Positions 1 to 64,000 of a DNA stretch of 64,000 nucleotides are shown piece after piece (the stretch's first letter is position 1; every line of letters starts with the position of its first letter). Location of the stretch: the NCBI GenBank assembly GCA_965602015.1, contig OZ271918.1, positions 3,744,001 through 3,808,000 of the forward strand. Direction: 5' to 3'. The DNA comes from Salinispira sp. Lineage in GTDB: Bacteria > Spirochaetota > Spirochaetia > DSM-27196 > Salinispiraceae. The position numbers and the translations under genes were made by a program. Below the pieces are notes generated by a model. The model ran no database searches and was not told where the DNA came from. It saw nothing but the letters and a program-made list of their open reading frames with translations.

Positions 1-880
1 ACAATACGACAACAGCGAACTCCTCGAACTTGACCATAAATACTACCGGCGCGGTGAGCCTGGGAGCTTTGGGGGCCACCCAGCCCATGAATGTGGTGAC
101 GATAACCCAGTCCGGCGGTACGGCTTTTACGGGCAGCGTGGATGCTGCGACCGTCACCCTGACTGATACCACCGGAACCATCGACTTTCAAGGATTGTTG
201 ACCGCTACTGCCCTTAACACTGCGTTACAAGGCTATAACCTGATTATTGACGGCGGTGCGTCGATTACCAACCAAGTTGATTTCGACAACAGCGGAACCC
301 TGACCATCGGCGACAACCTTGGCGATACATCCACCTTCACCGGTGGCTTGGTTGCTACGGCGCCCAGCTCAAAGAGCATCGCCGGAAACATAGAGGCTGC
401 GGGAACAGGAGTCATCAATTTAGGGGGCACTGCCACCAGTGTCACAGCGAACACACTCCTGGGCGATACGTCCACCGGACAGATTACCCTTGCAGCTGTC
501 ACCCTGGCCGACGGCGTCACGTTGACCCTGGGCGCCGGGGCTGCGACGCCGATTACCACTGGGGCGATCGACAATACGACAACAGCAAACTCCTCTAACC
601 TGACCATAAATACTACCGACGCGGTGAGTCTGGGAGCTTTGGGGACAACCCAGCCCATGAATGTGGTGACGATAACCCAGTCCGGCGGTACGGCTTTTAC
701 GGGCAGCGTAGATGCGGCGACGGTCACCCTGACCGATACCACCGGCCTGATTGACTTCCAGGCGTTGCTCACCGCCGGAACCCTAAACACTGCTGCGCAG
801 GGCTATAACCTGACCATTGACGGCGGCGCAACGATTACCAACAATGTGACCTTCAACAACAACGGCACCCTAAGCATCGG
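1..880 (+). repeat. 570-bp (190-aa) period intragenic repeat
   Basis: acaatacgacaacagc...tgaccataaatactacc at 1 and 571; similarity continues for ~300 bp. Confidence 0.85.
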
Positions 881-3389
881 CGACAACGTGGCCGACACCC
901 ACAGCTTTGCAGGTGGATTCACCAGCGCAGGTCCCTCCGGCGCGCCTGCGATTAGCATCTACGGCGATTTAGACAGCACCAACGCAGATCTCAGCTTTGG
1001 CGACGCCGATACGGACGTACGTTTCTATACAAATACGACCATTAGCAGCGGTACGGGAACCATCACCCTCTATGACAGCCAAGTGGATGACGCCACCACC
1101 CTCACGCTGTCCGGTGATGAAATTGACTTGCTCGGCGGAGCGTCTTCCCTGAGTCCAGGCGGAGGAACCGCCGCTCTTATCCTTCAGGCTAGCGCCGATG
1201 GGGTGACTACCGGAGTCGGCACCGGTTCTGGAGCCAGCCTCGACCTGACCACCGCTGACCTGGGGGCAATCGCAGCCGGGTTCTCTTCGGTGACCATTGG
1301 GCGGGCAACTTCGACCGCAGCTCTGACAATCGTCGGTGGGGATATCCTTTCCAACACCACCATCCAGTCGGGCAGCGGCAGTATAAATTTGACGGGCAGC
1401 ATCGGAGATGCAGCAGGCGCTATTAATCTCACACTTGATTCCTCTGCGGATATTGTTTTCGATAATGGATCCGGAATCGACGTGACAGGCGTCATTAGCG
1501 TAGATGCGGATAACAATATCGCCACGGTGGCAGCCGGCGATGTCGTAACGATCGCCTCCAACGGCGGTAATATCAACATGACTGCCGACGCGGACACATC
1601 GGGTGCAGGTGGAATCGATTTTTCCACGGATTTTACCGTCAACGCCGGGGCCGGCCAGGTCAGCCTTCAGGCCAACGATAATATTGATGTTACGGGTTTG
1701 ACGTCCACCTACGCTGCAGCGGGCGATGCGGTGAGCATTGACAGTACTGCCGGCGCAGTTACCGACGCGGGCGACACGAACACCGACATATCTGGCGGCT
1801 TAGTCAATATCACGGCGTTTGGTTCGGTTGGAGCTTCAGGTGTTGGGAACGAAATCGAAACCTCAGCTGGAAGTTTGAACATCTCAAGCACGAATGCCGG
1901 CGGCATCTGGATAAACGAAACCGATGCTGTGACCCTGATTGATATCGACACTGCCAACGGGCTTATTGCCATCACAGCCGGAGCAGCCATCGACGCCATT
2001 GATGTGACCAGCCTGACAGACAACGATGCTAACGACATAACCCTCACCGCTGCAGCCGGAAATATCGAAGTTGACGTCATCAATGCCGGGCTGGCTGCCG
2101 GCGATGTGAACCTGATTGCCGACACGGCGGCTGGACAGAGCGTGACCGATGCCGATAACAACTCCCTGGTAACTGCGGATGTAGTAACCATCACGGCTCG
2201 GGATTCCATTGGAGGGGCAGCCGGACTTGATATCAATACCAGCGCGGTAAGCATCGATGCCAGTTCTACAGAGCTTGCCGATGCCGGAGACATTTGGATA
2301 AACGAAAGCGATGCTGTGACCCTGAGTGACATCGACACAGTAGCAGGGGACATCACCATTGCAGCCGGCGGGGCGATCACCGCTACCGACGTGGTAGCCA
2401 CCGGCGGGTTGGTAAGCATTTCAGGTGGCGGGCAAGTTGATGCCGTTTTGGTAACCACCACGCCTGATAACGACGCCAACGACATCAGCATCAGCACCAC
2501 AAACGGTAACATCAATGTGACCACCGTCACTGCCGGAACCGGCGCGGCCTCGGACGTTAGCTTGACGGCCAATACGGCGCCTGGCCAGAGTGTGGTCGAT
2601 GCCAACGGCGCGGCGGCCAATATCACCGCAGAGGTGCTGACCATCACGGCTCAGGGATCAATTGGAGCCGCCGGGGCTGGCAACGATCTGGATACCGCGG
2701 CGGTAAGCATGGATATCTCCAGCAGTAACGCCGGCAGTATCTGGATAAACGAGACCGACGCTGTGACCCTGAGTGATATCGACACTGCCAACGGACTTAT
2801 TGCCATCACAGCCGGGGGAGCAGTGATTGCCACCAATGTGGCGGCTACCGGAGGTCTGGTGAACATCGCAGGCGGTGGTCAGGTTGATGCCGTTTTGGTG
2901 ACCACCACGCCTGATAACGACGCCAACGACATCAGCATTAGCACCACAAACGGAAACATCAATGTGACCACCGTCACTGCCGGAACCGGTGCGGCCTCGG
3001 ACGTTACCTTGACGGCCAATACGGCGGCTGGCCAGAGTGTGGTCGATGCCAACGGCGCGGCGGCCAATATCACCGCAGAGGTGCTGACCATCACGGCTCA
3101 GGGATCAATTGGAGCCGCCGGGGCTGGCAACGATCTGGATACCGCGGCGGTAAGCATGGATATCTCCAGCAGTAACGCCGGCAGTATCTGGATAAACGAG
3201 ACCGACGCTGTGACCCTGAGTGATATCGACACTGCCAACGGACTTATTGCCATCACAGCCGGAGCAGCCATCGACGCCATTGATGTGACCAGCCTGACAG
3301 ACAATGATGCTAACGACATAACTCTCACCGTTCAGCCGGAAATATCGAAGTTGACGTCATCAATGCCGGGCTGGCTGCCGGCGATGTGA
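3..3389 (+). CDS. Giant repeat-rich surface/adhesin-like protein, upstream segment (5'-truncated by the window edge; joins 3386..11581 across a 1-bp deletion at ~3330)
   Basis: Frame open from base 3. T/A/G/D/N-rich beta-solenoid-like repeats. The sequence leaves the repeat consensus exactly at 3330/3331. Confidence 0.8.
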   Translation, partial: NTTTANSSNLTINTTGAVSLGALGATQPMNVVTITQSGGTAFTGSVDAATVTLTDTTGTIDFQGLLTATALNTALQGYNLIIDGGASITNQVDFDNSGTLTIGDNLGDTSTFTGGLVATAPSSKSIAGNIEAAGTGVINLGGTATSVTANTLLGDTSTGQITLAAVTLADGVTLTLGAGAATPITTGAIDNTTTANSSNLTINTTDAVSLGALGTTQPMNVVTITQSGGTAFTGSVDAATVTLTDTTGLIDFQALLTAGTLNTAAQGYNLTIDGGATITNNVTFNNNGTLSIGDNVADTHSFAGGFTSAGPSGAPAISIYGDLDSTNADLSFGDADTDVRFYTNTTISSGTGTITLYDSQVDDATTLTLSGDEIDLLGGASSLSPGGGTAALILQASADGVTTGVGTGSGASLDLTTADLGAIAAGFSSVTIGRATSTAALTIVGGDILSNTTIQSGSGSINLTGSIGDAAGAINLTLDSSADIVFDNGSGIDVTGVISVDADNNIATVAAGDVVTIASNGGNINMTADADTSGAGGIDFSTDFTVNAGAGQVSLQANDNIDVTGLTSTYAAAGDAVSIDSTAGAVTDAGDTNTDISGGLVNITAFGSVGASGVGNEIETSAGSLNISSTNAGGIWINETDAVTLIDIDTANGLIAITAGAAIDAIDVTSLTDNDANDITLTAAAGNIEVDVINAGLAAGDVNLIADTAAGQSVTDADNNSLVTADVVTITARDSIGGAAGLDINTSAVSIDASSTELADAGDIWINESDAVTLSDIDTVAGDITIAAGGAITATDVVATGGLVSISGGGQVDAVLVTTTPDNDANDISISTTNGNINVTTVTAGTGAASDVSLTANTAPGQSVVDANGAAANITAEVLTITAQGSIGAAGAGNDLDTAAVSMDISSSNAGSIWINETDAVTLSDIDTANGLIAITAGGAVIATNVAATGGLVNIAGGGQVDAVLVTTTPDNDANDISISTTNGNINVTTVTAGTGAASDVTLTANTAAGQSVVDANGAAANITAEVLTITAQGSIGAAGAGNDLDTAAVSMDISSSNAGSIWINETDAVTLSDIDTANGLIAITAGAAIDAIDVTSLTDNDANDITLTVQPEISKLTSSMPGWLPAM

Positions 3390-6150
3390 ACCTGATTGCC
3401 GACACGGCGGCTGGACAGAGCGTGACCGATGCCGATAACAACTCCCTGGTAACTGGGGAAGTAGTAACCATCACGGCTCGGGATTCCATTGGAGCGGCAG
3501 CCGGACTTGATATCAATACCAGCGCGGTAAGCATCGATGCCAGTTCTACAGAGTTCGCCGATGCCGGAGACATTTGGATAAACGAAAGCGATGCTGTGAC
3601 CCTGAGTGACATCGACACGGTAGCAGGGGACATCACCATTGCAGCCGGGGGAGCAGTGATTGCCACCAATGTGGCGGCTACCGGAGGTCTGGTGAACATC
3701 GCAGGCGGTGGTCAGGTTGATGCCGTTTTGGTGACCACCACGCCTGATAACGACGCCAACGACATCAGCATTAGCACCACAAACGGAAACATCAATGTGA
3801 CCACCGTCACTGCCGGAACCGGTGCGGCCTCGGACGTTACCTTGACGGCCAATACGGCGGCTGGCCAGAGTGTGGTCGATGCCAACGGCGCGGCGGCCAA
3901 TATCACCGCAGAGGTGCTGACCATCACGGCTCAGGGATCAATTGGAGCCGCCGGGGCTGGCAACGATCTTGATACCGCGGCAGTGAGTATGGCTATCTCC
4001 AGCAGTAACGCCGGCGGCATCTGGATAAACGAAACCGATGCTGTGACCCTGATTGATATCGACACTGCCAACGGGCTTATTGCCATCACAGCCGGAGCAG
4101 CCATCGACGCCATTGATGTGACCAGCCTGACAGACAACGATGCTAACGACATAACCCTCACCGCTGCAGCCGGAAATATCGAAGTTGACGTCATCAATGC
4201 CGGGCTGGCTGCCGGCGATGTGAACCTGATTGCCGACACGGCGGCTGGACAGAGCGTGACCGATGCCGATAACAACTCCCTGGTAACTGCGGAAGTAGTA
4301 ACCATCACGGCTCGGGATTCCATTGGAGCGGCAGCCGGACTTGATATCAATACCAGCGCGGTAAGCATCGATGCCAGTTCTACAGAGCTTGCCGATGCCG
4401 GAGACATTTGGATAAACGAAAGCGATGCTGTGACCCTGAGTGACATCGACACAGTAGCAGGGGACATCACCATTGCAGCCGGGGGAGCAGTGATTGCCAC
4501 CAATGTGGCGGCTACCGGAGGTCTGGTGAACATCGCAGGCGGTGGTCAGGTTGATGCCGTTTTGGTGACCACCACGCCTGATAACGACGCCAACGACATC
4601 AGCATTAGCACCACAAACGGAAACATCAATGTGACCACCGTCACTGCCGGAACCGGTGCGGCCTCGGACGTTACCTTGACGGCCAATACGGCGGCTGGCC
4701 AGAGTGTGGTCGATGCCAACGGCGCGGCGGCCAATATCACCGCAGAGGTGCTGACCATCACGGCTCAGGGATCAATTGGAGCCGCCGGGGCTGGCAACGA
4801 TCTGGATACCGCGGCGGTAAGCATGGATATCTCCAGCAGTAACGCCGGCAGTATCTGGATAAACGAGACCGACGCTGTGACCCTGAGTGATATCGACACT
4901 GCCAACGGACTTATTGCCATCACAGCCGGAGCAGCCATCGACGCCATTGATGTGACCAGCCTGACAGACAATGATGCTAACGACATAACTCTCACCGCTT
5001 CAGCCGGAAATATCGAAGTTGACGTCATCAATGCCGGGCTGGCTGCCGGCGATGTGAACCTGATTGCCGACACGGCGGCCGGACAGAGCGTGACCGATGC
5101 CGATAACAACTCCCTGGTAACTGGGGAAGTAGTAACCATCACGGCTCGGGATTCCATTGGAGCGGCAGCCGGACTTGATATCAATACCAGCGCGGTAAGC
5201 ATCGATGCCAGTTCTACAGAGTTCGCCGATGCCGGAGACATTTGGATAAACGAAAGCGATGCTGTGACCCTGAGTGACATCGACACGGTAGCAGGGGACA
5301 TCACCATTGCAGCCGGGGGAGCAGTGATTGCCACCAATGTGGCGGCTACCGGAGGTCTGGTGAACATCGCAGGCGGTGGTCAGGTTGATGCCGTTTTGGT
5401 GACCACCACGCCTGATAACGACGCCAACGACATCAGCATTAGCACCACAAACGGAAACATCAATGTGACCACCGTCACTGCCGGAACCGGTGCGGCCTCG
5501 GACGTTACCTTGACGGCCAATACGGCGGCTGGCCAGAGTGTGGTCGATGCCAACGGCGCGGCGGCCAATATCACCGCAGAGGTGCTGACCATCACGGCTC
5601 AGGGATCAATTGGAGCCGCCGGGGCTGGCAACGATCTTGATACCGCGGCAGTGAGTATGGATATCTCCAGCAGTAACGCCGGCGATATCTGGATAAACGA
5701 AACCGATGCTGTGACCCTCACTACCATCGACACGGTAGCCGGGGATATCACCATTACCGCTGGCGGAGCAGTGAACGCCGCTAATGTGGCGGCCACCGGC
5801 GGTCTGGTGAATATTGCAGCCGCAGGCTTGCTTGAAGCAGTATCGGTAACGACCACGCCGGATAATGATGCCAACGACATAATTCTCAGCACGACCATTG
5901 GGAATATCGAAGTCACGACCGTCACTGCCGGGCTCGGATCGGCGTCGGATGTCACCCTGACGGCGAATACGGCGGCTGGCCAGAGTGTGGTCGATGCCAA
6001 CGGCGCGGCGGCGAACATCAGTGCTGATGTGCTTACCATCGATGTTCAGGGGAATATTGCTGCGGCGACAGCTGACGATGACCTGGATATCAATGCAAAC
6101 GCCCTGGACGTGGCAAGTACCAACGCCGGGGGCATCTGGATCAATGAGAC
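1895..6150 (+). repeat. Near-identical intragenic tandem array of modules A (~447 bp) and B (~387 bp), basic period 834 bp
   Basis: gtgaacctgattgccgacacg at 2106, 3386, 4220, 5054; identical antisense shadow ORFs at 2879, 3712, 4546, 5380. Confidence 0.95.
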
Positions 6151-9100
6151 GAATGACCTGACGGTGACCGGAGCCGATACCGCTTCAGGCGACGTGGTTT
6201 TGAACGTCGGCGCAAGCGTTACCCTCGATATGTCCGCCGCCGATACCATGACGGTTAGCGGCGGAGACGTCACCGTCAACGCCGAACTGGAAATCCTGGC
6301 TAGCGGGATTCCCAATGGAAACAGTCACATTTTCACCGACGGAAGTGTGAATCTCAATACAAACGGCACAACTGGTCAGGCAATAGGGGAAGGCCCGGCG
6401 AACGCCTTCCCTTATTCGTTGCCCTACAGGCCCATAGTTTTTGAGGATACGCTGAATGAGCTGAACATCAGCGGGCGCTTGACCAACGGCGCATTTATCA
6501 TGGGAAATCCCGGCGAGCTTGCATTGGGGACGGTAAATATCACCGGAGCTATCTCCTTCGATATTTACAACGGTGGCACGATTTACCTGACCCGGGATTT
6601 GACGACCAACGGCGCTGGTATCAGTTTCGTTCAGCCGGTCCGGCTTCGTCCGACGGTGGGCAACCAGATCAACATCGCCACTTCAGGCGGAGCAGTGACA
6701 TTTACCGGCACCCTCGATGACGACGATGTGGCCGGCCCGGGTACTAATATACTGGCCATTAATACAACAGCGGGAGGTCTGACATTTACCGGTGCCGTGG
6801 GATCCAACGACGCGCCTTTGGGCCTCGACCTGACTGCGGGAGCCGTCTCCATAGACGGGGGCATGAACCTCGATGCCAACGGCCTCGATGTCACCCATTC
6901 GGGGATTCTCGACATCGCCGATATCACCAATGCGGCCGACACCGCGACCTTTGATGTGATTTCCGCCGGAGACGTCACCAGCACAGGAACCGGAACGGCG
7001 ACAATCGCAGGCGACATCCGCCTCACTGCCGGTAACCTAACTTTCAACAGGCCGGTAACCCTCACCGGCGGCGTAGCCCTGGAGTCCGCCGGAAACCTTA
7101 CGGTCAATAACACCCTGGACGGCGCCCAGGACCTTATTCTCGACGTCGCCGGCGCTGCGCAGTTCAACGCGGCTGTTGGAACCGGTACGCCTATCGGCGA
7201 CGGTACCGGCGCGGCGTTAACGGTTAACTCCGCCGGAACCACCGAGTTTGTTTCTACTCTGGAAACGGCTGAAGGGTTGAATCAGGATAACGCCGCCGGG
7301 GAAATCACATTCCGGGAAAATGTAGATATAAATGCCGGGGGCACCGCCACGGCCTTTAATGCGGACCTCACCCTGGACGGCATGACCCTGACCTCCGCCG
7401 GAGCAGTGAGCTTTGGCAATGCCCCGGGCGACATTTTGACCCTGTCTACCGCTGCGGTAGCCGTCGACACCTCGGCGAACAATTCTACGGTGACCTTTGC
7501 CGGCGACGTTCTCGGCAACGGCATAAACCTGACGGTCGACACCGGGCAAAGCGGCGGGGGTACAGTTAACGTGCTTGCCGATCTCGGTCAGGCTGGAAGC
7601 AGAATCGGAACGTTGGAGATAATCTCTGACCTTATCAATCTCGGCGGGTCAGGAATTTACAGTACAGGCGATCAAGTTTACGACACTGAACCCGGTGACT
7701 CCGGCACCCCGGTCGCCGATACCGAGGGAACGGGAACGACACTGGAGTTCGCCGCCAACGGAGCCATAGACGCCGGTGGGTCCGATATCTATTTCGACGA
7801 CCTGTACATCGACATGACGGGAATTACCGTTACCCCGGCTAATGTCGGAACCATTTACACCGACCGCTTTACCTTCTTCAACGGCAGCCTGGACCTGGCG
7901 GCCGCGACACCGACCATCCGAACCAGCGACGACTTTGTCGTTCTGGGATATGCCCTGTCAAACGCCATCGATGACCCGGAACGGGGCCCTGCAGTAAACG
8001 AATGGGAATACCCGGAAATGGCAGATTTCGGGGCCTTTGACCCCGGTCTACCGTACACAGCAAGCTTCGCAGGCGGCCCGGGATTGAACGGCATTACCCT
8101 CATTGTCGATTCCGACGGATCGGCGGGTCCCGCAGGCGATGATGCCGGGGATTTTTACGTGAACGGCACCGACCTGGCGGCTACGGCGAACTGGACCCTC
8201 ACGCTGCCGGACAACAGCGCTTCCCAGCCCCTGACCTTTGGCCCCTGGGGGCGACCATACGCTGTCGTGCTAAACAGCGCGGTTAGCCGGTCCCAGCTCG
8301 GGGCCGGAGTTACCGCGGTCATCAATGCCGGCGGCGAAACCGCGGCTGGCATAAGCACCGACGGCGGAAACAACACGAATTATGATTTCGCTGCGGTGTA
8401 CACCCAGCCGTCGATTGCCAACGGCTACGCTGCCGTGGCGACACCCGCGGCGGGAAGCGGCTACTACGGCTGGGATTTCACCCAGACCGATGTGGAGTCG
8501 GCGGCCATAGTCAAGGACGACCTTCTGCGGGTTACATTCAACAAGCCGCTTATCAATGTCAACGGCGAGCTCAACAGCGCCGTTGCCGGCGGACTCTTTG
8601 TAGCCGACCCGGCGGACGACGCCGTAGCCTTCCTCCAGGCCTTTCTGGACGGCGATGCCGCCGCCGGTGATTCGCCGGTCGTTGACCCGGTTCAGGATAT
8701 TGCCGGCCGAAGCGACTATATGCTTAAAACCATCTATCTCAGGCTGCCGGCGGCTTCCAACAGCAGCTGGCGCACCGACGCCACCGGCTCTGCGGCCCCC
8801 GGGGCACAGAACGGCGGACTCGGCTGGGCAAGCAGTACCGATTCCCTGGGCCGGCGAGACCTGCCGGCTGCGGCAACCGACTTCGGCGACCTGATACCCG
8901 ACCTCCGGTTCATAAAGGGCGGCGTGTACGGCTCTGGCGGCGGCGATTACGTCATCGCCGATGAAGCCAACTCCGATGATATATTCAACCTTGCGCTGGA
9001 TGAAGCCGGCCCGGTTCTCTGGCGCATCGAGGTGGGCAGGGCGGACCATGCGGCCGACACCCTGGTTCCCGCCGACACGGCGGACGCCCACAACTACTTC

Positions 9101-11581
9101 CGTCTGTTCTATTCCGAAGACGTGGCATTCGGGGACAGCGACGGCGAAGCCGGAGCGGCGGCGGCCGCAGCGGGCTTCAGTTACGATGACGCCCAGCCGG
9201 CGGCGGTCTATACCGACGCCGAACTGACGCTGGCAGCCGACGGCGAGCTCGGCGGGGAAATCCGGCACCTAAGCGACGGCGGGGCAGCGGTGGCCGAAGC
9301 GGTGGAAGTCAGCGGCTACTTCCGTTACAGCAATTCCCAATATTCCGCCCAGTCCGACTTCCACATGATAAAGGGCTCCCGGGACGGCTCTCCGGTGACC
9401 GATACCCTGAGAAAGAATGCGACGAATCAACTGGAGATCTTCCTGGCAGCCCGCTTCGACGCTTCAACCGCCGGACGGGAACACTGGCCCGGATGGTTTT
9501 TCAACGCGCTGGACCCCTACGGAACCGATGACGACGCCATCGAGGTATTGCGCAACAATTTTATCAGCGACCGCAGCGCCAACGCCATTGATTACCTGGA
9601 CAGCACGTTCAGCATCAGCACTGCCGACAATAACTACGGACCGGGAGTAATGGATTTCACAGCGGACCCCGCGGCTACGTTTGACTTCTGGGACGTGGCG
9701 GCTCCGGGAGTCAGCAGCTTCTTTGTCCAGAGCGCGCCTTTTATCCGAGGGGATTTTACCCCGCCTGCAAGCGACTGGTCGCAGAATCACATTCCTACGA
9801 CCCATGAAATAATCATCGGCGATCAGGACTCGGACCAGCAGATGGATCGGCTTGAGCTGTTTATCCAGGACAATTTCTACGCAAAACCCTGGGACTTCGT
9901 CAGCAGCGAAGACAACAGTTTCGCCGACGGTACCTGGAATCCCAATACCGAACACCCCGACACCCGGACCATTGCCGACACCGGCGCGGCAGCCGCTGCA
10001 GTCCCCAGAGGGGTACGGGACAATTCCTTTGGATATTCCGGGACCGGTGCCGAACTGGAGGGTTTCCGTATCGGCGTCATCGGAGCCTCCCATTCCGACG
10101 CCCGGGCGGTGGCGGATTTTACTACCCAGTCATTCGATACCCAGATTCAGAATGCCCTGTTTAACCGAATCATTCCGAATATTATCTCGGTGAGAAGCGA
10201 CCCCTACTTTTCCCTGAACTTTGAGGAATCGGACTTCTCGTGGAACACCGAGGTGGAACTGTACATGACCTACAATGCCTCCCGAGGCTGGGTGACGGAC
10301 CTGGCGGGAAACCTCATGCCTTCCTCGGGTTTTACCCCGTCGGGCGCCGGCGATCCCTTTGAGAACCTGCTTACGCCGGCCCGATACAGCCAGAATCCCT
10401 TCGAGGATAATCTGGGAGAGTCGGGGAAACTTATCGCCATTGAGCGTACGCCCCCGGAAATTCTTTTGACCCTGGGAGCCGTAGGCGGACGGCGCATATT
10501 TCTTCAGTTCACCGAGCCGGTTTTTGGCAGTCCGGCCCTCGACGAGCAAATCGCCGCCAACGATTTCCTCTTCGAGGACGGCAGCAATTCGGTGGTCGGC
10601 ATCGAGTTCGTCGATACCAACACCGACATCGGAAGCGTTCCCGGGGTTGAGAGTCTGTATCTGATACTCAGTAATCCCCTGACCCCCGATATGATCATGA
10701 AAACCAGCATCATAGAGGCTGCGGCCAACGGAGAAATCTGGGACAAGGCCCAAAACTCATACCGGGACGCCGACAGGAAGCCTGTAAGCGATGTGGGCAT
10801 CGGTATAATCGAGCCGGTGTTCGCCACTGACGGAATCCAGCAGGACGACAGCAGGGGCGGCGGTTTTACATCACTCCGGGAATTCGACGGCGAGGGCTTC
10901 CTGGACGATTTGGATATTACACTCTCGGCCTCCTTCGTAGAGGATTTCCCCGCGGATCTCATCGATCTGCCGGTGAACCTGCTCTACGATTTTTCCGTGG
11001 CCGACTCATTTCTGAGCCTGCTTCCCGGCGGAGGCCGCGGCGAGTTCTGGTCGCCTGTGCTGGTACCCGCTCTGGTTACCGCGCCCAACACTTCCGCGCG
11101 GCGGGCCTCCTCCCTGGGAGTTGACGGGGCAATTCGGGACTACCGGATTAATGCCGGCGACCCGGAGATGCAGCGCGGCGAGCTGTTGGAGTTTATTTTT
11201 GAGGTCGGCAACCTGCCGGCGGCCACTGTTGACGACCCCGACGACCCGCTGTCCCTCCGGCCCTGGCGTATCGCCATCGGTGGCATAGTCGAGCAGAGGG
11301 GCGGGGCGACCATTTTGAACAACGTGATCAATCCGGACAACGGCGATCAGACCGTGCTGAATTACCGTATTGACCGCCCCGGCATGGTTGTAATAAACGT
11401 GTTCACCCTGGACGGCGATCTTGTGAGAATTCTCCAACGCGGTCGTCAAGGCGAAGGCCTCTACAACATCGCCTGGGACGGCACCAATAATTCGGGAGAC
11501 ATCGTAGCCCGGGGATTCTATTTCATCCGCATTGTTGCCCCGGGAGTCGATGAAGTCAGAAAGGTATTAGTCGTGAGATAG
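3386..11581 (+). CDS. Giant surface protein, downstream segment, with C-terminal FlgD Ig-like / sorting-tail-like domain
   Basis: 2731-aa ORF continuing the same repeats; acidic unique region; C-terminus ILNNVINP...VFTLDGDLVRIL...WDGTNNSGDIVARGFYFIRI...RKVLVVR is typical of FlgD_ig-type tails. Confidence 0.85.
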   Translation: MNLIADTAAGQSVTDADNNSLVTGEVVTITARDSIGAAAGLDINTSAVSIDASSTEFADAGDIWINESDAVTLSDIDTVAGDITIAAGGAVIATNVAATGGLVNIAGGGQVDAVLVTTTPDNDANDISISTTNGNINVTTVTAGTGAASDVTLTANTAAGQSVVDANGAAANITAEVLTITAQGSIGAAGAGNDLDTAAVSMAISSSNAGGIWINETDAVTLIDIDTANGLIAITAGAAIDAIDVTSLTDNDANDITLTAAAGNIEVDVINAGLAAGDVNLIADTAAGQSVTDADNNSLVTAEVVTITARDSIGAAAGLDINTSAVSIDASSTELADAGDIWINESDAVTLSDIDTVAGDITIAAGGAVIATNVAATGGLVNIAGGGQVDAVLVTTTPDNDANDISISTTNGNINVTTVTAGTGAASDVTLTANTAAGQSVVDANGAAANITAEVLTITAQGSIGAAGAGNDLDTAAVSMDISSSNAGSIWINETDAVTLSDIDTANGLIAITAGAAIDAIDVTSLTDNDANDITLTASAGNIEVDVINAGLAAGDVNLIADTAAGQSVTDADNNSLVTGEVVTITARDSIGAAAGLDINTSAVSIDASSTEFADAGDIWINESDAVTLSDIDTVAGDITIAAGGAVIATNVAATGGLVNIAGGGQVDAVLVTTTPDNDANDISISTTNGNINVTTVTAGTGAASDVTLTANTAAGQSVVDANGAAANITAEVLTITAQGSIGAAGAGNDLDTAAVSMDISSSNAGDIWINETDAVTLTTIDTVAGDITITAGGAVNAANVAATGGLVNIAAAGLLEAVSVTTTPDNDANDIILSTTIGNIEVTTVTAGLGSASDVTLTANTAAGQSVVDANGAAANISADVLTIDVQGNIAAATADDDLDINANALDVASTNAGGIWINETNDLTVTGADTASGDVVLNVGASVTLDMSAADTMTVSGGDVTVNAELEILASGIPNGNSHIFTDGSVNLNTNGTTGQAIGEGPANAFPYSLPYRPIVFEDTLNELNISGRLTNGAFIMGNPGELALGTVNITGAISFDIYNGGTIYLTRDLTTNGAGISFVQPVRLRPTVGNQINIATSGGAVTFTGTLDDDDVAGPGTNILAINTTAGGLTFTGAVGSNDAPLGLDLTAGAVSIDGGMNLDANGLDVTHSGILDIADITNAADTATFDVISAGDVTSTGTGTATIAGDIRLTAGNLTFNRPVTLTGGVALESAGNLTVNNTLDGAQDLILDVAGAAQFNAAVGTGTPIGDGTGAALTVNSAGTTEFVSTLETAEGLNQDNAAGEITFRENVDINAGGTATAFNADLTLDGMTLTSAGAVSFGNAPGDILTLSTAAVAVDTSANNSTVTFAGDVLGNGINLTVDTGQSGGGTVNVLADLGQAGSRIGTLEIISDLINLGGSGIYSTGDQVYDTEPGDSGTPVADTEGTGTTLEFAANGAIDAGGSDIYFDDLYIDMTGITVTPANVGTIYTDRFTFFNGSLDLAAATPTIRTSDDFVVLGYALSNAIDDPERGPAVNEWEYPEMADFGAFDPGLPYTASFAGGPGLNGITLIVDSDGSAGPAGDDAGDFYVNGTDLAATANWTLTLPDNSASQPLTFGPWGRPYAVVLNSAVSRSQLGAGVTAVINAGGETAAGISTDGGNNTNYDFAAVYTQPSIANGYAAVATPAAGSGYYGWDFTQTDVESAAIVKDDLLRVTFNKPLINVNGELNSAVAGGLFVADPADDAVAFLQAFLDGDAAAGDSPVVDPVQDIAGRSDYMLKTIYLRLPAASNSSWRTDATGSAAPGAQNGGLGWASSTDSLGRRDLPAAATDFGDLIPDLRFIKGGVYGSGGGDYVIADEANSDDIFNLALDEAGPVLWRIEVGRADHAADTLVPADTADAHNYFRLFYSEDVAFGDSDGEAGAAAAAAGFSYDDAQPAAVYTDAELTLAADGELGGEIRHLSDGGAAVAEAVEVSGYFRYSNSQYSAQSDFHMIKGSRDGSPVTDTLRKNATNQLEIFLAARFDASTAGREHWPGWFFNALDPYGTDDDAIEVLRNNFISDRSANAIDYLDSTFSISTADNNYGPGVMDFTADPAATFDFWDVAAPGVSSFFVQSAPFIRGDFTPPASDWSQNHIPTTHEIIIGDQDSDQQMDRLELFIQDNFYAKPWDFVSSEDNSFADGTWNPNTEHPDTRTIADTGAAAAAVPRGVRDNSFGYSGTGAELEGFRIGVIGASHSDARAVADFTTQSFDTQIQNALFNRIIPNIISVRSDPYFSLNFEESDFSWNTEVELYMTYNASRGWVTDLAGNLMPSSGFTPSGAGDPFENLLTPARYSQNPFEDNLGESGKLIAIERTPPEILLTLGAVGGRRIFLQFTEPVFGSPALDEQIAANDFLFEDGSNSVVGIEFVDTNTDIGSVPGVESLYLILSNPLTPDMIMKTSIIEAAANGEIWDKAQNSYRDADRKPVSDVGIGIIEPVFATDGIQQDDSRGGGFTSLREFDGEGFLDDLDITLSASFVEDFPADLIDLPVNLLYDFSVADSFLSLLPGGGRGEFWSPVLVPALVTAPNTSARRASSLGVDGAIRDYRINAGDPEMQRGELLEFIFEVGNLPAATVDDPDDPLSLRPWRIAIGGIVEQRGGATILNNVINPDNGDQTVLNYRIDRPGMVVINVFTLDGDLVRILQRGRQGEGLYNIAWDGTNNSGDIVARGFYFIRIVAPGVDEVRKVLVVR

Positions 11582-11593
11582 CCCGCCGGATTT

Positions 11594-12949
11594 CTACTGG
11601 TCTTCGATATCCGGCGTGTAGGTCAGTGAAGGACTGGCCACAAGAATGCTGCCGGCGTCCAGAAGGTAAACGCTGTCTCCCTGGCTCGGGGAGTAGGGGC
11701 CTGTTCCAAGGGCCGAAGCGCTAATCGACAGTTCAATGACCGCTTCCCGGGGGTCCGCCGGCATGGTTGAAAGCAGGTTCGGCGCGTCGATGGTTATTTC
11801 CGTCCATCCGCCGGATGCATCGGTTGTGGAAAAATTGGCGCTGTAGCTGCGGTTGGCCAGGCTGTCGCTTTGTATATTGCGGATGCCGATGTTTACCGCC
11901 TCTGAGGCGAACCGGTTCGCCGTTGCGGCTGCCGACGGGTCCTGGAGAATAAACAGGGAAAAGGTATAGGTTCCTCCACCGGCCAGGTCCGGCCGGCCCT
12001 CGGCGGCGAAGGGAATAAGCAGCTTAACCGAGTAGTCGGCTTCCGCGGCCAGGAACCGGATATTATCCAGTTCAGCAATAAAGCGCTGGGTTCCCAGCGT
12101 ATCTCCAAGGTAAAGCCTGCGGTATGCAGCATCGGCCTGCATGAAGTTCCCTTTTTCTTCGGGTAAATCTCCGGGAAAAAACACCGCCTGATTGTCTCTG
12201 ATGCCCGGGAGGTCGAAGGCGTAGGGAGCCGGGTTGGCGTCTGCAGTTCCCCCTCCGGCAAAGCCGATGGCGTCGCCGTCGTCGAATTGAAAGACCAGGG
12301 GGTTTTCGCTTCGGAACAGGAAATCCATATGGAAAACATAGCTGTTAACCAGGGGATCTGCCCACGAGCTGACATTAGCCGAGAGGTCGACGAAAACCCG
12401 CTCCAATTCGGTGTCGCCGTCTGTGTCATCCAGATCGACGAAATTTAGCCGCAGGTCACCGCCGCCGGCGTCCAGTATGGAATAGTTTGCGTTGTCGTCG
12501 TCATAGCTGTCGAACCATGAGGCGGCATTTGGTCCGATATTGGCGTCGTCGCTGCCCAAAAACCCCGTGCTTGACTGCTGGAAATCCCCGTTGGCGAACT
12601 GATTCTTCACTTCCAAACGGTAGATTGCCGGCGCTCCTCCCCCGGGACCCTCCGGCAGCTCCGTATACCCGGCGGCTGCCTGGGCGCTGATAAGGTCGGG
12701 GCCGCTGAGGGGTTCAAAAGTGACGAAGTTATTACCCGCTGTCTCAGTGGTTTGATTCGTATTGTCCCAAGAATAGGAAGCGAACCAGCCGCTGTCGGAA
12801 TCGGCTCCCGAACCGAACGGGAAATCCCCGATGAGATTGAGACCTTCATATTCAGCAAAACGGTTTACCGGGTCGCATGACAGCAGGGCTGCCGAGGCAA
12901 GGAGGATAAGGCATGCGTACAGTAATACCGCGGCGGGTTTTTTCATCAT
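11594..12949 (-). CDS. Hypothetical lipoprotein (acidic, beta-rich)
   Basis: MMKK + hydrophobic stretch + LLSC lipobox; start moved from 13000 to ATG 12949. Confidence 0.75.
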   Translation of the reverse strand: MMKKPAAVLLYACLILLASAALLSCDPVNRFAEYEGLNLIGDFPFGSGADSDSGWFASYSWDNTNQTTETAGNNFVTFEPLSGPDLISAQAAAGYTELPEGPGGGAPAIYRLEVKNQFANGDFQQSSTGFLGSDDANIGPNAASWFDSYDDDNANYSILDAGGGDLRLNFVDLDDTDGDTELERVFVDLSANVSSWADPLVNSYVFHMDFLFRSENPLVFQFDDGDAIGFAGGGTADANPAPYAFDLPGIRDNQAVFFPGDLPEEKGNFMQADAAYRRLYLGDTLGTQRFIAELDNIRFLAAEADYSVKLLIPFAAEGRPDLAGGGTYTFSLFILQDPSAAATANRFASEAVNIGIRNIQSDSLANRSYSANFSTTDASGGWTEITIDAPNLLSTMPADPREAVIELSISASALGTGPYSPSQGDSVYLLDAGSILVASPSLTYTPDIEDQ

Positions 12950-12983
12950 ACTAAAGTATATATCATTTAACGGAATGGATTTC

Positions 12984-13078
12984 AAAAAAAGAGGCCGCAT
13001 CCTTCAGCCCTTCAAGGAGGATAAATGAACCGAAACGGTGAAATCCTAAGAATCAGTTCTGCTGAAGTATGCGACCCC
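12984..13078 (-). other. Long branched stem-loop followed by T7 (bcp terminator or structured RNA)
   Basis: 12993-13008 pairs with 13061-13076 (one mismatch and one G-U on the minus strand); A7 at 12984-12990. Confidence 0.5.
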
Positions 13079-13134
13079 GGGCCATGAGCGGAAGGTAACC
13101 ATCCCACCGCCTGCCGGCGCTGTGTAGCGCTTAC

Positions 13135-13602
13135 TTAAATATAATTCAAAACTTCTTCGCCGTGGGAATCAGTCTTTACTTTTTTAAAGACTTTTTGTAT
13201 AATCCCGACCTCATCAATGACAAAGGTATAGCGAAACGCTCCTTCGGTCACCTTTCCGTACATGTTCTTTTCCCCGTATGCTCCGAAGGCCTTGTGAATG
13301 GTCAGATCCTTATCAACCAGCAGATCAAAGGGGAGGGAGAATTTCTCAATGAAGTTCTGGTGGCTTTTTTCACCGTCCCGGCTGACCCCAAGGACTACTG
13401 CGCCGCGGCTTTGAATTTCACCGTAGTTGTCCCTGAGTGAGCAGGCTTCTTTTGTGCAACCCGGGGTATTGTCTTTCGGATAAAAGTACAGCACCACTTT
13501 TTTTCCTTTCAGATCAGACAGGCTGACGGTTTCTCCCCGCTGATTTGTTCCGCTAAATTCCGGGGCTTTTTGACCGGCCTCGGGTACAGGAAGTTTTTCC
13601 AT
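13135..13602 (-). CDS. bcp: Thioredoxin-dependent thiol peroxidase (BCP/PrxQ)
   Basis: VVLYFYPKDNTPGCTKEAC motif (PxxxTxxC with resolving C). Confidence 0.95.
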   Translation of the reverse strand: MEKLPVPEAGQKAPEFSGTNQRGETVSLSDLKGKKVVLYFYPKDNTPGCTKEACSLRDNYGEIQSRGAVVLGVSRDGEKSHQNFIEKFSLPFDLLVDKDLTIHKAFGAYGEKNMYGKVTEGAFRYTFVIDEVGIIQKVFKKVKTDSHGEEVLNYI

Positions 13603-13770
13603 GATTTTCTCCTAGAGATTATGTGACAGCGTGAAATATACTGAGGCCCGGGCGCAGGGCATAGGGAATTTCCCGCAAAAACACCGCGCCGGCTGCGGCG
13701 CGGTTTCGGCGCGGTGAGGGAATGTTGATTACATGCTGCGGCGGGGTCTTGGCGCCCGGCCGCGGAGGCG

Positions 13771-14095
13771 CGCGGAGGCCGGACCTTAGCGTTGCCCCGC
13801 ACAGGCCGCGCAGTAGAGGAACCGCGCGTGGCCCAGACCTTAGGGTTGCCCTGCACAGGCGTGGCCGTAGCGGAACCGCGCGGTGGTCCGGACCTTAGGG
13901 TTGCCGCGCACAGGCCGGGCAGTAGCGGTGCCGCGCAGTGGCGTGGCAGTAGCGGAACCGCGCGTGGCCCAGACCTTAGGGTTGCCCCGCACATGCCGGG
14001 CAGTAGCGGAACCGCGCGGTGGCATGGCTGTAGCGGTGCCGCGCGGAGGCCCGGCCAAAGCGGAACCGCGCGTGGCCCAGACCTCAGCGCCGGGG
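13771..14095. repeat. Intergenic GC-rich minisatellite, 12 units of 27 bp (one of 28 bp)
   Basis: Units such as cgcgtggcccagaccttagggttgccc and cgcacaggccgggcagtagcggtgccg in register from 13771 to 14095. Confidence 0.9.
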
Positions 14096-14111
14096 CAGAG
14101 AGGCCGGCGGG

Positions 14112-15158
14112 CTACTTGAAGAGATTGCTGAAAAACTCCTCGGCCTGTTTTGCGGCTTTTTCTACCCCTTCCTGGAGGTTTTCCCCGAGATTGTTGAGGG
14201 TTTTCGCCAGCGGATCCTGACTGCGCTTTAGGTCGTCCTTGTACTGCCGGTATGCCTGCTCAAAGTCTCCCTTGAAATTGTAGCCCTCATCGGAGTCCCG
14301 GCGCAGATAATTGTCCGCGAGAATTTCGGCGTATTTTCCGTCGTCAACCCAGTTCTTTAGCTCCTTTACCCGCAAGACGGGAAACGGATGGGTCTGGCCC
14401 AGGAGATTGAGCAGCTTGTAGACTCCGTCAATCAGGTTCCCGTGAGATTCGTACTCATCGGCCTGGGTCATAAAGTCGTCGATGTTCATCTGCTCGCTTT
14501 CCACTCCTCCGGCGAATTTCATCAGCTTTCCGTACTGCACTTCGGGTTTTTGAAGAACCAGCAGCGCCGCCCGGTCGCAGCTCAGTTCGCTTTTCCGGCT
14601 CCATTCCAGGAGGGCGATGCTGACAGCGAGCAGTACAGCCCGGCTGAAGGGAAGCATTTGAAGTATGCCGGCGCCGGCGGTCAAAAGGAGCTGGCGCAGG
14701 ATGTATTCCATGGTCTTGTACAGCGAATGGCCGCTGAGGATGTGCCCCATTTCATGGGCTATTACCCCCAGAAGCTCGTCCTCGCTGAAATGACGGGCCA
14801 GATCGCTATTGATAACGATAAAGGGCTTATCAACTCCCACCGCAAAGGCGTTGAGAACCGGGGCATTGGTGACAAAAATATCGGGCACGTAATCGCTGTC
14901 CAGAATGCGGGTGGCCTCTCCGAGCATGGCGTGCACCTTCGGATACTGGGTTTCGCTGCAGCGCACGGCGCCCCCCATAAAATACAGCCACAGGCGCTTT
15001 TCCCCCGCCAAACCGATGATGAACTTGATCACCTGGTCAAAACCCGGCACTGCCCGCAGGGCATTCAATGCGGCCCGGTCCGCAGGATGTTCCCAAGCCT
15101 TGGGTGAAATGCCCGTCAGAATTCTGCGTTCTCCGTCGATTATCTTTTTTTCAGCCAT
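14112..15158 (-). CDS. M48 family Zn-dependent metallopeptidase
   Basis: HEMGH zinc motif; WSRKSELSCDR and THP motifs; WEHPAD N-terminus; GGAGAGG SD before ATG 15158. Confidence 0.9.
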   Translation of the reverse strand: MAEKKIIDGERRILTGISPKAWEHPADRAALNALRAVPGFDQVIKFIIGLAGEKRLWLYFMGGAVRCSETQYPKVHAMLGEATRILDSDYVPDIFVTNAPVLNAFAVGVDKPFIVINSDLARHFSEDELLGVIAHEMGHILSGHSLYKTMEYILRQLLLTAGAGILQMLPFSRAVLLAVSIALLEWSRKSELSCDRAALLVLQKPEVQYGKLMKFAGGVESEQMNIDDFMTQADEYESHGNLIDGVYKLLNLLGQTHPFPVLRVKELKNWVDDGKYAEILADNYLRRDSDEGYNFKGDFEQAYRQYKDDLKRSQDPLAKTLNNLGENLQEGVEKAAKQAEEFFSNLFK

Positions 15159-15195
15159 GTATCCTCTCCGTCCCATGTGATGTACAATTCGCCCC

Positions 15196-16122
15196 GTGGC
15201 AAAGACCGGGGCCGTATCAGTAATTATACCCTTCTATAATCGGGTCAACTACCTCGAAGACGCGCTGCGTTCGGTTTTTTTCCAGACCGGGGGAGATATC
15301 CAGCTTATCCTGGCGGACGACGGCTCGAACGACGGTTCCCTGGAACGGGCCCTCGACTGCTGGAAGCGGCTGTCCGCCGAGCATCCATCTCCCGGCGGCG
15401 AGCGCGAGTTGGCATCCTGCACCCTGGAACACAGCGGCATGCCCGGCCTCGTGAGAAACCGCGCCGCCGGTATGGCCGGCGCAGATTTGCTGGCCTTCCT
15501 CGATTCCGACGACTATTGGCTTCCGGAAAAACTTGCCCTCCAGCTGCCCCTTCACCGGCGAACAGCCGGGAGGGCTCCCTTTTTGATATCCCATACCAGG
15601 GAGCAGTGGCTCCGAATGACCGGTGACGGGTCGTTTCGGGAAATCAGTCAGAAGAGTCAGCGCCATCAACGGCGGGGAGACCTGTTCTCCGACTCCCTGT
15701 GGAAGTGCATAATCGGGCCGAGCACCACAGTGATTGACCGGGAATTCTTCCTTAGCCTGGGGGGATTTCGGGAGGATATAAACGTGGCGGAGGACTACGA
15801 ATTCTGGCTGCGGGTAACCGCCGGGGTTCAGGTAGGTTATATTGATACCCCCTGCACGGTAAAACGCGCGGGAATGGCCGGTCAGGATCAACTGTCCGAG
15901 CGCTACGGCCAGATTGAAGGTTTTCGCATCAAGGCTCTCAAGGAGCTGCTGGACCAGTTTGAAGCCCACTTTACCGCCGCCCAGAGACGGGAAGCTCTCA
16001 CGGTTCTGGGGAGAAAGGCGGAAATCTATGCCCAGGGTGCGAAAAAACGCGGGCGGATGGCCGAGTATGAGGACATGATTGCGTTGGCCCGCCGCTGCAC
16101 CCAGCGCAGTACAGAACAATGA
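15196..16122 (+). CDS. Glycosyltransferase family 2
   Basis: VSVIIPFYNR, DDGSND, RN..., AFLDSDD, EDYEFWLR motifs. Confidence 0.92.
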   Translation: MAKTGAVSVIIPFYNRVNYLEDALRSVFFQTGGDIQLILADDGSNDGSLERALDCWKRLSAEHPSPGGERELASCTLEHSGMPGLVRNRAAGMAGADLLAFLDSDDYWLPEKLALQLPLHRRTAGRAPFLISHTREQWLRMTGDGSFREISQKSQRHQRRGDLFSDSLWKCIIGPSTTVIDREFFLSLGGFREDINVAEDYEFWLRVTAGVQVGYIDTPCTVKRAGMAGQDQLSERYGQIEGFRIKALKELLDQFEAHFTAAQRREALTVLGRKAEIYAQGAKKRGRMAEYEDMIALARRCTQRSTEQ

Positions 16123-16135
16123 GGAAAACAGCGTG

Positions 16136-16912
16136 ATGAATCACAATCAAAGCCCTGCCCGCCGACTTTTCGCAGCAGTATCTGCCCTGATAGTAGTCCT
16201 GACCGCATCGTGCAGCGCAACGGCAACCATCGACCTTTTATCTGAACCCTCTGGTACGGCACTTTTGTCCGTGGAAGTTTCCCCTGTCCTCGATGAGTAC
16301 TATCGGGACATCAGCGGGGATTACCAGAGCCCTTCAATTATTGCCGAGGATGCTGTCCGGGAGGGAATGGCCGGCCGCAGCTCGTTCCGTCTGGTATCAT
16401 TTGCCCTCCCCGAACCGCGCAGAGCGGTCATGGCATTGAGCTTCCCTGACATCGCAGGGATTCTGGAAGATGATGAAGGCGCCGCAGAACTCGATTTTAT
16501 TGCTGTGGAACCCGTAGCAGGCGGGGGAAGCCGTTTGTCGATTACCCTTAATGAAGAGAGCGTGCCGGCAATCCTCGGTCTGGGACCGGTGAGTTCAAAC
16601 GTTCTCAGTTCCTACCTGCTCCCGCTGCCCGGCAGCAGCCCGGACCCCCGGCAGTACCGGGAGGATCTGGCATGGGCTCTCGGCGATTATCTCGATGAGG
16701 CTGCGGTGGAAAGTCTGCTCGATACATCTGATCTCATCCTGCGCATCCTGCTGCCCCGGGAACCCCGGGCTGTGGAGGGCGGAGATATCATGAGCGCCGG
16801 AGAAAAACGCCGGGCAGGCCTGCCCGAAAGCCGTCACGCGGTCCAGTTTAAGGTCAATATTATCGAACTCATAACATTATCTGCACCGGAGCAGTTGGCT
16901 GTAATATACTGA
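16136..16912 (+). CDS. Hypothetical lipoprotein
   Basis: Signal peptide ending LTASC; GAGGA upstream; operon-like spacing. Confidence 0.7.
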   Translation: MNHNQSPARRLFAAVSALIVVLTASCSATATIDLLSEPSGTALLSVEVSPVLDEYYRDISGDYQSPSIIAEDAVREGMAGRSSFRLVSFALPEPRRAVMALSFPDIAGILEDDEGAAELDFIAVEPVAGGGSRLSITLNEESVPAILGLGPVSSNVLSSYLLPLPGSSPDPRQYREDLAWALGDYLDEAAVESLLDTSDLILRILLPREPRAVEGGDIMSAGEKRRAGLPESRHAVQFKVNIIELITLSAPEQLAVIY

Positions 16913-16916
16913 TTCT

Positions 16917-19466
16917 ATGGCTCCAAGCAGGACAGCCGTCGTACTATCGCAGCAGAATCTGGATAACAGCGTACTCATCAACGCCCTGCCCGAAGCGGGG
17001 TACCGGGCACTGCTGTTGCTCAGCGGTGAGGACGACGTTCAGACCGCCATTGACGGGGTCCCCGAACATGCGGACCTGATTATCGTCAATCTCTCTTCCT
17101 TGTCGGATAAACGCCGGCGCGCATTCATTGCCGGGAGGCTATCGGCCAGAGCCGTCCCGCTTCTTTTCTGCCTGTCCGAAGAATCGCTCAAACAGGTCCT
17201 TCGCGACGGCGAGTTGGGCGAGCTGGGCTATTACGTGCTGCCGACACCCTTCACTGCAGCCTCCGCCCATTTGAAAGTCCTCGAGATCCGGGACTGTCTG
17301 ACCGACCGGGGAGAGAAGAGCGAAGGCCCTTACCGCGATTTATTCAGAAACCACAACGACGCGATTCTCATTCACGACGGCGGCGGCTTGATAGTGGAAG
17401 CCAACCCCCAGGCCGAACGCCTGCTCGGCGTTGGAGAAGGCGACCCCAGGGGCGCGAATTTGGCGGACTTCGAGCCCAGCGAGTTCACCGGTGTTTTCAG
17501 GGAAATGATGGAGAGCACCCTGCAGCACGGCGTGGTGCGCCTGGAGGTGCTTCTCCAAAACTCCCGCAATATGGTGTTCTCCGCCGAGGCCTTTACCGGA
17601 CGGATCAGCGGCCTCCGCGACGAGTTTTATACGGTTATTCGGGACATCTCCCAGAGAAAGATGATCGAGGATAAATTCAAGCAGCGGCTCACCATGGAAA
17701 GCGCTATGAGCCTTATTGCCGCCCACTTCATCAGCAATGACAAGCCACGGGACATGCTGGTGGAAGCCCTCGGGCAAATCGGCGACCTTTGCGACGCCGA
17801 TTCGGTGCGGTTGGAATTCTACGATGATGATTTCCGGATTTTCCCCGAGGAGTCCCTGAGCTGGATACACCGCCGGAAAATCAGTGGAGCCATGAATCTC
17901 CGGGTCGAGGACGATCTGTACGGGGAAATAATCGAAGAGATAAAAGATCGGGAGTACGTGTACACCGAGAGCTGGAAGGGGCGAAAGGTGCCGCGTTTGT
18001 TTGTCCTTCCGTTGAAGTATGACGGCCGGCTGATTTCCGCCCTGTGGATCCACCAATTGGAGCGCCCCCTGGTGTACGAAGACCGGGTGCTCTTTGTGAT
18101 GATCGCCGAGATGTTCAAGTCATACTACCTGCAGCAGGTAAATGCCGAGCAGCGCCGGATTCTCATCGGCAATCTTGAAGATAAAATCCGGCAGCTCGAC
18201 TGCCTGTTCAGCATAAACCACATGCTCAGGGAGGATTACGACGATTTGGCCGTACCCCTGACCCGCGCGGCGGAGATTCTCTTTACCAATCTCAAGGCCC
18301 GGGACTACCGGGAAATCCGGATGACCTTCGCCGAGCAGCTGATATGCGTGGGGAACTGCAGCGACGGCGATGCTTCGGATTCGGACTCTGAGCTGCGGGA
18401 TGAGCGGGTGTTATTCTCCCGGGAGGCCGAGTATTTCGGCTTTATCATGAAGGTGTCTGCCCGCCAGACCGCCAGCCCTCCGGAAACCGATCTGGAACTC
18501 TTTCGGGCGGTGTACAATGAACTCTGCAGCTTTCTGGAGCAGGCCCACCTGAAAATACAGCGCAGCCTCATGGAAGTGCAGCTCCGCCACACCCAGCGAA
18601 TCGAGGCCATGGGCCAGCTGGCTTCGGGAATCGCCCATGAAATGAATACCCCGAACCAGTACATACAGGACAATTTAAACTTCATTCGGGACAGTTTGGG
18701 CCAGATTACGCCCATGGCTGAGCGCCTGATGGTCAAGCTCGAGATCTGCGAGCGGGATGTTGCCGATTTGCCCTACCAGGATGCGGTGAACCTGCTCTCC
18801 GGGCTTCGGGAACTCGAAATTCCCTTCCTGTTGACCGAACTGCCCGCCGCCATTTCCCAAAGCCTGGAAGGGGTTTCGAAACAGCGAAGCCTGATTGACG
18901 CCATGAGGTCCTATTCCCATCCGGGAAGCGGCGGCAAGCGGGTGCTCAGCAACATCAACCGGATAATCGGCGAAGCCCTGGCGCTATCCCGATACGAGTG
19001 GGTGCAGGTCGCCCAGTGCGAGCTCGATTTGAGCGAGGACCTTCCTGAAATTCCCTGCTATCCCCAGGATATCAGCCAGGTTCTCATTAACATTCTCGTA
19101 AACGCCTCCCACGCCATAGCCGAACGCTTCCCGGATATCGGCGAAACGCCGGGGCAAAAGCCCGGCGTCATCCGCATTACAAGCCGGAAGCGGGAAGAAA
19201 CCTGCGAAATAAGCATCGGAGATAATGGCATAGGCATCCCTGAGGACCGGATGAATCGGATTTTTGAACCCTTTTATACGACAAAAGAAGTCGGAAAAGG
19301 CACGGGTCAAGGGCTTGCAATTGCATACGAAATCATTGAAAATCGCCATAAGGGTCAGATTCTGCTGCACAGCGAGCCGGGAGCCGGGAGCGAATTCCGT
19401 CTCCTCCTGCCTATCTCTGAACATAGCGAACAGAATGAGCCCGAGAAGAAGCGGGGGAAATCATGA
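16917..19466 (+). CDS. PAS-domain sensor histidine kinase
   Basis: PAS (DAILIHD...EANPQAERLLG), H-box AHEMNTP, N-box NILVNASHA, DNGIGI, FEPFYTTK, GTGQGL. Confidence 0.95.
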   Translation: MAPSRTAVVLSQQNLDNSVLINALPEAGYRALLLLSGEDDVQTAIDGVPEHADLIIVNLSSLSDKRRRAFIAGRLSARAVPLLFCLSEESLKQVLRDGELGELGYYVLPTPFTAASAHLKVLEIRDCLTDRGEKSEGPYRDLFRNHNDAILIHDGGGLIVEANPQAERLLGVGEGDPRGANLADFEPSEFTGVFREMMESTLQHGVVRLEVLLQNSRNMVFSAEAFTGRISGLRDEFYTVIRDISQRKMIEDKFKQRLTMESAMSLIAAHFISNDKPRDMLVEALGQIGDLCDADSVRLEFYDDDFRIFPEESLSWIHRRKISGAMNLRVEDDLYGEIIEEIKDREYVYTESWKGRKVPRLFVLPLKYDGRLISALWIHQLERPLVYEDRVLFVMIAEMFKSYYLQQVNAEQRRILIGNLEDKIRQLDCLFSINHMLREDYDDLAVPLTRAAEILFTNLKARDYREIRMTFAEQLICVGNCSDGDASDSDSELRDERVLFSREAEYFGFIMKVSARQTASPPETDLELFRAVYNELCSFLEQAHLKIQRSLMEVQLRHTQRIEAMGQLASGIAHEMNTPNQYIQDNLNFIRDSLGQITPMAERLMVKLEICERDVADLPYQDAVNLLSGLRELEIPFLLTELPAAISQSLEGVSKQRSLIDAMRSYSHPGSGGKRVLSNINRIIGEALALSRYEWVQVAQCELDLSEDLPEIPCYPQDISQVLINILVNASHAIAERFPDIGETPGQKPGVIRITSRKREETCEISIGDNGIGIPEDRMNRIFEPFYTTKEVGKGTGQGLAIAYEIIENRHKGQILLHSEPGAGSEFRLLLPISEHSEQNEPEKKRGKS

Positions 19467-20326
19467 GACAGCGAATTCTTTTTGTGGATGATGATCCGAA
19501 TCTCTTGGATTCATTTCGAAGAAATCTGAGAAGGAGCTATGACTGCCACACCGCCAGCGACCCTGAACAGGCGCTCCAGCTGCTCAAAGAAGAGGACCCC
19601 TTCAGCATTGTCGTCGCCGACATGAGAATGCCCGGAGAAAACGGCATCGGTTTCCTTGAAAAAACCCGCGAACTGTTTCCCAATACCATCAGGATCATGC
19701 TCACCGGCTACGCCGACATGAACACCGCCCTTGACGCGATAAACCGCGGCGGGGTGTTCCGCTTCCTTCAAAAACCCTTTGATACCGGCGATTTAAGCCA
19801 CGTCCTCGAAGACGCCACCGCCGAGTTTCAGCGGATTCAAAGCATCCACATGGATAGCCTCACCGATCCCCTCACCGGGCTGTACAACCGGCGATTCATC
19901 CACCGCGAGTTTTCCCGTCTCATGGAGCTCGCCCGCCGCAATGATCAGGATTTTTCGGTGATATTCGGCGATCTCAACAACTTCAAAATGGTAAACGATC
20001 ATTACGGGCATGCAGTGGGCGACGAGATGCTCAAGGCCGTGGCCGCCATGCTGGTACGCACCAGCCGGGGCTCCGACCTGGTGTGCCGTTACGGCGGCGA
20101 TGAGTTTCTCATTGTCCTGGAATCCACCAAGAAACCCCAATCATTCAGGCTTATCGAGCGCATCCAGGAAGCCGCCGCCGAGGTCAGCTTCGAAAGTCAG
20201 CCGGACCTGCGCCTGTCCATTTCTCTCGGCCACGCCTCCTATCCGGAAGACGGATATGAAATGAAGGAACTGATCGAAAGCGCCGACCGGAGAATGTACG
20301 AAGCAAAAACCCGCTCAAAATCCTAA
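19463..20326 (+). CDS. Response regulator diguanylate cyclase (REC-GGDEF)
   Basis: ILFVDDD/ADMRMP/KP receiver; DPLTGLYNR; RGSD I-site; GGDEF; 4-bp overlap with the kinase gene. Confidence 0.95.
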   Translation: MRQRILFVDDDPNLLDSFRRNLRRSYDCHTASDPEQALQLLKEEDPFSIVVADMRMPGENGIGFLEKTRELFPNTIRIMLTGYADMNTALDAINRGGVFRFLQKPFDTGDLSHVLEDATAEFQRIQSIHMDSLTDPLTGLYNRRFIHREFSRLMELARRNDQDFSVIFGDLNNFKMVNDHYGHAVGDEMLKAVAAMLVRTSRGSDLVCRYGGDEFLIVLESTKKPQSFRLIERIQEAAAEVSFESQPDLRLSISLGHASYPEDGYEMKELIESADRRMYEAKTRSKS

Positions 20327-21584
20327 GAAAGTGCCCCCAAAACAGCTGATTTCCCGCTCCTCAAGCCACCGCATAATCGGGAAGATCGATCTTCAGCGCA
20401 CTCACCGGCGTCTTCCAGATCCGATGCCAGGTCTTCCATTGGCTGATGTCCAGCACCAGATGATGAACGAAGGCCCGCTGTGTAAACATGCTTTTTGCCA
20501 ACGTGAGTACCCTCTTTCGGTCAAACCCGGCAACCTCACCATGGCTGATATCGTTACGTCCGTTTATCCGATACGGCTTGAGCAGGTTATGATAGGCGAT
20601 GTAGATCATCATCCGCTCCATGCTGTTGTTCACCGATTTTGACCACTGCACGCTCTGGCGGACATGACAGGATTGATCCTTTCGTATCTCCCGGTCCAGG
20701 TAATTCACCGGAAACAGGGGGTTCTCAGTGGTCCTGACCACCCTTGATGAGGTTCGGTGATGGATAACCCGCCCTGCATTTTCCAACGCCGCCCAGTCCC
20801 GATGAGCGCACAGCTCACGGCGGTATTCGAGTTTTTCATCGCTCAAGAGATAGCATGGCCTCTTCGATGAATAAGCCTTCCATCGGGGAAGAATGGTATT
20901 CATCACATCCCGGAAAGATCGCGCAATTTGTCCCCCTGCAATAGGATACTGGCGATTGAGCTCATCGCGCCGGCGCTTTTGTGCGGGGGTCATCCGCCCT
21001 TTACGCCGCATCTGCGCATAGTCGCACGCATAGACAACCTGGCTGTCGGAACCCACCGCGAGAGTGAAGTTGCTCGGCCAGTATTGGCTATACACAAAGC
21101 TTTCAAACCCATCAACGGCAATATCCTCATCGATTGTATGATCATTCGATAACTGGGCCATGGCAGCGATTGCCTGACGGGACAATCGGCTCAGCCGATT
21201 GAGAATGACCTTGTCGGTGACATAAAACTCCCGGGCAATATCGCGAATGCCGGAGGCCGAGTTGATTGAAGAGAAGATGCGCCGGTAATCGAGGCGATGA
21301 TGTGCGCGATAATCGAGGTGGAACGCGCTTTCGCAGAAGTATCGACGGCAATGCTTGCAGCGATAGCGCTGGGAAGAACCGAGGCGGCGGCAGTGATAGT
21401 GGCCGTTTCGGACAAACCAGCACCGGCTTGATTCTCTGTCGCGATGATGCTGAGAACAGTCCGAGTACGGACAGAAACGAGGGATTAATGCCATGCTAAT
21501 CTCCTATGAACTGGTAATCGTGTCATAGAAGACTACTGGCAAAAGAGTTATGTTGATTCGATCAGCTGTTTTGGGGGCACTCTT
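20326..21584 (-). mobile_element. Insertion sequence (~1.26 kb), IS1-like, with 21-bp perfect TIRs and 8-bp flanking direct repeat
   Basis: agtgcccccaaaacagctgat (20330-20350) is inverted at 21561-21581; aaatccta at 20318-20325 and 21585-21592. Confidence 0.85.
20361..21494 (-). CDS. Transposase, IS1-like (Zn ribbon + HTH + DDE-like domain)
   Basis: CPYSDC...RNG...QRYRCKHCRRYF Zn ribbon; GIRDIAR HTH; acidic motifs VDGFESF and SDEKLEY; lies between the TIRs. Confidence 0.8.
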   Translation of the reverse strand: MALIPRFCPYSDCSQHHRDRESSRCWFVRNGHYHCRRLGSSQRYRCKHCRRYFCESAFHLDYRAHHRLDYRRIFSSINSASGIRDIAREFYVTDKVILNRLSRLSRQAIAAMAQLSNDHTIDEDIAVDGFESFVYSQYWPSNFTLAVGSDSQVVYACDYAQMRRKGRMTPAQKRRRDELNRQYPIAGGQIARSFRDVMNTILPRWKAYSSKRPCYLLSDEKLEYRRELCAHRDWAALENAGRVIHHRTSSRVVRTTENPLFPVNYLDREIRKDQSCHVRQSVQWSKSVNNSMERMMIYIAYHNLLKPYRINGRNDISHGEVAGFDRKRVLTLAKSMFTQRAFVHHLVLDISQWKTWHRIWKTPVSALKIDLPDYAVA

Positions 21585-21595
21585 AAATCCTAGAT

Positions 21596-22006
21596 CTACC
21601 AGCTCTCCCGGGGAAGATCGATAATCCACTCATTGTTGATAAGGGAAGCCCGAAGGGTGAAGGTCTGCGTGCCCGAAGTGAAATACAGTTCAATGACGTC
21701 CCGGTTTCCGTCTCCACTGCCGCTCTGGCCGGTGAAAATAATTGGGTCATCGGCGCCGGGAATCGGAAGGGACAGTTCCTGCCTGGTGGAAGCCTGGGCG
21801 GCGAGCATTTCCTCGATGATGTACAGTATTCCCGCCGTGCTGTCCCCGCTGATCTGCCGGGCGGCGGCAAAATCCCGCTGCTGAAGGGCTGCGAGAAAGT
21901 CCTTACCCCGTTCCCGGGCGGTCAGGCTGCGGGTATTGCATGAAGCAATCACAATAACACCGACGATTACAACGGTAAGCGGCAAAACTCGCTCAAACAG
22001 TTTCAT
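21596..22006 (-). CDS. Small hypothetical lipoprotein (NTF2-like/DUF4878-like)
   Basis: VIASC lipobox; FLAALQQRDFAAA...L...NNEWII pattern. Confidence 0.7.
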   Translation of the reverse strand: MKLFERVLPLTVVIVGVIVIASCNTRSLTARERGKDFLAALQQRDFAAARQISGDSTAGILYIIEEMLAAQASTRQELSLPIPGADDPIIFTGQSGSGDGNRDVIELYFTSGTQTFTLRASLINNEWIIDLPRESW

Positions 22007-22992
22007 ATGCCTGACTCCTGGTTCATTCTTGCATCGGATAAGTATACAGCAAGGGCGCTTCCCCTCAGCAGATGGCGTCCGTAATCCAAAATCACCGAAA
22101 CCCGCTGGGAGGGATCGGGGGCTTGCGTGCCGTCGAACTGCCCCAGGCGGGAAACCTGTTCAGTGATATTTTCCGCAAACGCCGGTCCCAAAGCGGTTAA
22201 CGGGGAGGCGATATGCAAATTTCCCCGCTTCTCGATGTGGAGAATATTCAGGGATATTACTGAGAGGGTCCGGGCCAGTCCGTCGGCGAACTCCACAGCC
22301 GGAGCGTCGTTTCGTCTGTACGCATGGACGAGTTTTTTTATCGGGAAGGTTTGAGTGACCTCCGCCCCAATTGATCGGCAAAACTCATCCATAAGATTGT
22401 TGATAATCGCCCCCAGTGACCCCCGGGGAAAGTCGCTGCGCAGTGATCCGCCGCTGTCGATAATAAGTTCAGAAAGGTCCAGGTTTCTGAAACGTATGGT
22501 GCCATTTGCGTCGGTCCGGGCGCTGCTCATTGAGGTGCGTCGAAACGGATGAAGCATCATGCTTCGTCTCGGTGGGGGTGAAGGCGTATCGGCCAACTGA
22601 GAGAGAAGAATTGCCATTGCGGGATCTGCGCTCAGCGGGGCGGACATACCGGGCAGTTGAGAGACCGCCTCCTGAAGGATCCGGCGCTCTTTCTCTTCCA
22701 GGCCGGTGAACAGCAGTCGCGGGGCCGATCCGTCCCTGCCGTGAAGGGCTTTTTGGAGACGGTAGAGTATGCGCGGGAGGGCTTCTTCAAGGTAATCGAG
22801 GGAGGTGGACGGAACATCGGTTTCGGTTATTTCGAGGCCCGGTGACAGGAGATGAAAACTCAGACGGCCCTGATCGGCCAGCCCAATGAGGATGGATTCG
22901 CTTATGCCCCGCTGTGCAAAGTAATGCCGCACTGCCTCGTGATCGCCGGAGGCCAATAACTGCTGATATTCGGCGGATATCCCAGGTCTCAT
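22003..22992 (-). CDS. Hypothetical protein, C-terminus weakly ROK-like
   Basis: Start taken at MRPGISAEY to avoid overlapping the divergent gene; 4-bp overlap with the downstream lipoprotein gene. Confidence 0.6.
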   Translation of the reverse strand: MRPGISAEYQQLLASGDHEAVRHYFAQRGISESILIGLADQGRLSFHLLSPGLEITETDVPSTSLDYLEEALPRILYRLQKALHGRDGSAPRLLFTGLEEKERRILQEAVSQLPGMSAPLSADPAMAILLSQLADTPSPPPRRSMMLHPFRRTSMSSARTDANGTIRFRNLDLSELIIDSGGSLRSDFPRGSLGAIINNLMDEFCRSIGAEVTQTFPIKKLVHAYRRNDAPAVEFADGLARTLSVISLNILHIEKRGNLHIASPLTALGPAFAENITEQVSRLGQFDGTQAPDPSQRVSVILDYGRHLLRGSALAVYLSDARMNQESGI

Positions 22993-23060
22993 GGATCGAC
23001 AATAGCATAGCGACGGAAAAAGAACCATCGGAAAGAAATAACCTAAAATATGTATTTTCC

Positions 23061-23088
23061 TTGAAATTGAATAAATCTGTACTATACT
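23061..23088 (+). promoter_or_regulatory. Putative sigma70 promoter
   Basis: TTGAAA-16 nt-TATACT in an AT-rich divergent intergenic region. Confidence 0.5.
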
Positions 23089-23135
23089 ATGCCGTACGAG
23101 GGTTGAATTAGGTTTCCCCCCAGAGGGTTGCTTCG

Positions 23136-23167
23136 CGCCCGGCTCTTTATGAGCCGGGCGTTTTTTT
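23136..23167 (+). terminator. Intrinsic terminator in the leader of the nucleotidyltransferase gene
   Basis: cgcccggctc-tttat-gagccgggcg followed by T7. Confidence 0.75.
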
Positions 23168-23247
23168 ATACACTGTGCCTGCGGATTTCCGGGGGTCAGA
23201 GAGTTCCTCCGGGAATCGGTATTATATTTGCAAAAACCGGAGGAATC

Positions 23248-24153
23248 ATGAAACCCACACTGGTCATTCTCGCTGCGGGAATGGGAAGCCGATACGGCGG
23301 AATCAAGCAAATCGAGCCTGTCGGGGTAAACGGAGAAATCATTCTCGAGTATTCGATTTTCGACGCAATTCGGGCGGGATTCGGAAAGGTCGTATTTGTC
23401 ATCCGGCGGGACATTCAGGATGATTTTGATACCCACGTTTTGCCCCGTTTCTCATCCAGAATTCCCTGCGAATATGTGTTTCAGGACATGACAGACCTGC
23501 CCGAAGGATTCGAGGTTCCCTCCGAGCGCAAAAAACCCTGGGGTACTTCCCATGCGGTGCTTGCTGCTCGGGCGGCGATTGAAGAGCCCTTCGCAGTAAT
23601 AAATGCCGATGATTTTTACGGCCAGGATGCTTTTCGCGTCATGGGCGAATTCCTTGCCTCCCTCGACCCCAAGGAGGAGCGCTATGCCATGGTGGGGTAC
23701 CGGCTTAATAAGACCGTAAGTGAAAACGGGACGGTTTCCCGGGGCATCTGTACAGTCGATGAAGAGGGTTTTCTCACCGGTATGGAAGAACACACCAAGC
23801 TCGAAAAAAGTGCAAGCGCGATTCTCAGCCACCGGGATGACGGGAGTGTTGAGAAGTTCGAGGGCAGCGAACCGGTTTCCATGAACCTGTTTGGATTTAC
23901 CCCGGCGATTTTGCCAGTAATGCAGGATCTTTTTCGCGATTTTCTCAAGAACACCGGACCTGATTTAAAGAGCGAATTCTATATTCCTACGGTAGCCAAT
24001 CACGTCGTCGGGAGTTCGAACTCGACCATGAAGGTGCTGCGTTCCGACGCCGAATGGTTCGGGATAACCTATCAGGAAGATCGGCCCCAGGTTGTGGAAT
24101 CAATACGTCAGCTGGTCAAAAACGGCGTATACCCCCAAGCCCTGTGGGCCTGA
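23248..24153 (+). CDS. Sugar-phosphate nucleotidyltransferase (NTP_transferase)
   Basis: LVILAAGMGSRYGGIKQ, RKKPWGT, VINADDFYG; GGAGGA SD. Confidence 0.92.
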   Translation: MKPTLVILAAGMGSRYGGIKQIEPVGVNGEIILEYSIFDAIRAGFGKVVFVIRRDIQDDFDTHVLPRFSSRIPCEYVFQDMTDLPEGFEVPSERKKPWGTSHAVLAARAAIEEPFAVINADDFYGQDAFRVMGEFLASLDPKEERYAMVGYRLNKTVSENGTVSRGICTVDEEGFLTGMEEHTKLEKSASAILSHRDDGSVEKFEGSEPVSMNLFGFTPAILPVMQDLFRDFLKNTGPDLKSEFYIPTVANHVVGSSNSTMKVLRSDAEWFGITYQEDRPQVVESIRQLVKNGVYPQALWA

Positions 24154-24217
24154 TGCGTCCTCGCTAAATCGATTCCCCTAAAGCCGGGTAAAATGCTCAG
24201 AAATATATGCCCGAATG

Positions 24218-24248
24218 CCCTCCGCGCTTGATCGGAGGGCGTTTTTTT
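24218..24248 (+). terminator. Intrinsic terminator
   Basis: gccctccg...cggagggc followed by gT7. Confidence 0.7.
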
Positions 24249-24262
24249 ACTATTCTCTTGCC

Positions 24263-24763
24263 ATGGTAGCAGAAAAAAACACGCAAATAACAATAGAGTA
24301 CAGTTTCAAAACCAGTGACGGTATTGAACTGGGGGACTCAAAGCAGAGCGGTCCCTTTTCGTTTATTCTCGGACGGGGGGACGTGGTTCCCGGACTCGAT
24401 GCCCGCCTGGAAGGCGCCAAGGCCGGAGATGAGCTGCAGTTTACCATTCCGGCGGACGAGGCCTACGGTGAGCGCAGAGAGGACCTGGTGTTTACGGTTC
24501 CCAGCGAGCGATTCGAAGGCTTAGACGGCCTGGCCGTCGGTGCCCGGGTACAGAGCACCATTCACGGCCGGCCAGCCGAGCTCACCATTACGGAAATCGA
24601 AAATGACGAGGTAACCCTGGATGCCAACCATCCGCTTGCGGGCATGACCCTCGATTTCGATGTCAAGGTGATGGAGGTTTCCGAGGTGCCGGAGCACCTT
24701 CTCCATGCCCATGATCACGGTGGCTGCGGTTGCGGCGGGGGCTGCAGCTGCGGAGGTCATTAA
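24263..24763 (+). CDS. slyD: FKBP-type peptidyl-prolyl isomerase with His/Cys-rich tail
   Basis: EAYGER, LDANHPLAGMTLDFDV, tail HAHDHGGCGCGGGCSCGGH. Confidence 0.93.
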   Translation: MVAEKNTQITIEYSFKTSDGIELGDSKQSGPFSFILGRGDVVPGLDARLEGAKAGDELQFTIPADEAYGERREDLVFTVPSERFEGLDGLAVGARVQSTIHGRPAELTITEIENDEVTLDANHPLAGMTLDFDVKVMEVSEVPEHLLHAHDHGGCGCGGGCSCGGH

Positions 24764-24837
24764 AAAAAACCGGCGGGGTTCCGCCGGTTTTTTTATGCCC
24801 TCTGTAAAATAAAAACGCCCGGCACATGCCGGGCGTT
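24762..24837. terminator. Two hairpin terminators between convergent slyD and glgP
   Basis: A-tract-ccggcgg-ggtt-ccgccgg-T-tract (24762-24794); aaaaacgcccggca-ca-tgccgggcgtt (24811-24837). Confidence 0.85.
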
Positions 24838-24850
24838 CCAATCTGTGTGC

Positions 24851-27415
24851 TTACTTCCGCAGCGTCGCTTCGATGAGGGTATCATCGCCTTCGACGTTGA
24901 GTTCGATGGGGCAGGGCTTCACATTCCAAATATCGTCGGCATACTGGGCAATGGTTCGGTCTGAACTGAACTTGCCGCAGCCGGCGATGTTGTTGATGGC
25001 CATTTCCAGCCACTTTTTCTGGGTCTTGTAAGCCTCGACAATGCGCTGGTGGGCGTCGGCGTAGGACCGCAGGTCCGCCAGGTGCATGTAATTGTCGCCG
25101 TTCTCGAAGAGGGTCTGGCGGATCGGCTCGAAAATACCCGGCTCGCCGAAATTGAAGTATCCGCTGAATAGTAGGTCCAGGGCTTCCTTGATTTCTCCGT
25201 CCTCGAGATAGAACTGGTAGGGATCGTACACCGGCCGAAGCTTTTCAACTTCCTCGGCATCCATTCCGAAGATGAAGATGTTGTCATCTCCCGCTTCTTC
25301 TTTAATCTCGATATTCGCTCCGTCAAGGGTACCGATGGTCAGGGCGCCGTTGGCCATGAACTTCATGTTTCCCGTACCCGAAGCTTCGGTTCCCGCGGTG
25401 GAAATTTGCTCCGACACGTCGGCGGCGGGAATAAGGCGCTCGGCCAAACTCACCCGGTAGTTGCCCAGGAAGTAGACCTGTAGGTACTTGTTCACGTCGG
25501 GGTCGTTGTTGATTACCGTCGAAATATTGTTGATGAGCTTGATGATGAGCTTCGCCATCTGATATCCCGGAGCCGCCTTGCCACCGAAGATAAAGGTTCT
25601 GGGAACCAGATCCTTGGTGTCGCCTTTCTTTATGCGGTTGTAGAGCATAATAATGTGCAGGGCGTTCAGCAGCTGTCGCTTGTACTCGTGGATACGCTTA
25701 ATTTGGATATCGAAGATGTGGCTGGTATCGAGGCTAATCCCGTACTCTTTCTCGACCGCTTCGGCAAGACGCTTCTTTGCATCGAGCTTGACGGCGGCGA
25801 CTTTTTTCTGAAACGCCGCGTCTTTGGCTTTGCCCCGCAGCGCTTCCAATGCCGAAAGATCGGTAATCCACTTGTCGCCCACGGCTTCGTTGAGCAGGGC
25901 GGCGAGGGGAGGATTGGACTTCAGGAGGAAGCGGCGTTGGGTGATGCCGTTGGTCTTGTTGTTAAAGCGCTCCGGCCACATATCAGCGAAATCCGGAACG
26001 AGTCGGGCTTTGAGCAGCTCGGTGTGAAGGGCGGCGACCCCGTTAACCGAGTGTGAACCGACGATGGCCAGGTAGGCCATGCGGATCATTTTGGGCTCTC
26101 CTTCCTGAATGATGCTCATGGCCCGCAGTTTTTCCGAATCTCCGGGGAATTTTACGGCGACTTTGCTGAGGAAGCGGTGGTTGATTTCGAAAATAATCTG
26201 GAGGTGACGGGGAAGCAGTTTTTCAAACATGGGTACCGACCACTTTTCCAGTGCCTCGGGCATGAGGGTGTGGTTGGTGTAACCCATGGTGTTTACCGTA
26301 ATATCCCAGGCCTTGTCCCAGTCCAGATGCTCTTCGTCGATGAGGATGCGCATCAGTTCGGCAACAGCCACCGAGGGGTGGGTGTCGTTGAGCTGAATGG
26401 CTGCCATCTCGGGCAGCTTGCTCCAGGCTTTGCCGGACTTTTTGAACCGGCGAATAATGTCCGCCAGGGAACAGGCGACGAAGAAGTACTGCTGCTTGAG
26501 ACGGAGTTCCTTTCCGAGGTAGAGGGTATCATTGGGGTAGAGAACCTTGGTGAGGTTTTCCGCCTGCACCCGGTCGGCCACCGCTTCGGCGTAATCGCCG
26601 GCATTAAAGTCGTAAAAGCTGAATTCTTCGTTGGCCCGGGCGCTCCACAGGCGGAGGGTGTTCACTGTCCGGCCGCCGTAGCCCACGATGGGCTGGTCAT
26701 ATGCCACGCCGATTACCGTGTCCGCATCAATCCATCGGTAGTTGATCCTGCCGCCGTCTTCGGTGGCAACCACCCGCCCGCCGAACTTGACGTCTACCGA
26801 GATGTCCGGCCGCTCGATTTCCCAGGGGTTTCCGTTGCGAAGCCAGTCGTCGGGGTGTTCAACCTGGAAACCGTTTTCAATGCCCTGACGGAAAATGCCG
26901 TAGTCGTAGCGAAGTCCGTAGCCGAAGGCCGGAAGATCCAGAGTGGCCATGGAATCGATGAAACAGGCGGCAAGGCGTCCCAGACCCCCGTTGCCCAGTC
27001 CCATGTCAGTTTCCTGGTCGCGAAGTTCTTCGAAGTCATATCCGAGTTCTTCCAGGGCCTGTCGAACGGCGCCTTCTATTCCGGCGTTGATGACGTTGTT
27101 GCCCATGGCCCGTCCCATGAGGAATTCCAGGGACAGGTAATAGACCCGCTTGACGTCCTGTTTGTGGTGGGTCCGCTGGGTCTGGAGCCACTGGTTTATG
27201 AGCCGGTCCCGGACCGCATGGGCGAGAGCCATGTATCGGTCGTGCTCGGTGGCGGAATAGCTGTCCACACCCATGGTGTATTTCAGGTTCTCAGCGAAAT
27301 CCCACTTGACGGTTTCGGCGCTTAATCCGCTGCGGATATTCTCCGGTGCGGAGCTGCTTACCTTTTTTGCGGTGGTTTTCTTTGCTGAAGAAGGGGTACT
27401 GCTTTGCTTGGCCAT
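24851..27415 (-). CDS. glgP: Glycogen/starch phosphorylase
   Basis: YYLSLEFLMGR, GLGNGGLGRLAAC, QLNDTHP, KRIHEYKRQ, EASGTGNMK (PLP lysine); AAGGAG SD. Confidence 0.97.
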   Translation of the reverse strand: MAKQSSTPSSAKKTTAKKVSSSAPENIRSGLSAETVKWDFAENLKYTMGVDSYSATEHDRYMALAHAVRDRLINQWLQTQRTHHKQDVKRVYYLSLEFLMGRAMGNNVINAGIEGAVRQALEELGYDFEELRDQETDMGLGNGGLGRLAACFIDSMATLDLPAFGYGLRYDYGIFRQGIENGFQVEHPDDWLRNGNPWEIERPDISVDVKFGGRVVATEDGGRINYRWIDADTVIGVAYDQPIVGYGGRTVNTLRLWSARANEEFSFYDFNAGDYAEAVADRVQAENLTKVLYPNDTLYLGKELRLKQQYFFVACSLADIIRRFKKSGKAWSKLPEMAAIQLNDTHPSVAVAELMRILIDEEHLDWDKAWDITVNTMGYTNHTLMPEALEKWSVPMFEKLLPRHLQIIFEINHRFLSKVAVKFPGDSEKLRAMSIIQEGEPKMIRMAYLAIVGSHSVNGVAALHTELLKARLVPDFADMWPERFNNKTNGITQRRFLLKSNPPLAALLNEAVGDKWITDLSALEALRGKAKDAAFQKKVAAVKLDAKKRLAEAVEKEYGISLDTSHIFDIQIKRIHEYKRQLLNALHIIMLYNRIKKGDTKDLVPRTFIFGGKAAPGYQMAKLIIKLINNISTVINNDPDVNKYLQVYFLGNYRVSLAERLIPAADVSEQISTAGTEASGTGNMKFMANGALTIGTLDGANIEIKEEAGDDNIFIFGMDAEEVEKLRPVYDPYQFYLEDGEIKEALDLLFSGYFNFGEPGIFEPIRQTLFENGDNYMHLADLRSYADAHQRIVEAYKTQKKWLEMAINNIAGCGKFSSDRTIAQYADDIWNVKPCPIELNVEGDDTLIEATLRK

Positions 27416-27594
27416 ATATACTCCTTTTGCGGCTTCGGCGGACTGTCCCTGAAAAGCACTGTACAGGTAGCGGGAATCCGGCCTCTGATATGGATGCCCC
27501 ATACTAATAAAACCGGTTTACCGCTGTCAAGCTAAGCCGCCGGGGGCACAATGGGGGCTGGAAACACGGGCGCCTGTCGGACTACACTTGAATA

Positions 27595-28689
27595 GTGGAA
27601 GAGAAACGCACGCCGATACAGGGTCCGCTGATCATCGGCCTACACGATGACGGCGTGGCTATACATCTCCAGAACAGGCAAAAAGTCGGCAAGGTGAGGA
27701 TGTTCGACGGCCTGGAAATCTACGGCTATGAAATACCCTCCGCCGATGCCCGTCAGCTCCAGCAGATGGCGGTAAACGGTTTTATGAGCCGCACGGAGTT
27801 CAGTACCGACAATATCTCCCGGGACCGCAAGAATCTTATCGACATCACCAAGTTGCTTACATACGGCATGCTCTACCGACAGTTCGACGCCCGTATTTGG
27901 GACATCATCATGGAATCCGGCATGACCACCATGTGGAACCGCCAGTTTCCGAAGGTTTCCATCGGCTTCGGCATGAACGTGCGGAACGCCGGCATCATGG
28001 CGGTCATCAAAAAAAACGAAGCGGCAATAACGGCCTTCAAGCAGGGCCTGCTCAAATCTATACAGCAAAAGGTCGTCAACAACCCTAATACCCTTGATGA
28101 CGAAAAGCGCAAGAAAATGTACCTGGCAATCCGCTATCTGAATATGGTCGATCCGGTGGTCTGGCTCCTGCTGACGGTATACCGCGAGCATCCCGAAGCC
28201 CAAATGCTGCTGGAGGAACTGCGGACAAGCCTTGGGGTCTATCTCGACCGCTCCGATAGCCCCGAATATCTTGCGCTTATGCTCATCGAGATGATCATAA
28301 TCGTCGGGGGAATAATGTCCGAAGGGGGCGGCGCGGCTGAGGCCGCCCTGGGCCATCAGTCGGTACGAATATCCATGGATTTCTCTGCTAAAAAACGGGA
28401 GAAGGGCGAGAGGACCAAGATGCGCATCCTCATCGCCCGCAATGAGCAGGACTTCGAATCGCTGCGCGACAGGGTCGACTCGAAGTCGAATATCAACCTC
28501 AAGGAAAAAAGTCTCGACAACTTCTTCGCTATGGGAATAGGTTCGGAAATGCAAAACAAGGACCTCGGACTGTACTACCTGTCGTATCTTAAGGATGCCT
28601 GTAAAAAAATGAATATCAGCTTTGAATCCTTCGTCAACTATATCCCCAGCAGCCGGCAGAGCATGATGAATCTTATTTTGACGTTTTAA
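27595..28689 (+). CDS. Hypothetical protein (possible degenerate HATPase-like C-terminus)
   Basis: 364-aa ORF with host-like codon usage, followed by a terminator. Confidence 0.75.
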   Translation: MEEKRTPIQGPLIIGLHDDGVAIHLQNRQKVGKVRMFDGLEIYGYEIPSADARQLQQMAVNGFMSRTEFSTDNISRDRKNLIDITKLLTYGMLYRQFDARIWDIIMESGMTTMWNRQFPKVSIGFGMNVRNAGIMAVIKKNEAAITAFKQGLLKSIQQKVVNNPNTLDDEKRKKMYLAIRYLNMVDPVVWLLLTVYREHPEAQMLLEELRTSLGVYLDRSDSPEYLALMLIEMIIIVGGIMSEGGGAAEAALGHQSVRISMDFSAKKREKGERTKMRILIARNEQDFESLRDRVDSKSNINLKEKSLDNFFAMGIGSEMQNKDLGLYYLSYLKDACKKMNISFESFVNYIPSSRQSMMNLILTF

Positions 28690-28763
28690 TCCGCTTCTCC
28701 CTGCGTAATCCGACGGCGGCCGATCCGCGCGGGTATTTGTTCTTATCTTCGCCCTCAATACAT

Positions 28764-28794
28764 AAAAAAACCGCAGCGATGTGCTGCGGTTTTT
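28764..28794. terminator. Bidirectional intrinsic terminator
   Basis: A7-ccgcagc-gatgt-gctgcgg-T5 between convergent genes. Confidence 0.8.
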
Positions 28795-28897
28795 GGATCT
28801 CGCGGGAGTGCTGCCGGTAATTGGCCAGCGACCCGGGCGCCTGGCGGTCTGCGGCCGCGGCAAAAGTGCCGGGCTGCCGAAGCGCGGCCTTACGGCG

Positions 28898-29431
28898 TCA
28901 CACTTCCAGGCGCTTCTTCTCGAAATGCTTACCGACGGCGACGGCGTTGCGCTTCTCGTTATAGACCATGCCCTGGTCCCAGTATTCCATGGCGGCGAAC
29001 AGGGCGTTTCCCCCGTCGTGTTCGTCGCTGCGGTCGGTGCGGAAGCTGACAAAATTGTCCAGCTCATCGAAATTCCGCTCCTGAAGACACTTGATCCGCT
29101 GGCGGTTGAATTCATTCCACTTGTCGAGGTTCTTGAATCCCTCGCCCTCGTCTTCGACGATGAGCCGGGCTTCGTTGGTGGAGAAAGAGAACCACACGTG
29201 AATGCTCTTGCTGGGGTCGTTGCGGTTTCCATGCTTTACGGCGTTCTTGAGAAGCTCGGATATCTGCTGTTCCAGCAGGTTGATCTCGTGGATTTCCGGC
29301 GGAGCCTTTTGCACCACCACCAGGGCGAAGTAGCGGATCTGCCGCTGGTCCGAGGCGAACTTCTTGTAGAACATGTTGGTCTTGTCAAAAAGCTTGTGAT
29401 TTTCGTCGACGATTAACTGCTTGGCTTCCAT
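28898..29431 (-). CDS. Anti-sigma factor / Ser kinase, RsbW-like HATPase_c
   Basis: SELLKNAVKHGN, IVEDEGEGF; adjacent to STAS and SpoIIE genes. Confidence 0.85.
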   Translation of the reverse strand: MEAKQLIVDENHKLFDKTNMFYKKFASDQRQIRYFALVVVQKAPPEIHEINLLEQQISELLKNAVKHGNRNDPSKSIHVWFSFSTNEARLIVEDEGEGFKNLDKWNEFNRQRIKCLQERNFDELDNFVSFRTDRSDEHDGGNALFAAMEYWDQGMVYNEKRNAVAVGKHFEKKRLEV

Positions 29432-29433
29432 GA

Positions 29434-29778
29434 TTACTCCGCTGCTCCGAGTTGTTCGAGGGCTTCTTCCTGGGTGCGTACGATGGGGAAATAGTCGTCC
29501 AACTTCGTCAGTTCGATGACTTTCTTAACTGATCCGTGGATATTGGTAAAAAGGATCTTGATTTCCCGCTTTTTCGACTCCTTGAAAATGTTCAAGAGGG
29601 CGCCGATGCCCGAACTGTCGATATAGGTGACGTCCTGGAAATTCAGTACGATTCTTTTGTGGGAGGATTCGAATATCTTATTAAAATATAATTTTAACTT
29701 ATTCGCGTGAAACAGATCGATTTCTTCCTGCAATTCAACAAGAAGGATGCCGTTCTTATTCTTGAGTTTTACTTCCAC
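29434..29778 (-). CDS. STAS-domain anti-sigma factor antagonist (RsbV-like)
   Basis: VTYIDSSGIGAL phosphoacceptor motif; AAGGAG SD. Confidence 0.93.
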   Translation of the reverse strand: MEVKLKNKNGILLVELQEEIDLFHANKLKLYFNKIFESSHKRIVLNFQDVTYIDSSGIGALLNIFKESKKREIKILFTNIHGSVKKVIELTKLDDYFPIVRTQEEALEQLGAAE

Positions 29779-29874
29779 GTATAGCTCCTTGGTTTAATTA
29801 CATTGCTATTATAAACGAAAATCCGGCCTTTGTCTGAGAGAATTTAACAGAATTGCCGGTCCGCTGATGCCCCG

Positions 29875-31821
29875 TTAGGCCTTCATGACGATGAGGGTTT
29901 GGTCGTCATGTTGTTTCGCCGAGCCGACGAAGGCGTCGATGTCGTCCCTTATGGCCTGGAGAATATCGCTGGAAGAGCGCTGGGCGTTGTTCACGAAAAT
30001 TGTCTGGAGCCGATCCTCTTCGTACTGTTCTCCCTGGGGGTTCATCGCTTCGATAATTCCGTCGGTGTAGAGCATTATGGCGTCGCCGGGCATGAGCCGG
30101 GTATGCTTGCGCTCATACTTCGCGTCGCGCTCCAACCCGATGGGCAAGCCCTGCGAGTCGATTTTTTCGATTCTCCCGTCTTCCGCTCGTAGAATTACCA
30201 GCGGGTGATGGGCGGCGTTTGAGTATTCCAGTTCATTGGTATTGGGGTCGAAGGTAATGTAGCTCAGGGTGGCAAATCGCTCGATATCGATACGGCCGGC
30301 GATACCCCGGTTTATCCAGCGTACCACCTTCGAGGCGTCGTTAGTCGATCCGGCGACCAGGTGAATAATGGTCCGAATCATGACCATGATCAGCGAAGCC
30401 GGCACTCCCTTTCCGGCGACGTCGCAAATTACCATGGCGAGCTTCCCGGAACGGTTAAGGGTGATAATATCGTAATAGTCTCCCGAGACACCCTTGGCGG
30501 GTTGGCTCCAGGCGGACACCATGTCCCTGATTCTCCGGGGCATCCTGCCGGGCAGGAGTTTTTTCTGAATTTCACCGGCGATGTTTACTTCCCGTTCAAT
30601 TTCCTGCTTCTCCAAAAGTTGGGAATAGCTGTACAGCGAGTCCAGGGTCAGCGAGGCGTACTCGACGAACACCTTACAGCGCTCGAAGTCCAGTTCGCTG
30701 AACAGTTGCCGTTTTGTCCGATGGATAACCGATACGATTCCGAACACCTCGCCGTTTACCACCAGTGGAATGGCGATGAGCGAGGAAATGAACATGGTGT
30801 TTTCTTTTATGTTGGCCAGCATCCGGCCGTCGTCCACAGTATTACGGATGTATACCGGCTCGTTCTGCAGAGCGGCTTCGCCGATTACCGTTTCGCCCAG
30901 CTTTATCGGCGTGTTTTCAAAATAGGTTTCCACCGATGCAATTTTGGTGGCTACGATTTGGGGGAGTTCGTAGGGTGGGGGGAAGTATCCCTCGCGGCAG
31001 GTAAGCTTGAGGGTTTCGTCTTCCGTATCCCTCAGCAGCACGATGCCCGCCTCGGCGTCGGTGTACTGAACGATGGCCTGCATGACGTATTCAAGAACCG
31101 CCTTTACCTCAATCCTCTCGGTCATTGCGGTACCAATGGTCTGCATAAAGTCGAACAGGGAGTTGAGGTACTGGCTGTTGAACTCCTCATTGTCTACCTG
31201 CAGGCTGTAATAATATCTATCGTACTGAAACATGAAGTAAATGGGCGGCACCAGGGTCAGGGGAATGAGAATGTACTCCGCAAAGACCGTCGTCAGGGCC
31301 GCATCGAACAGCAGGGCCACTCTGGCCATCATGAGCAGAACGAATATCATCACCCGGTTCTGGATGACAAAGCCACCCTGGTCGGTGTTGTACTCCGATA
31401 CGTCGTTCATCAGGAAGAAGAACAGGGCAATCATGACCGAAAGGTGGAGATTGAGGGCGATGAGTATAAGGGTGAGGCTGGGAAAAAACTCCCAGAGCAC
31501 CAGCAGCGGAATGGTCACCGCCAGGATGAGAATGGTATAGGTGATGGTGGTTTTCCGGTGTTTTGAGTAGCTGTGAAGCCACCAGAGGTAAATCACCAGA
31601 ATTACCGCGTCGGTGAGGTAGTAGATGCTCGGGGTAAAATAAAGAGCCGCGACGATTTCCCGCACAATGATGAGCAGGGGGATGCGCTTCAGCACGTTGA
31701 TAAACGGGATCTCGTATTTGAGGGAGATCTGATTGGTCATCGCCAACAGGACCGCGGCGATTATTATTCTGAGCCACTCGGGCCCCGAGAGGAATTCACT
31801 TAAAAATGGTATAACTTGCAT
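29875..31821 (-). CDS. Membrane GAF + SpoIIE/PP2C phosphatase (RsbU-like)
   Basis: N-terminal TM helices, GAF, IQKKLLP, VSGDYYD, DVAGKG, YTDGIIEA, DDQT. Confidence 0.93.
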   Translation of the reverse strand: MQVIPFLSEFLSGPEWLRIIIAAVLLAMTNQISLKYEIPFINVLKRIPLLIIVREIVAALYFTPSIYYLTDAVILVIYLWWLHSYSKHRKTTITYTILILAVTIPLLVLWEFFPSLTLILIALNLHLSVMIALFFFLMNDVSEYNTDQGGFVIQNRVMIFVLLMMARVALLFDAALTTVFAEYILIPLTLVPPIYFMFQYDRYYYSLQVDNEEFNSQYLNSLFDFMQTIGTAMTERIEVKAVLEYVMQAIVQYTDAEAGIVLLRDTEDETLKLTCREGYFPPPYELPQIVATKIASVETYFENTPIKLGETVIGEAALQNEPVYIRNTVDDGRMLANIKENTMFISSLIAIPLVVNGEVFGIVSVIHRTKRQLFSELDFERCKVFVEYASLTLDSLYSYSQLLEKQEIEREVNIAGEIQKKLLPGRMPRRIRDMVSAWSQPAKGVSGDYYDIITLNRSGKLAMVICDVAGKGVPASLIMVMIRTIIHLVAGSTNDASKVVRWINRGIAGRIDIERFATLSYITFDPNTNELEYSNAAHHPLVILRAEDGRIEKIDSQGLPIGLERDAKYERKHTRLMPGDAIMLYTDGIIEAMNPQGEQYEEDRLQTIFVNNAQRSSSDILQAIRDDIDAFVGSAKQHDDQTLIVMKA

Positions 31822-31955
31822 GTTTTTCCCTGTGCGCAGCTGGTCGCGACGGATTTTTACCTTTATATGATCGGAATTATACCGTGAGAATTAAGTGTGC
31901 ACAAGAAAATGAAGACCATGAGCCGCCCGCAGGTCTTGCAGGCGGCGCGAAGGTC

Positions 31956-33275
31956 TTAGCGGCAGCCGTCTTCTTCACCGACAATGCCGAAGTTCAGCAA
32001 TGCGGTACGTAGTTTCTGTTCGAGGATATCGTATGAAAAATACTGCTTCGCCAGGTCGTAGTTTTTATCAACCATGGCCTTGGTTTTTTCCGGGTTGTTG
32101 AGAACCTCGTTAACCTGTTTGACCTCTTTGTCGGTGATGTAGGTATCCATGACAATTGCGTCGAAACCAAGGGGTTCAATGTCCTGCACAAAAATTGAAT
32201 AACGGTTCACCATTAGGGGCTTTCTGAAATAGACCGCTTCGAGAAAGGCGTTGCCGAAGCCCTCGTATGTGGACGGATAGGTGACAAAATCCGCGTGGGG
32301 GTAAATATCCCACAGGCTATACATCTTTTCCCCGTCCTCGTTGGTGCCCCGCTCGGCCCCGACGATATCCGGACGGATAATCAGGTCGATTCCCATGAGA
32401 TTCGCGTAATCCACGATTCTCTCATAGTATTCCTTGCCTTCGTCCTTCGCCTTATGGCTGATCAGCAGCTTGGCCTTGGGATTTTTCATTCGGTTCACCA
32501 GTTCGATAGCGTGTTCGATGCCCTTTCTGGCTACAATTCGCGTCGGCTGGAGGATGAGAATATCGTCATCGGCGACGCCGATCGCCTTGCGGAAATCCGC
32601 GTTGTACTCGTCAATTTCCGGAGGGGTGGTGTGGTAGTCGTGCACATTGGGCACCACGATGGAGCTGAGGCCCCGCCGGTAGCTCAGGGATTTTCGGGCC
32701 TCGGTGTTAATAACTACATGAACCATGCTGTGCATCTTTGGGGGAAACGCCATGGAAATGTACTCGGGTATGCTGTTGACCAGAAAGCGGGTCCGCTCCC
32801 AGTAAAAGTCGTGATGGTGGCCGATGCTGGGGATTCCGGTTTCGGCGACAACCTCGGTAACCGCCAGGCCCAGCGGTATGTTCATGGGGATGGCCAGGGC
32901 GTTCTCGATGATGAGAATATGGATATCAAAACGCCGCAAAAATTCGTAAATCTGTACCTTCAGCAGCCGGCGCAGGTAGTGAATCTGCCCGGTGAGCGAT
33001 TCATCGCGCTTCGTGGTTCCAAAGACTCTGCGCTGAACTTCGGCGACCTCCGGATGCTCCCAAAATGCCTCCGGGGCCACCATGGTTCTCTCGGGATCCC
33101 AGTCGCTCTGACCGGCGAAAAAGAAGGTGTCGAATCCCATTTCCTCGAGAACGTGAATCCATTTCTCCGTCTCGAGGCTTACACCGTCGGTCCCCTGAAA
33201 CCTGGTGGAAATAAAGCCGATGTTCCGCACCTCGCCCTGCAATCCGCGTACATACATTCTGGCCTCCTTGGTCAT
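31956..33275 (-). CDS. GT4 glycosyltransferase, mannosylglucosylglycerate synthase (MggS)-like
   Basis: DGVSLETEKW, HHHDFYWER, HVVINT, LQPTRIVARKGIE, ADFVTYPSTYEGFGN match recalled Thermotoga MggS motifs; context with gpgS. Confidence 0.8.
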   Translation of the reverse strand: MTKEARMYVRGLQGEVRNIGFISTRFQGTDGVSLETEKWIHVLEEMGFDTFFFAGQSDWDPERTMVAPEAFWEHPEVAEVQRRVFGTTKRDESLTGQIHYLRRLLKVQIYEFLRRFDIHILIIENALAIPMNIPLGLAVTEVVAETGIPSIGHHHDFYWERTRFLVNSIPEYISMAFPPKMHSMVHVVINTEARKSLSYRRGLSSIVVPNVHDYHTTPPEIDEYNADFRKAIGVADDDILILQPTRIVARKGIEHAIELVNRMKNPKAKLLISHKAKDEGKEYYERIVDYANLMGIDLIIRPDIVGAERGTNEDGEKMYSLWDIYPHADFVTYPSTYEGFGNAFLEAVYFRKPLMVNRYSIFVQDIEPLGFDAIVMDTYITDKEVKQVNEVLNNPEKTKAMVDKNYDLAKQYFSYDILEQKLRTALLNFGIVGEEDGCR

Positions 33276-33306
33276 GTCATCTCCGGCGCGGCTGAGTTAA
33301 ACGCCT

Positions 33307-34275
33307 TTACCTGTCTGTGGAAATAAGCCGGCAGATATCTTCCAGTGTATTGAACAAATAGTCGGCCTGCAAATTCTTACAACGGGGGTCGTCCCGGCGG
33401 GTCCGGCAACTGCGCTGATCCCCGGCAAATAATCCGGTCTGGAACCCGACCCGGGAAGCGGCCCACACGTCTTTGAGCATGTCGTTGCCGACGTACAGGC
33501 AGAGTTCGGGGGGTATTCGGCGCACTGCGTGGCCCGGATGCTGCAGCGTATCCAGTTTTTGCGCCAGTTCTTCATAGAGAAAGAGCGACGGCTTTCCGTG
33601 CCCCGTCCGATAGCTAAATATCATGAGGTCAGGATGAAAGCCCAGCTGCAGAAGGCTCTTGCCGAGGAAGGCGTCGAACATCGACGGAGTGTAGAATTGG
33701 GCGTTGGAGACGATGCCCATGGGCAGACCTGAAGCCGCGGCACAGGCAATGAGCGCTTCCAGGCCCGGCATTGGGGCCACGGGGTTCACCAGGCTTTCGT
33801 ACTCCGCGGCGAAGAGAGAAACATCCTCTTCGCCCAAATGACTCAGTTCCTGCAGCGACGACCACATTGCCCGGATATCGACCTCGGGATATTCGATGCC
33901 CCGTCTGCGCGAGTTCTCGTGGTCCTCCAGAACTGCCTGCTTCATGGCGGAGCTGATTTCCCCGGGAGCCGCATCGATGTCATACTCGTCGAGCAGATGC
34001 TGCAGCCGGTACTCCCGGGAACTGGTATCTTCGCCGAGGCTGATGTCTCCGCTGGCGGACATCACCAGGGTTCCGTAAATGTCGAAAACCAGAGCCTCGA
34101 TGGGGCCAGCCGGCAGGTCCCGGGCAAGGCCGTGTGATCCGCCTCCGCCGGCCTCGGGAAGCCGATAGCGGGCTGCGGCGTTGAGATCTTCGGTCACCGG
34201 GATGGGCTCAAGGGTAACCGCATTGCTCAAGAATATGTCCCGTACCTGTTCGTATAATTGAGGAGCTTCGTACAT
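33307..34275 (-). CDS. HAD-superfamily hydrolase
   Basis: FDIYGTL, IVSNAQ, KP, YVGNDMLKD motifs. Confidence 0.88.
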   Translation of the reverse strand: MYEAPQLYEQVRDIFLSNAVTLEPIPVTEDLNAAARYRLPEAGGGGSHGLARDLPAGPIEALVFDIYGTLVMSASGDISLGEDTSSREYRLQHLLDEYDIDAAPGEISSAMKQAVLEDHENSRRRGIEYPEVDIRAMWSSLQELSHLGEEDVSLFAAEYESLVNPVAPMPGLEALIACAAASGLPMGIVSNAQFYTPSMFDAFLGKSLLQLGFHPDLMIFSYRTGHGKPSLFLYEELAQKLDTLQHPGHAVRRIPPELCLYVGNDMLKDVWAASRVGFQTGLFAGDQRSCRTRRDDPRCKNLQADYLFNTLEDICRLISTDR

Positions 34276-34296
34276 GCCCGTCTCCTTTTGTTGTAG

Positions 34297-35916
34297 TTAT
34301 AATGAGCTAATGAGAAAAATTTGCGCCGGATCGAGAAACGAAAATAACAGCGCCTGCTTGTCAAAGGCCTGAGTAGATGGCTGCCGATCGGCGGCCGCCG
34401 CCCGGTATATGGCCTCAAGCCGTCCGGAGTACCGTGCGCTCCCGTAGGCTGAGTACACCCGCTGATGATTGGCTCTGACAGCCTCCCGGCAATTCTCAAG
34501 CCGGCCGGTAAACGGCGCAGCCGACAGCACCGGGCAGCGGTCAATGAGGAGCTCCCGCAGGCTCTCATCGCCGGAAAGGGCGATGACCACCCGGGCCTGG
34601 TTTTCCTGGTCCAGCCTGCCGAAGTCTATTGCCTCCGTTTCGCCATACAGCTCATGGAAGCGCAGCGGAAGTTCCTCGGTCAACTCCTGGGTCCGGCGGG
34701 CTCCGTCATCCAGGTTCTGATTTCTCAGGGCGATGCGGAAGCGGCTCAATCGGCGTTCGGCCTCAGCGAGCCAGAGCGCCCTGAAGGATTGCACATCGAT
34801 TAGCGAAACCGGGACGGGTATTTCATCGTAAAACCAGTCCATCCGCATGCCCTCGGCGGTGAAGTCACGATGGACATAGGGGATCTTCCGACCGGCCACC
34901 GCCTTTCCGAGGGTCCAGGGTTCGAGGAAGGTAAATCCGAAACCCTCCTGGACCGAAGTGGAGATAAAATAATCCGCCCTTTCAAGGGCCTGGTCAAAGC
35001 GCATCTTGCGGGCCAGGTTGAAGGTGATGGGAGCGGCGGTCTGGCGGGCCATATCCGTCCAAAAATCATAGGATGGCCGGTCGGCAGGATTGTTCGGTTC
35101 CAGGGTAATGCCGATTTCGGTGTTTTTCAGAATGATCGATAGCAGCAGGGCCTCTCCGAGATTCTTGCGCCTGATGCCCCGCACGGGATACAGGGCGAAC
35201 AGATTCCCCGTACCGTCGGAAGACCCCGACCGCCCTGCGGAATTCTCAACCGCCGGTGACGGCTTGGCGAACAGGTCATCGGGGAGGCTCTCATCCGCGG
35301 GGATGGCTCCCGGCAGGGGGCTTATGAGATTCGGAATGGCATGGAGCCTGGCGGGGACGACCCCGGCGTCCGAAAGGAATTCACCGTCGCGGCTGTTGAT
35401 AAAGCCGTAGTGCGCCCCGGAAGGATAGGGGCTCGAGGAGTACACCGTGGGCCTTCCATCTTCTGCGAAGTCGTGCAGCTGTAAAAAGAGCCGGTTTCCC
35501 CGGCTTTGCAATATTTCAACTGCCGGCAGCAGGTCGCTGTTTTTCGCCAGGGTGGCGTTGTGTACATGGATGATGTCGGCACAGCGGCCGCTGTGGCTTT
35601 CTCCGGATTGCTCAGGATTTTCACGGTTTGATGCCTGGGGCGCCGGCGGGCATCCAAAGGCCGATCGTATTTCCCGCTCCATCTGATCTGCCAGCAGCAG
35701 GGCCGGATTTTCTCCGCCGGCGGGATTGCCCAGTCCGCTGCGGTGGAGGTCGTAGTGCAGCTCGGGAATTACCCGGGTATTGGGCAGGTCCAGGGGATTT
35801 TCTCCGGCCAGAATGCAGAATCCCCAGCCCATCTGCTTGCAGATTTCGATCTGCTGCTGAATAACCCGGGTTACCCCCCCGGGTTTAAGGTGGTAGTGCA
35901 CAAAGGCGATGTTCAT
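34297..35916 (-). CDS. GT4-like glycosyltransferase
   Basis: HYHLKPGGVTRVI, LHDFAED, YPVRGIRRKNLGE, STSVQEGFG. Confidence 0.85.
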   Translation of the reverse strand: MNIAFVHYHLKPGGVTRVIQQQIEICKQMGWGFCILAGENPLDLPNTRVIPELHYDLHRSGLGNPAGGENPALLLADQMEREIRSAFGCPPAPQASNRENPEQSGESHSGRCADIIHVHNATLAKNSDLLPAVEILQSRGNRLFLQLHDFAEDGRPTVYSSSPYPSGAHYGFINSRDGEFLSDAGVVPARLHAIPNLISPLPGAIPADESLPDDLFAKPSPAVENSAGRSGSSDGTGNLFALYPVRGIRRKNLGEALLLSIILKNTEIGITLEPNNPADRPSYDFWTDMARQTAAPITFNLARKMRFDQALERADYFISTSVQEGFGFTFLEPWTLGKAVAGRKIPYVHRDFTAEGMRMDWFYDEIPVPVSLIDVQSFRALWLAEAERRLSRFRIALRNQNLDDGARRTQELTEELPLRFHELYGETEAIDFGRLDQENQARVVIALSGDESLRELLIDRCPVLSAAPFTGRLENCREAVRANHQRVYSAYGSARYSGRLEAIYRAAAADRQPSTQAFDKQALLFSFLDPAQIFLISSL

Positions 35917-37031
35917 GACGGCTTTTTGGACTCTCCGACGCTGCTCTTTCCGCTGCTCTTTTTGCCGCCCCGGGCACCCGTACTCTTTTGTGCGCCGCCT
36001 TCCGCGGTTTTTGCTGTCTCTCCGGCGGTACCGGCGGTCGATGATGATTTTCCCGGGCTGAACAGTTCGCGGTATTCCGGTATGGTGAGCATGGGAGGCC
36101 GCTCCCGGGCCCGCATTTCTGTGCTCATTTTCTCGTAGCTACCGTCCTTGATTTCGTGCTGAAGCATTTCATCAAACATCTCGGTGTTGATATTTACCAG
36201 CCCCAGCTTCTCGATGCGCTTGAGAAAGGTCTGCATAATCCCGAATGCCATCCGGCCCAGGGCCAGGGTATCCTGATTTCTGTGCACACGCTTGTCCAGG
36301 TCCACCTGGGCCATGATATCCATACCGTAGCGCTCGTAGATATCCAGCAGCATGGACGTTTCTATACCGTAGCCGATGGGGAAGCTCACCTGTTCCAGCA
36401 CGTCCCGAAACCCCGCGTATTCTCCCGAAAGGGGCTGGATTATCTGACTGAGCTGGGGGGTGAAGAGGCTGAATAGCGGCCGGATAACCAGTTCGGTTAC
36501 CCTTCCGCCTCCGGTCGGCTTGACCCGGCTGGCGTCGATGCTCAGCGGCCGGTCGTAAAACGCTTTTACGTAGCGAACGTCGTCCCGCATGAGAAGGGGA
36601 CCAACCAGGCCGTAGACAAAGCGGTGGTGTATGTTCTTGATGTCCGCGTCTATGTACACGATGATATCGCCCTTGAGCACATAGAGGGCCTTCCAGAGGT
36701 TTTCGCCCTTGCCCTTGTACTTTTCCATGCCGGGGAGGATGTCGTCAGCCAGGTAGACATCGACCCCGTAACTGGCGGCGATTTCCCGGGTCTTGTCGGT
36801 TGATCCCGAATCGATGACGGCGATTTCGTCGAGCAGGGGGTAGCGAAGCATCAGTTCGCTCTTCATGATGATGATTTCTTTGGCGATGGTCTTTTCTTCG
36901 TTGAGAGTGGGAAGGCAGAGGCTGATCTTCAGGCCCTTGCGCCGCTTCATTTCAACGAGTTTTTTTATATCCCCGAAATCCGAATGATGATAGGTGTTGT
37001 CTTTCAGCCAGTTGGCGCTCTTACTGCTCAT
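35913..37031 (-). CDS. gpgS: Glucosyl-3-phosphoglycerate synthase
   Basis: CLPTLNEE, IDSGSTD, GKGENLW, YIDAD, KAFYDRP, GGRVTELVIRPL, QPLSGEYA, HRNQ. Confidence 0.9.
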   Translation of the reverse strand: MSSKSANWLKDNTYHHSDFGDIKKLVEMKRRKGLKISLCLPTLNEEKTIAKEIIIMKSELMLRYPLLDEIAVIDSGSTDKTREIAASYGVDVYLADDILPGMEKYKGKGENLWKALYVLKGDIIVYIDADIKNIHHRFVYGLVGPLLMRDDVRYVKAFYDRPLSIDASRVKPTGGGRVTELVIRPLFSLFTPQLSQIIQPLSGEYAGFRDVLEQVSFPIGYGIETSMLLDIYERYGMDIMAQVDLDKRVHRNQDTLALGRMAFGIMQTFLKRIEKLGLVNINTEMFDEMLQHEIKDGSYEKMSTEMRARERPPMLTIPEYRELFSPGKSSSTAGTAGETAKTAEGGAQKSTGARGGKKSSGKSSVGESKKPS

Positions 37032-38229
37032 CGATGATCCCCTTGTCTATGGCTTCGATGAGGCCGACGATCTGTGCAATGCCGGCGAACATCGGTTCTA
37101 TTTCAATCTGGGCGTTTTCCGTGTGATAGTTTTCCCCGTGGCTCACGCCGACGGTAACCGCCGGAATATTGTGGCTCAGGAAGATGGACAGTTCCGACTC
37201 GCTGGACTCGATTACCGGCTTAACCTTGAGGCTTTCCAGAATGGCTACCCCGGTTTTTACCAGCGGATGGGTGTACTCGAGCCGGGACGCGTTGACGTTC
37301 GAAATCTGGTTCATGCTGATATCAACCAGGTTCTCGTGCTTGATCGAATCCACGATGTCCTCGATTTTCCCGTAAATCTCCCCGACCAGTTCGTCGGAGG
37401 ACGATTCGATCTCCAATCCGAGCCTGCTTGAAAGGGCCAGGTCGCCGTGTTTGATGCCACCCTTGATTTTCCCGAAAATAATCTGGGTGTTCGGTCGTTG
37501 GGGGAGGTGTATCTCCAGAATGCGGTTGATGATGTCGTTCATGATGAGGATGGCGTTGGAGCCGTACTTGTTTTCCCAGCCGGAGATCATGGGAATTTCG
37601 CAGCTGATATCAGCCCGGACCATTGACCGTGAAAAGTAATTGAGTCGGCCGAGTTCGGCTCCCTCCAAAATGACCGCCGCGCGGATAGGCCGTCTCCAGT
37701 GGTTCAGGAAATCCCGAATGCCGCTGAGGTTGCTGGCTCCCAAAGATTCCGCCAGACCGACCAGCACAATGTCGCTGGTAAACTTCTTCCCCAGGGCGCT
37801 GAGCACTTCGGGCAGGCTGAGCTGAACCCCGAGGCTGATGGAATTGTCGATAATTCCCGGACCCGAGACGCTGTTGCTGTCGATCGCCAGATGAATTTCC
37901 TGGTCGAAGTGGTACACCGTGTCCATATGAGCCGCCACGACGATGCAGCCTTCCCGTTCGCCCTCGCCCTTGATAATGCCGATGGCGTTGCCCGAGACAT
38001 CGGTAGTGGCTTCATCCACGCCGATTTCCGCCAGCCGCTCAAGAAAGGCCTTCACCCTCAGGTTGGTGTGAACCCGGTCCACATCGTCTTCCTTGATGTT
38101 GAGGGCGATGGGCGGAACCTGCCCGACCAGAATGGTATTGGTAAGTATTTGCTCCCGCAGCCCGCGGACGGTCTTGCGGTACTGATCCATCCTGTCGGTG
38201 ACGGGCTTGAGTCGGGGGGTGATTTTCAT
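37021..38229 (-). CDS. M20/M28 family metallopeptidase-like protein
   Basis: AAHMDTV, GPGIIDNS, YHTENAQ; AAGGAG SD before ATG 38229. Confidence 0.8.
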   Translation of the reverse strand: MKITPRLKPVTDRMDQYRKTVRGLREQILTNTILVGQVPPIALNIKEDDVDRVHTNLRVKAFLERLAEIGVDEATTDVSGNAIGIIKGEGEREGCIVVAAHMDTVYHFDQEIHLAIDSNSVSGPGIIDNSISLGVQLSLPEVLSALGKKFTSDIVLVGLAESLGASNLSGIRDFLNHWRRPIRAAVILEGAELGRLNYFSRSMVRADISCEIPMISGWENKYGSNAILIMNDIINRILEIHLPQRPNTQIIFGKIKGGIKHGDLALSSRLGLEIESSSDELVGEIYGKIEDIVDSIKHENLVDISMNQISNVNASRLEYTHPLVKTGVAILESLKVKPVIESSESELSIFLSHNIPAVTVGVSHGENYHTENAQIEIEPMFAGIAQIVGLIEAIDKGIIDEQ

Positions 38230-38282
38230 GGTTGGTCTCCTTATGCGCGCCGTGGCGCTGCGCCGATCCGCCGCCGGGCAGC

Positions 38283-40283
38283 TTACTCCCGGCGGATTTC
38301 GAGCCAGAGCACTTCCCAGGGCGCGAGCTTGAGCACCGCGGTCCGGTCGGCCAGATCGCCCCGGGTCTCGGTTTTGCCCGGCCGGTCTTCCTCGTCGAAG
38401 CACTGGAGGGTCGAGCAGAACACTTCGCCGCTGAGCAGGTCGTAAAAATCCGGCGCGATGTCGGTTTTTCTCCGGTGGAGCAGTCCGAGGGCTTTGTTGA
38501 GCTTGGCCTGCACCGGCCGGGCGGAACTGTTGACCAGGCAGAGTATGCGCTGGCCGTTGTTCGCCTCATCCCCTTCGAATTCGCGCATTACGGCGAAAAT
38601 TTCCGGGGCGTCCACATCAAGGATAACCTGTCTGCTTGCCGGATGGAAAGCCGCCTGCTCCCGGCGGACCTTAATCATCCGGGAATATCCGCTGTACACT
38701 TGGTGCCTGAGGCTTTCGGGATCTTCGAGCTCGGCCATTACGTCCTTGAGGAAGAGCTTTCGCCGGTTGATGCTGCGGTTGGCCCCGGTGAGTTCCGGGC
38801 CTTCCTTCCAGTTCTCGCTGCCGATGAGACTGTGGATATATATGCCCGGCACTCCGGCAACCGAGAGCAGGACGGCCTGGCTGGCCAGGTATTTTTTTAC
38901 CCGCATGTCCCGGGGAAGATCGGGGTCGGCTATGGCGGAAAAATAATTGATGTTCAGCTCGTAGGGAATTTTGCCCTTCGGCGTCGCCTTGTAGTTGATT
39001 CTGCCGCCCCGATCCGCAACCGCCTCGTAGAGCTTCTGCAGCTCGGATTCGCTGAGGATTCCGTGAGCGGGGGTGACCCCGACGCCGTCATGACTGGCGC
39101 AGAAGTTGAAGTAGGTGCTGTCGTAGCCCAGGGGACCGGGAGATCCCGCGGGAATTTTCCGGGCCCACTCGGTGAGATGCTCGGCATTCCCCCGCAGGAA
39201 GGCGTCGAAAATCAGGGGTGGCAGGCTGAACTGATAAATCATATGGGCTTCGTTCTTCCCGTCGCCGAAATAGCTCATGTTCTCCGCATGGGGGACGTTG
39301 GTCTCGGTTATGAGAACCACCCAGGGAGCCACGGCATCCAGAATGCTTCGGTACAGCTGAACCACCCTGTGGGTTTTTTCGTGGTGAATGCAGGGGGTTC
39401 CCAGTTCCTTCCAGAGGTAGGCAATGGCGTCCAGGCGTATCACCTGGGATCCCTTCTCAATAAAAAAGAGAATGGCGTCGATCATTTGAATCAGCATATC
39501 CGGATGACCGAAATTCAAATCGACCTGATCCTCGCTGAAGGTTGTCCAGATATGCCGGGTAATTGCCTTGCCGCTGTCGGGGTCCCTGGCCTCGAATGGG
39601 GTGAGCAGCGGATGGGTCCGGGGACGAACCACCTGGCTGACGTCGGTACCTTCCGGCATGTCGATGAAATAATGCTCGTATTCTTTTTTTCCAGCCAGGA
39701 AGTCTTTAAACCACGGTCCCTTCGCTGAGCAGTGATTGAGCACAAGGTCGGCCATCAGGCGGAAGTCCGCGGCAATGGCCGTAATATCGGACCAATCGCC
39801 GATATCCGGGTTCACCCGGTAGTAGTCGATAATTGAGAATCCGTCGTCCGAGCTGTACGGAAAAAACGGCAGGATGTGAATGCCGCTCACCAAACCTTTG
39901 AGGTAACGGTCGGCGAAGGTTTTAAGGGCCCTCAGGTGCCGGGAGTCTTCGCCCGCCAGCTCGCGGACCGTCCCGTCCTCCTCAATGCCGCCGCCGATGC
40001 CCAGTTCCGCCTGAAGGCGGGCCTGGGGGTCGGCCGGCGGGTCGCCGAGAAGGAAACTGTCTCCGTAGGTAATGACGAAGGCGTCCTTCTGGTCCAGGGG
40101 CAGGCCGCTGCCGCCGACCTGCGACGGCGCTTTCTGTGCCGCGTCGCCATAGGCCTTCCTGGCCTCTTCCAGGGCCGGACCGTGCCGTTCCAACAGCTCG
40201 CGCAATCCCTTGAGGGCGAGCTCCGCATTGCTTCCGTCGTAGATGTCATGGGTGAATTTCCTGAGGTCCAAGGATGGATTCAT
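38283..40283 (-). CDS. GH13_18 sugar phosphorylase, probably glucosylglycerate phosphorylase
   Basis: ITYGD, HILPFFPYSSDDGFS, WTTFSEDQVDLN, RLDAIAY, ITETN, ASHDG, YELN, RSINR; adjacent to gpgS. Confidence 0.88.
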   Translation of the reverse strand: MNPSLDLRKFTHDIYDGSNAELALKGLRELLERHGPALEEARKAYGDAAQKAPSQVGGSGLPLDQKDAFVITYGDSFLLGDPPADPQARLQAELGIGGGIEEDGTVRELAGEDSRHLRALKTFADRYLKGLVSGIHILPFFPYSSDDGFSIIDYYRVNPDIGDWSDITAIAADFRLMADLVLNHCSAKGPWFKDFLAGKKEYEHYFIDMPEGTDVSQVVRPRTHPLLTPFEARDPDSGKAITRHIWTTFSEDQVDLNFGHPDMLIQMIDAILFFIEKGSQVIRLDAIAYLWKELGTPCIHHEKTHRVVQLYRSILDAVAPWVVLITETNVPHAENMSYFGDGKNEAHMIYQFSLPPLIFDAFLRGNAEHLTEWARKIPAGSPGPLGYDSTYFNFCASHDGVGVTPAHGILSESELQKLYEAVADRGGRINYKATPKGKIPYELNINYFSAIADPDLPRDMRVKKYLASQAVLLSVAGVPGIYIHSLIGSENWKEGPELTGANRSINRRKLFLKDVMAELEDPESLRHQVYSGYSRMIKVRREQAAFHPASRQVILDVDAPEIFAVMREFEGDEANNGQRILCLVNSSARPVQAKLNKALGLLHRRKTDIAPDFYDLLSGEVFCSTLQCFDEEDRPGKTETRGDLADRTAVLKLAPWEVLWLEIRRE

Positions 40284-40386
40284 AAGCGCTCCTCTTGCTC
40301 TCAGCATAGTATCAGCGGCGGTGAATTTCCAAGCTATCGTCGATATAGTTGGACGCTGATCGGCACAGATACTATGATTGAACCAT

Positions 40387-41793
40387 ATGGAACGCAGCGT
40401 GTTTTTCCGCATAGTAAAGGACTATCTGCTTCCGGTGATTCTTCCCGGGCTGGCAGTGACGGCGTTTTTCGCCGCGGTCCTTCTCATTCCCTTCGGCGGC
40501 TTCGATTCAGGAGCCCAACTGTCTCAGGTTATCGTCAATCTGGTGGATACCGCCGTGGTCATTTCCCTGGTGTTTATCCTAGCCTTTTCAATGCGCTACT
40601 TCCGCGCCCGGGGGTTTTACTTCCTGCTGCTTCTGATTATCCAGATGTGGTACCTTCAGCAGGGCCCCGCAGGCCGGGAAGGGGCATTCTGGACGCTTAT
40701 TTTTGTGCCGTTTTCCTTTACCGCCTTTCTCATTGTATCCGAGCGGGGACTGTTCAGTCCCCGAACCCGGCTGCTGCTGATCATCATCGGGCTGCCGGTG
40801 CTGTTCCGCTTCCTTCTCGAGCAGTACGGCGGATTGCGGCTTACCGAGCTTGCAATGATTCATCCCTTCCGGGAGGCCATCGCCGCGTGGAATCCTGCCT
40901 TGTCCCTGTGGTCGCTTATGTTCTACGGAGCCGCGGCGGTTATCGCTCTGCTGCGATACATCATCAGGCCCAGCCGCGATCTGTCGGCAGTGCTCTGGCT
41001 GATCGCAATTTCCTTCGTCATGGTGTTCGTGGCCTCGGCCTCAGAGTATCCCTCGGTGGTCAGCGAAGGCCTGGGGGTCAACGATCTCACTCCGGACTAC
41101 ATGTTTATGGCGCCTCCCGGGGTCGAACCGGCGCTTCATGCATTTCTCGGTCTCCTCGTTTTTGCCGCGGCGATTATCGAAGTGGTGACCCTTTTCGATC
41201 TGTCCTACCGAATGGCCTATCAGGATCAGCTCACCGGATTGCCCGGCAGAAGGGCCTATGACGACGCGATTCGGAACCTTGGACGCAAGTACGCCATCGC
41301 CATGGTCGATATCGACCATTTCAAGAGCTTTAATGACAACTACGGCCACGACGTGGGAGATCAGGTCCTCAAGCTGGTGGGCCAGGTGCTCAAGAACCAT
41401 GCGAAACCCGGCACCGCCTACCGCTACGGCGGCGAGGAGTTCGTCATTTTGTACGGCGGAGCCGCCAATGCCGATGTAAAAGAAAGCGCCGAGTCGGTGC
41501 GCCGGCGGATCAGCGAGTATCCCTTTGCCCTGCGGAAATTTCTCCGGCCGCCCTATCCGCCGGGCAGCGGCGGCAAGCCGGCAAAGAAAACGCCAAAGAA
41601 ATCCAAGGCGGGCGGCAGCCGCGGAAAGTCGCGCCGCAAAGAAGTGCCGAAAACCATCAATGTCACCGTAAGCATGGGCCTGGCGGACCATCGGAACACA
41701 GACCTGAGCCCCGAAGAGGTCATGAAAAAGGCTGACCAGGCCCTCTATGCCGCAAAGGAGCAGGGGCGCAACCGGCTCGTTATATCCCGCTGA
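40387..41793 (+). CDS. Membrane-anchored diguanylate cyclase (GGEEF)
   Basis: Multiple TM helices; DQLTGLPGRR, DIDHFKSFNDNYGHDVGD, RYGGEEF; no RxxD I-site. Confidence 0.93.
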   Translation: MERSVFFRIVKDYLLPVILPGLAVTAFFAAVLLIPFGGFDSGAQLSQVIVNLVDTAVVISLVFILAFSMRYFRARGFYFLLLLIIQMWYLQQGPAGREGAFWTLIFVPFSFTAFLIVSERGLFSPRTRLLLIIIGLPVLFRFLLEQYGGLRLTELAMIHPFREAIAAWNPALSLWSLMFYGAAAVIALLRYIIRPSRDLSAVLWLIAISFVMVFVASASEYPSVVSEGLGVNDLTPDYMFMAPPGVEPALHAFLGLLVFAAAIIEVVTLFDLSYRMAYQDQLTGLPGRRAYDDAIRNLGRKYAIAMVDIDHFKSFNDNYGHDVGDQVLKLVGQVLKNHAKPGTAYRYGGEEFVILYGGAANADVKESAESVRRRISEYPFALRKFLRPPYPPGSGGKPAKKTPKKSKAGGSRGKSRRKEVPKTINVTVSMGLADHRNTDLSPEEVMKKADQALYAAKEQGRNRLVISR

Positions 41794-41856
41794 GAGTCGC
41801 GCGATCCCCGGGATCCGGAAGATTACGAAAAATCGCGATATATCGATATGTTCTTG

Positions 41857-41885
41857 TTGCAAGCCGACCGGCTATTCGGTATATT
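41857..41885 (+). promoter_or_regulatory. Putative sigma70 promoter of metK-metF
   Basis: TTGCAA-17 nt-TATATT about 60 bp upstream of metK. Confidence 0.5.
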
Positions 41886-41945
41886 CATCAGCGAACCGGC
41901 TGACCCGTGCCCGGGGTCGGCCTATACCATCCATCGGAGGCAGCA

Positions 41946-43118
41946 ATGGCAGCATCACACAAACAGGAATACGTTTTTACATCGGAGTCGGTAAGCGAGG
42001 GACATCCGGACAAGCTGGCCGACCAGATTTCCGACGCTGTTCTCGATGCCTGCCTGACCGATGATCCGGGAAGCCACGTCGCCTGCGAAACCTACACCAC
42101 GACGGGGATGGTGCTCATCGGCGGCGAAATCAACACTTCGACCTACGTCGACATCCAGTCGGTGGCCCGGGAGGTGGTGCGGGACATCGGCTACACCCAT
42201 GCGGACTACGGCCTCGATTTCGAAAGCATGTCGGTGGTCAACGTAATCCACAGCCAGAGTCAGGATATTTCCCAGGGAGTCGACGGCGGCGGCCTCTATG
42301 CCGGCCAGCAGGGCGCCGGAGACCAGGGAATGATGTTCGGCTTCGCCTGCAATGAAACCGAGCAGCTCATGCCCGCCCCGGTTAGTTACGCCCATCAGAT
42401 TCTCAGGCATGCCGCCGGATTGAGGAAGGGCGGCGAAATTCCCTGGCTGCGGCCCGACAGCAAAAGCCAGGTGTCCATCAGATATGAAGGATACACGCCG
42501 GTGGCCATCGAATCGGTGGTCGTCAGCCATCAGCACGACCCCGACGTATCCCACGGGGAATTACAGCAGACCATTATCGATAACGTGGTAAAACCCGTCC
42601 TCGAGCCCACGGGCTTACTCAGGGCGGACACAAAGTTCTATATCAATCCCACCGGCCGCTTTGTCATAGGCGGACCCCACGGCGACGCGGGCCTCACGGG
42701 GCGTAAAATTATAGTCGATACCTACGGCGGCATGGGCCGTCACGGGGGCGGGGCCTTCAGCGGCAAAGACGCCACCAAGGTGGACCGCTCGGCGGCATAC
42801 ATGGCCCGCTGCGTGGCAAAAAACATCGTTGCCGCCGGCCTGGCGGACCGGGCTGAAGTTCAGCTGGCCTACGCAATCGGCGTCCCCTTCCCGGTAAGCG
42901 TCATGGTCGACAGTTTCGGCACCGGCAACGCGGACGATTCGGCAATTGCCGATGCGGTTCAGGACATTTTCGACCTGACCCCCGCGGGAATCGTGAAGAC
43001 CCTCGATTTGAAAAGGCCCATATTCCGCAAAACCACCAACTACGGCCACTTCGGCCGGGACGGTTTTACCTGGGAGAACACCGACAAGGCAGAGCAGCTC
43101 GCCAGGGCGGTAAAATAG
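41946..43118 (+). CDS. metK: S-adenosylmethionine synthetase
   Basis: [42 protein letters not shown]. Confidence 0.98.
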
Positions 43119-43226
43119 GGCGGGGAGTCCTGCGCCTTTGCTGAAGGCGGCGGAGCCCCGCGAATCTTGTCCGCGAGGCCATTGCCCGCACGGCTCCTGC
43201 ACAAGCGGCCGGGGAGAACGAATCGC

Positions 43227-44234
43227 ATGTTGATCAAAGACATATTTGCCGGATGCATGGACGAAGGGAAAATTCCCTTCAGTTTCGAATTCTTTCCCCC
43301 AAAGACCGCCAGGGGTTGGGAAAAGCTCTACCGAAGCATGAAGGAGCTTCTGCCCCTGGAACCGGCCTATGTTTCGGTCACGTACGGAGCCGGTGGATCC
43401 ACCCGCGACAATACCCACGACCTGGTTGCCCGGATTCACGGCGACGGAATGCCGGTGGTCGCCCATTTGACCTGCCAGGGCAGCAGCCGGGCAGAAATCG
43501 ACAACATTCTAAAGCGATATGACCGGGAGGGCATCCATAATATCCTGGCCCTCCGGGGAGACCCTCCGGCTACCGGCGACAACGCCGTCGGGGGCACATC
43601 CGCCGCCAACAGCTCCCTAAGCAGCGGCGGCCATGGCCAGGCGAGCGCCGGTGATTTTCCCCATGCCGGCGACCTGGTGGCCTATATAAAGGAACGGTTC
43701 CCCCACTTCGGCGTCGGAGTTGCGGGGTTTCCCGAAGGCCATCCGGCTACCCCCAACCGCCTGAGAGAAATGGATTACCTCAAGGCAAAGGTTGACGCCG
43801 GTGCCGACTACATCGTCACTCAGCTCTTTTTTGACAACCGGGATTTCCTGGATTACCGGGAACGCTGCGCCCTGGCGGGCATTAAAATACCCATGATCGC
43901 CGGCCTCATGCCCATTACCAGCATTCGGGGAATGGAGCGGATGGCCGAGCTATCCGGCGGCAGCCGCTTTCCCGCCGACCTGGTCCAACGCTTAAAACGC
44001 GCGGTGAATAATAACGGAGGCAACTGGGGAATTTACGGCGCCCCGGAGAACAACACTCCCGAGGTGACCTCCGCGGTGTGCCGGGTGGGGGAGCATTGGA
44101 CTACCGAACAGATCAGCAATCTGCTCAACCACGGAGTAGCCGGCGTTCATCTGTACACCCTGAACACGTCAACGGCCTCCATCAGCATCATGCAGAACCT
44201 GGGGCTGGCAAGCTATTCGGTGCGGAATGAGTAG
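43227..44234 (+). CDS. metF: 5,10-methylenetetrahydrofolate reductase
   Basis: SFEFFPPK, SVTYGAGG, AHLTC, LALRGDPP, FPEGHP, TQLFFDN, HLYTLN. Confidence 0.95.
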   Translation: MLIKDIFAGCMDEGKIPFSFEFFPPKTARGWEKLYRSMKELLPLEPAYVSVTYGAGGSTRDNTHDLVARIHGDGMPVVAHLTCQGSSRAEIDNILKRYDREGIHNILALRGDPPATGDNAVGGTSAANSSLSSGGHGQASAGDFPHAGDLVAYIKERFPHFGVGVAGFPEGHPATPNRLREMDYLKAKVDAGADYIVTQLFFDNRDFLDYRERCALAGIKIPMIAGLMPITSIRGMERMAELSGGSRFPADLVQRLKRAVNNNGGNWGIYGAPENNTPEVTSAVCRVGEHWTTEQISNLLNHGVAGVHLYTLNTSTASISIMQNLGLASYSVRNE

Positions 44235-44310
44235 TTAGCTCCACACAATCTCTATTTCTCAACCCGGTTTCCCTGTTCAACCCGGGAAAACGCTAAACCT
44301 CTTTTGTAGT

Positions 44311-45750
44311 TTGAGGGAAAAGAGTGAGTTCCTGCGAACGAGTCCTGGCTCCCGCCAGAGTGTCCATGGTCCCAATGAAAAAACCCTCTTTGGAAAGTTT
44401 CGCCCGAATGTCCCCGAGGGAAACCTCACAGAACGGGGAGACAGCGCCACAATCACCAGCACTAAAATCACCATCAACCGGACAGGAACCTACCGCCACT
44501 ACAGCTGGGACCTGTTAAACCGCCTGGAAAACGTCGAAGAGCTCGATGAACACGGCAATCTGGTCGTGATAAAAGAATACGGCTATGATGTGAATAACCT
44601 GAGGATATGGGAGAAAAACCGACACGGCCAAATCACCCATTACGTCTTCGACCAAAAGGGCAACAGAATCGAACGGCACACAGAGGAAAGAAGCGAATAC
44701 TACATATTCAGAAACCTCCGCCACATCGCCAAACGGGTGGTTGACCACAGCACCAACACGGAAAAGACCTACTTCTACGGCACAGACCACCTGGGAAGTA
44801 CCGTACTGATGACCGACGAAGACGGCAACGAAGTCTTCTCAGCAGAAACCACCCCCTTCGGCGACTCGGTATCAGAATTAGGACCCATGGCCGACACAGA
44901 ACACCTCATGTACACCGGCAAGGACCTGGATGAAGATACCGGGCTGTACTACTTTAATGCACGGTGGTATGACCCGGGGACCGGGCGGTTTATAAGCGAG
45001 GATCCGGCGAGGTTTGGGTCGAACTGGTACCGGTATGCAGCGAGCAATCCTCTCAAATACTTCGATCCAACCGGACTGAATGAAGTGAGCTGGGGTACAA
45101 CGATCTTCGATGCAGGGGATTATCACACAGATACCCCTGAAAATGAGAAGTATGGAAATCTCGACGAGACAACGACAGAGGTTGCCACCTATGAGGAAAT
45201 TGCTGAGCAGATCAATCACGTCTCAACTGGTATTTCTGCCCAGGAAACGATTGCACAACAGACAGAGAAACTAGCTGAGCTATTACAACAAGATACCAGC
45301 AGCATGACGTTGGATGAATTTCTTGCCTACCAGCAAGAGTTAGAGGATTTGGCGATGGAGCTGCTCCAAGGAATCCAGGATTATGAGGCAGCGGGATATG
45401 AGCTCCAGGATTTGGCAGAAAGCAACCCTAATGGAAATATCAGATTGGACCCATCAGTTACTAAAAGTGCCGATCCATTTGAGACTTGGTGGGATAAATC
45501 GGATGGTGAGCTACTGACTGAAGCCGAGGCTAAAATACAAAAATGGTTCGGTATTTCAGAAATGGGACTTGGTGGTATTGGGGTTTTTACGACAGCATAT
45601 ACCGCTCCAGCATTATATATCATGGCAGATGGAGCTCATCTTCTTAATGAAGCTTTGAACGGCTATAAAGCAACCCCTGGTCTATTAGCAGTAGACTTTA
45701 TGATCCCCTATATAATGCTGAGTGATTATCCTTATACATCTCCATTTTAA
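44311..45750 (+). CDS. Orphan RHS core fragment + C-terminal toxin domain 1 (5'-truncated; rhs homology starts at 44419)
   Basis: TDHLGS, YTGKDLDEDTGLYYFNARWYDP, DP...NWYRYA..NPLKYFDPTG; GC drop after DPTG. Confidence 0.85.
   Translation: MREKSEFLRTSPGSRQSVHGPNEKTLFGKFRPNVPEGNLTERGDSATITSTKITINRTGTYRHYSWDLLNRLENVEELDEHGNLVVIKEYGYDVNNLRIWEKNRHGQITHYVFDQKGNRIERHTEERSEYYIFRNLRHIAKRVVDHSTNTEKTYFYGTDHLGSTVLMTDEDGNEVFSAETTPFGDSVSELGPMADTEHLMYTGKDLDEDTGLYYFNARWYDPGTGRFISEDPARFGSNWYRYAASNPLKYFDPTGLNEVSWGTTIFDAGDYHTDTPENEKYGNLDETTTEVATYEEIAEQINHVSTGISAQETIAQQTEKLAELLQQDTSSMTLDEFLAYQQELEDLAMELLQGIQDYEAAGYELQDLAESNPNGNIRLDPSVTKSADPFETWWDKSDGELLTEAEAKIQKWFGISEMGLGGIGVFTTAYTAPALYIMADGAHLLNEALNGYKATPGLLAVDFMIPYIMLSDYPYTSPF
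44419..45075 (+). repeat. rhs core duplicated at 50009..50665
   Basis: Constant offset of 5590 bp from ggaaacctcacagaacgg to the DPTG codons. Confidence 0.95.
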
Positions 45751-45762
45751 CGAGGAAGCAAA

Positions 45763-45981
45763 ATGAAAAATGTTTTCGTTATTTTTTTACTTTTTTACAT
45801 TGTATTTTTATTTGGAAATAGCATCCGGCACCTTTTAATTGGTTTGGGTAAAATAAAACATCCTATGTTTGATTCTGATGAAAAGCGTAGGTACATCTTC
45901 CGCAAGGGGATTATCGGGCTCTCTGGTGCAGTTCTATTCGGGACATTTATCATATATGTCGTAATTAGGGTTGTTTTCTGA
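45763..45981 (+). CDS. Putative immunity protein (72 aa, two TM helices)
   Basis: AT-rich small ORF directly after RHS-CT1, with GAGGA SD. Confidence 0.7.
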   Translation: MKNVFVIFLLFYIVFLFGNSIRHLLIGLGKIKHPMFDSDEKRRYIFRKGIIGLSGAVLFGTFIIYVVIRVVF

Positions 45982-46009
45982 TTGAATGACTTTGCAGACA
46001 ATAGTTAAA

Positions 46010-46077
46010 CCCATAAGACTGACTTGAGCTGCGCCGGATCCAATCCCGGCGTCAGCTCCAAGTATGCTTCTTATGGG
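46010..46077. repeat. attC-like imperfect palindrome, copy 1
   Basis: cccataag-actga-cttgagctg-cgccgg...ccggcg-T-cagctc-C-aag-tatgctt-cttatggg; second copy at 51612. Confidence 0.6.
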
Positions 46078-46516
46078 GGTTGAGCCGGCAAACGAGTTCT
46101 TTGAAATACGTCAGTCAGTGACGGACCCATCGAAGAGCATCTTGCTCCCGCTGAGCAAGAACTCTTCTGCTGACCGCTGATGCTTGCAGCAGCCTGCAGA
46201 AGAGAAAAACGTCAGACCACAAAACGCTTGAAGTCCACCCGGCTGCCGTTGAAGTTGACCAGGTAGCCCACCCGGATGCCCGAAAGCCTGAGGTAGTTTA
46301 TGAGCTGGGCTTCCATTGTAGCCTCTCAAATTAAATTGATCAAACCAGCATAGAAAATCTCACAAACAGTTAAACAATCTCTCATTCCACTTAGACCGGA
46401 AATTTTATCTGCCGACAAAAAAAGAGCAATGGTGTTGAAGTTTGCCGACTCCCCATTGCTCTTAAAACCTCACCCCCAAAGGGGGCAAATAAACGTTACT
46501 TATTTGTCGGATAGTT

Positions 46517-47014
46517 TTGGAAAAACTTCAAGCGCTTGGGAAACAGTTCCACTGGAAAAAACCTGAATGTTGTCCCGAGTGTGGAAGCATACGGCTATGG
46601 GGGCACGGCTTCGTTCTTCGGCAGTTTGTCGGGTTTGCCCAAGGACTGTGGATGAAGCGGTATCGATGTCCGGACTGCCATGGGGTTCATACCTGTAGGC
46701 CACAGCAGTTCTTGCCGGGGATGCAATATCCTGTTCAAACTCAAATCTCCAGCCTGGAAGCAAAGCTTGCAGGAAAGCCGTTCCTTCAAACTGTGTCGAG
46801 GCAGATCCAGCAGCATTGGTGGAAGACATTTCTCAACCACTGCCGCCGTAGCGGCAACTGGACTGCCCCACATTCGGTTTTCCTCCGCAGGCAGAGCGAT
46901 GATCAAATACCAGTAACAACCAGGCGAATATACCGTGAGATCTGGTCAGAAGCCTGCGTACCCTACCTGCCTTTTGCGCTGACAGTGAAACCGCGTCCAT
47001 TTAGCCTTGAGTGA
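46517..47014 (+). CDS. IS accessory Zn-finger protein (DUF6431-like)
   Basis: CPECGS..LWGHG...KRYRCPDC..VHT..P..FLP; TTG start uncertain. Confidence 0.7.
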   Translation: MEKLQALGKQFHWKKPECCPECGSIRLWGHGFVLRQFVGFAQGLWMKRYRCPDCHGVHTCRPQQFLPGMQYPVQTQISSLEAKLAGKPFLQTVSRQIQQHWWKTFLNHCRRSGNWTAPHSVFLRRQSDDQIPVTTRRIYREIWSEACVPYLPFALTVKPRPFSLE

Positions 47015-47043
47015 GAAAACGTATCACTCTCAAGGAGGAGAAA

Positions 47044-48327
47044 ATGGACAGAGAAAAGAAAGAAAAGATCGCAGTATTCCGCTTCGGGGTCATCTTTCCG
47101 CTTGTGGAGAAAGACCTACACCAGTATTGGGGAGAGAAAGAGCGAATCCTGCGGGAGCTGGTCAGCAAGGAATGGGAGATTCCCTTTTCAAACCGAAACT
47201 ACATCAGCAAGGCCACCATCCTGACCTGGGTAAAGCGCTACGAAGATGGCGGGCGGAAGATTGAAGCCTTGTTTCCTGAGAATCGCGGCGACAAGGGCCG
47301 GATGAGAAGCATTTCCGATGAACAAATCGATGCGCTCATGCTGCTTCGAAAAGAGCATCCAAAACTCTCCACCCCGCGTCTGGTTGAAATTGCTCAAGGA
47401 AACGGCGTCTTTCCGTCCGGAAAAGAGGTCTCCATGGCCAGCATTTACCGGCTCATGAAGATCCGCAAAGCCCAACGGGTCAAAGTCGAGTCTGACATGA
47501 GGAAGTTCGAGGTACAATTGCCCAACGACCTGTGGCAGTCAGACTGCATGCACGGTCCGAAAGTTCTGCATGGCGGGAAACTGAGAAAGACCTATCTGTT
47601 TGCAATCATTGACGACCATTCAAGGCTCATTACCCATGGCCAGTTCTACCTGGCTGAAACACTGGAAAATTACCTGGACTGCTTATGGACGGCGTTACGC
47701 AAGCGGGGAGTTCCCCGAAAGCTCTATGTCGATAACGGGGCATCATTTAAGGCGCACAGGCTCCAGTTGGGATGTGCTTCGCTGGAAATCGGGCTGCGCT
47801 ATGCACGGCCGTACCGACCCCAGGGAAAGGGCAAGATTGAACGGTTCTTTCGTACCGTACGTAGCCAGTTTATCCCCGAGCTGCCTGATGAACTTCCTCT
47901 GGATGAGATCAACCGGCTGTTTCACCACTACATTGAAAACGGTTATCACCAGAGGATCCATGGCGGTACGGGGCAGAAGCCCCTGGAGCGTTACCTGCAG
48001 GATGCCCATGCCTTGCGAAAAGCGCCGGAGAACTTGCCTGAATACTTTCGAAAACGCGAGGAGCGAACGGTAAACAACGACCGGACGGTGAAACTCGATG
48101 GCCGTTTGTATGAAGCCCCTGCGGGATTGGTTGGCATGAAAGTCGTCCTGCGTTTTGAGAATTACGACCGGATTGAAGTCTTTCTCGAGAATCAGTCAAA
48201 GGGATTCTTAAGGGATCTGGATCAGGGAGTGAACAGCCGCATTAAGCGGGACGGCACGGGTCCGGTCATGCCGTCGGCTTCGGGGGGAGCTCTTTTTGAA
48301 AAGCTGGGCTCAAAGGCAGGTAGCTAA
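47044..48327 (+). CDS. DDE integrase/transposase with Mu-transposase C-terminal-like domain
   Basis: LWQSD, IIDDHSR, LYVDNG, KGKIERFF; AGGAGG SD. Confidence 0.93.
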   Translation: MDREKKEKIAVFRFGVIFPLVEKDLHQYWGEKERILRELVSKEWEIPFSNRNYISKATILTWVKRYEDGGRKIEALFPENRGDKGRMRSISDEQIDALMLLRKEHPKLSTPRLVEIAQGNGVFPSGKEVSMASIYRLMKIRKAQRVKVESDMRKFEVQLPNDLWQSDCMHGPKVLHGGKLRKTYLFAIIDDHSRLITHGQFYLAETLENYLDCLWTALRKRGVPRKLYVDNGASFKAHRLQLGCASLEIGLRYARPYRPQGKGKIERFFRTVRSQFIPELPDELPLDEINRLFHHYIENGYHQRIHGGTGQKPLERYLQDAHALRKAPENLPEYFRKREERTVNNDRTVKLDGRLYEAPAGLVGMKVVLRFENYDRIEVFLENQSKGFLRDLDQGVNSRIKRDGTGPVMPSASGGALFEKLGSKAGS

Positions 48328-49133
48328 TGGATACGCTGCGCCACCACTTTGGATTCCGGCACAACCCGTTCCCGCAGAATGTAGCGGTAAAGGACCTGTA
48401 CCCCTTACCGGCATTGGAACCCCTGCGGCAGCGGGTGTTCTTTGCCCTGGAGCAGAAAGCCATTGCCGTCATCACCGGAGATGTGGGGTCGGGAAAGTCT
48501 ACGTCATTGCGCTATGTCTCAAGCAAATGCCATTCGAGTGAGTATGAACTGATTACCATTGTCGGCGGGAACTTCTCACCCATGGAACTGTACCGGCAGA
48601 TCCTGCTCACTTTCGGCATGAGCTATATGTCGTTCCAGGTATCGATCATGATCTCGAAGATCCGGGAGCTTATTCTGGAAATTGCATCCCGCAATGTCAT
48701 CCCGGTGCTGGTAATCGATGAGGCTCATCTGCTGAAACGGTCAGTGTTTACCCAGCTGCATACCCTTGCTCAGTTTGAATTCGATTCCAAACCGGTCATG
48801 CCGATGATTCTCTGCGGTCAGGATTTCCTGCTCGATCATCTGATGGCTAACTCAGTTCGGCCTCTGGCGTCCCGGGTGCTGGGCAAGAATCATCTGGAGT
48901 CTATTAAGAAGGAGGTGATGGAAGATTACCTGAATCATCACATCACCCTGGCCGGGGGAACAAAGAAAGCATTCAGTGATGAGGCGATCTTTGCCATTCA
49001 TCAGGGATCCGGTGGTCTCTTGCGGAAAGCCAACTCCCTGGCGAAAACGGCTCTCCTTGCCTGCGCCGGAGATGGTGGACAGACTGTTTCTGCAGAACAC
49101 GTCCGGGTCGCTTCCACCGAGATTTTTATGTAA
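48327..49133 (+). CDS. ExeA-like AAA ATPase (transposition helper)
   Basis: FGFRHNPF, Walker A GDVGSGKS, Walker B VIDEAH. Confidence 0.92.
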   Translation: MDTLRHHFGFRHNPFPQNVAVKDLYPLPALEPLRQRVFFALEQKAIAVITGDVGSGKSTSLRYVSSKCHSSEYELITIVGGNFSPMELYRQILLTFGMSYMSFQVSIMISKIRELILEIASRNVIPVLVIDEAHLLKRSVFTQLHTLAQFEFDSKPVMPMILCGQDFLLDHLMANSVRPLASRVLGKNHLESIKKEVMEDYLNHHITLAGGTKKAFSDEAIFAIHQGSGGLLRKANSLAKTALLACAGDGGQTVSAEHVRVASTEIFM

Positions 49134-49852
49134 ATGCTGCCCCTGCCGCGAATGCGGCAGGGGGTACCCTTCGTCAGTTTTACTTGTAAAATTGTTTGTC
49201 TGTACGTGCGAGGGTTAGGCTAATTTAATGTGCGAAGCTACACCATAACAGCCGTGAGCTTTGAAACGCTCTTGAGCTCGAGAATGACCTTGCCCTCGAC
49301 CACCAGGTCGGCAATGTATGCTCCGGCAAGCTCCCCTTTGTAATACACCGGATAGACCTTCTGCTGTTCCACAGTGAGATTTAACCTCCGGCACTCAATA
49401 ACCAGAGCCCCCTCGTACGCGCTTTCCAAAAGCCCGGGACCCAGGATGTTGTGCACCGAATACAACGCTCCCACCACCGTGTAGGACAGTTCCTTGAAAA
49501 GATACTCAGCCATGCTGACCTCCTTTTTTCAGGAGGCAGTCTCGAAGCGACGAGTGGTCAACGCCCCTGAGCGAAGCGCGGCTTGACCGCGAGGAGCGGA
49601 GAGATACACTTGAGAAAACCGGAGGAAGCCAGACAGCATAGCCCAAGGCATAGGGAAGAAGGCGCGAATCCTCGCGCCCCATTCATTTCTTTCTTTCAAC
49701 ATACCGTCAGCAGAAAAATCCCTTTTGCAAAACCGCCCCGGTCACCAAACCAAATCCGTGATTATTGGTGCTGATACGTGGTAGACCCCAACTCCCTGAT
49801 ACGTGGCTTTCTCTCATCCCCCCGACTTTAGAAAATTCTCACCGCCGAACTT

Positions 49853-51202
49853 ATGGGCCGCAACGAGTTCTACAACTACACCCCCGACGGCAACCGCTCC
49901 ATGAGAAACATCCTCGCCGGCAGCATGCAGAGTGAACAATACCAGTACTACCCCAACTCAGACCTGCTCCAATACGACGGAACCTACTACTATGCCTATG
50001 ATGAGAACGGAAACCTCACAGAACGGGGAGACAGCGCCACAATCACCGGCACTAAAATCACCATCAACCGGACAGGAACCTACCGCCACTACAGCTGGGA
50101 CCTGTTAAACCGCCTTGAGACCGTCGAAGAGCTCGATGAACACGGCAATCTGGAAGTAATAAAAGAATACGGCTATGATGTGAATAACCTGAGGATATGG
50201 GAGAAAAACCGACACGGCCAAATCACCCATTACGTCTTCGACCACAAGGGCAACAGAATCGAACGGCACACAGACGAAAAGAGCGAATACTACATCTTCA
50301 GAAATCTCCGCCACATCGCCAAACGGGTGGTAGACCACAGCACAAACACCGAAAAGACCTACTTCTACGGCACAGACCACCTGGGAAGCACCGTGCTGAT
50401 GACAGACGAAGAAGGCAACGAAGTCTTCTCCGGAGAAACCACCCCCTTCGGCGACTCAGTCTCTGAGTCAGGAGCCATGGCCGACACAGAACACCTCATG
50501 TACACCGGCAAGGACCTGGATGAAGATACCGGGCTGTACTACTTTAATGCGCGCTGGTATGACCCAACGGTGGGGAGGTTTATAAGCGAGGATCCGGCGA
50601 GGTTTGGTTCGAACTGGTACCGGTATGCCTCGCATAATCCGTTGAAGTACTCTGATCCGACAGGATTATGGGATTTTAATGCCGCATTAGGATTAGGGGG
50701 GGCTCTACAGATCCACATTGGTAATAATGACGGGAAATTTCAATTTGGGTTTAAAGTAGGCCTAGGCTTAGGTGCGCAAGTAAGTTTTTCTGCTCAAAAT
50801 CGAACTGTCAATCAGGCAGTTGGGACTACGCTATCTGGTTCAGTTGAGGCTGCAACGGAACTGGAAGTGGCTGGACCAGGTGCGGATATATCAATTCAGG
50901 TTTCTGGTGTCTTAGATTCAGATTTTAATATTGAGAATACATCAACCGCAGAAATGTCTTTTTCGGACCCCGCTACTGGGATGACAGGAAGTGTTTCAGT
51001 GGATTCGGATGGCATAATAGAGACTGAATTGGAACCCACTAATCTTTCATTTGGTGCGGGAGCACTTATTTTTGTCGGTTTCGGTGTAGATACCACGGTT
51101 GGAGAGGATTCTCTTCCCAAATCAAATCCTAAAATTGACCCTTCCGCTCCAGTTTTTGAATTCGACGTGAATGAAGATCCATTGGAAGAAGGAAATTTAT
51201 GA
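49853..51202 (+). CDS. Orphan RHS core fragment + C-terminal toxin domain 2
   Basis: YD-type repeats, the same core as copy 1, NPLKYSDPTG, then an unrelated Gly-rich AT-richer tip. Confidence 0.88.
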   Translation: MGRNEFYNYTPDGNRSMRNILAGSMQSEQYQYYPNSDLLQYDGTYYYAYDENGNLTERGDSATITGTKITINRTGTYRHYSWDLLNRLETVEELDEHGNLEVIKEYGYDVNNLRIWEKNRHGQITHYVFDHKGNRIERHTDEKSEYYIFRNLRHIAKRVVDHSTNTEKTYFYGTDHLGSTVLMTDEEGNEVFSGETTPFGDSVSESGAMADTEHLMYTGKDLDEDTGLYYFNARWYDPTVGRFISEDPARFGSNWYRYASHNPLKYSDPTGLWDFNAALGLGGALQIHIGNNDGKFQFGFKVGLGLGAQVSFSAQNRTVNQAVGTTLSGSVEAATELEVAGPGADISIQVSGVLDSDFNIENTSTAEMSFSDPATGMTGSVSVDSDGIIETELEPTNLSFGAGALIFVGFGVDTTVGEDSLPKSNPKIDPSAPVFEFDVNEDPLEEGNL

Positions 51203-51597
51203 AAATTACGAGGAAAAATCTTCGCCTATTAATTATTTTTGTAATTCTTTTAGTTGGTGTTGCGGTTATGCGATTATTCTTTATACAGGTAAAAAGTGAT
51301 TTAGAACCGTACATGACTGAAAACGCTGAAGTTACCGCCTATCTTAAAGATTTTTTTATTATGAATTTTCCAGATGTTGAAATACTAGAGATTGATTTTA
51401 TGGATGAAAAAAGCAAAGTTAATAATCGTCAAAATGTGATTCGCGTGATTTCTGAGTATGGAGTGAAAGCAAAAATCCAAAGTTATTCTTTTTTTGTCGA
51501 ATGGACACAAACTGACCACAACACCAACATAGAAAAAATTCAGGTTCTGAGAGAGAATGAATATATAGAACTATACGTTGATCAAGCATCTCAATAA
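51199..51597 (+). CDS. Putative immunity protein (N-terminal membrane anchor)
   Basis: 4-bp overlap with RHS-CT2; very AT-rich; single TM helix. Confidence 0.7.
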   Translation: MKITRKNLRLLIIFVILLVGVAVMRLFFIQVKSDLEPYMTENAEVTAYLKDFFIMNFPDVEILEIDFMDEKSKVNNRQNVIRVISEYGVKAKIQSYSFFVEWTQTDHNTNIEKIQVLRENEYIELYVDQASQ

Positions 51598-51611
51598 GAG
51601 TTAGGTTTTCA

Positions 51612-52526
51612 CCCCATAAGACCCGACTTGAGCTGCGCCGGATCCAATCCCGGCGTCAACTCCAAGTATGCTTCTTATGGGGGTTGAGCCGGCAAACGAG
51701 TTCTTTGAAATACGTCAGTCAGTGACGGACCCATCGAAGAACATCTTGCTCCCGCTGAGCAAGAACTCTTCTGCTGACCGCTGATGCTTGCAGCAGCCTG
51801 CAGAAGATAAAAACTTCACACTACAAAACGCTTGAAGTCGACCCGGCTGCCGTTGAAGTTTACCAGGTAGCCCACCCGGATGCCCGAAAGCCTGAGGTAG
51901 TTTATGAGCTGGGCTTCCATAACTGGAGTGAGCTTGGAAACACTTTTTAGTTCGAGGATGAGCTTTCCTTCAATTACCAGGTCTGCAATGTACGCCCCGG
52001 CAAGCTCGCCTTTGTAGTACACCGGATACACCTTCTGCTGTTCCACCGCCAGATTCAGCCTGCGACACTCAATAACCAGCGCACCCTCGTACGCGCTTTC
52101 CAAAAGCCCGGGACCCAGGATGTTGTGCACCGAATACAACGCTCCCACCACCGTGTAGGACAGTTCCTTGAAAAGATACTCAGCCATGCTGACCTCCTAT
52201 GGTTGCATAGGCGAGCAGGCAGCTTTGCTGCCGACCAGCCTTTTTTCAGGAGGCAGTCTCGAAGCGACGAGTGGTCAACGCCCCTGAGCGAAACGCGGCT
52301 TGACCGCGAGGAGCGGAGAGATACACTTGAGAAAACCGGAGGAAGCCAGACAGCATAGCCCAAGGCATAGGGAAGAAGGCGAGAATCCTCGCGCCTCATT
52401 CTTTCCTTTCTTACAACATACCATCAGCAGAGAAATCCCTTTTACAAAACTGCCCCGGTCACCAAACCAAATCCGTGAATATTGGTGCTGATACGTGGTA
52501 CACCCCAACTCCCTGATACGTGGCTT
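51612..52526. repeat. ~915-bp repeated unit (attC-like hairpin + GxxExxY + structured leader); other copy 46010..49809 minus the IS
   Basis: Homology starts at cccataag and ends at ctgatacgtggctt in both copies. Confidence 0.93.
51816..52187 (-). CDS. GxxExxY protein (PD-(D/E)XK nuclease-like)
   Basis: LGPGLLESAYE, YIADLVIEGKLILELKSV, QLINYL, GYLVNF; AGGAGG SD. Confidence 0.93.
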   Translation of the reverse strand: MAEYLFKELSYTVVGALYSVHNILGPGLLESAYEGALVIECRRLNLAVEQQKVYPVYYKGELAGAYIADLVIEGKLILELKSVSKLTPVMEAQLINYLRLSGIRVGYLVNFNGSRVDFKRFVV

Positions 52527-52991
52527 ACCAAGCTCATCGCTGCTGACCAAAAATCTACCATCTCGGCCAACACCAATCGGCAATGATCATTGGAGAAGCC
52601 GGAAGCGAATCGGCAAAAAGAATGGCAGGATCAGTGAAAATACAAGTCGGAAATTTTCGCCTCTACAAAATAATTCCATGAGTCCGAATAAAAGCAAGTA
52701 TCTGCTTGCGAGAATACAGAAGTTGATCCGTTTATTAATGACTATAATAAATATCTGCAATCTGCGTTTTTTGTGGTTCATTTTGATCACTGTTCTCTTC
52801 GCATTTGATAGAGTGAATATCTCGATTCGATTTACAGTACACAAGTGTTGTGTATTCAAATTGACGGTATAGTGAATAATGAGATGGCTTATCTTCCCAA
52901 TGATTTAGAGAGCAGAACACAAACCGTCTCCGCTGGGTCGGTAATAGCAAATGACGGCCTGCGTTAAAAATCCAGATCGGTTGAATATCGG

Positions 52992-53420
52992 CTAATAATC
53001 CCGCCCCAGCCTCCGGTACAAAAAAAACCCGCCGACGGCCAGAGCAATGAGGGCCAGAATGTACAGGGCATAAACCGACAGGACCAGGGTCCACTGCCAG
53101 CCGCCGGGCTCGGTGTCGCCGTGGGCCAGGCCGGTAAGAGTCGCAAGCAGCTGCATAAGCGGCAGAGCCGCAACCGCCGTTGCGGCGGCGGCGATGATCC
53201 AGGCCCTCATCTGTCCGCCCACTGCCGCGGCGATCAGCAAAAGCACGGCCCCCGCCAGTTCAACAAAAAACAGTTCGCCGGGCATGAGCCAGTCGAAAAG
53301 GAAGCGGCCTCGGCTGACGCTCACAATTGCCCCGAGAAGGAAAGGGGCAAGCAAGGGAAGCATTACCACAATGCCGCCACCCAGTGCCAGGGCGCGGGCG
53401 GTTTTGCGCTTCTTGTTCAT
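52992..53420 (-). CDS. Hypothetical membrane protein (about 4 TM helices)
   Basis: Hydrophobic ORF with host-like GC; start taken at MNKKRK. Confidence 0.7.
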   Translation of the reverse strand: MNKKRKTARALALGGGIVVMLPLLAPFLLGAIVSVSRGRFLFDWLMPGELFFVELAGAVLLLIAAAVGGQMRAWIIAAAATAVAALPLMQLLATLTGLAHGDTEPGGWQWTLVLSVYALYILALIALAVGGFFLYRRLGRDY

Positions 53421-53543
53421 GTATATTAATTTATCCCCTTTCTCGGCGATTTTCAGGGTTTTCTTCACAGTGACCTTCTCAACTGTTAGAATGGGTGCAG
53501 GCAGCCGGCGCAGGTCCGCGCGCCTTATAAACGGAGGGATGTA

Positions 53544-55088
53544 ATGAGCGAAGCGCAGGTGGTGAATCTGATATTATGCGGTGGAGTGGGGAGCCGGCTG
53601 TGGCCGCTTTCGAGAAAGCTTCTTCCCAAGCAGTTTTCCCGGATCCTCCGGGGACAAACCCTCTTCGAGCGCACGGTGGCCCGAAACCGCAAAGTTGCCT
53701 CATCCACCATGATCGCCGCCAATCGCCACCAGGCATTTCTCGCCTTTAATCAGATGGAAAACCTCGATATTCATGAGCATTTTGGTCTCATTGAACCGGT
53801 GGGCCGTAATACTGCGCCGGCAATCGCCCTGGCTTCCATGCTGGTGGAGCCGGAAACCGTTCTGCTCGTCACCCCGTCGGATCATCTGATAGCAAAAGAC
53901 GATGAATACGCCGCAGCGGTGCGGAACGCGGTTGATCTGGCGAAAAAGGGGCGCATCGTCACCTTCGGAATAGAACCTGAATATGCCGAGACCGGCTTCG
54001 GCTACATCGAAGCCGACAAACAGGCCGACGATCCCTACGCGGTCCGTGGATTTAGGGAAAAACCCGACGAGAAAACCGCAGCGGAATACCTCAAGGCCGG
54101 TAATTATTACTGGAACAGCGGGATGTTCTGCTTTCAGGCCGAGGTCTTTCTCAATGAACTCAAACATCACGCCCACGATGTGTACGAGGCCAGCTTCAAC
54201 GCCTTTAACAATGCCAACGGTCCCGACGCCCGCAGGAAGCGCGAACCCTGGTCGCCTATGGTTGAGGCCATGAACGCCATTCCGGCTATTTCCGTGGACT
54301 ACGCCGTAATGGAAAAGAGCCAACGCATCGCCGTGGTGCCCTGCGATATTGGTTGGAGCGACCTGGGCAGCCTGGACGCCCTGTACGACCATTACAGCGG
54401 TGTGTCGGAGCAGGTGGGAAGCGGCAGCCGGGACAGCGAGGGCCCCACGCGCAGGCCCGATGGGTCTGATAACGCATCGGCCACCGACACCGAACCGGTG
54501 TACATCAATGCCAAGCGAAACCTGGTAATCGGCGAGAAGCGCCAGGTCGCCCTCATCGATGTGGACGATCTCATGGTAGTCGAAACCCCCGACGCCCTGC
54601 TGATTTCAAAACGGGGGTCAAGCCAAAAAGTGAAAGAGGTGGTCAAAGAGCTGGAGGGCCGCGACGGTCCCGAGAGCCGGCTCACCGAGCGCTTCCCCAC
54701 CATCGAACGGCCCTGGGGGAAATACACCACGCTGTACGTGGGCGAGCACTACATGGTTCGCCGGCTGGAGGTTAAACCCGGCTGCCGCACCAGTCTGCAG
54801 CGCCACTTCAAACGGGAAGAACTGTGGACCGTGGTTGCCGGCCAGGCCCTGGTTCAGCTCGAAAAAAGCCGCAAGCACTACTACCCCGGCCAGGGAATAG
54901 AGGTGCCCATGGGCGCATTCCACCGCCTGGAAAACCCCGGCGATGAACTGCTGGTTATTGTGGAAACGCAAATGGCCATGGTGCCCGCTGAGGAGGGCGC
55001 CACCGAGGCGGTGCCGAAAAGCGAGCTGCCGAAACTTGACGAAACCGATGTGGACCGGGCGGAAGACGATTACCGCTGGCTGAAATAG
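53544..55088 (+). CDS. manC: Mannose-1-phosphate guanylyltransferase / mannose-6-phosphate isomerase
   Basis: ILCGGVGSRLWPLSR..PKQF, EPVGRNTAPA, PSDH, SVDYAVME, WSDLGS, RPWG cupin. Confidence 0.95.
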   Translation: MSEAQVVNLILCGGVGSRLWPLSRKLLPKQFSRILRGQTLFERTVARNRKVASSTMIAANRHQAFLAFNQMENLDIHEHFGLIEPVGRNTAPAIALASMLVEPETVLLVTPSDHLIAKDDEYAAAVRNAVDLAKKGRIVTFGIEPEYAETGFGYIEADKQADDPYAVRGFREKPDEKTAAEYLKAGNYYWNSGMFCFQAEVFLNELKHHAHDVYEASFNAFNNANGPDARRKREPWSPMVEAMNAIPAISVDYAVMEKSQRIAVVPCDIGWSDLGSLDALYDHYSGVSEQVGSGSRDSEGPTRRPDGSDNASATDTEPVYINAKRNLVIGEKRQVALIDVDDLMVVETPDALLISKRGSSQKVKEVVKELEGRDGPESRLTERFPTIERPWGKYTTLYVGEHYMVRRLEVKPGCRTSLQRHFKREELWTVVAGQALVQLEKSRKHYYPGQGIEVPMGAFHRLENPGDELLVIVETQMAMVPAEEGATEAVPKSELPKLDETDVDRAEDDYRWLK

Positions 55089-55096
55089 GCCGGGTT

Positions 55097-56908
55097 GTGG
55101 CGGATTTCGGCAGCATCGCGACTATTGTAACTATTGCTGTTCTCCTGGCGGTGCTCCTCAGCGACCGGATACGTCCGGTTTTTGCCTTCCTGGGCGCCCT
55201 GGGGCTCCTGTTCCTGCTTCAGATCATCAGTCCCCAGGAGGCTCTCAGCGGCTTTGCCAATCCGGTCATCGCCACCCTTGCCCTGCTGTTCATCGTCAAC
55301 AAGGCGGTGGAAAAAACCGGAATCCTCACCGACGCAGTGCGCTTCATCAGAACCGAGAAGAACTTCCGCTTCGAGTCGGTTTTGATTCTGGTGCTGATGC
55401 TTCCGGTTGCCCTGTTCTCCTCAATTCTCAACAACACTCCCATCGTGCTGCTGCTGGTGCCGGCGGTGAAAAGCTGGGGCCAGAAACACGGGGTGGCAAG
55501 CTCGAAGCTGCTGATCCCCTTAAGTTACGCCGCCATCGTCGGCGGGATGTGGACAATTATCGGCACAAGCACAAACTTGCTGATTAACGACCTGTTTACC
55601 GACTACAGCGGCAGCGGCCTCCTGTTCTTCGAACCGGCCGTGGTGGGAATTCCCCTCACGGTTGCGGCCATCATGTATATGTCCCTCATCGGCCATCATA
55701 TGCTGCCCCGCTATCAGGAGCCCGGTCAGCGCCTGCTCAACCAGACGGATGAATACCTCATAGAGCTCATGGTTCCCCGGGGATCCGGGCTGGCGGGCCT
55801 TGCCATCGAAGACGCGGGATTCAGGGACCTGAAGGGGGTGTATTTAGCCCAAATATACCGAAAGGATCAGGATCTCGGGGCTCCGGGACCATCGGATTTG
55901 CTCAAGGAGGGCGACCGCCTGGTATTTGCAGGCAATGTCCAGGCCGCCCGGGAACTGGCCAGCGAAAAACATCTAATCCCTTCGGACAGCCGAAGCTTCA
56001 AAAAAGATACCCGGGACATCCAAAGCAAACTTGTCGAACTGGTGGTCAGGGATGATGCGGGTCTGGCCGGGAAAACGATAAAACAGTCATCATTTCGAAG
56101 CCGATACGGCGCTGCCGTAGTAGCGGTCCATCGCCGCGGACAGCAGCTGGCCGGCCGCATCGGCGATATCAAGCTAAAAACCGGGGACAATCTGCTGGTG
56201 CTCACCCGGACCGACAGGGTCGTTACCCTGAGCCGTTCGCCGGATTTTTACATGCTCAACCGCTCGGCGGACGTGACCATACTCAAAACCTGGCAACGAT
56301 ATCTCATTTATATCGGCACCCTGGTAATGATAGGCTTGAGCGCATTGAGCACCATGGGTTTTGTCCTGGGGATAGGCGGGCAACCGATGGGGCTCCTGCA
56401 TTTTTCCGCCATACTGGTGGCCATCCTTTTCGCAAGCAAAACCATTACGACCAGGGAGATCCGGGAGTCGATCCGCTTCGACTTGCTGTTGATAATAGCC
56501 TCTGCCATCGGCATATCGGTCGCCCTTCAAAATACCGGAATCGCCGATCGACTGGGAGAACGGATTTTCTTCCTGACCCGATTTCTCAGCCCGCTTGGAA
56601 TCCTCATGGTGGTCTATCTCATAACAAATCTGATAACCGAGGTCATAACCAACAACGCTGCGGCTGTGCTCCTGTTTCCCATCCTGATGTCTGTCGCCCA
56701 GGTGATCGGCGTGGATAGCCGGGCCATGGTAATGGTGCTCATCGTCGCCGCCGGAAGCAGTTTCTCCACGCCAATGGGCTATCAGACCAACCTTATCGTT
56801 CAATCGGCTGCCCAGTACAAGTTTGTAGATTTTCTCAGGGCGGGCCTGCCCATGAACGTCATCGCATTTTTGATAACGATGGCAATGGTCGACATACTCT
56901 ACCTCTAA
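55097..56908 (+). CDS. SLC13 family permease with two TrkA-C domains (probable sulfate/anion transporter)
   Basis: NNTPIV, IGTSTNL, TPMGYQTN; cys gene context. Confidence 0.9.
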   Translation: MADFGSIATIVTIAVLLAVLLSDRIRPVFAFLGALGLLFLLQIISPQEALSGFANPVIATLALLFIVNKAVEKTGILTDAVRFIRTEKNFRFESVLILVLMLPVALFSSILNNTPIVLLLVPAVKSWGQKHGVASSKLLIPLSYAAIVGGMWTIIGTSTNLLINDLFTDYSGSGLLFFEPAVVGIPLTVAAIMYMSLIGHHMLPRYQEPGQRLLNQTDEYLIELMVPRGSGLAGLAIEDAGFRDLKGVYLAQIYRKDQDLGAPGPSDLLKEGDRLVFAGNVQAARELASEKHLIPSDSRSFKKDTRDIQSKLVELVVRDDAGLAGKTIKQSSFRSRYGAAVVAVHRRGQQLAGRIGDIKLKTGDNLLVLTRTDRVVTLSRSPDFYMLNRSADVTILKTWQRYLIYIGTLVMIGLSALSTMGFVLGIGGQPMGLLHFSAILVAILFASKTITTREIRESIRFDLLLIIASAIGISVALQNTGIADRLGERIFFLTRFLSPLGILMVVYLITNLITEVITNNAAAVLLFPILMSVAQVIGVDSRAMVMVLIVAAGSSFSTPMGYQTNLIVQSAAQYKFVDFLRAGLPMNVIAFLITMAMVDILYL

Positions 56909-56977
56909 AGGCTACAATGCTCGAGCTATGACCGAACCCTGTTCATTCACCTCTCTCAAGTCTGCCGGAGCTCGGCG

Positions 56978-57934
56978 ATGATTGCCGCCGATCGCGCGGC
57001 CGCCGGACTCCTTCGCCTCGGTCTCCAAGCCGGGAAGGCCATATTGGAAGTATATTCCCGGGATTTTTCCGTGGATGCCAAGGACGATAATTCGCCGCTA
57101 ACCGAAGCCGACCGGGCTTCACACCGCACAATCGCCGATGGTCTGGCCAAAATTAGCGGCGGCCAGGGCGCGCCCCTTCCCCTGCTGTCCGAAGAGGGAG
57201 ATATTCCCGCATCGGCGGTCCGTCAGACCTGGGGTGAATACTGGCTCATCGATCCGCTGGACGGGACCAAGGAATTTGTAAAGAAAAACGGCGAGTTCAC
57301 GGTGAACATCGCCCTTATGCGCCGGGTTACGGATTCCGGAAATCACAGCGCAGACCGCCGGACAGCCGGCGGCAACTGGTACCCTGCCCTCGGCCTGGTG
57401 TACGCCCCGGTTCTCGATGAGGCTTTTATCGGCTGGAGCGGCCCGGCGCCGGAGGATTCAGGGGCCTACCGGATCAACGGGCTTTCAAAGGCAGCGGAAG
57501 GCTGGACCGGCAGCGACGATTGGCGCCGGTCCGCGGAGCCCATCGCCGCGGTGCGTCAGCTCCCCGCCGCCGGCGAACAGCTGACCGTTGTCGCCAGCCG
57601 TTCCCATCTTACCCGGGAGACCGAGGCCTTTATCGCCGGCCTGACCGCCATGGGAAGAACAATAGACACCGCAAGCTCGGGCAGCAGCCTCAAGCTCTGC
57701 CGGGTAGCCGCCGGCGAGGCGCATGCCTACCCCCGTTTCGCCCCGACCATGGAATGGGATACCGCCGCCGCCGATGCCCTGTGCCGGGCCGCCGGAGCCC
57801 CGGTGCTCAAGGCCGACGGATCCGGCCCCCTGGAATACAACAAAGACGATTTGCTCAATCCCTGGTTTTTGGTAACCGGCATTCCCGCCATCGCCGATCT
57901 GCTCAGGGAACAATCAGATAAGGACGCGCAATGA
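56978..57934 (+). CDS. cysQ: 3'(2'),5'-bisphosphate nucleotidase
   Basis: KDDNSPLTEAD, LSEE, WLIDPLDGTKEF, GSSLK, PTMEWDTAA. Confidence 0.93.
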   Translation: MIAADRAAAGLLRLGLQAGKAILEVYSRDFSVDAKDDNSPLTEADRASHRTIADGLAKISGGQGAPLPLLSEEGDIPASAVRQTWGEYWLIDPLDGTKEFVKKNGEFTVNIALMRRVTDSGNHSADRRTAGGNWYPALGLVYAPVLDEAFIGWSGPAPEDSGAYRINGLSKAAEGWTGSDDWRRSAEPIAAVRQLPAAGEQLTVVASRSHLTRETEAFIAGLTAMGRTIDTASSGSSLKLCRVAAGEAHAYPRFAPTMEWDTAAADALCRAAGAPVLKADGSGPLEYNKDDLLNPWFLVTGIPAIADLLREQSDKDAQ

Positions 57935-58836
57935 AAAAATATCATTTGAACCACCTGAGGGCCCTGGAGTCTGAGGCTATTTACATTATCCGCGAGGTGG
58001 CTGCCCAGTTCGAAAGGCCCGTGATGCTCTTTTCTGGGGGCAAGGACTCGATCTGCATGGCCCACCTGGCCCGCAAGGCCTTTCACCCCGGAACCGTGCC
58101 CTTTCCGCTGATGCATGTGGATACCGGGCATAACTTCGACGAAACCATCGAATACCGGGACCAGTTCATTGAGGATATGGGCGCCCGGCTCATCGTCGCC
58201 CATGTTCAGGATTCCATCGATGCCGGGCGGGTAACCGAGGAAACCGGACCCTATGCAAGCCGGAATTCTTTGCAAACCGTCACCCTCCTGGACGCGGTCA
58301 AAGAGCACAAATTCGACGCGGCCATGGGCGGCGCGCGCCGAGACGAGGAAAAGGCCCGGGCCAAGGAGCGCTTTTTTTCCTTCAGGAACCGGTTCGGCCA
58401 ATGGGATCCGAAAAACCAGCGCCCCGAGCTGTGGAACATTTTTAATGCCCAAAAGCACATGGGCGAGCATTTTCGGGTATTCCCCATATCGAACTGGACC
58501 GAGCTGGACGTCTGGAGCTATATCGCGCTTGAGAAAATCCCCATGCCAAGCCTGTATTTTTCTCACAAGCGCAGCGTGCTGGTTCGCGACGGAGTTATTC
58601 TCGGAGACAGCGATTTCATCGAAAAGCTCCCCGGTGAAAAACCCGTCGAGAAACTGGTGCGTTTTCGAACCATCGGGGACATGACCTGCACCGGCGGGGT
58701 GGAGAGCCCGGCTTCGAGCATTGAGGAAATCATCGCTGAAATCGCCTCGACCCGGACAACCGAGCGGGGGGGGCGGGCGGACGATAAACGGAGCGAGGCC
58801 GCCATGGAAGACCGGAAAAAACAAGGGTATTTTTAA
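57931..58836 (+). CDS. cysD: Sulfate adenylyltransferase subunit 2
   Basis: [45 protein letters not shown]. Confidence 0.97.
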
Positions 58837-60791
58837 TGAGCACGAAAACAACGGAAGAACTGGAATATAATATCGACGAGTACCTGAACCGCGAACTGCT
58901 GCGCTTCACCACCGCCGGTTCGGTGGACGACGGAAAGAGCACCCTTATCGGCCGGCTTCTTTTTGACAGCAAGGCCATTTTTCAGGATCAGATGGAAGCC
59001 CTGGAGAAATCCAGTCAGCTCAGGGGCGAGGGGGATGTGAACCTGGCTCTTCTCACCGACGGACTGCGGGCCGAGCGCGAGCAGGGAATAACCATCGATG
59101 TGGCATACCGCTACTTTTCCACTCCCAAAAGAAAGTTCATCATTGCCGATACCCCGGGCCACGAGCAATACACCCGGAACATGGTTACCGGCGCCTCTAC
59201 TGCCCATTTGGCAATCATCCTCATCGACGCCCGTAAAGGAGTGCTCACCCAAAGCAAGCGCCACGGCTACATCGCCAGCCTGCTGGGCATCCCCCACCTG
59301 GTGGTGGCGGTGAACAAAATGGATCTGGTCGACTGGAGTCAGCAGGTGTTCGATGAGATTGTGGCTGACTACACCGACTTCTGCGACAATCTGGATATCG
59401 ACGACATCACCTTCATTCCCATATCCGCCCTTACGGGAGACAATGTGGTCGACCGGAGCGAGAACATGCCCTGGTACGACGGGCGCTCGGTCCTCCATCA
59501 CCTGGAAACCGTGACCCTGGCGGGAGACCGCAACTTGGAGGACTTCCGCTTTCCCGTGCAGTACGTGGTGCGTCCCCACCTGGATTTCCGGGGTTTCGCC
59601 GGCCGGGTGGCGTCGGGAACCGTCCGCACCGGCGACGAAATCATCGCATATCCCTCGGGCAGGGGTTCGAAGATCAGGTCGATAGTCACCTACGACGGTG
59701 AACTTGAGGAGGCCTTCGAAAGCCAGTCGGTGGTGCTGACCCTGGAAGATGAAATTGATACTTCCCGGGGCGACATGATTGTAAAAAAAGAGAACCTGCC
59801 GGACAATTCGACCCGTTTCGAAGCCGCCCTGTGCTGGATGGACGACGGAAAAGAGCTGTCCACCAGCAATCACTACATCCTTCAGCAGACAAGCCGCCGG
59901 GTCCAGGCCTATGTGAGCCGGATCAATTACCGGGTCAATATCAACACCCTGGACCATGAGCAGGTCGATACCCTAAAACTCAACGAAATCGCCTATGTGG
60001 ACATAGAAACCGCACACCCCCTGTACTTCGACCCCTACACCCAAAACCGCGAAACCGGAAGCTTCATCCTCATCGATCCGGCTACCAACCTGACGGTGGC
60101 CGCCGGGATGATCCGCCATGAGGCCCGGGAACCCGAGCTCGAGACTTCCGCCGGAGGGGCCGCAACCATAGCAGCCGGCACCGCGGCGCCCGCCGGTTCG
60201 CCGGCCGGCCCCTCCAGCCCCAATGTCAAATGGGAGCAGACCGAGGTCAGCCTCCCGGCACGGGAAGCCAGAAACGGCCACCAGGCCAGGGTTCTCTGGT
60301 TCACCGGCCTGTCGGGCAGCGGCAAAAGCACCATCGCCAAGGCCCTGGAAAAGCGGCTCTTCGCCGAAGGCAGACAGGTGTTTATGCTGGACGGCGACAA
60401 TGTGCGCCACGGCCTCAACGGCGACCTGGGCTTCAGCGAAGAAGACCGCATCGAAAACATCCGGCGGGTGAGCCATGTGGCCCGGCTGATGTACGAAGCG
60501 GGATGTATTGTGCTCTGCACATTTATCAGCCCCCGCAGGGCCATGCGTGAGGAAGCCCGGCGGCTTATACCCGAGGGCCGTTTCCATGAAATCTTCGTGA
60601 AGGTGGATATCGACGAGGCCCGCCGGCGGGACCCCAAGGGACTGTACGAAAAGGCCGACTCCGGCGAAATCAGCGATTTCACCGGAGTCCATCAGCCCTA
60701 TGAAGAGAACCCCGAGGCAGATGCGGTTATCGACACCCAGGAGCTCAGCGTCGAGCAGGCCGTAGAGAAGCTGACGGGACTAATACGCTAG
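58836..60791 (+). CDS. cysNC: Bifunctional sulfate adenylyltransferase subunit 1 / APS kinase
   Basis: [27 protein letters not shown], then [26 protein letters not shown]. Confidence 0.96.
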
Positions 60792-60852
60792 GTCCGCCAG
60801 GGTCAGGCTATCCTCTGTGGATATACTCATCAGATTCCGATAGGATAGAGCT

Positions 60853-61263
60853 ATGAATGGCGATCGGAATCAGGAAGAACTCATACGACTCATCCAGGAC
60901 CGTCTTGAGGCCGAACCGAACATCGAACTGGCGATTCTCTATGGATCCCTCGATGGAGGGGCTTTCCGGTCGGACTCCGATATTGACATCGCCGTTGCCG
61001 CCGGGCCCGATTTTGGTGTGGCTGCCATGGCCGAGATATCAGGGGCTCTCGAAGCCCTGAGCGGTCATCCGGTGGATGTGCTCAATTTGCGAAGCGCCGA
61101 AGGTTTGATACTGAGCGAAGCCATTTCAGGAAGGGTTCTCGTTGAGAATACAGAGCTTCGTCACCGATTAACCATTAAAGCGCTGTATTTTCGCGAAGAC
61201 TATCTTCCCATTATCAATCGTGAGCGCCGCGCCTCCGTCGAGAGGTTCATAAATGAAGCCTGA
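60853..61263 (+). CDS. MNT antitoxin (minimal nucleotidyltransferase, MntA-like)
   Basis: GS-x10-DID motif (YGSLDGGAFRSDSDIDIAV). Confidence 0.9.
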   Translation: MNGDRNQEELIRLIQDRLEAEPNIELAILYGSLDGGAFRSDSDIDIAVAAGPDFGVAAMAEISGALEALSGHPVDVLNLRSAEGLILSEAISGRVLVENTELRHRLTIKALYFREDYLPIINRERRASVERFINEA

Positions 61264-61666
61264 GATCATCCTCGCCAAGCTTGAACAATTAGGCCGTTGT
61301 ATTTCACGAATTGAAGATAAGCGGCCCGCATCATTCGCCGATTTCGAAGATGATCTCGATGTGCAGGATATAATCGTCTTGAATCTCGAGCGAGCAGTTC
61401 AGCAATGTGTGGACATTGGAACCCATATTCTCGTGGAGTCAGGGGGACGATCTCCGAACACAATGGCTCAAACCTTTGATGCTCTCTCTGAGCGTGGGAT
61501 TCTCAGCGATGAGCTCTCCAAGCGGCTTCGAAACGCTGTTGGCTTTCGCAATGTGGCTGTCCACGAATACGAGAAGCTGTCATATCCCATCGTGTACTCG
61601 ATAATTACCCGCCATCTCAATGATTTTCGCGATTTCGCCGATACCGTTCTCAATTTTATAAATTAG
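61253..61666 (+). CDS. HEPN toxin (DUF86/HepT-like RNase)
   Basis: GFRNVAVHEY = RX4HXY; overlaps the MNT gene. Confidence 0.92.
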   Translation: MKPEIILAKLEQLGRCISRIEDKRPASFADFEDDLDVQDIIVLNLERAVQQCVDIGTHILVESGGRSPNTMAQTFDALSERGILSDELSKRLRNAVGFRNVAVHEYEKLSYPIVYSIITRHLNDFRDFADTVLNFIN

Positions 61667-61843
61667 AAAAAGCCAATCAGCGCAGTTCAATCTGCTGATG
61701 TGTCCACGGTCTGAGCCGCGCCTTAGGGCTCAGACTGCGTAAAAGACCAAAGCACCCTTAATTGCGGCCGATCTGCGGCGCTATTGATCTATTTTTTCCG
61801 CCCAGTTAGGATGTTTTTACCCAGAAAACCAACGGAGATTAGC

Positions 61844-62782
61844 ATGAAAAGACTCGTGTCCGTCCTCGGACTGTTCGTTATCCTGGCCTCCTGTCAGGAC
61901 TTTGCCGCGATGAAAAACCTCACGCCCCAGCCAGCCGCCGATTTGACCATCGAGCTGCTGGACCAGAGCGAGGTGGTTTCGGACAACTATTACGCGGCGG
62001 TGTTTTACACCAGCTTCAGCACCACCCATCCGGACTGGCTCGATTATCTGTCGGTCACCGCGGCGTTGTTTGAGCCCTGGGATGACGAGGGCACGTATGA
62101 AGATGTCTCGGGATTTGAGATCGAAAACGGCAATCTCAGGCTCACCCATCGAATGTACCCCCTGTTCCCCTCACAGGGAGAGTACACTCTTCGGCTCTTT
62201 GCCATTGATGAAGGTGAGCTGGCCGAGACCTACGACTATAATATGGACGTCGATGTGGACGGCAGCTCTTTGCCGGTATTCCCCCGGAATACCGACTACT
62301 ACATGCAGGGGTCTCCCTACATTCTCGAGCAGGTCAGTTCGTACTCGGTTGCCGTCGATGATGCCGGCGATGCCCTGTACTTCCAGCCCGCCGACTCATT
62401 CAGCGCGGGACTGGACCTGATATATTACATCGTTTTTGGAAACACCCTGGAGTACATGGCATTTCTCGGAGCCGACGATCTGCAAGTCGGCAAGTGGACC
62501 CGACTGGCTGTGAACGATCTCGTGCCGATGCAGCAGCTCAATCGCAGCATAGACCCGACGGAATTCAGGGCTGACGACGGAACCTGGATTGTTGAATCCT
62601 ATGCGACGGTTCTTAGCCGGGAGGATTGGGGCAATTTCTTCAGATCGGAAGTCAGACCGGCTTCCATTAGCGCAGAAGTTCCGCAGGCGGCAGACACCAT
62701 CAGCCCCTCGGCTTCGAGTCGGAGTCTCCCAGTCATTCCGCCAATGGCCGTGGAACTCCTCGACGAGTATCTGGGAAAGTAA
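61844..62782 (+). CDS. Hypothetical acidic lipoprotein
   Basis: MKRLV...ILASC lipobox; GGAG SD. Confidence 0.8.
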   Translation: MKRLVSVLGLFVILASCQDFAAMKNLTPQPAADLTIELLDQSEVVSDNYYAAVFYTSFSTTHPDWLDYLSVTAALFEPWDDEGTYEDVSGFEIENGNLRLTHRMYPLFPSQGEYTLRLFAIDEGELAETYDYNMDVDVDGSSLPVFPRNTDYYMQGSPYILEQVSSYSVAVDDAGDALYFQPADSFSAGLDLIYYIVFGNTLEYMAFLGADDLQVGKWTRLAVNDLVPMQQLNRSIDPTEFRADDGTWIVESYATVLSREDWGNFFRSEVRPASISAEVPQAADTISPSASSRSLPVIPPMAVELLDEYLGK

Positions 62783-62806
62783 TACCCGATTCTCAACCGC
62801 GAAAAG

Positions 62807-62849
62807 AAAAAACCGCGCACAGCCCTTACGGCCGCAGCGCGGTTTTTTT
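62807..62849. terminator. Bidirectional intrinsic terminator
   Basis: aaaaaaccgcgc...gcgcggttttttt between convergent genes. Confidence 0.75.
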
Positions 62850-62887
62850 GTCTGTGCACCGCCGGCGTGCCGACGGCTCACCGGTGT

Positions 62888-63562
62888 CTAATACCGGTAA
62901 CGAAAACCGATCTGGGGATACAGATCAATAAGAAACTGATCCTGAATATCGCCGGCAGTGGGGAGCCAGCTGAAGCCGTAGCCCACCTCGACGGGAATCG
63001 AAAAGTGTTCAAACCCGATGATTTCAATTCCGATGCCGAATCCAAGGGTGATTCTGGGGGTGTAGTCTCCGACGGTCACCACGTCTTCGTACAGCGGATT
63101 GCCGCCCGAATCAAGCTCGCCGGTTTCCACCACATCATAATCCCGGGGGATGCGGCCGTCATGCATGATGCTGGTAAAAATATAGAGATTCCCCGCCAGA
63201 ATTTCCCGCCAGGCGTTGGAGTAGACCTTCCACAAATGGGTGAGGCCGACGTTGTAAAACAAGAGATCGCTTCCCCAGCTTATTTCAGGGCTGTACAAAG
63301 CGCCCGCCACGGCCTGCCAGCCCGTAGTGCCGTTTGTCTTGTGGTAGCTCAAGCCGATGCCGGACATGGTCCCGCCAAAAAAGCCCAGGGCCTCGTCGTA
63401 CAGCAGGTCCGGGGTCAGTTCGCTTGGTTCCGGGGGTCCAGCCGCCCTTGGCTGGTTCTCCTTGGGGTCGCTTTCGGCGAAGACGATGCCGGATGCAAAA
63501 ATTACGAAAAATAAAAAAACACACAAAGCGCGGCGATGTGTTATTCGCCCTCTCTTCAACAT
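62888..63562 (-). CDS. Exported protein, probable small outer-membrane beta-barrel
   Basis: Signal peptide (VFA|E), alternating Gly/aromatic strands, terminal YPQIGFRYRY; GGAGG SD. Confidence 0.7.
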   Translation of the reverse strand: MLKRGRITHRRALCVFLFFVIFASGIVFAESDPKENQPRAAGPPEPSELTPDLLYDEALGFFGGTMSGIGLSYHKTNGTTGWQAVAGALYSPEISWGSDLLFYNVGLTHLWKVYSNAWREILAGNLYIFTSIMHDGRIPRDYDVVETGELDSGGNPLYEDVVTVGDYTPRITLGFGIGIEIIGFEHFSIPVEVGYGFSWLPTAGDIQDQFLIDLYPQIGFRYRY

Positions 63563-63743
63563 GACGCCTCCCGAACAACATGAATTCTGTAATCTCGGAA
63601 ACAATACTATCCCGACGGCCAATGCCCGTCCAGCGGGACCTTTTATTTTATCGGAACAAAAACGAGAATGGAATTGTCAGGCGAGCAGAAAGCGAAAAAC
63701 TGACCTATGCAATTGAATTTACTTCTTCGCTGCTATAAAGTGC

Positions 63744-63768
63744 CTATTGTTCAATAATTGAACAATAG
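63744..63768. promoter_or_regulatory. Perfect 12-1-12 palindrome, candidate operator
   Basis: ctattgttcaat-a-attgaacaatag. Confidence 0.55.
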
Positions 63769-64000
63769 ACCCCTCCGGGTAGTGTGTTTCGGCCGCATTC
63801 GGGTTGTAAATCGTAGTATTTTATGAATGTCGACTTCGAGAAGAGACGCGTCTTCGCGTTTTCTCGCCTGGAAGGAGTCGGAATCTCTTGTATCCGTATC
63901 CGAAAACGTCAGCATGGCCCTCATTGGTTAAAGAACATGTCCAGGCCAATTGTGTCGAAGTCTTTTGCTGAGTAACAGTATTAAGAGATTATAGAAAACC

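Follow-up and report, generated by a model that had tools for sequence, protein, structure and literature searches.

The window, a 64,000-nt stretch of a Salinispira sp. genome (G000), contains an array in which rhs core fragments with different tips and putative immunity genes alternate with a repeated spacer. This spacer combines a hairpin that, judged by its sequence anatomy, is derived from an integron attC site with an element that encodes a GxxExxY protein and carries an outward-facing repeat arm. Across Spirochaetia, this fixed arm is joined to variable targets, comprising rhs and the duplicated 3′ ends of other genes. We tentatively read the arrays as orphan Rhs tips and putative immunity genes that accumulated through C-terminal displacement, the first circles probably being made by the nuclease arm and then spread by homologous recombination.

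Arrays of orphan rhs tips

Genome-wide, there are three arrays with 8 hairpins, 7 GxxExxY copies and 7 different tips, and all three array sites are empty in two congeneric genomes (G001 and G002). The first-pass annotation had described a repeated hairpin–GxxExxY unit between rhs cassettes in the window, interrupted by an insertion sequence (IS), and this repeat is real: the two copies align in three blocks of 97%, 89% and 96% identity (Table 1), with profile scores of 133.6 bits for TIGR04256 (cut-off 35) and 77–78 bits for TIGR03696 (cut-off 32.5). The three-ORF IS, which has five copies in the genome at 100% identity, including that in the window, and one at 95%, is a late insertion unrelated to the array. 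The stems begin 28 and 15 nt after the stop codons of the putative immunity genes. The homology to rhs starts with core fragment 1, at 44419, rather than at 44311. The sharp, identical borders of a single ~915-bp element were not borne out; the spacer consists of two parts that are also found apart, and both slot content and arm joints vary. In G000, GxxExxY is missing from one copy, another carries a HigB/HigA-type pair inserted after the hairpin and before the gene, hicB occupies one end, and the arm meets rhs at two distinct positions.

Table 1 Features of the array in the window
Feature	Coordinates	Strand	Remarks
rhs core fragment 1	44419..45075	+	ends at DPxG motif; TIGR03696 76.6 bits
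Variable tip 1 (putative toxin)	45076..45750	+	44% GC; first half common to 5 of 7 tips
Putative immunity gene 1	45763..45981	+	72 aa, 34% GC; by position and GC only; unique in genome
Variant attC 1	46010..46077	+	predicted crossover 46016/46017; triplet AAG/CTT
GxxExxY copy 1, 3′ part	46212..46316	-	split by IS
Three-ORF IS (DUF6431, DDE transposase, AAA ATPase)	46317..49243	+	2,927 bp; 3-bp target duplication
GxxExxY copy 1, 5′ part	49244..49513	-	other side of IS
Leader and outward-facing repeat arm, GxxExxY element 1	49514..49809	.	joined to rhs fragment 2
rhs core fragment 2	49853..50668	+	TIGR03696 78 bits
Variable tip 2 (putative toxin)	50669..51202	+	43% GC; unique in genome
Putative immunity gene 2	51199..51597	+	132 aa, 31% GC; by position and GC only
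Variant attC 2	51613..51681	+	predicted crossover 51619/51620; triplet AAG/CTT
Possible downstream repeat arm remnant, GxxExxY element	51777..51785	.	one repeat unit; weak
GxxExxY gene, intact	51816..52187	-	123 aa; PD-(D/E)XK fold; D69, E79, K81 conserved
43-nt insert	52198..52240	.	single unit of tandem repeat family; in unit 2, absent from unit 1
Imperfect inverted repeat before GxxExxY start	52241..52345	.	layout common to relatives
Outward-facing repeat arm	52469..52526	+	ATCCGTG-type units; fixed end joined to gene fragments
Decayed start of third, longer rhs fragment	52527..52620	+	matches junction at G000 C1:1925642

The seven rhs cores are 86–96% identical and end in a DPxG motif that is followed by seven different tips, with GC contents of 52–53% in the cores versus 43–44% in the tips. 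The first half of tip 1 is common to five of the seven tips in the genome, and its second half is unique. Neither window tip has a family in Pfam or NCBIfam, and their Atlas hits are all under 0.9; one other tip in the genome is NlpC/P60. The same rhs codon opens all three arrays, and the core fragments vary in length, with three start points in G000 and many in relatives. The cores look like mosaics of one another: the four-gamete test fails for 776 of 1,596 site pairs, in a count that has no control and to which recurrent mutation may add. The full-length rhs parent sought in this genome was not found: the longest frame among the seven TIGR03696 hits is 549 aa, and two full-length Rhs proteins of relatives, used as queries, match only orphan cores in G000. 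An intact upstream rhs gene is present in another genome, G133.

The same layout is seen in other Spirochaetia families. Together with the three arrays and the mosaic cores, this makes a single tandem duplication of two copies followed by tip replacement insufficient as an explanation. In assembled contigs from one sample (four data sets) compared with two of the arrays, all joints are explicable by other copies in the genome, and such contigs are blind to rare circles. Literature searches, supplements aside, returned nothing describing such arrays under integron, Rhs and attC combinations and, among the papers listed, none whose title concerns the function of GxxExxY.

The attC-derived hairpin

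The hairpins had been called attC-like, a description that their anatomy supports. They have an L box and, on the arm facing the AA triplet, two bases at a distance of 7 nt that stay unpaired; these positions form part of the search pattern. The attC sites next to the integrase in these genomes, as well as a class 1 site, are arranged in the same way. The + strand of variant attC 1 shows the anatomy of the recombining (bottom) strand. The window hairpins fold better than shuffled sequences (z −3.5 to −5.5). In the ~300-bp leader first described as structured, the last 100 nt resemble shuffles (z 0.6 and −0.1). On the cut side, the R-to-L spacing is 6–7 nt (canonical 6; 7 in the class 1 site of locus L188), and on the R″ side it is 8 nt in G000 versus 6 nt in 14 of 14 canonical sites. 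A covariance model built from these 14 sites ranked the window hairpins first and second in the 64 kb, with E values of 0.054 and 0.13 and 15.7–17.2 bits versus 65.5 bits for a canonical site; with default filters on eight loci, it recovered no hairpins and also missed class 1 sites. Rfam gave zero matches over 44200–53000 at E up to 1, and a terminator scan called none at the hairpin and, on the minus strand, four weak ones at other places.

The crossover triplet is AAG/CTT in all eight G000 hairpins, versus the canonical AAC/GTT, and AAT/ATT in family f20; the crossover base varies among lineages of relatives yet stays paired. Pairing at the crossover position and at the two positions that follow it outward is kept in 21 of 21 hairpins, with four, two and two pair types, respectively. 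The set was drawn from 39 scored hairpins by excluding chance matches, a hit at a contig edge, the sites of G156 and G319, which are degenerate, an intron-split site and near-duplicates. Two hairpin copies have changes in the R box. Mutagenesis of the first crossover base can re-key integron specificity, as outlined in PMC2811028, and by analogy the changed base here may permit private shuffling by an integrase, in which like sites would recombine with each other and only poorly with ordinary attC sites.

Hairpins are linked to toxin arrays in 10 of the 14 genomes that have a readable true hairpin; in family f46, their orientation relative to rhs is reversed. The R″ box of one toxin-linked hairpin holds an intron on the same strand, which agrees with integron attC introns in its best protein hit and in the sequences of its ends. 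Its position departs from the canonical one by 1 nt, and other plasmid introns, taken irrespective of their context, score equally. Shared sequence stops 5–8 nt left of the predicted cut. G000 encodes IntI at C1:1742714 (380 bits, cut-off 265), away from the arrays, and IntI exceeds the cut-off in all seven toxin-linked genomes tested (of 10, with no baseline). No XerD-like recombinase lies by an array (0 of 5 PF00589 hits near any array in G000), no attI-like site was seen, and array ends fall inside rhs, at the arm or mid-hairpin (G002), never at the attC crossover. We ruled out the unit as one integron cassette, as the arm end has no sequence to pair with the R box. The exact G000 stem pattern is found in none of five relatives, and it took looser patterns to reveal the hairpin family; one such pattern, run on 301 genomes of the phylum, returned mostly non-palindromic chance matches with no gain, and one narrow pattern found no hairpin core in viral contigs.

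The GxxExxY slot and its repeat arm

The sole gene in the unit matches PF13366 and TIGR04256, and there is no IS91-type transposase. Its product is, as first annotated, a PD-(D/E)XK-fold protein; it resembles Cas4, lambda exonuclease and Hjc and keeps D69, E79 (nearly invariant) and K81. One protein alignment left out three loci, namely L087, which has stops, L098 and L105. In the six intact copies, 40 codons vary silently and 8 with a residue change. The gene is split by the IS in the window, deleted at C1:1937984 and a pseudogene at C1:1270120. The inverted repeat of the leader adjoins the start codon and covers the ribosome-binding site, as seen by eye, and a sigma-70-like match at 52300–52327 faces away from the gene (one found in the scan, 0.6 expected by chance). 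The 43-nt repeat family also occurs at other places in the same genome and in other Spirochaetia.

GxxExxY is not confined to rhs modules: in relatives, only 5 of 40 GxxExxY loci have an rhs core, and we accordingly rejected an rhs-specific targeting element. Other occupants of the slot are HicAB, a HigB/HigA-type pair and YhgA/Rpn, as well as BrnT/BrnA- and RelE-like pairs (assigned by inspection). In G002, Rpn or hicAB occupies the nuclease slot with the arm present, beside non-rhs toxin-like genes, and the single full-length GxxExxY match lies elsewhere in the genome.

The upstream arm lies ~280 nt from the GxxExxY gene, with the palindromic leader between them. It is clear, with arm heptamers at 5.6 versus 1.5 per kb in relatives; the downstream arm in the window amounts to at most one repeat unit. 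The arm of element 1 is joined to rhs fragment 2 through ~45 degenerate nucleotides. Among 26 distinct arm ends, 16 lead into an rhs, toxin-like or PFOR fragment (4 of these 16 with a self-match as best hit), and the junctions fall at residues 1677, 1765 and 1891 of one full-length Rhs, at 1480–1641 of another and, in a third ORF, at 464 and 597. G149 has a complete PFOR gene (1,180 aa) with an island of 20 kb behind it; GxxExxY, the arm and a PFOR 3′ copy form the end of this island, and the copy is 90.5% identical over 687 nt and extends past the stop codon. L086 has two arm-plus-gapA-fragment repeats. The arm is joined to a gene fragment in only 5 of 23 spirochaete GxxExxY loci, the others adjoining ordinary intergenic DNA or intact genes. 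Outside spirochaetes, two inverted repeat arms flank GxxExxY in 6 of the 10 loci listed.

Possible origins and relation to known systems

The Rhs displacement model needs a circular intermediate, the origin of which is left open in PMC2935791, and copies ‘any intervening genes’ along with the module. In the reading that we tentatively favour, the outward arm would be cut and joined to an upstream position inside rhs, giving a circle of arm, rhs 3′ part, tip, immunity gene, attC, cargo and GxxExxY, and GxxExxY would be the enzyme behind the fixed-arm junctions. Insertion of the circle by one crossover within the rhs portion common to both would then push the old tip downstream (after PMC2935791), so that the spacer is repeated once per module. 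Recombination in core and spacer, to which the observed mosaic copies would be due, would keep swapping tips and cargo. As no full-length rhs was found in this genome, the role of the arrays would be to keep immunity genes in store and to supply tips to other strains. This reading is supported by the varied arm-to-rhs junctions, the PFOR and gapA cases, the inverted arms outside spirochaetes, the conserved nuclease residues and mostly silent GxxExxY variation, the mosaic cores, the empty sites in congeners and the link between hairpins and toxins. It is weakened by the small share of loci with arm–fragment joints and the near absence of the downstream arm. The arm beside Rpn or hicAB in G002 also counts against it, as the nuclease would need to act in trans, and a nuclease of 123 aa that has neither a ligase nor a DNA-binding partner domain seems a thin candidate for the joining reaction. 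The shared rhs start codon and the spread to three sites with no full-length rhs are left unexplained.

Alternatively, an attC relic and a selfish GxxExxY element may have landed once behind an immunity gene and been copied with the modules by homologous recombination, persisting as homology anchors and, in the case of the hairpin, perhaps as a structured RNA where two genes converge. Such passive carriage requires no new enzyme activity and fits the array ends lying off the crossover (inside rhs in G000, mid-hairpin in G002), the freely varying slot, the weak attC model scores and the R box changes. We consider it somewhat unlikely. One founder cannot yield many arm-to-rhs junctions or the PFOR and gapA cases, and the invariably paired crossover with differing pair types suggests that the fold is under selection, in several families and beside unrelated toxin-like genes. 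An unlikely extension of the favoured reading would employ two enzymes, a Cas4-like nuclease capturing gene 3′ ends (rhs, PFOR and gapA islands) into circles and an integrase acting on lineage-keyed attC sites to reorder toxin modules apart from the ordinary cassette pool.

Were the stretch from crossover to crossover itself a cassette, moved in trans by IntI, the changed base could set toxin cassettes apart. The L box and extrahelical bases shared with integrase-adjacent and class 1 sites (as described in PMC5027507), the identity of the varying base as the one that needs only a partner match (as described in PMC2811028), the IntI genes of toxin-linked genomes, the attC-type intron and the end of shared sequence near the cut all agree with this. 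The array ends, the lack of an attI-like site, the longer R″-side spacing, the displaced intron equalled in score by other plasmid introns, the reversed f46 hairpins and the arm junctions, which it does not explain, make it distinctly improbable. Least probable of all is that GxxExxY is addiction cargo, a toxic nuclease restrained by its folded leader RNA that protects the array from deletion and plays no part in the junctions. It shares its slot with toxin–antitoxin pairs and Rpn, described in PMC10400941 as toxic defence proteins with internal antitoxins, and the leader repeat covers its ribosome-binding site; however, the gene has been lost or broken at three places with no visible cost, and the repeat arms that flank family members in other phyla would go unexplained.

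Overall, the interpretation offered by the first-pass annotation is partly supported. The arrays give two testable candidates at fixed coordinates for the origin of the circle, the repeat arm with its nuclease and the attC-derived site. If the former is correct, it would be the first function for the widespread GxxExxY family; natural, lineage-specific forms of the changed base, if coupled to toxin arrays, would amount to an orthogonal integron channel that arose without engineering.

Orphan Rhs modules, as outlined in PMC2935791, likewise consist of strings of core fragments that differ in length, followed by low-GC tips of different kinds and by small genes, with a proposed circle and single crossover; here, however, every module ends in a conserved attC-derived hairpin and starts at a conserved repeat arm, with no intact parent gene in this genome. 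Integron attC sites and CALINs, in the descriptions of PMC4889954, PMC5027507 and PMC2811028, share clustered imperfect hairpins with an R box, unpaired spacer, L box and two extrahelical bases, as well as at least two sites with no integrase nearby but IntI elsewhere and toxin–antitoxin cargo. They differ from the hairpins here in crossover triplet (AAC/GTT, against AAG/CTT here or AAT/ATT in f20), in R″-side spacing, which is 2 nt longer here, and in array ends, which here lie off the crossover; as an integron cassette, moreover, the toxin operon would sit inverted. ISCR/IS91-like elements in complex class 1 integrons, as presented in PMC7707992, resemble the arrays in one fixed end, a variable neighbour, a circle rescued by homologous recombination and repeatable target duplication, but the candidate here is a 123-aa PD-(D/E)XK nuclease rather than an IS91-type transposase, and its family elsewhere has inverted arms. 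Compared with other repeat-armed GxxExxY elements, the upstream arm here is ~280 nt off, little is left of the downstream arm, and displaced gene ends adjoin the arm. The rAID-1 orphan immunity clusters of Bacteroidales, as sketched in 10.1101/471110, share low-GC putative immunity genes with integron-like repeats between them; in contrast to rAID-1, the arrays here have no adjacent XerD-like recombinase, keep the toxin core and tip, and carry an antisense gene in the spacer.

Arrays of rhs modules and hairpin units

The first-pass annotation had described a repeated order of an rhs module followed by a unit of hairpin, antisense GxxExxY gene and leader. This order is real and recurs in three arrays of the Salinispira genome (G000), at C1:1922.9-1938.3 kb, at C1:3338.7-3349.9 kb and in the window, which together hold eight hairpins and seven TIGR03696 matches. 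The unit, however, varies: GxxExxY is missing from one copy, and another carries a HigB/HigA-type pair. The arrays contain six intact GxxExxY genes and the IS-split copy, with one stand-alone pseudogene elsewhere in the genome; hicB lies at one array end, and the second array includes a PIN-domain pair with a canonical attC. The two units of the window are 89-97% identical.

Features of the window array, which lies between metF (identified by PF02219) and a membrane-protein gene
Feature	Position	Remark
rhs core fragment 1 and tip 1	44419-45750	
Low-GC gene		72 aa; after tip 1
Hairpin 1	46010-46077	
Antisense GxxExxY copy 1 and leader		gene split by IS
IS	46317-49243	2,927 bp
rhs fragment 2 and tip 2	49853-51202	
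Low-GC gene		132 aa; after tip 2
Hairpin 2	51613-51681	
GxxExxY, intact	51816-52187	
Second leader	ends at 52526	

Each array sits directly after a housekeeping gene, which is metF in the window and, at the other two, presumably purD and a rhodanese from our reading of the sequence. The flanking genes are direct neighbours in both congeners (G001 and G002) at 3/3 sites, and the arrays are therefore insertions in the G000 lineage. All three begin at one and the same codon within rhs (window 44419, C1:1922868 and C1:3349903), and two share 5-6 nt beyond it. The rhs cores are 86-97% identical and mosaic, with 776 of 1,596 informative site pairs failing the four-gamete test (run with no control). 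All seven tips (the variable C-terminal parts) differ; five have a common first half and diverge after it, and one is NlpC/P60. The full-length rhs parent expected by the annotation was not found in G000: no TIGR03696 match lies in a frame longer than 549 aa, and two full-length Rhs proteins from relatives, used as queries, matched orphan cores only. Full-length spirochaete Rhs proteins (L117:5045-11893 and L177:4404-10505) appear by eye to start with a signal peptide, a feature that would point to export independent of type VI secretion.

The IS has TG...CA ends and a 3-bp target duplication, and encodes DUF6431, a DDE transposase and an AAA ATPase. G000 holds five copies at 100% identity and one at 95%; because five are identical, the IS has been recently active, and its presence in GxxExxY copy 1 is a late accident. 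One IS copy adjoins an attC remnant. The leader of unit 2 contains a single insertion of a 43-nt repeat unit (52198-52240), which forms about eight tandem copies at G000 C1:1800541-1800836 and has matches in many Spirochaetia genomes.

The hairpin as an altered attC site

A true integron is present in G000, its integrase gene at C1:1742714-1743973 scoring 380 bits with TIGR02249 (cut-off 265). The integron is complete, occupies C1:1716-1744 kb (L024-L026) and has long canonical attC sites, at least 13 in number; a second cluster of 10 such sites, with no integrase nearby, lies at C1:3445-3455 kb. On the window + strand, the parts of the hairpin are, in order, AA and a third base, spacer, L box and variable stem; the far arm has two unpaired bases 7 nt apart and then the partner base and TT. 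In the recombining attC strand, the extrahelical bases (G16 and T23 in attCaadA7) are described as lying on the arm that faces the AAC triplet (PMC5027507). In its L box the hairpin agrees with integrase-adjacent attC sites of the same genomes and resembles a class 1 attC site from a plasmid. A covariance model trained on 14 canonical sites only ranks the window hairpins first and second in 64 kb with R and L boxes in register, at weak scores of 17.2 and 15.7 bits (E 0.054 and 0.13) versus 65.5 for a canonical site; with default filters it found no hairpin in eight loci. A short palindrome at 29882-29912 also scores weakly, on both strands. The hairpins fold with z of -3.5 to -5.5 relative to shuffled sequences, and the last 100 nt of the leader folds no better than shuffles. 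The hairpin is an altered attC, and its earlier description as attC-like holds for the L box and the two unpaired bases; the crossover triplet (AAG/CTT in 8/8 G000 copies rather than AAC/GTT) and the far-side R-to-L spacing (8 nt versus 6 nt in 14/14 canonical sites) deviate.

The hairpin core pattern matched 18/401 genomes of the class (a reversed-pattern control matched nine, once each); after setting aside three matches judged to be due to chance and one at the edge of a contig, 14 remain. The hairpin stands beside rhs or other toxin-like modules in ten of these and not in four. The crossover base differs by lineage, with AAG/CTT in spirochaete families f1 and f46 and mostly AAT/ATT in f20. 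AAC/GTT occurs at two sites of G164 and also in G289 and G325, whose sites are not near rhs; the G325 site comes after what we take, from sequence, to be a toxin-antitoxin-like pair. At the crossover position and its two outward neighbours, base pairing is kept in 21/21 chosen hairpins, with four, two and two pair types, a count in which the search fixed the core and AA/TT register and kin are non-independent. These paired changes point to an attC-derived site kept under selection on structure. The first crossover base reportedly need only match between both attC partners (PMC2811028). IntI was above cut-off in 7/7 toxin-linked genomes tested (no baseline) and in G014, where the pattern gave no hairpin; it was not found in G319 and G325. 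In G156 (L182-L184), three copies of the core lie between housekeeping genes; their R boxes are degenerate, and they resemble REP-type repeats.

In another relative (G133), the R'' box of a variant hairpin is interrupted by a group II intron, which shares the strand of group IIC-attC introns (PMC3001079) and lies 1 nt off the position of class 1 integron introns. Its top RT match and both ends agree with introns in class 1 integrons; other plasmid introns, their context unchecked, give equally high RT scores. At L172:10215-14047, a group II intron holding a second RT gene, likely a twintron, is inside the variant attC.

GxxExxY and its repeat arm

The predicted GxxExxY structure (pLDDT 95) comes nearest to those of Cas4 SSO0001, lambda exonuclease and Hjc, with TM scores of about 0.5. 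Across 26 sequences D69 and K81 do not vary and E79 hardly does; the six intact G000 copies differ silently at 40 codons and in the encoded residue at 8. An rhs core is present at only 5/40 related loci. At least nine stand-alone copies occur at unrelated loci of one genome (L088-L092, L103, L106, L107 and L109), with near-palindromic leaders and no rhs nearby.

Outside spirochaetes, arms of short tandem repeats, inverted relative to each other, flank GxxExxY on both sides at six of the ten loci inspected. In the window, the end of the leader (52469-52526) is the upstream arm. The new point is what lies beyond the arm: gene fragments joined at many positions. Such a fragment follows 16/26 distinct arm ends, at many positions along Rhs; for four of the 16 the best match is a self-match. 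In G149, a full gene that we call PFOR precedes a 20-kb island ending in GxxExxY, arm and a PFOR 3' copy (90.5% identity over 687 nt); L086 has two repeats of arm plus a fragment of what we take to be gapA, the full gene being absent from that locus. Among spirochaete loci, only 5/23 have the arm joined to a gene fragment, and the others border ordinary DNA. A defence-like island (L203, G149 C1:14-30 kb) at the PFOR 3' end contains two GxxExxY, restriction-modification genes and other candidates.

In G002, the variant hairpin and arm accompany toxin-like genes other than rhs, and the place between hairpin and arm is taken by YhgA/Rpn or hicAB; Rpn proteins are the subject of PMC10400941 and PMC5350276. 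A 30-kb array there (C1:1016-1046 kb; L122, L028) is built from toxin-like fragments that are not rhs, some of which match M23 peptidase weakly. The genes downstream of them resemble lipoprotein genes, and the array has the variant hairpin and arm, with Rpn or hicAB as cargo.

Array formation and known systems

Orphan tips have been explained by the re-entry, through one crossover, of a circle that carries core, tip and 'any intervening genes', a displacement model that asks how the first circle arises (PMC2935791). The pattern described for ISCR (PMC7707992) is one constant end linked to differing upstream positions, with the target 3' part duplicated, and because the arm joints resemble it we read the arm as the end that would close the first circle. 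GxxExxY would likely cut the arm, and homologous recombination would carry out insertion and later swapping, consistent with the observed core mosaicism. The attC-derived site, for its part, may serve as a substrate for the integrase and carry a private key. We tentatively favour such a displacement array, with arm-made first circles and modules spread by homologous recombination, at close to an even chance. The hairpin and GxxExxY might instead be passive hitchhikers merely carried along, which we consider rather unlikely.

Integrase cassettes as the main engine of the array are improbable: the array ends lie away from the crossovers, the G002 array begins in mid-hairpin, and in f46 the hairpin is turned the other way relative to rhs. 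We give still less credence to GxxExxY as addiction cargo. None of these four readings accounts for the common left end, at the same rhs codon, of the three arrays.

No published account of GxxExxY or attC-like sites within Rhs arrays emerged from the literature searched; effector displacement has been likened to integrons in a study reporting no evidence for an integrase (PMC5361080). rAID-1 (10.1101/471110) is ruled out, as no recombinase adjoins the arrays, and ISCR is ruled out as an identity, the candidate enzyme here being of another family. The hairpin is like an integron attC in anatomy but departs from it in triplet, spacing and borders, and we therefore do not file the arrays as CALINs (PMC4889954). 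They work like Rhs displacement arrays and differ in that no parent gene was found in G000; arm joints at many Rhs positions, with the PFOR and gapA cases, offer a candidate answer to the first-circle question of that model.

Follow-up and report, generated by a model that had tools for sequence, protein, structure and literature searches.

The hairpin at 46010-46077 (+) of the window (the whole 64-kb stretch of DNA that was analysed) raises the question of whether a structure built like the attC site of an integron, but with AAG/CTT in place of the triplets AAC/GTT, is a working recombination site and, if so, for which enzyme. The original prediction, made from the sequence alone, had read it as an R-L-L-R site of attC architecture, present twice, lying in a window with no integrase and possibly used by a different enzyme.

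In copy A, the outer (R) boxes are CCCATAAG (46010-46017) and CTTATGGG (46070-46077), the first inner (L) box is CTTGAGCTGC (46023-46032), and a terminal stem of 5 bp, GCCGG/CCGGC (46033-46037 and 46046-46050), encloses an 8-nt loop. The second L box (46051-46062) reads G-[T]-CAGCT-[C]-CAAG, where the brackets mark the two bulged bases of that arm; all these elements are read on the + strand. In the fold, the bulged bases are T46052 and one C (46058 or 46059), both on the 3′ arm of the + strand. The outer stem comprises 8-9 bp, the spacers of 5 and 7 nt are unpaired, and the inner stem is broken by the two bulges. For single-stranded DNA, the folding energies are -23.2 kcal/mol (z -7.2) in copy A and -20.1 kcal/mol (z -5.7) in copy B, at 51612-51682 (+), and 0 out of 200 shuffles were as stable in either case. 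The hairpin folds strongly on each strand, and the boxes, spacers, two unpaired bases and terminal stem that had been described from the letters were confirmed by sequence and folds alike. Read in the sense of the neighboring PDDEXK_3 gene, the inner boxes are TTGGAGCTGAC and GCAGCTCAA.

The count of two copies proved to be an understatement. Genome-wide BLAST returned eight, that is, six further CCATAAG..CTTATGG hairpins, distributed in three loci: an array of four on the + strand (1.9247, 1.9301, 1.9353, and 1.9380 Mb), an array of two on the - strand (3.3446 and 3.3483 Mb), and the + strand pair of the window. The outer boxes are CCATAAG/CTTATGG, with the triplet AAG/CTT, in all eight. As had been noticed for the two window copies, the homology between copies starts at the outer box, namely at the C run opening the hairpin, and this applies to all eight, the DNA to the left being unique in each. 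Rather than being an isolated repeat, the hairpin forms the outer (left) edge of a ~915-bp conserved spacer. The order within this spacer is the hairpin, three more hairpins, a PDDEXK_3 gene on the opposite strand, ~340 bp, and the start of a 5′-truncated rhs fragment. The clusters of two, four, and two sites lie each on one strand with no integrase nearby. Neighboring sites are separated by units of 2.7-5.6 kb, of which the larger owe part of their length to insertion sequences (IS). For comparison, CALIN elements, as described by Cury et al. (2016, PMC4889954), comprise at least two attC sites that share a strand, are spaced by <4 kb, and have no neighboring intI. In seven of the eight copies, the hairpin is directly followed on its 3′ side by GTTGAGC (46079-46085, +), a perfect match to the heptamer GTTRRRY; as neither a conserved counterpart on the opposite flank nor an equivalent in relatives was seen, chance may account for it.

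Membership in the attC family was examined with a covariance model built from 28 resident canonical attC sites alone, without the window hairpins, and run with filters off over both strands of the whole 64-kb window. The two hairpins were the best 2 of the 25 matches listed, both on the + strand and both over model positions 1-116. Copy A scored 19.4 bits (E 0.0012) and copy B 16.3 bits (E 0.014). These values are modest, as the third-ranked match, a terminator-like hairpin of no relation to the site, already attains 15.1 bits. Among the matches listed for the two strands of the window, none fell on the hairpins in reverse orientation. The other six copies matched the same model at 12.8-18.8 bits in the corresponding orientation; the range for all eight is 12.8-19.4 bits (E 0.0012-0.15 per search) in a single orientation, to be read against the 15.1 bits of the unrelated hairpin. 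In the model alignment, AUAAC stands opposite AUAAG and GUUAU opposite CUUAU, and the L boxes of the resident sites recur in the hairpin. The systematic departure from attC is limited to the flipped pair, from AAC/GTT to AAG/CTT (C:G at the crossover). A shifted register, with a canonical AAC/GTT at the end of the outer stem, was considered and rejected, as the triplet must adjoin the central spacer and both the model alignment and the MAFFT column of the relatives (see below) agree on the register used here.

The inner half of the hairpin is found far beyond this genome. A metagenome scan for the two inner boxes with any 8-38 nt between them gave at least 118 stretches, representing at least 99 distinct sites. 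At least 26 of the sites listed carry a 7-nt R-box pair at attC spacing (≤1 mismatch), 24 with GTT and 2 with ATT; among the sites listed, more look canonical by eye with looser pairing, and the remainder look like chance or coding matches. An intI homologue lies within the 2.5-kb flank at no fewer than three loci. The inner boxes of the hairpin, including the bulges, are letter-identical to those of canonical metagenome attC sites, some of them beside intI. The inner half, bulges included, therefore belongs to a widespread attC type.

These results bear directly on the idea of an ordinary hairpin, that is, a bidirectional terminator or an RNA-processing hairpin whose likeness to attC is coincidental. 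Its position between convergent genes and its strong fold on both strands would suit such a role, yet no T-run follows the hairpin on either strand, the terminator scan makes no call, and no Rfam match was found at relaxed thresholds in window positions 43000-55000. Moreover, the attC model matches one strand only, and a coincidence would have to account for inner boxes that agree letter for letter with canonical attC sites whose R boxes, too, are proper ones. An ordinary hairpin, which was already disfavoured, is thus a very improbable explanation.

The features of attC that are present comprise the R/L hairpin with its unpaired spacer, the extrahelical bases on the 3′ arm, a variable terminal structure, and the position 3′ of a cassette ORF. 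The conserved AAC/GTT triplet is absent, all eight copies having AAG/CTT, and for that reason the site is classed as an attC variant rather than as a member. The R-L-L-R reading of the original prediction therefore finds support both in the model of resident sites (eight of eight copies, one orientation) and in the identical inner boxes of metagenome attC sites: judged by its sequence, the hairpin is an attC-type site with a flipped crossover pair. From the orientation of the model alignment, the + strand of the window would be the bottom strand. Bottom strands of known sites are described as having an extrahelical T-N6-G (PMC3518468). The bulges here are likewise on the 3′ arm, as T-N5-C on the + strand, but the second bulged base is a C, unlike the G reported in that source to set the strand choice.

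Which integrase might serve these sites is answered in part by the rest of the genome. It is correct that the window has no integrase, since none of the five tyrosine recombinases of the genome lies at 3.744-3.808 Mb, nor is any near one of the three arrays. The statement fails for the genome as a whole, in which an integron integrase (intI) is encoded at 1,743,026-1,743,967 (380 bits, against a cut-off of 265). The different enzyme that had been suggested is not needed, as the genome has its own intI and IntI1 is described as tolerating a changed first base when both partners carry it (PMC2811028).

The resident attC arrays are located at 1.716-1.741 Mb, upstream of intI, and at 3.441-3.456 Mb. 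Genome-wide, 34 canonical sites were collected by a simple regular expression, mostly from these two arrays; 28 of them were aligned and all 28 carry GTT. The array near intI was detected by a repeat finder, having been missed by a crude AAC/GTT hairpin scan around intI. The second array (3,440,645-3,456,061) holds at least 12 canonical attC sites far from intI, some identical to sites of the main array. The variant sites share with the resident ones the outer boxes CATAA-/-TTATG, the L boxes CTTGAGC-GC and GTC-GCTC-AAG, and the orientation of ORF to site. They differ in length and in the triplet: the sites of the array upstream of intI have 100-157 nt, extra conserved inner boxes, and AAC/GTT, whereas the variant has 68-71 nt and a 5-bp terminal stem. 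Resident cassette ORFs lie on the strand opposite the written attC strand. Since the latter matches the + strand of the window, a PDDEXK_3 gene on the - strand followed by the site represents the normal order of ORF and then attC. No signal comes from the strand of replication: relative to the origin (~3.30 Mb) and terminus (~1.40 Mb) given by GC skew, the template strand that carries the bottom strand is not the same for all three arrays.

The surroundings of the two window sites follow one plan. The first orphan Rhs C-terminal module (44311-45750, +) consists of a core fragment, homologous from 44419, and then a variable toxin tip. It is followed by a 72-aa ORF (45763-45981, +), the candidate immunity gene of the module, with no family match, which ends 28 nt before site A. 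The second module (49853-51202, +), again a core fragment with a variable tip, is followed by a 132-aa ORF (51199-51597, +), likewise a candidate immunity gene with no family match, which ends 14 nt before site B. Beyond site B there are three further conserved hairpins (51700-51742, 51744-51764, and 51766-51808; folds with z about -6). Their counterparts in unit A are at 46096-46204, by coordinates transferred from copy B, and the first holds the box GTTCTTTGAAAT (46096-46107). The middle hairpin of unit B (51744-51764, -) was flagged as weakly terminator-like by the terminator scan. The PDDEXK_3 (GxxExxY) nuclease gene (51816-52187, -; 123 aa; PF13366, 125.5 bits) has its 3′ end facing site B, and the conserved spacer upstream of it (52188-52526; 49514-49809 in unit A) leads to the next Rhs fragment. 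In unit A, the gene is severed by an IS21-like insertion of 2927 bp (46317-49242, +), with a transposase of the rve family (438 aa, 47011-48327) and an AAA helper (268 aa, 48327-49133). The 3′ piece of the gene is left at 46224-46316 (-; profile positions 84-116) and the 5′ piece at 49243-49513 (-).

Several smaller elements accompany this plan. The box GTTCTTTGAAAT (TTTCAAAGAAC in the sense of the gene; 46096-46107 and 51700-51711 in the window) lies 10-20 nt outside the site, whatever gene adjoins, and is also present in one related genome (G099, below) and at two of the three sites of another (G100). Sites F and H retain only the hairpin and the region of this box (about 115-128 nt). A terminator-like hairpin of 51 bp with a T-run (52194-52244), just upstream of PDDEXK_3, is absent from unit A and single in the genome; in the sister species it occurs in at least ten places (92% identity). 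Of the IS21-like element, the genome carries at least four more copies that are identical or nearly so; one of these lies within the main integron array and another within the second attC array.

The frequent neighborhood of the PDDEXK_3 gene could mean that the site serves another protein, with either this nuclease or a non-integron recombinase recognising the hairpin. In cassette orientation, the gene preceding the site is PDDEXK_3 in six of the eight cases, always at a distance of 130-135 nt, which is longer than in resident cassettes, and as part of a four-hairpin module; at site F the gene is deleted. However, site H adjoins a toxin-antitoxin pair (Gp49-like with its antidote) and no PDDEXK_3, as do several of the sites in relatives. 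No inverted pair of arms was found bracketing the gene at 51816-52187. A partnership with PDDEXK_3 is therefore not required. The sequence of the site is, besides, accounted for by its attC homology, and none of the five tyrosine recombinases is near any array, so that use by another protein appears improbable. The opposite flank is uniform, all eight sites abutting there the terminal gene of an orphan Rhs toxin-immunity module. Small integron-style cassettes thus alternate with such modules in the three arrays.

Sites of the same kind with other first bases were reached through the close relatives of the PDDEXK_3 protein. The site motif was found in 3 of 41 such loci, which come from two other spirochaete genomes (G099 and G100). 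G099 has two sites with GCCGAAC/GTTCGGC (first triplet base G) and one with GCCGAAT/ATTCGAC (A). Three sites in G100 and one at a metagenome locus (L153) have CCGAAT/ATTCGG (A), compared with the eight CCATAAG/CTTATGG sites of the window genome (C). In the MAFFT alignment, C, G, and A share one column before an invariant TT. The L boxes and the bulges are kept in G099, G100, and L153. As for covariation across the 15 sites, the terminal stems are of four unrelated, fully paired sequences, and the outer stems are perfect over 6-9 bp in 13 sites and have one mismatch in the other 2, their changes being compensated.

The layout in the relatives is similar: one side of the site faces a convergent gene, the last of an Rhs module, and the other side is occupied by PDDEXK_3 or by a toxin-antitoxin pair (Gp49-like with an HI1420-type antidote, BrnT, or RelE). 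A RelE-type pair with an ATT site, far from any integron platform, is located beside a ZIP transporter gene in G099. An intI above the curated cut-off is present in the window genome, G099, and G100, and the resident attC sites beside intI in G100 are canonical GTT sites of the same L-box family. On one contig of G099 (C163), fragments matching the integron-integrase profile lie ~10 kb from the lone ATT-type site.

Other searches were narrower in outcome. A search with the DNA of the whole unit in 40 relatives did not return the hairpin; the only piece that recurs is the 51-bp one upstream of PDDEXK_3, in the sister species. No similarity to the four-hairpin module was found downstream of the 41 PDDEXK_3 relatives. 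Pattern searches for the site covered 99 genomes from the order and a sample of 401 from the phylum, and matched in the window genome only; with no match in the remaining 98 and 400, respectively, the comparative depth is small.

The Rhs component of the arrays is made up of fragments. The genome has seven Rhs_assc_core matches, all in ORFs of 443-549 aa inside the three loci. Each fragment has ~270 conserved residues, the core motif, and a distinct toxin tip, followed by a small ORF; the variable tips are without paralogue in the genome. No longer or full-length rhs gene related to the fragments was found in the genome by tblastn with the fragments, and the RHS_repeat profile had no match. 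All seven Rhs core-ending ORFs are 5′-truncated orphans. Each begins with a start codon of its own and is preceded by a promoter-like site (49583-49610 and 52300-52327). Rows of 5′-truncated rhs core fragments with differing tips and immunity genes are familiar from the orphan Rhs C-terminal toxin/immunity arrays of Enterobacteria. The arrays described here resemble them in having truncated core fragments, each with a different tip and immunity gene, but differ in that an attC-type site and then a small cassette gene come after each module.

The ends of the arrays bear on their dispersal. Their common left end is the same nucleotide of the rhs fragment (GGAAACCTCAC...), at 44419 of the window and at 1922866 and 3349903 of the genome, and it abuts unrelated housekeeping genes (MTHFR, purD, and a rhodanese-like gene). 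As this end is within the rhs fragment and not at a site, dispersal of the arrays did not proceed by crossover at the sites. The right ends are near CCTGATACGTGGCT in two of the three arrays. In the sister species, the MTHFR and manC flanks are ~225 bp apart, from which it follows that the 9.3-kb array of the window is absent there; the intergenic DNA is too diverged between the two species for the exact insertion junctions to be read. At the end of the Rhs array of the 3.34-Mb locus (locus 2), beyond a transposase of the IS256 family, there is a canonical GTT attC site (3,339,520-3,339,637; 79.5 bits) in the opposite orientation to the variant sites. It comes after a PIN/VapC cassette and has a HicB gene on its other side.

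The PDDEXK_3 copies are of two types that cut across the loci, with B, D, and G at 96-98% identity and A, C, and E at 95-98%. The order of the types is common to the arrays other than that of 3.34 Mb (loci 1 and 3), and the first and second units of these two correspond. The pattern of identity in PDDEXK_3 and rhs fragments fits whole-array duplication. Homologous recombination between conserved segments of core fragment and spacer can account for the arrays, and the pairwise identities of rhs fragments and PDDEXK_3 are compatible with both site-specific and homologous exchange.

From this derives the most substantial alternative, namely that the site is a relic. A cassette of PDDEXK_3 and attC would once have landed downstream of an Rhs locus and then have been copied as a passenger by homologous recombination, with displacements of toxin modules, the site itself being no longer recombined. 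The flipped pair may then even have been selected for immobilisation, and the hairpin would at most insulate convergent transcripts. The site always lies within the conserved spacer of ~915 bp with flanking rhs core fragments, which offer ample homology of the RecA type; an array end inside an rhs fragment and the shared order of PDDEXK_3 types are also as expected from such copying. In addition, degenerate attC sites in arrays distant from the integrase have been proposed to mark stabilised cassettes (Cury et al., PMC4889954). Against this stands the persistence of the site. The bulges, the unpaired spacer, and the L boxes are maintained over three genomes and one metagenome contig, while the terminal and outer stems turn over and remain fully paired. 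The adjoining gene varies (PDDEXK_3, HigB/HigA-like, BrnT, and RelE pairs) and the site stays, and intI is present in all three genomes that bear the site. A mere insulator is disfavoured, since features specific to attC are kept that insulation does not need; the missing T-run and terminator call also speak against it. We consider the relic a serious alternative, though less likely than the reading preferred below.

The preferred reading is that of an attC-type site with the flipped pair AAG/CTT that would likely be folded from the + strand and be recombined by the intI of the same genome only with sites carrying the same flip; its probability is put at roughly 0.55. The precedent is the work of Frumerie et al. 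(2010, PMC2811028), in which the first base of GTT was changed on both attC arms and tested with IntI1 in attC x attI1 recombination. As reported there, a change in one partner only lowered recombination 10^3-10^4-fold, and the same change in attC and attI1 restored it fully, except for G to T, where a 20-fold deficit persisted; in vitro, cleavage was obtained with both the G to A and the G to T substrates. Section 18 of that article describes GTT as absolutely conserved in all integrons characterised by 2009, and suggests that it is kept for exchange between integrons and not by the mechanism.

Applied to the present sites, IntI would bind the folded bottom (+) strand and cut between AA and G. 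By analogy with AA/C, the predicted cut is between A46016 and G46017 in copy A and between A51619 and G51620 in copy B. The base exchanged at the crossover would have to match in both partner sites, and from this requirement we infer that the CTT sites form a private exchange set. Such a pool would be insulated from the GTT sites of the main integron by a factor of about a thousand or more, a figure taken from a partner-matching rule measured for IntI1 and attC x attI1, which is a different integrase and a different pair of sites from the attC x attC exchange considered here. A similar insulation would apply to the ATT sites of relatives. Recombination inside the pool would excise, delete, or reorder units, each of a cassette gene with an Rhs toxin-immunity module. 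Four public sequencing runs of one sample, stored as contigs, held no informative excision junction. Two joints reported from them, with sides of 23-30 letters, were rejected as evidence of excision, as they fit paralogous copies or graph overlaps.

Among described systems, the closest in form are the CALIN elements. As presented by Cury et al. (2016, PMC4889954), these share the R-L-terminal stem-L-R hairpin with an unpaired central spacer and two bulges on one arm, the site placed after a cassette ORF in the correct orientation, clusters of several sites that share a strand, and an intI at another position of the same replicon. The arrays described here differ from that account in the triplets AAG/CTT, in units of 2.7-5.6 kb, far larger than usual cassettes, with an antisense orphan Rhs module and a conserved spacer, and in that most of the unit is repeated and not the site alone. 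The engineered first-base mutants have the same position changed on both arms with pairing kept, and such sites are predicted to recombine only with partners of the same base (PMC2811028). Those were laboratory constructs, whereas here the change is natural, fixed in eight sites, with A in relatives, and the behavior is a predicted one. The SALIN/attG route (Loot et al., 10.1101/2022.09.11.507474) likewise concerns attC cassettes far from the integron platform. It is described for canonical GTT sites inserting at GWT sites of the genome, and in that form accounts for neither the changed first base nor the link to Rhs. No natural set of non-GTT attC sites was found among the articles listed on integrase-less clusters and non-canonical sites, as judged by titles and abstract openings, and no publication joining attC, integron, Rhs, and immunity was found.

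A natural and consistent set of sites with C at this base (A in relatives) would match in nature what was predicted from the engineered sites (PMC2811028). The three nucleotide states in otherwise homologous sites make the idea of a private pool directly testable. Tools that give weight to the AAC/GTT columns may undercount such sites. More tentatively, and as something possible rather than expected, the integron machinery may be split into private channels by the crossover base, in which case the resident integrase could act on the C-type set (A-type in relatives) to shuffle, delete, or reorder spare Rhs modules among the three arrays, unmixed with the GTT integron. The fixed arrangement of attC-ended cassettes with orphan Rhs modules in three spirochaete genomes suggests a route for the reshuffling of toxin repertoires. 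If true, the re-targeting shown only with engineered sites would have a natural case, and integrons would for the first time be linked to the diversification of polymorphic toxins.
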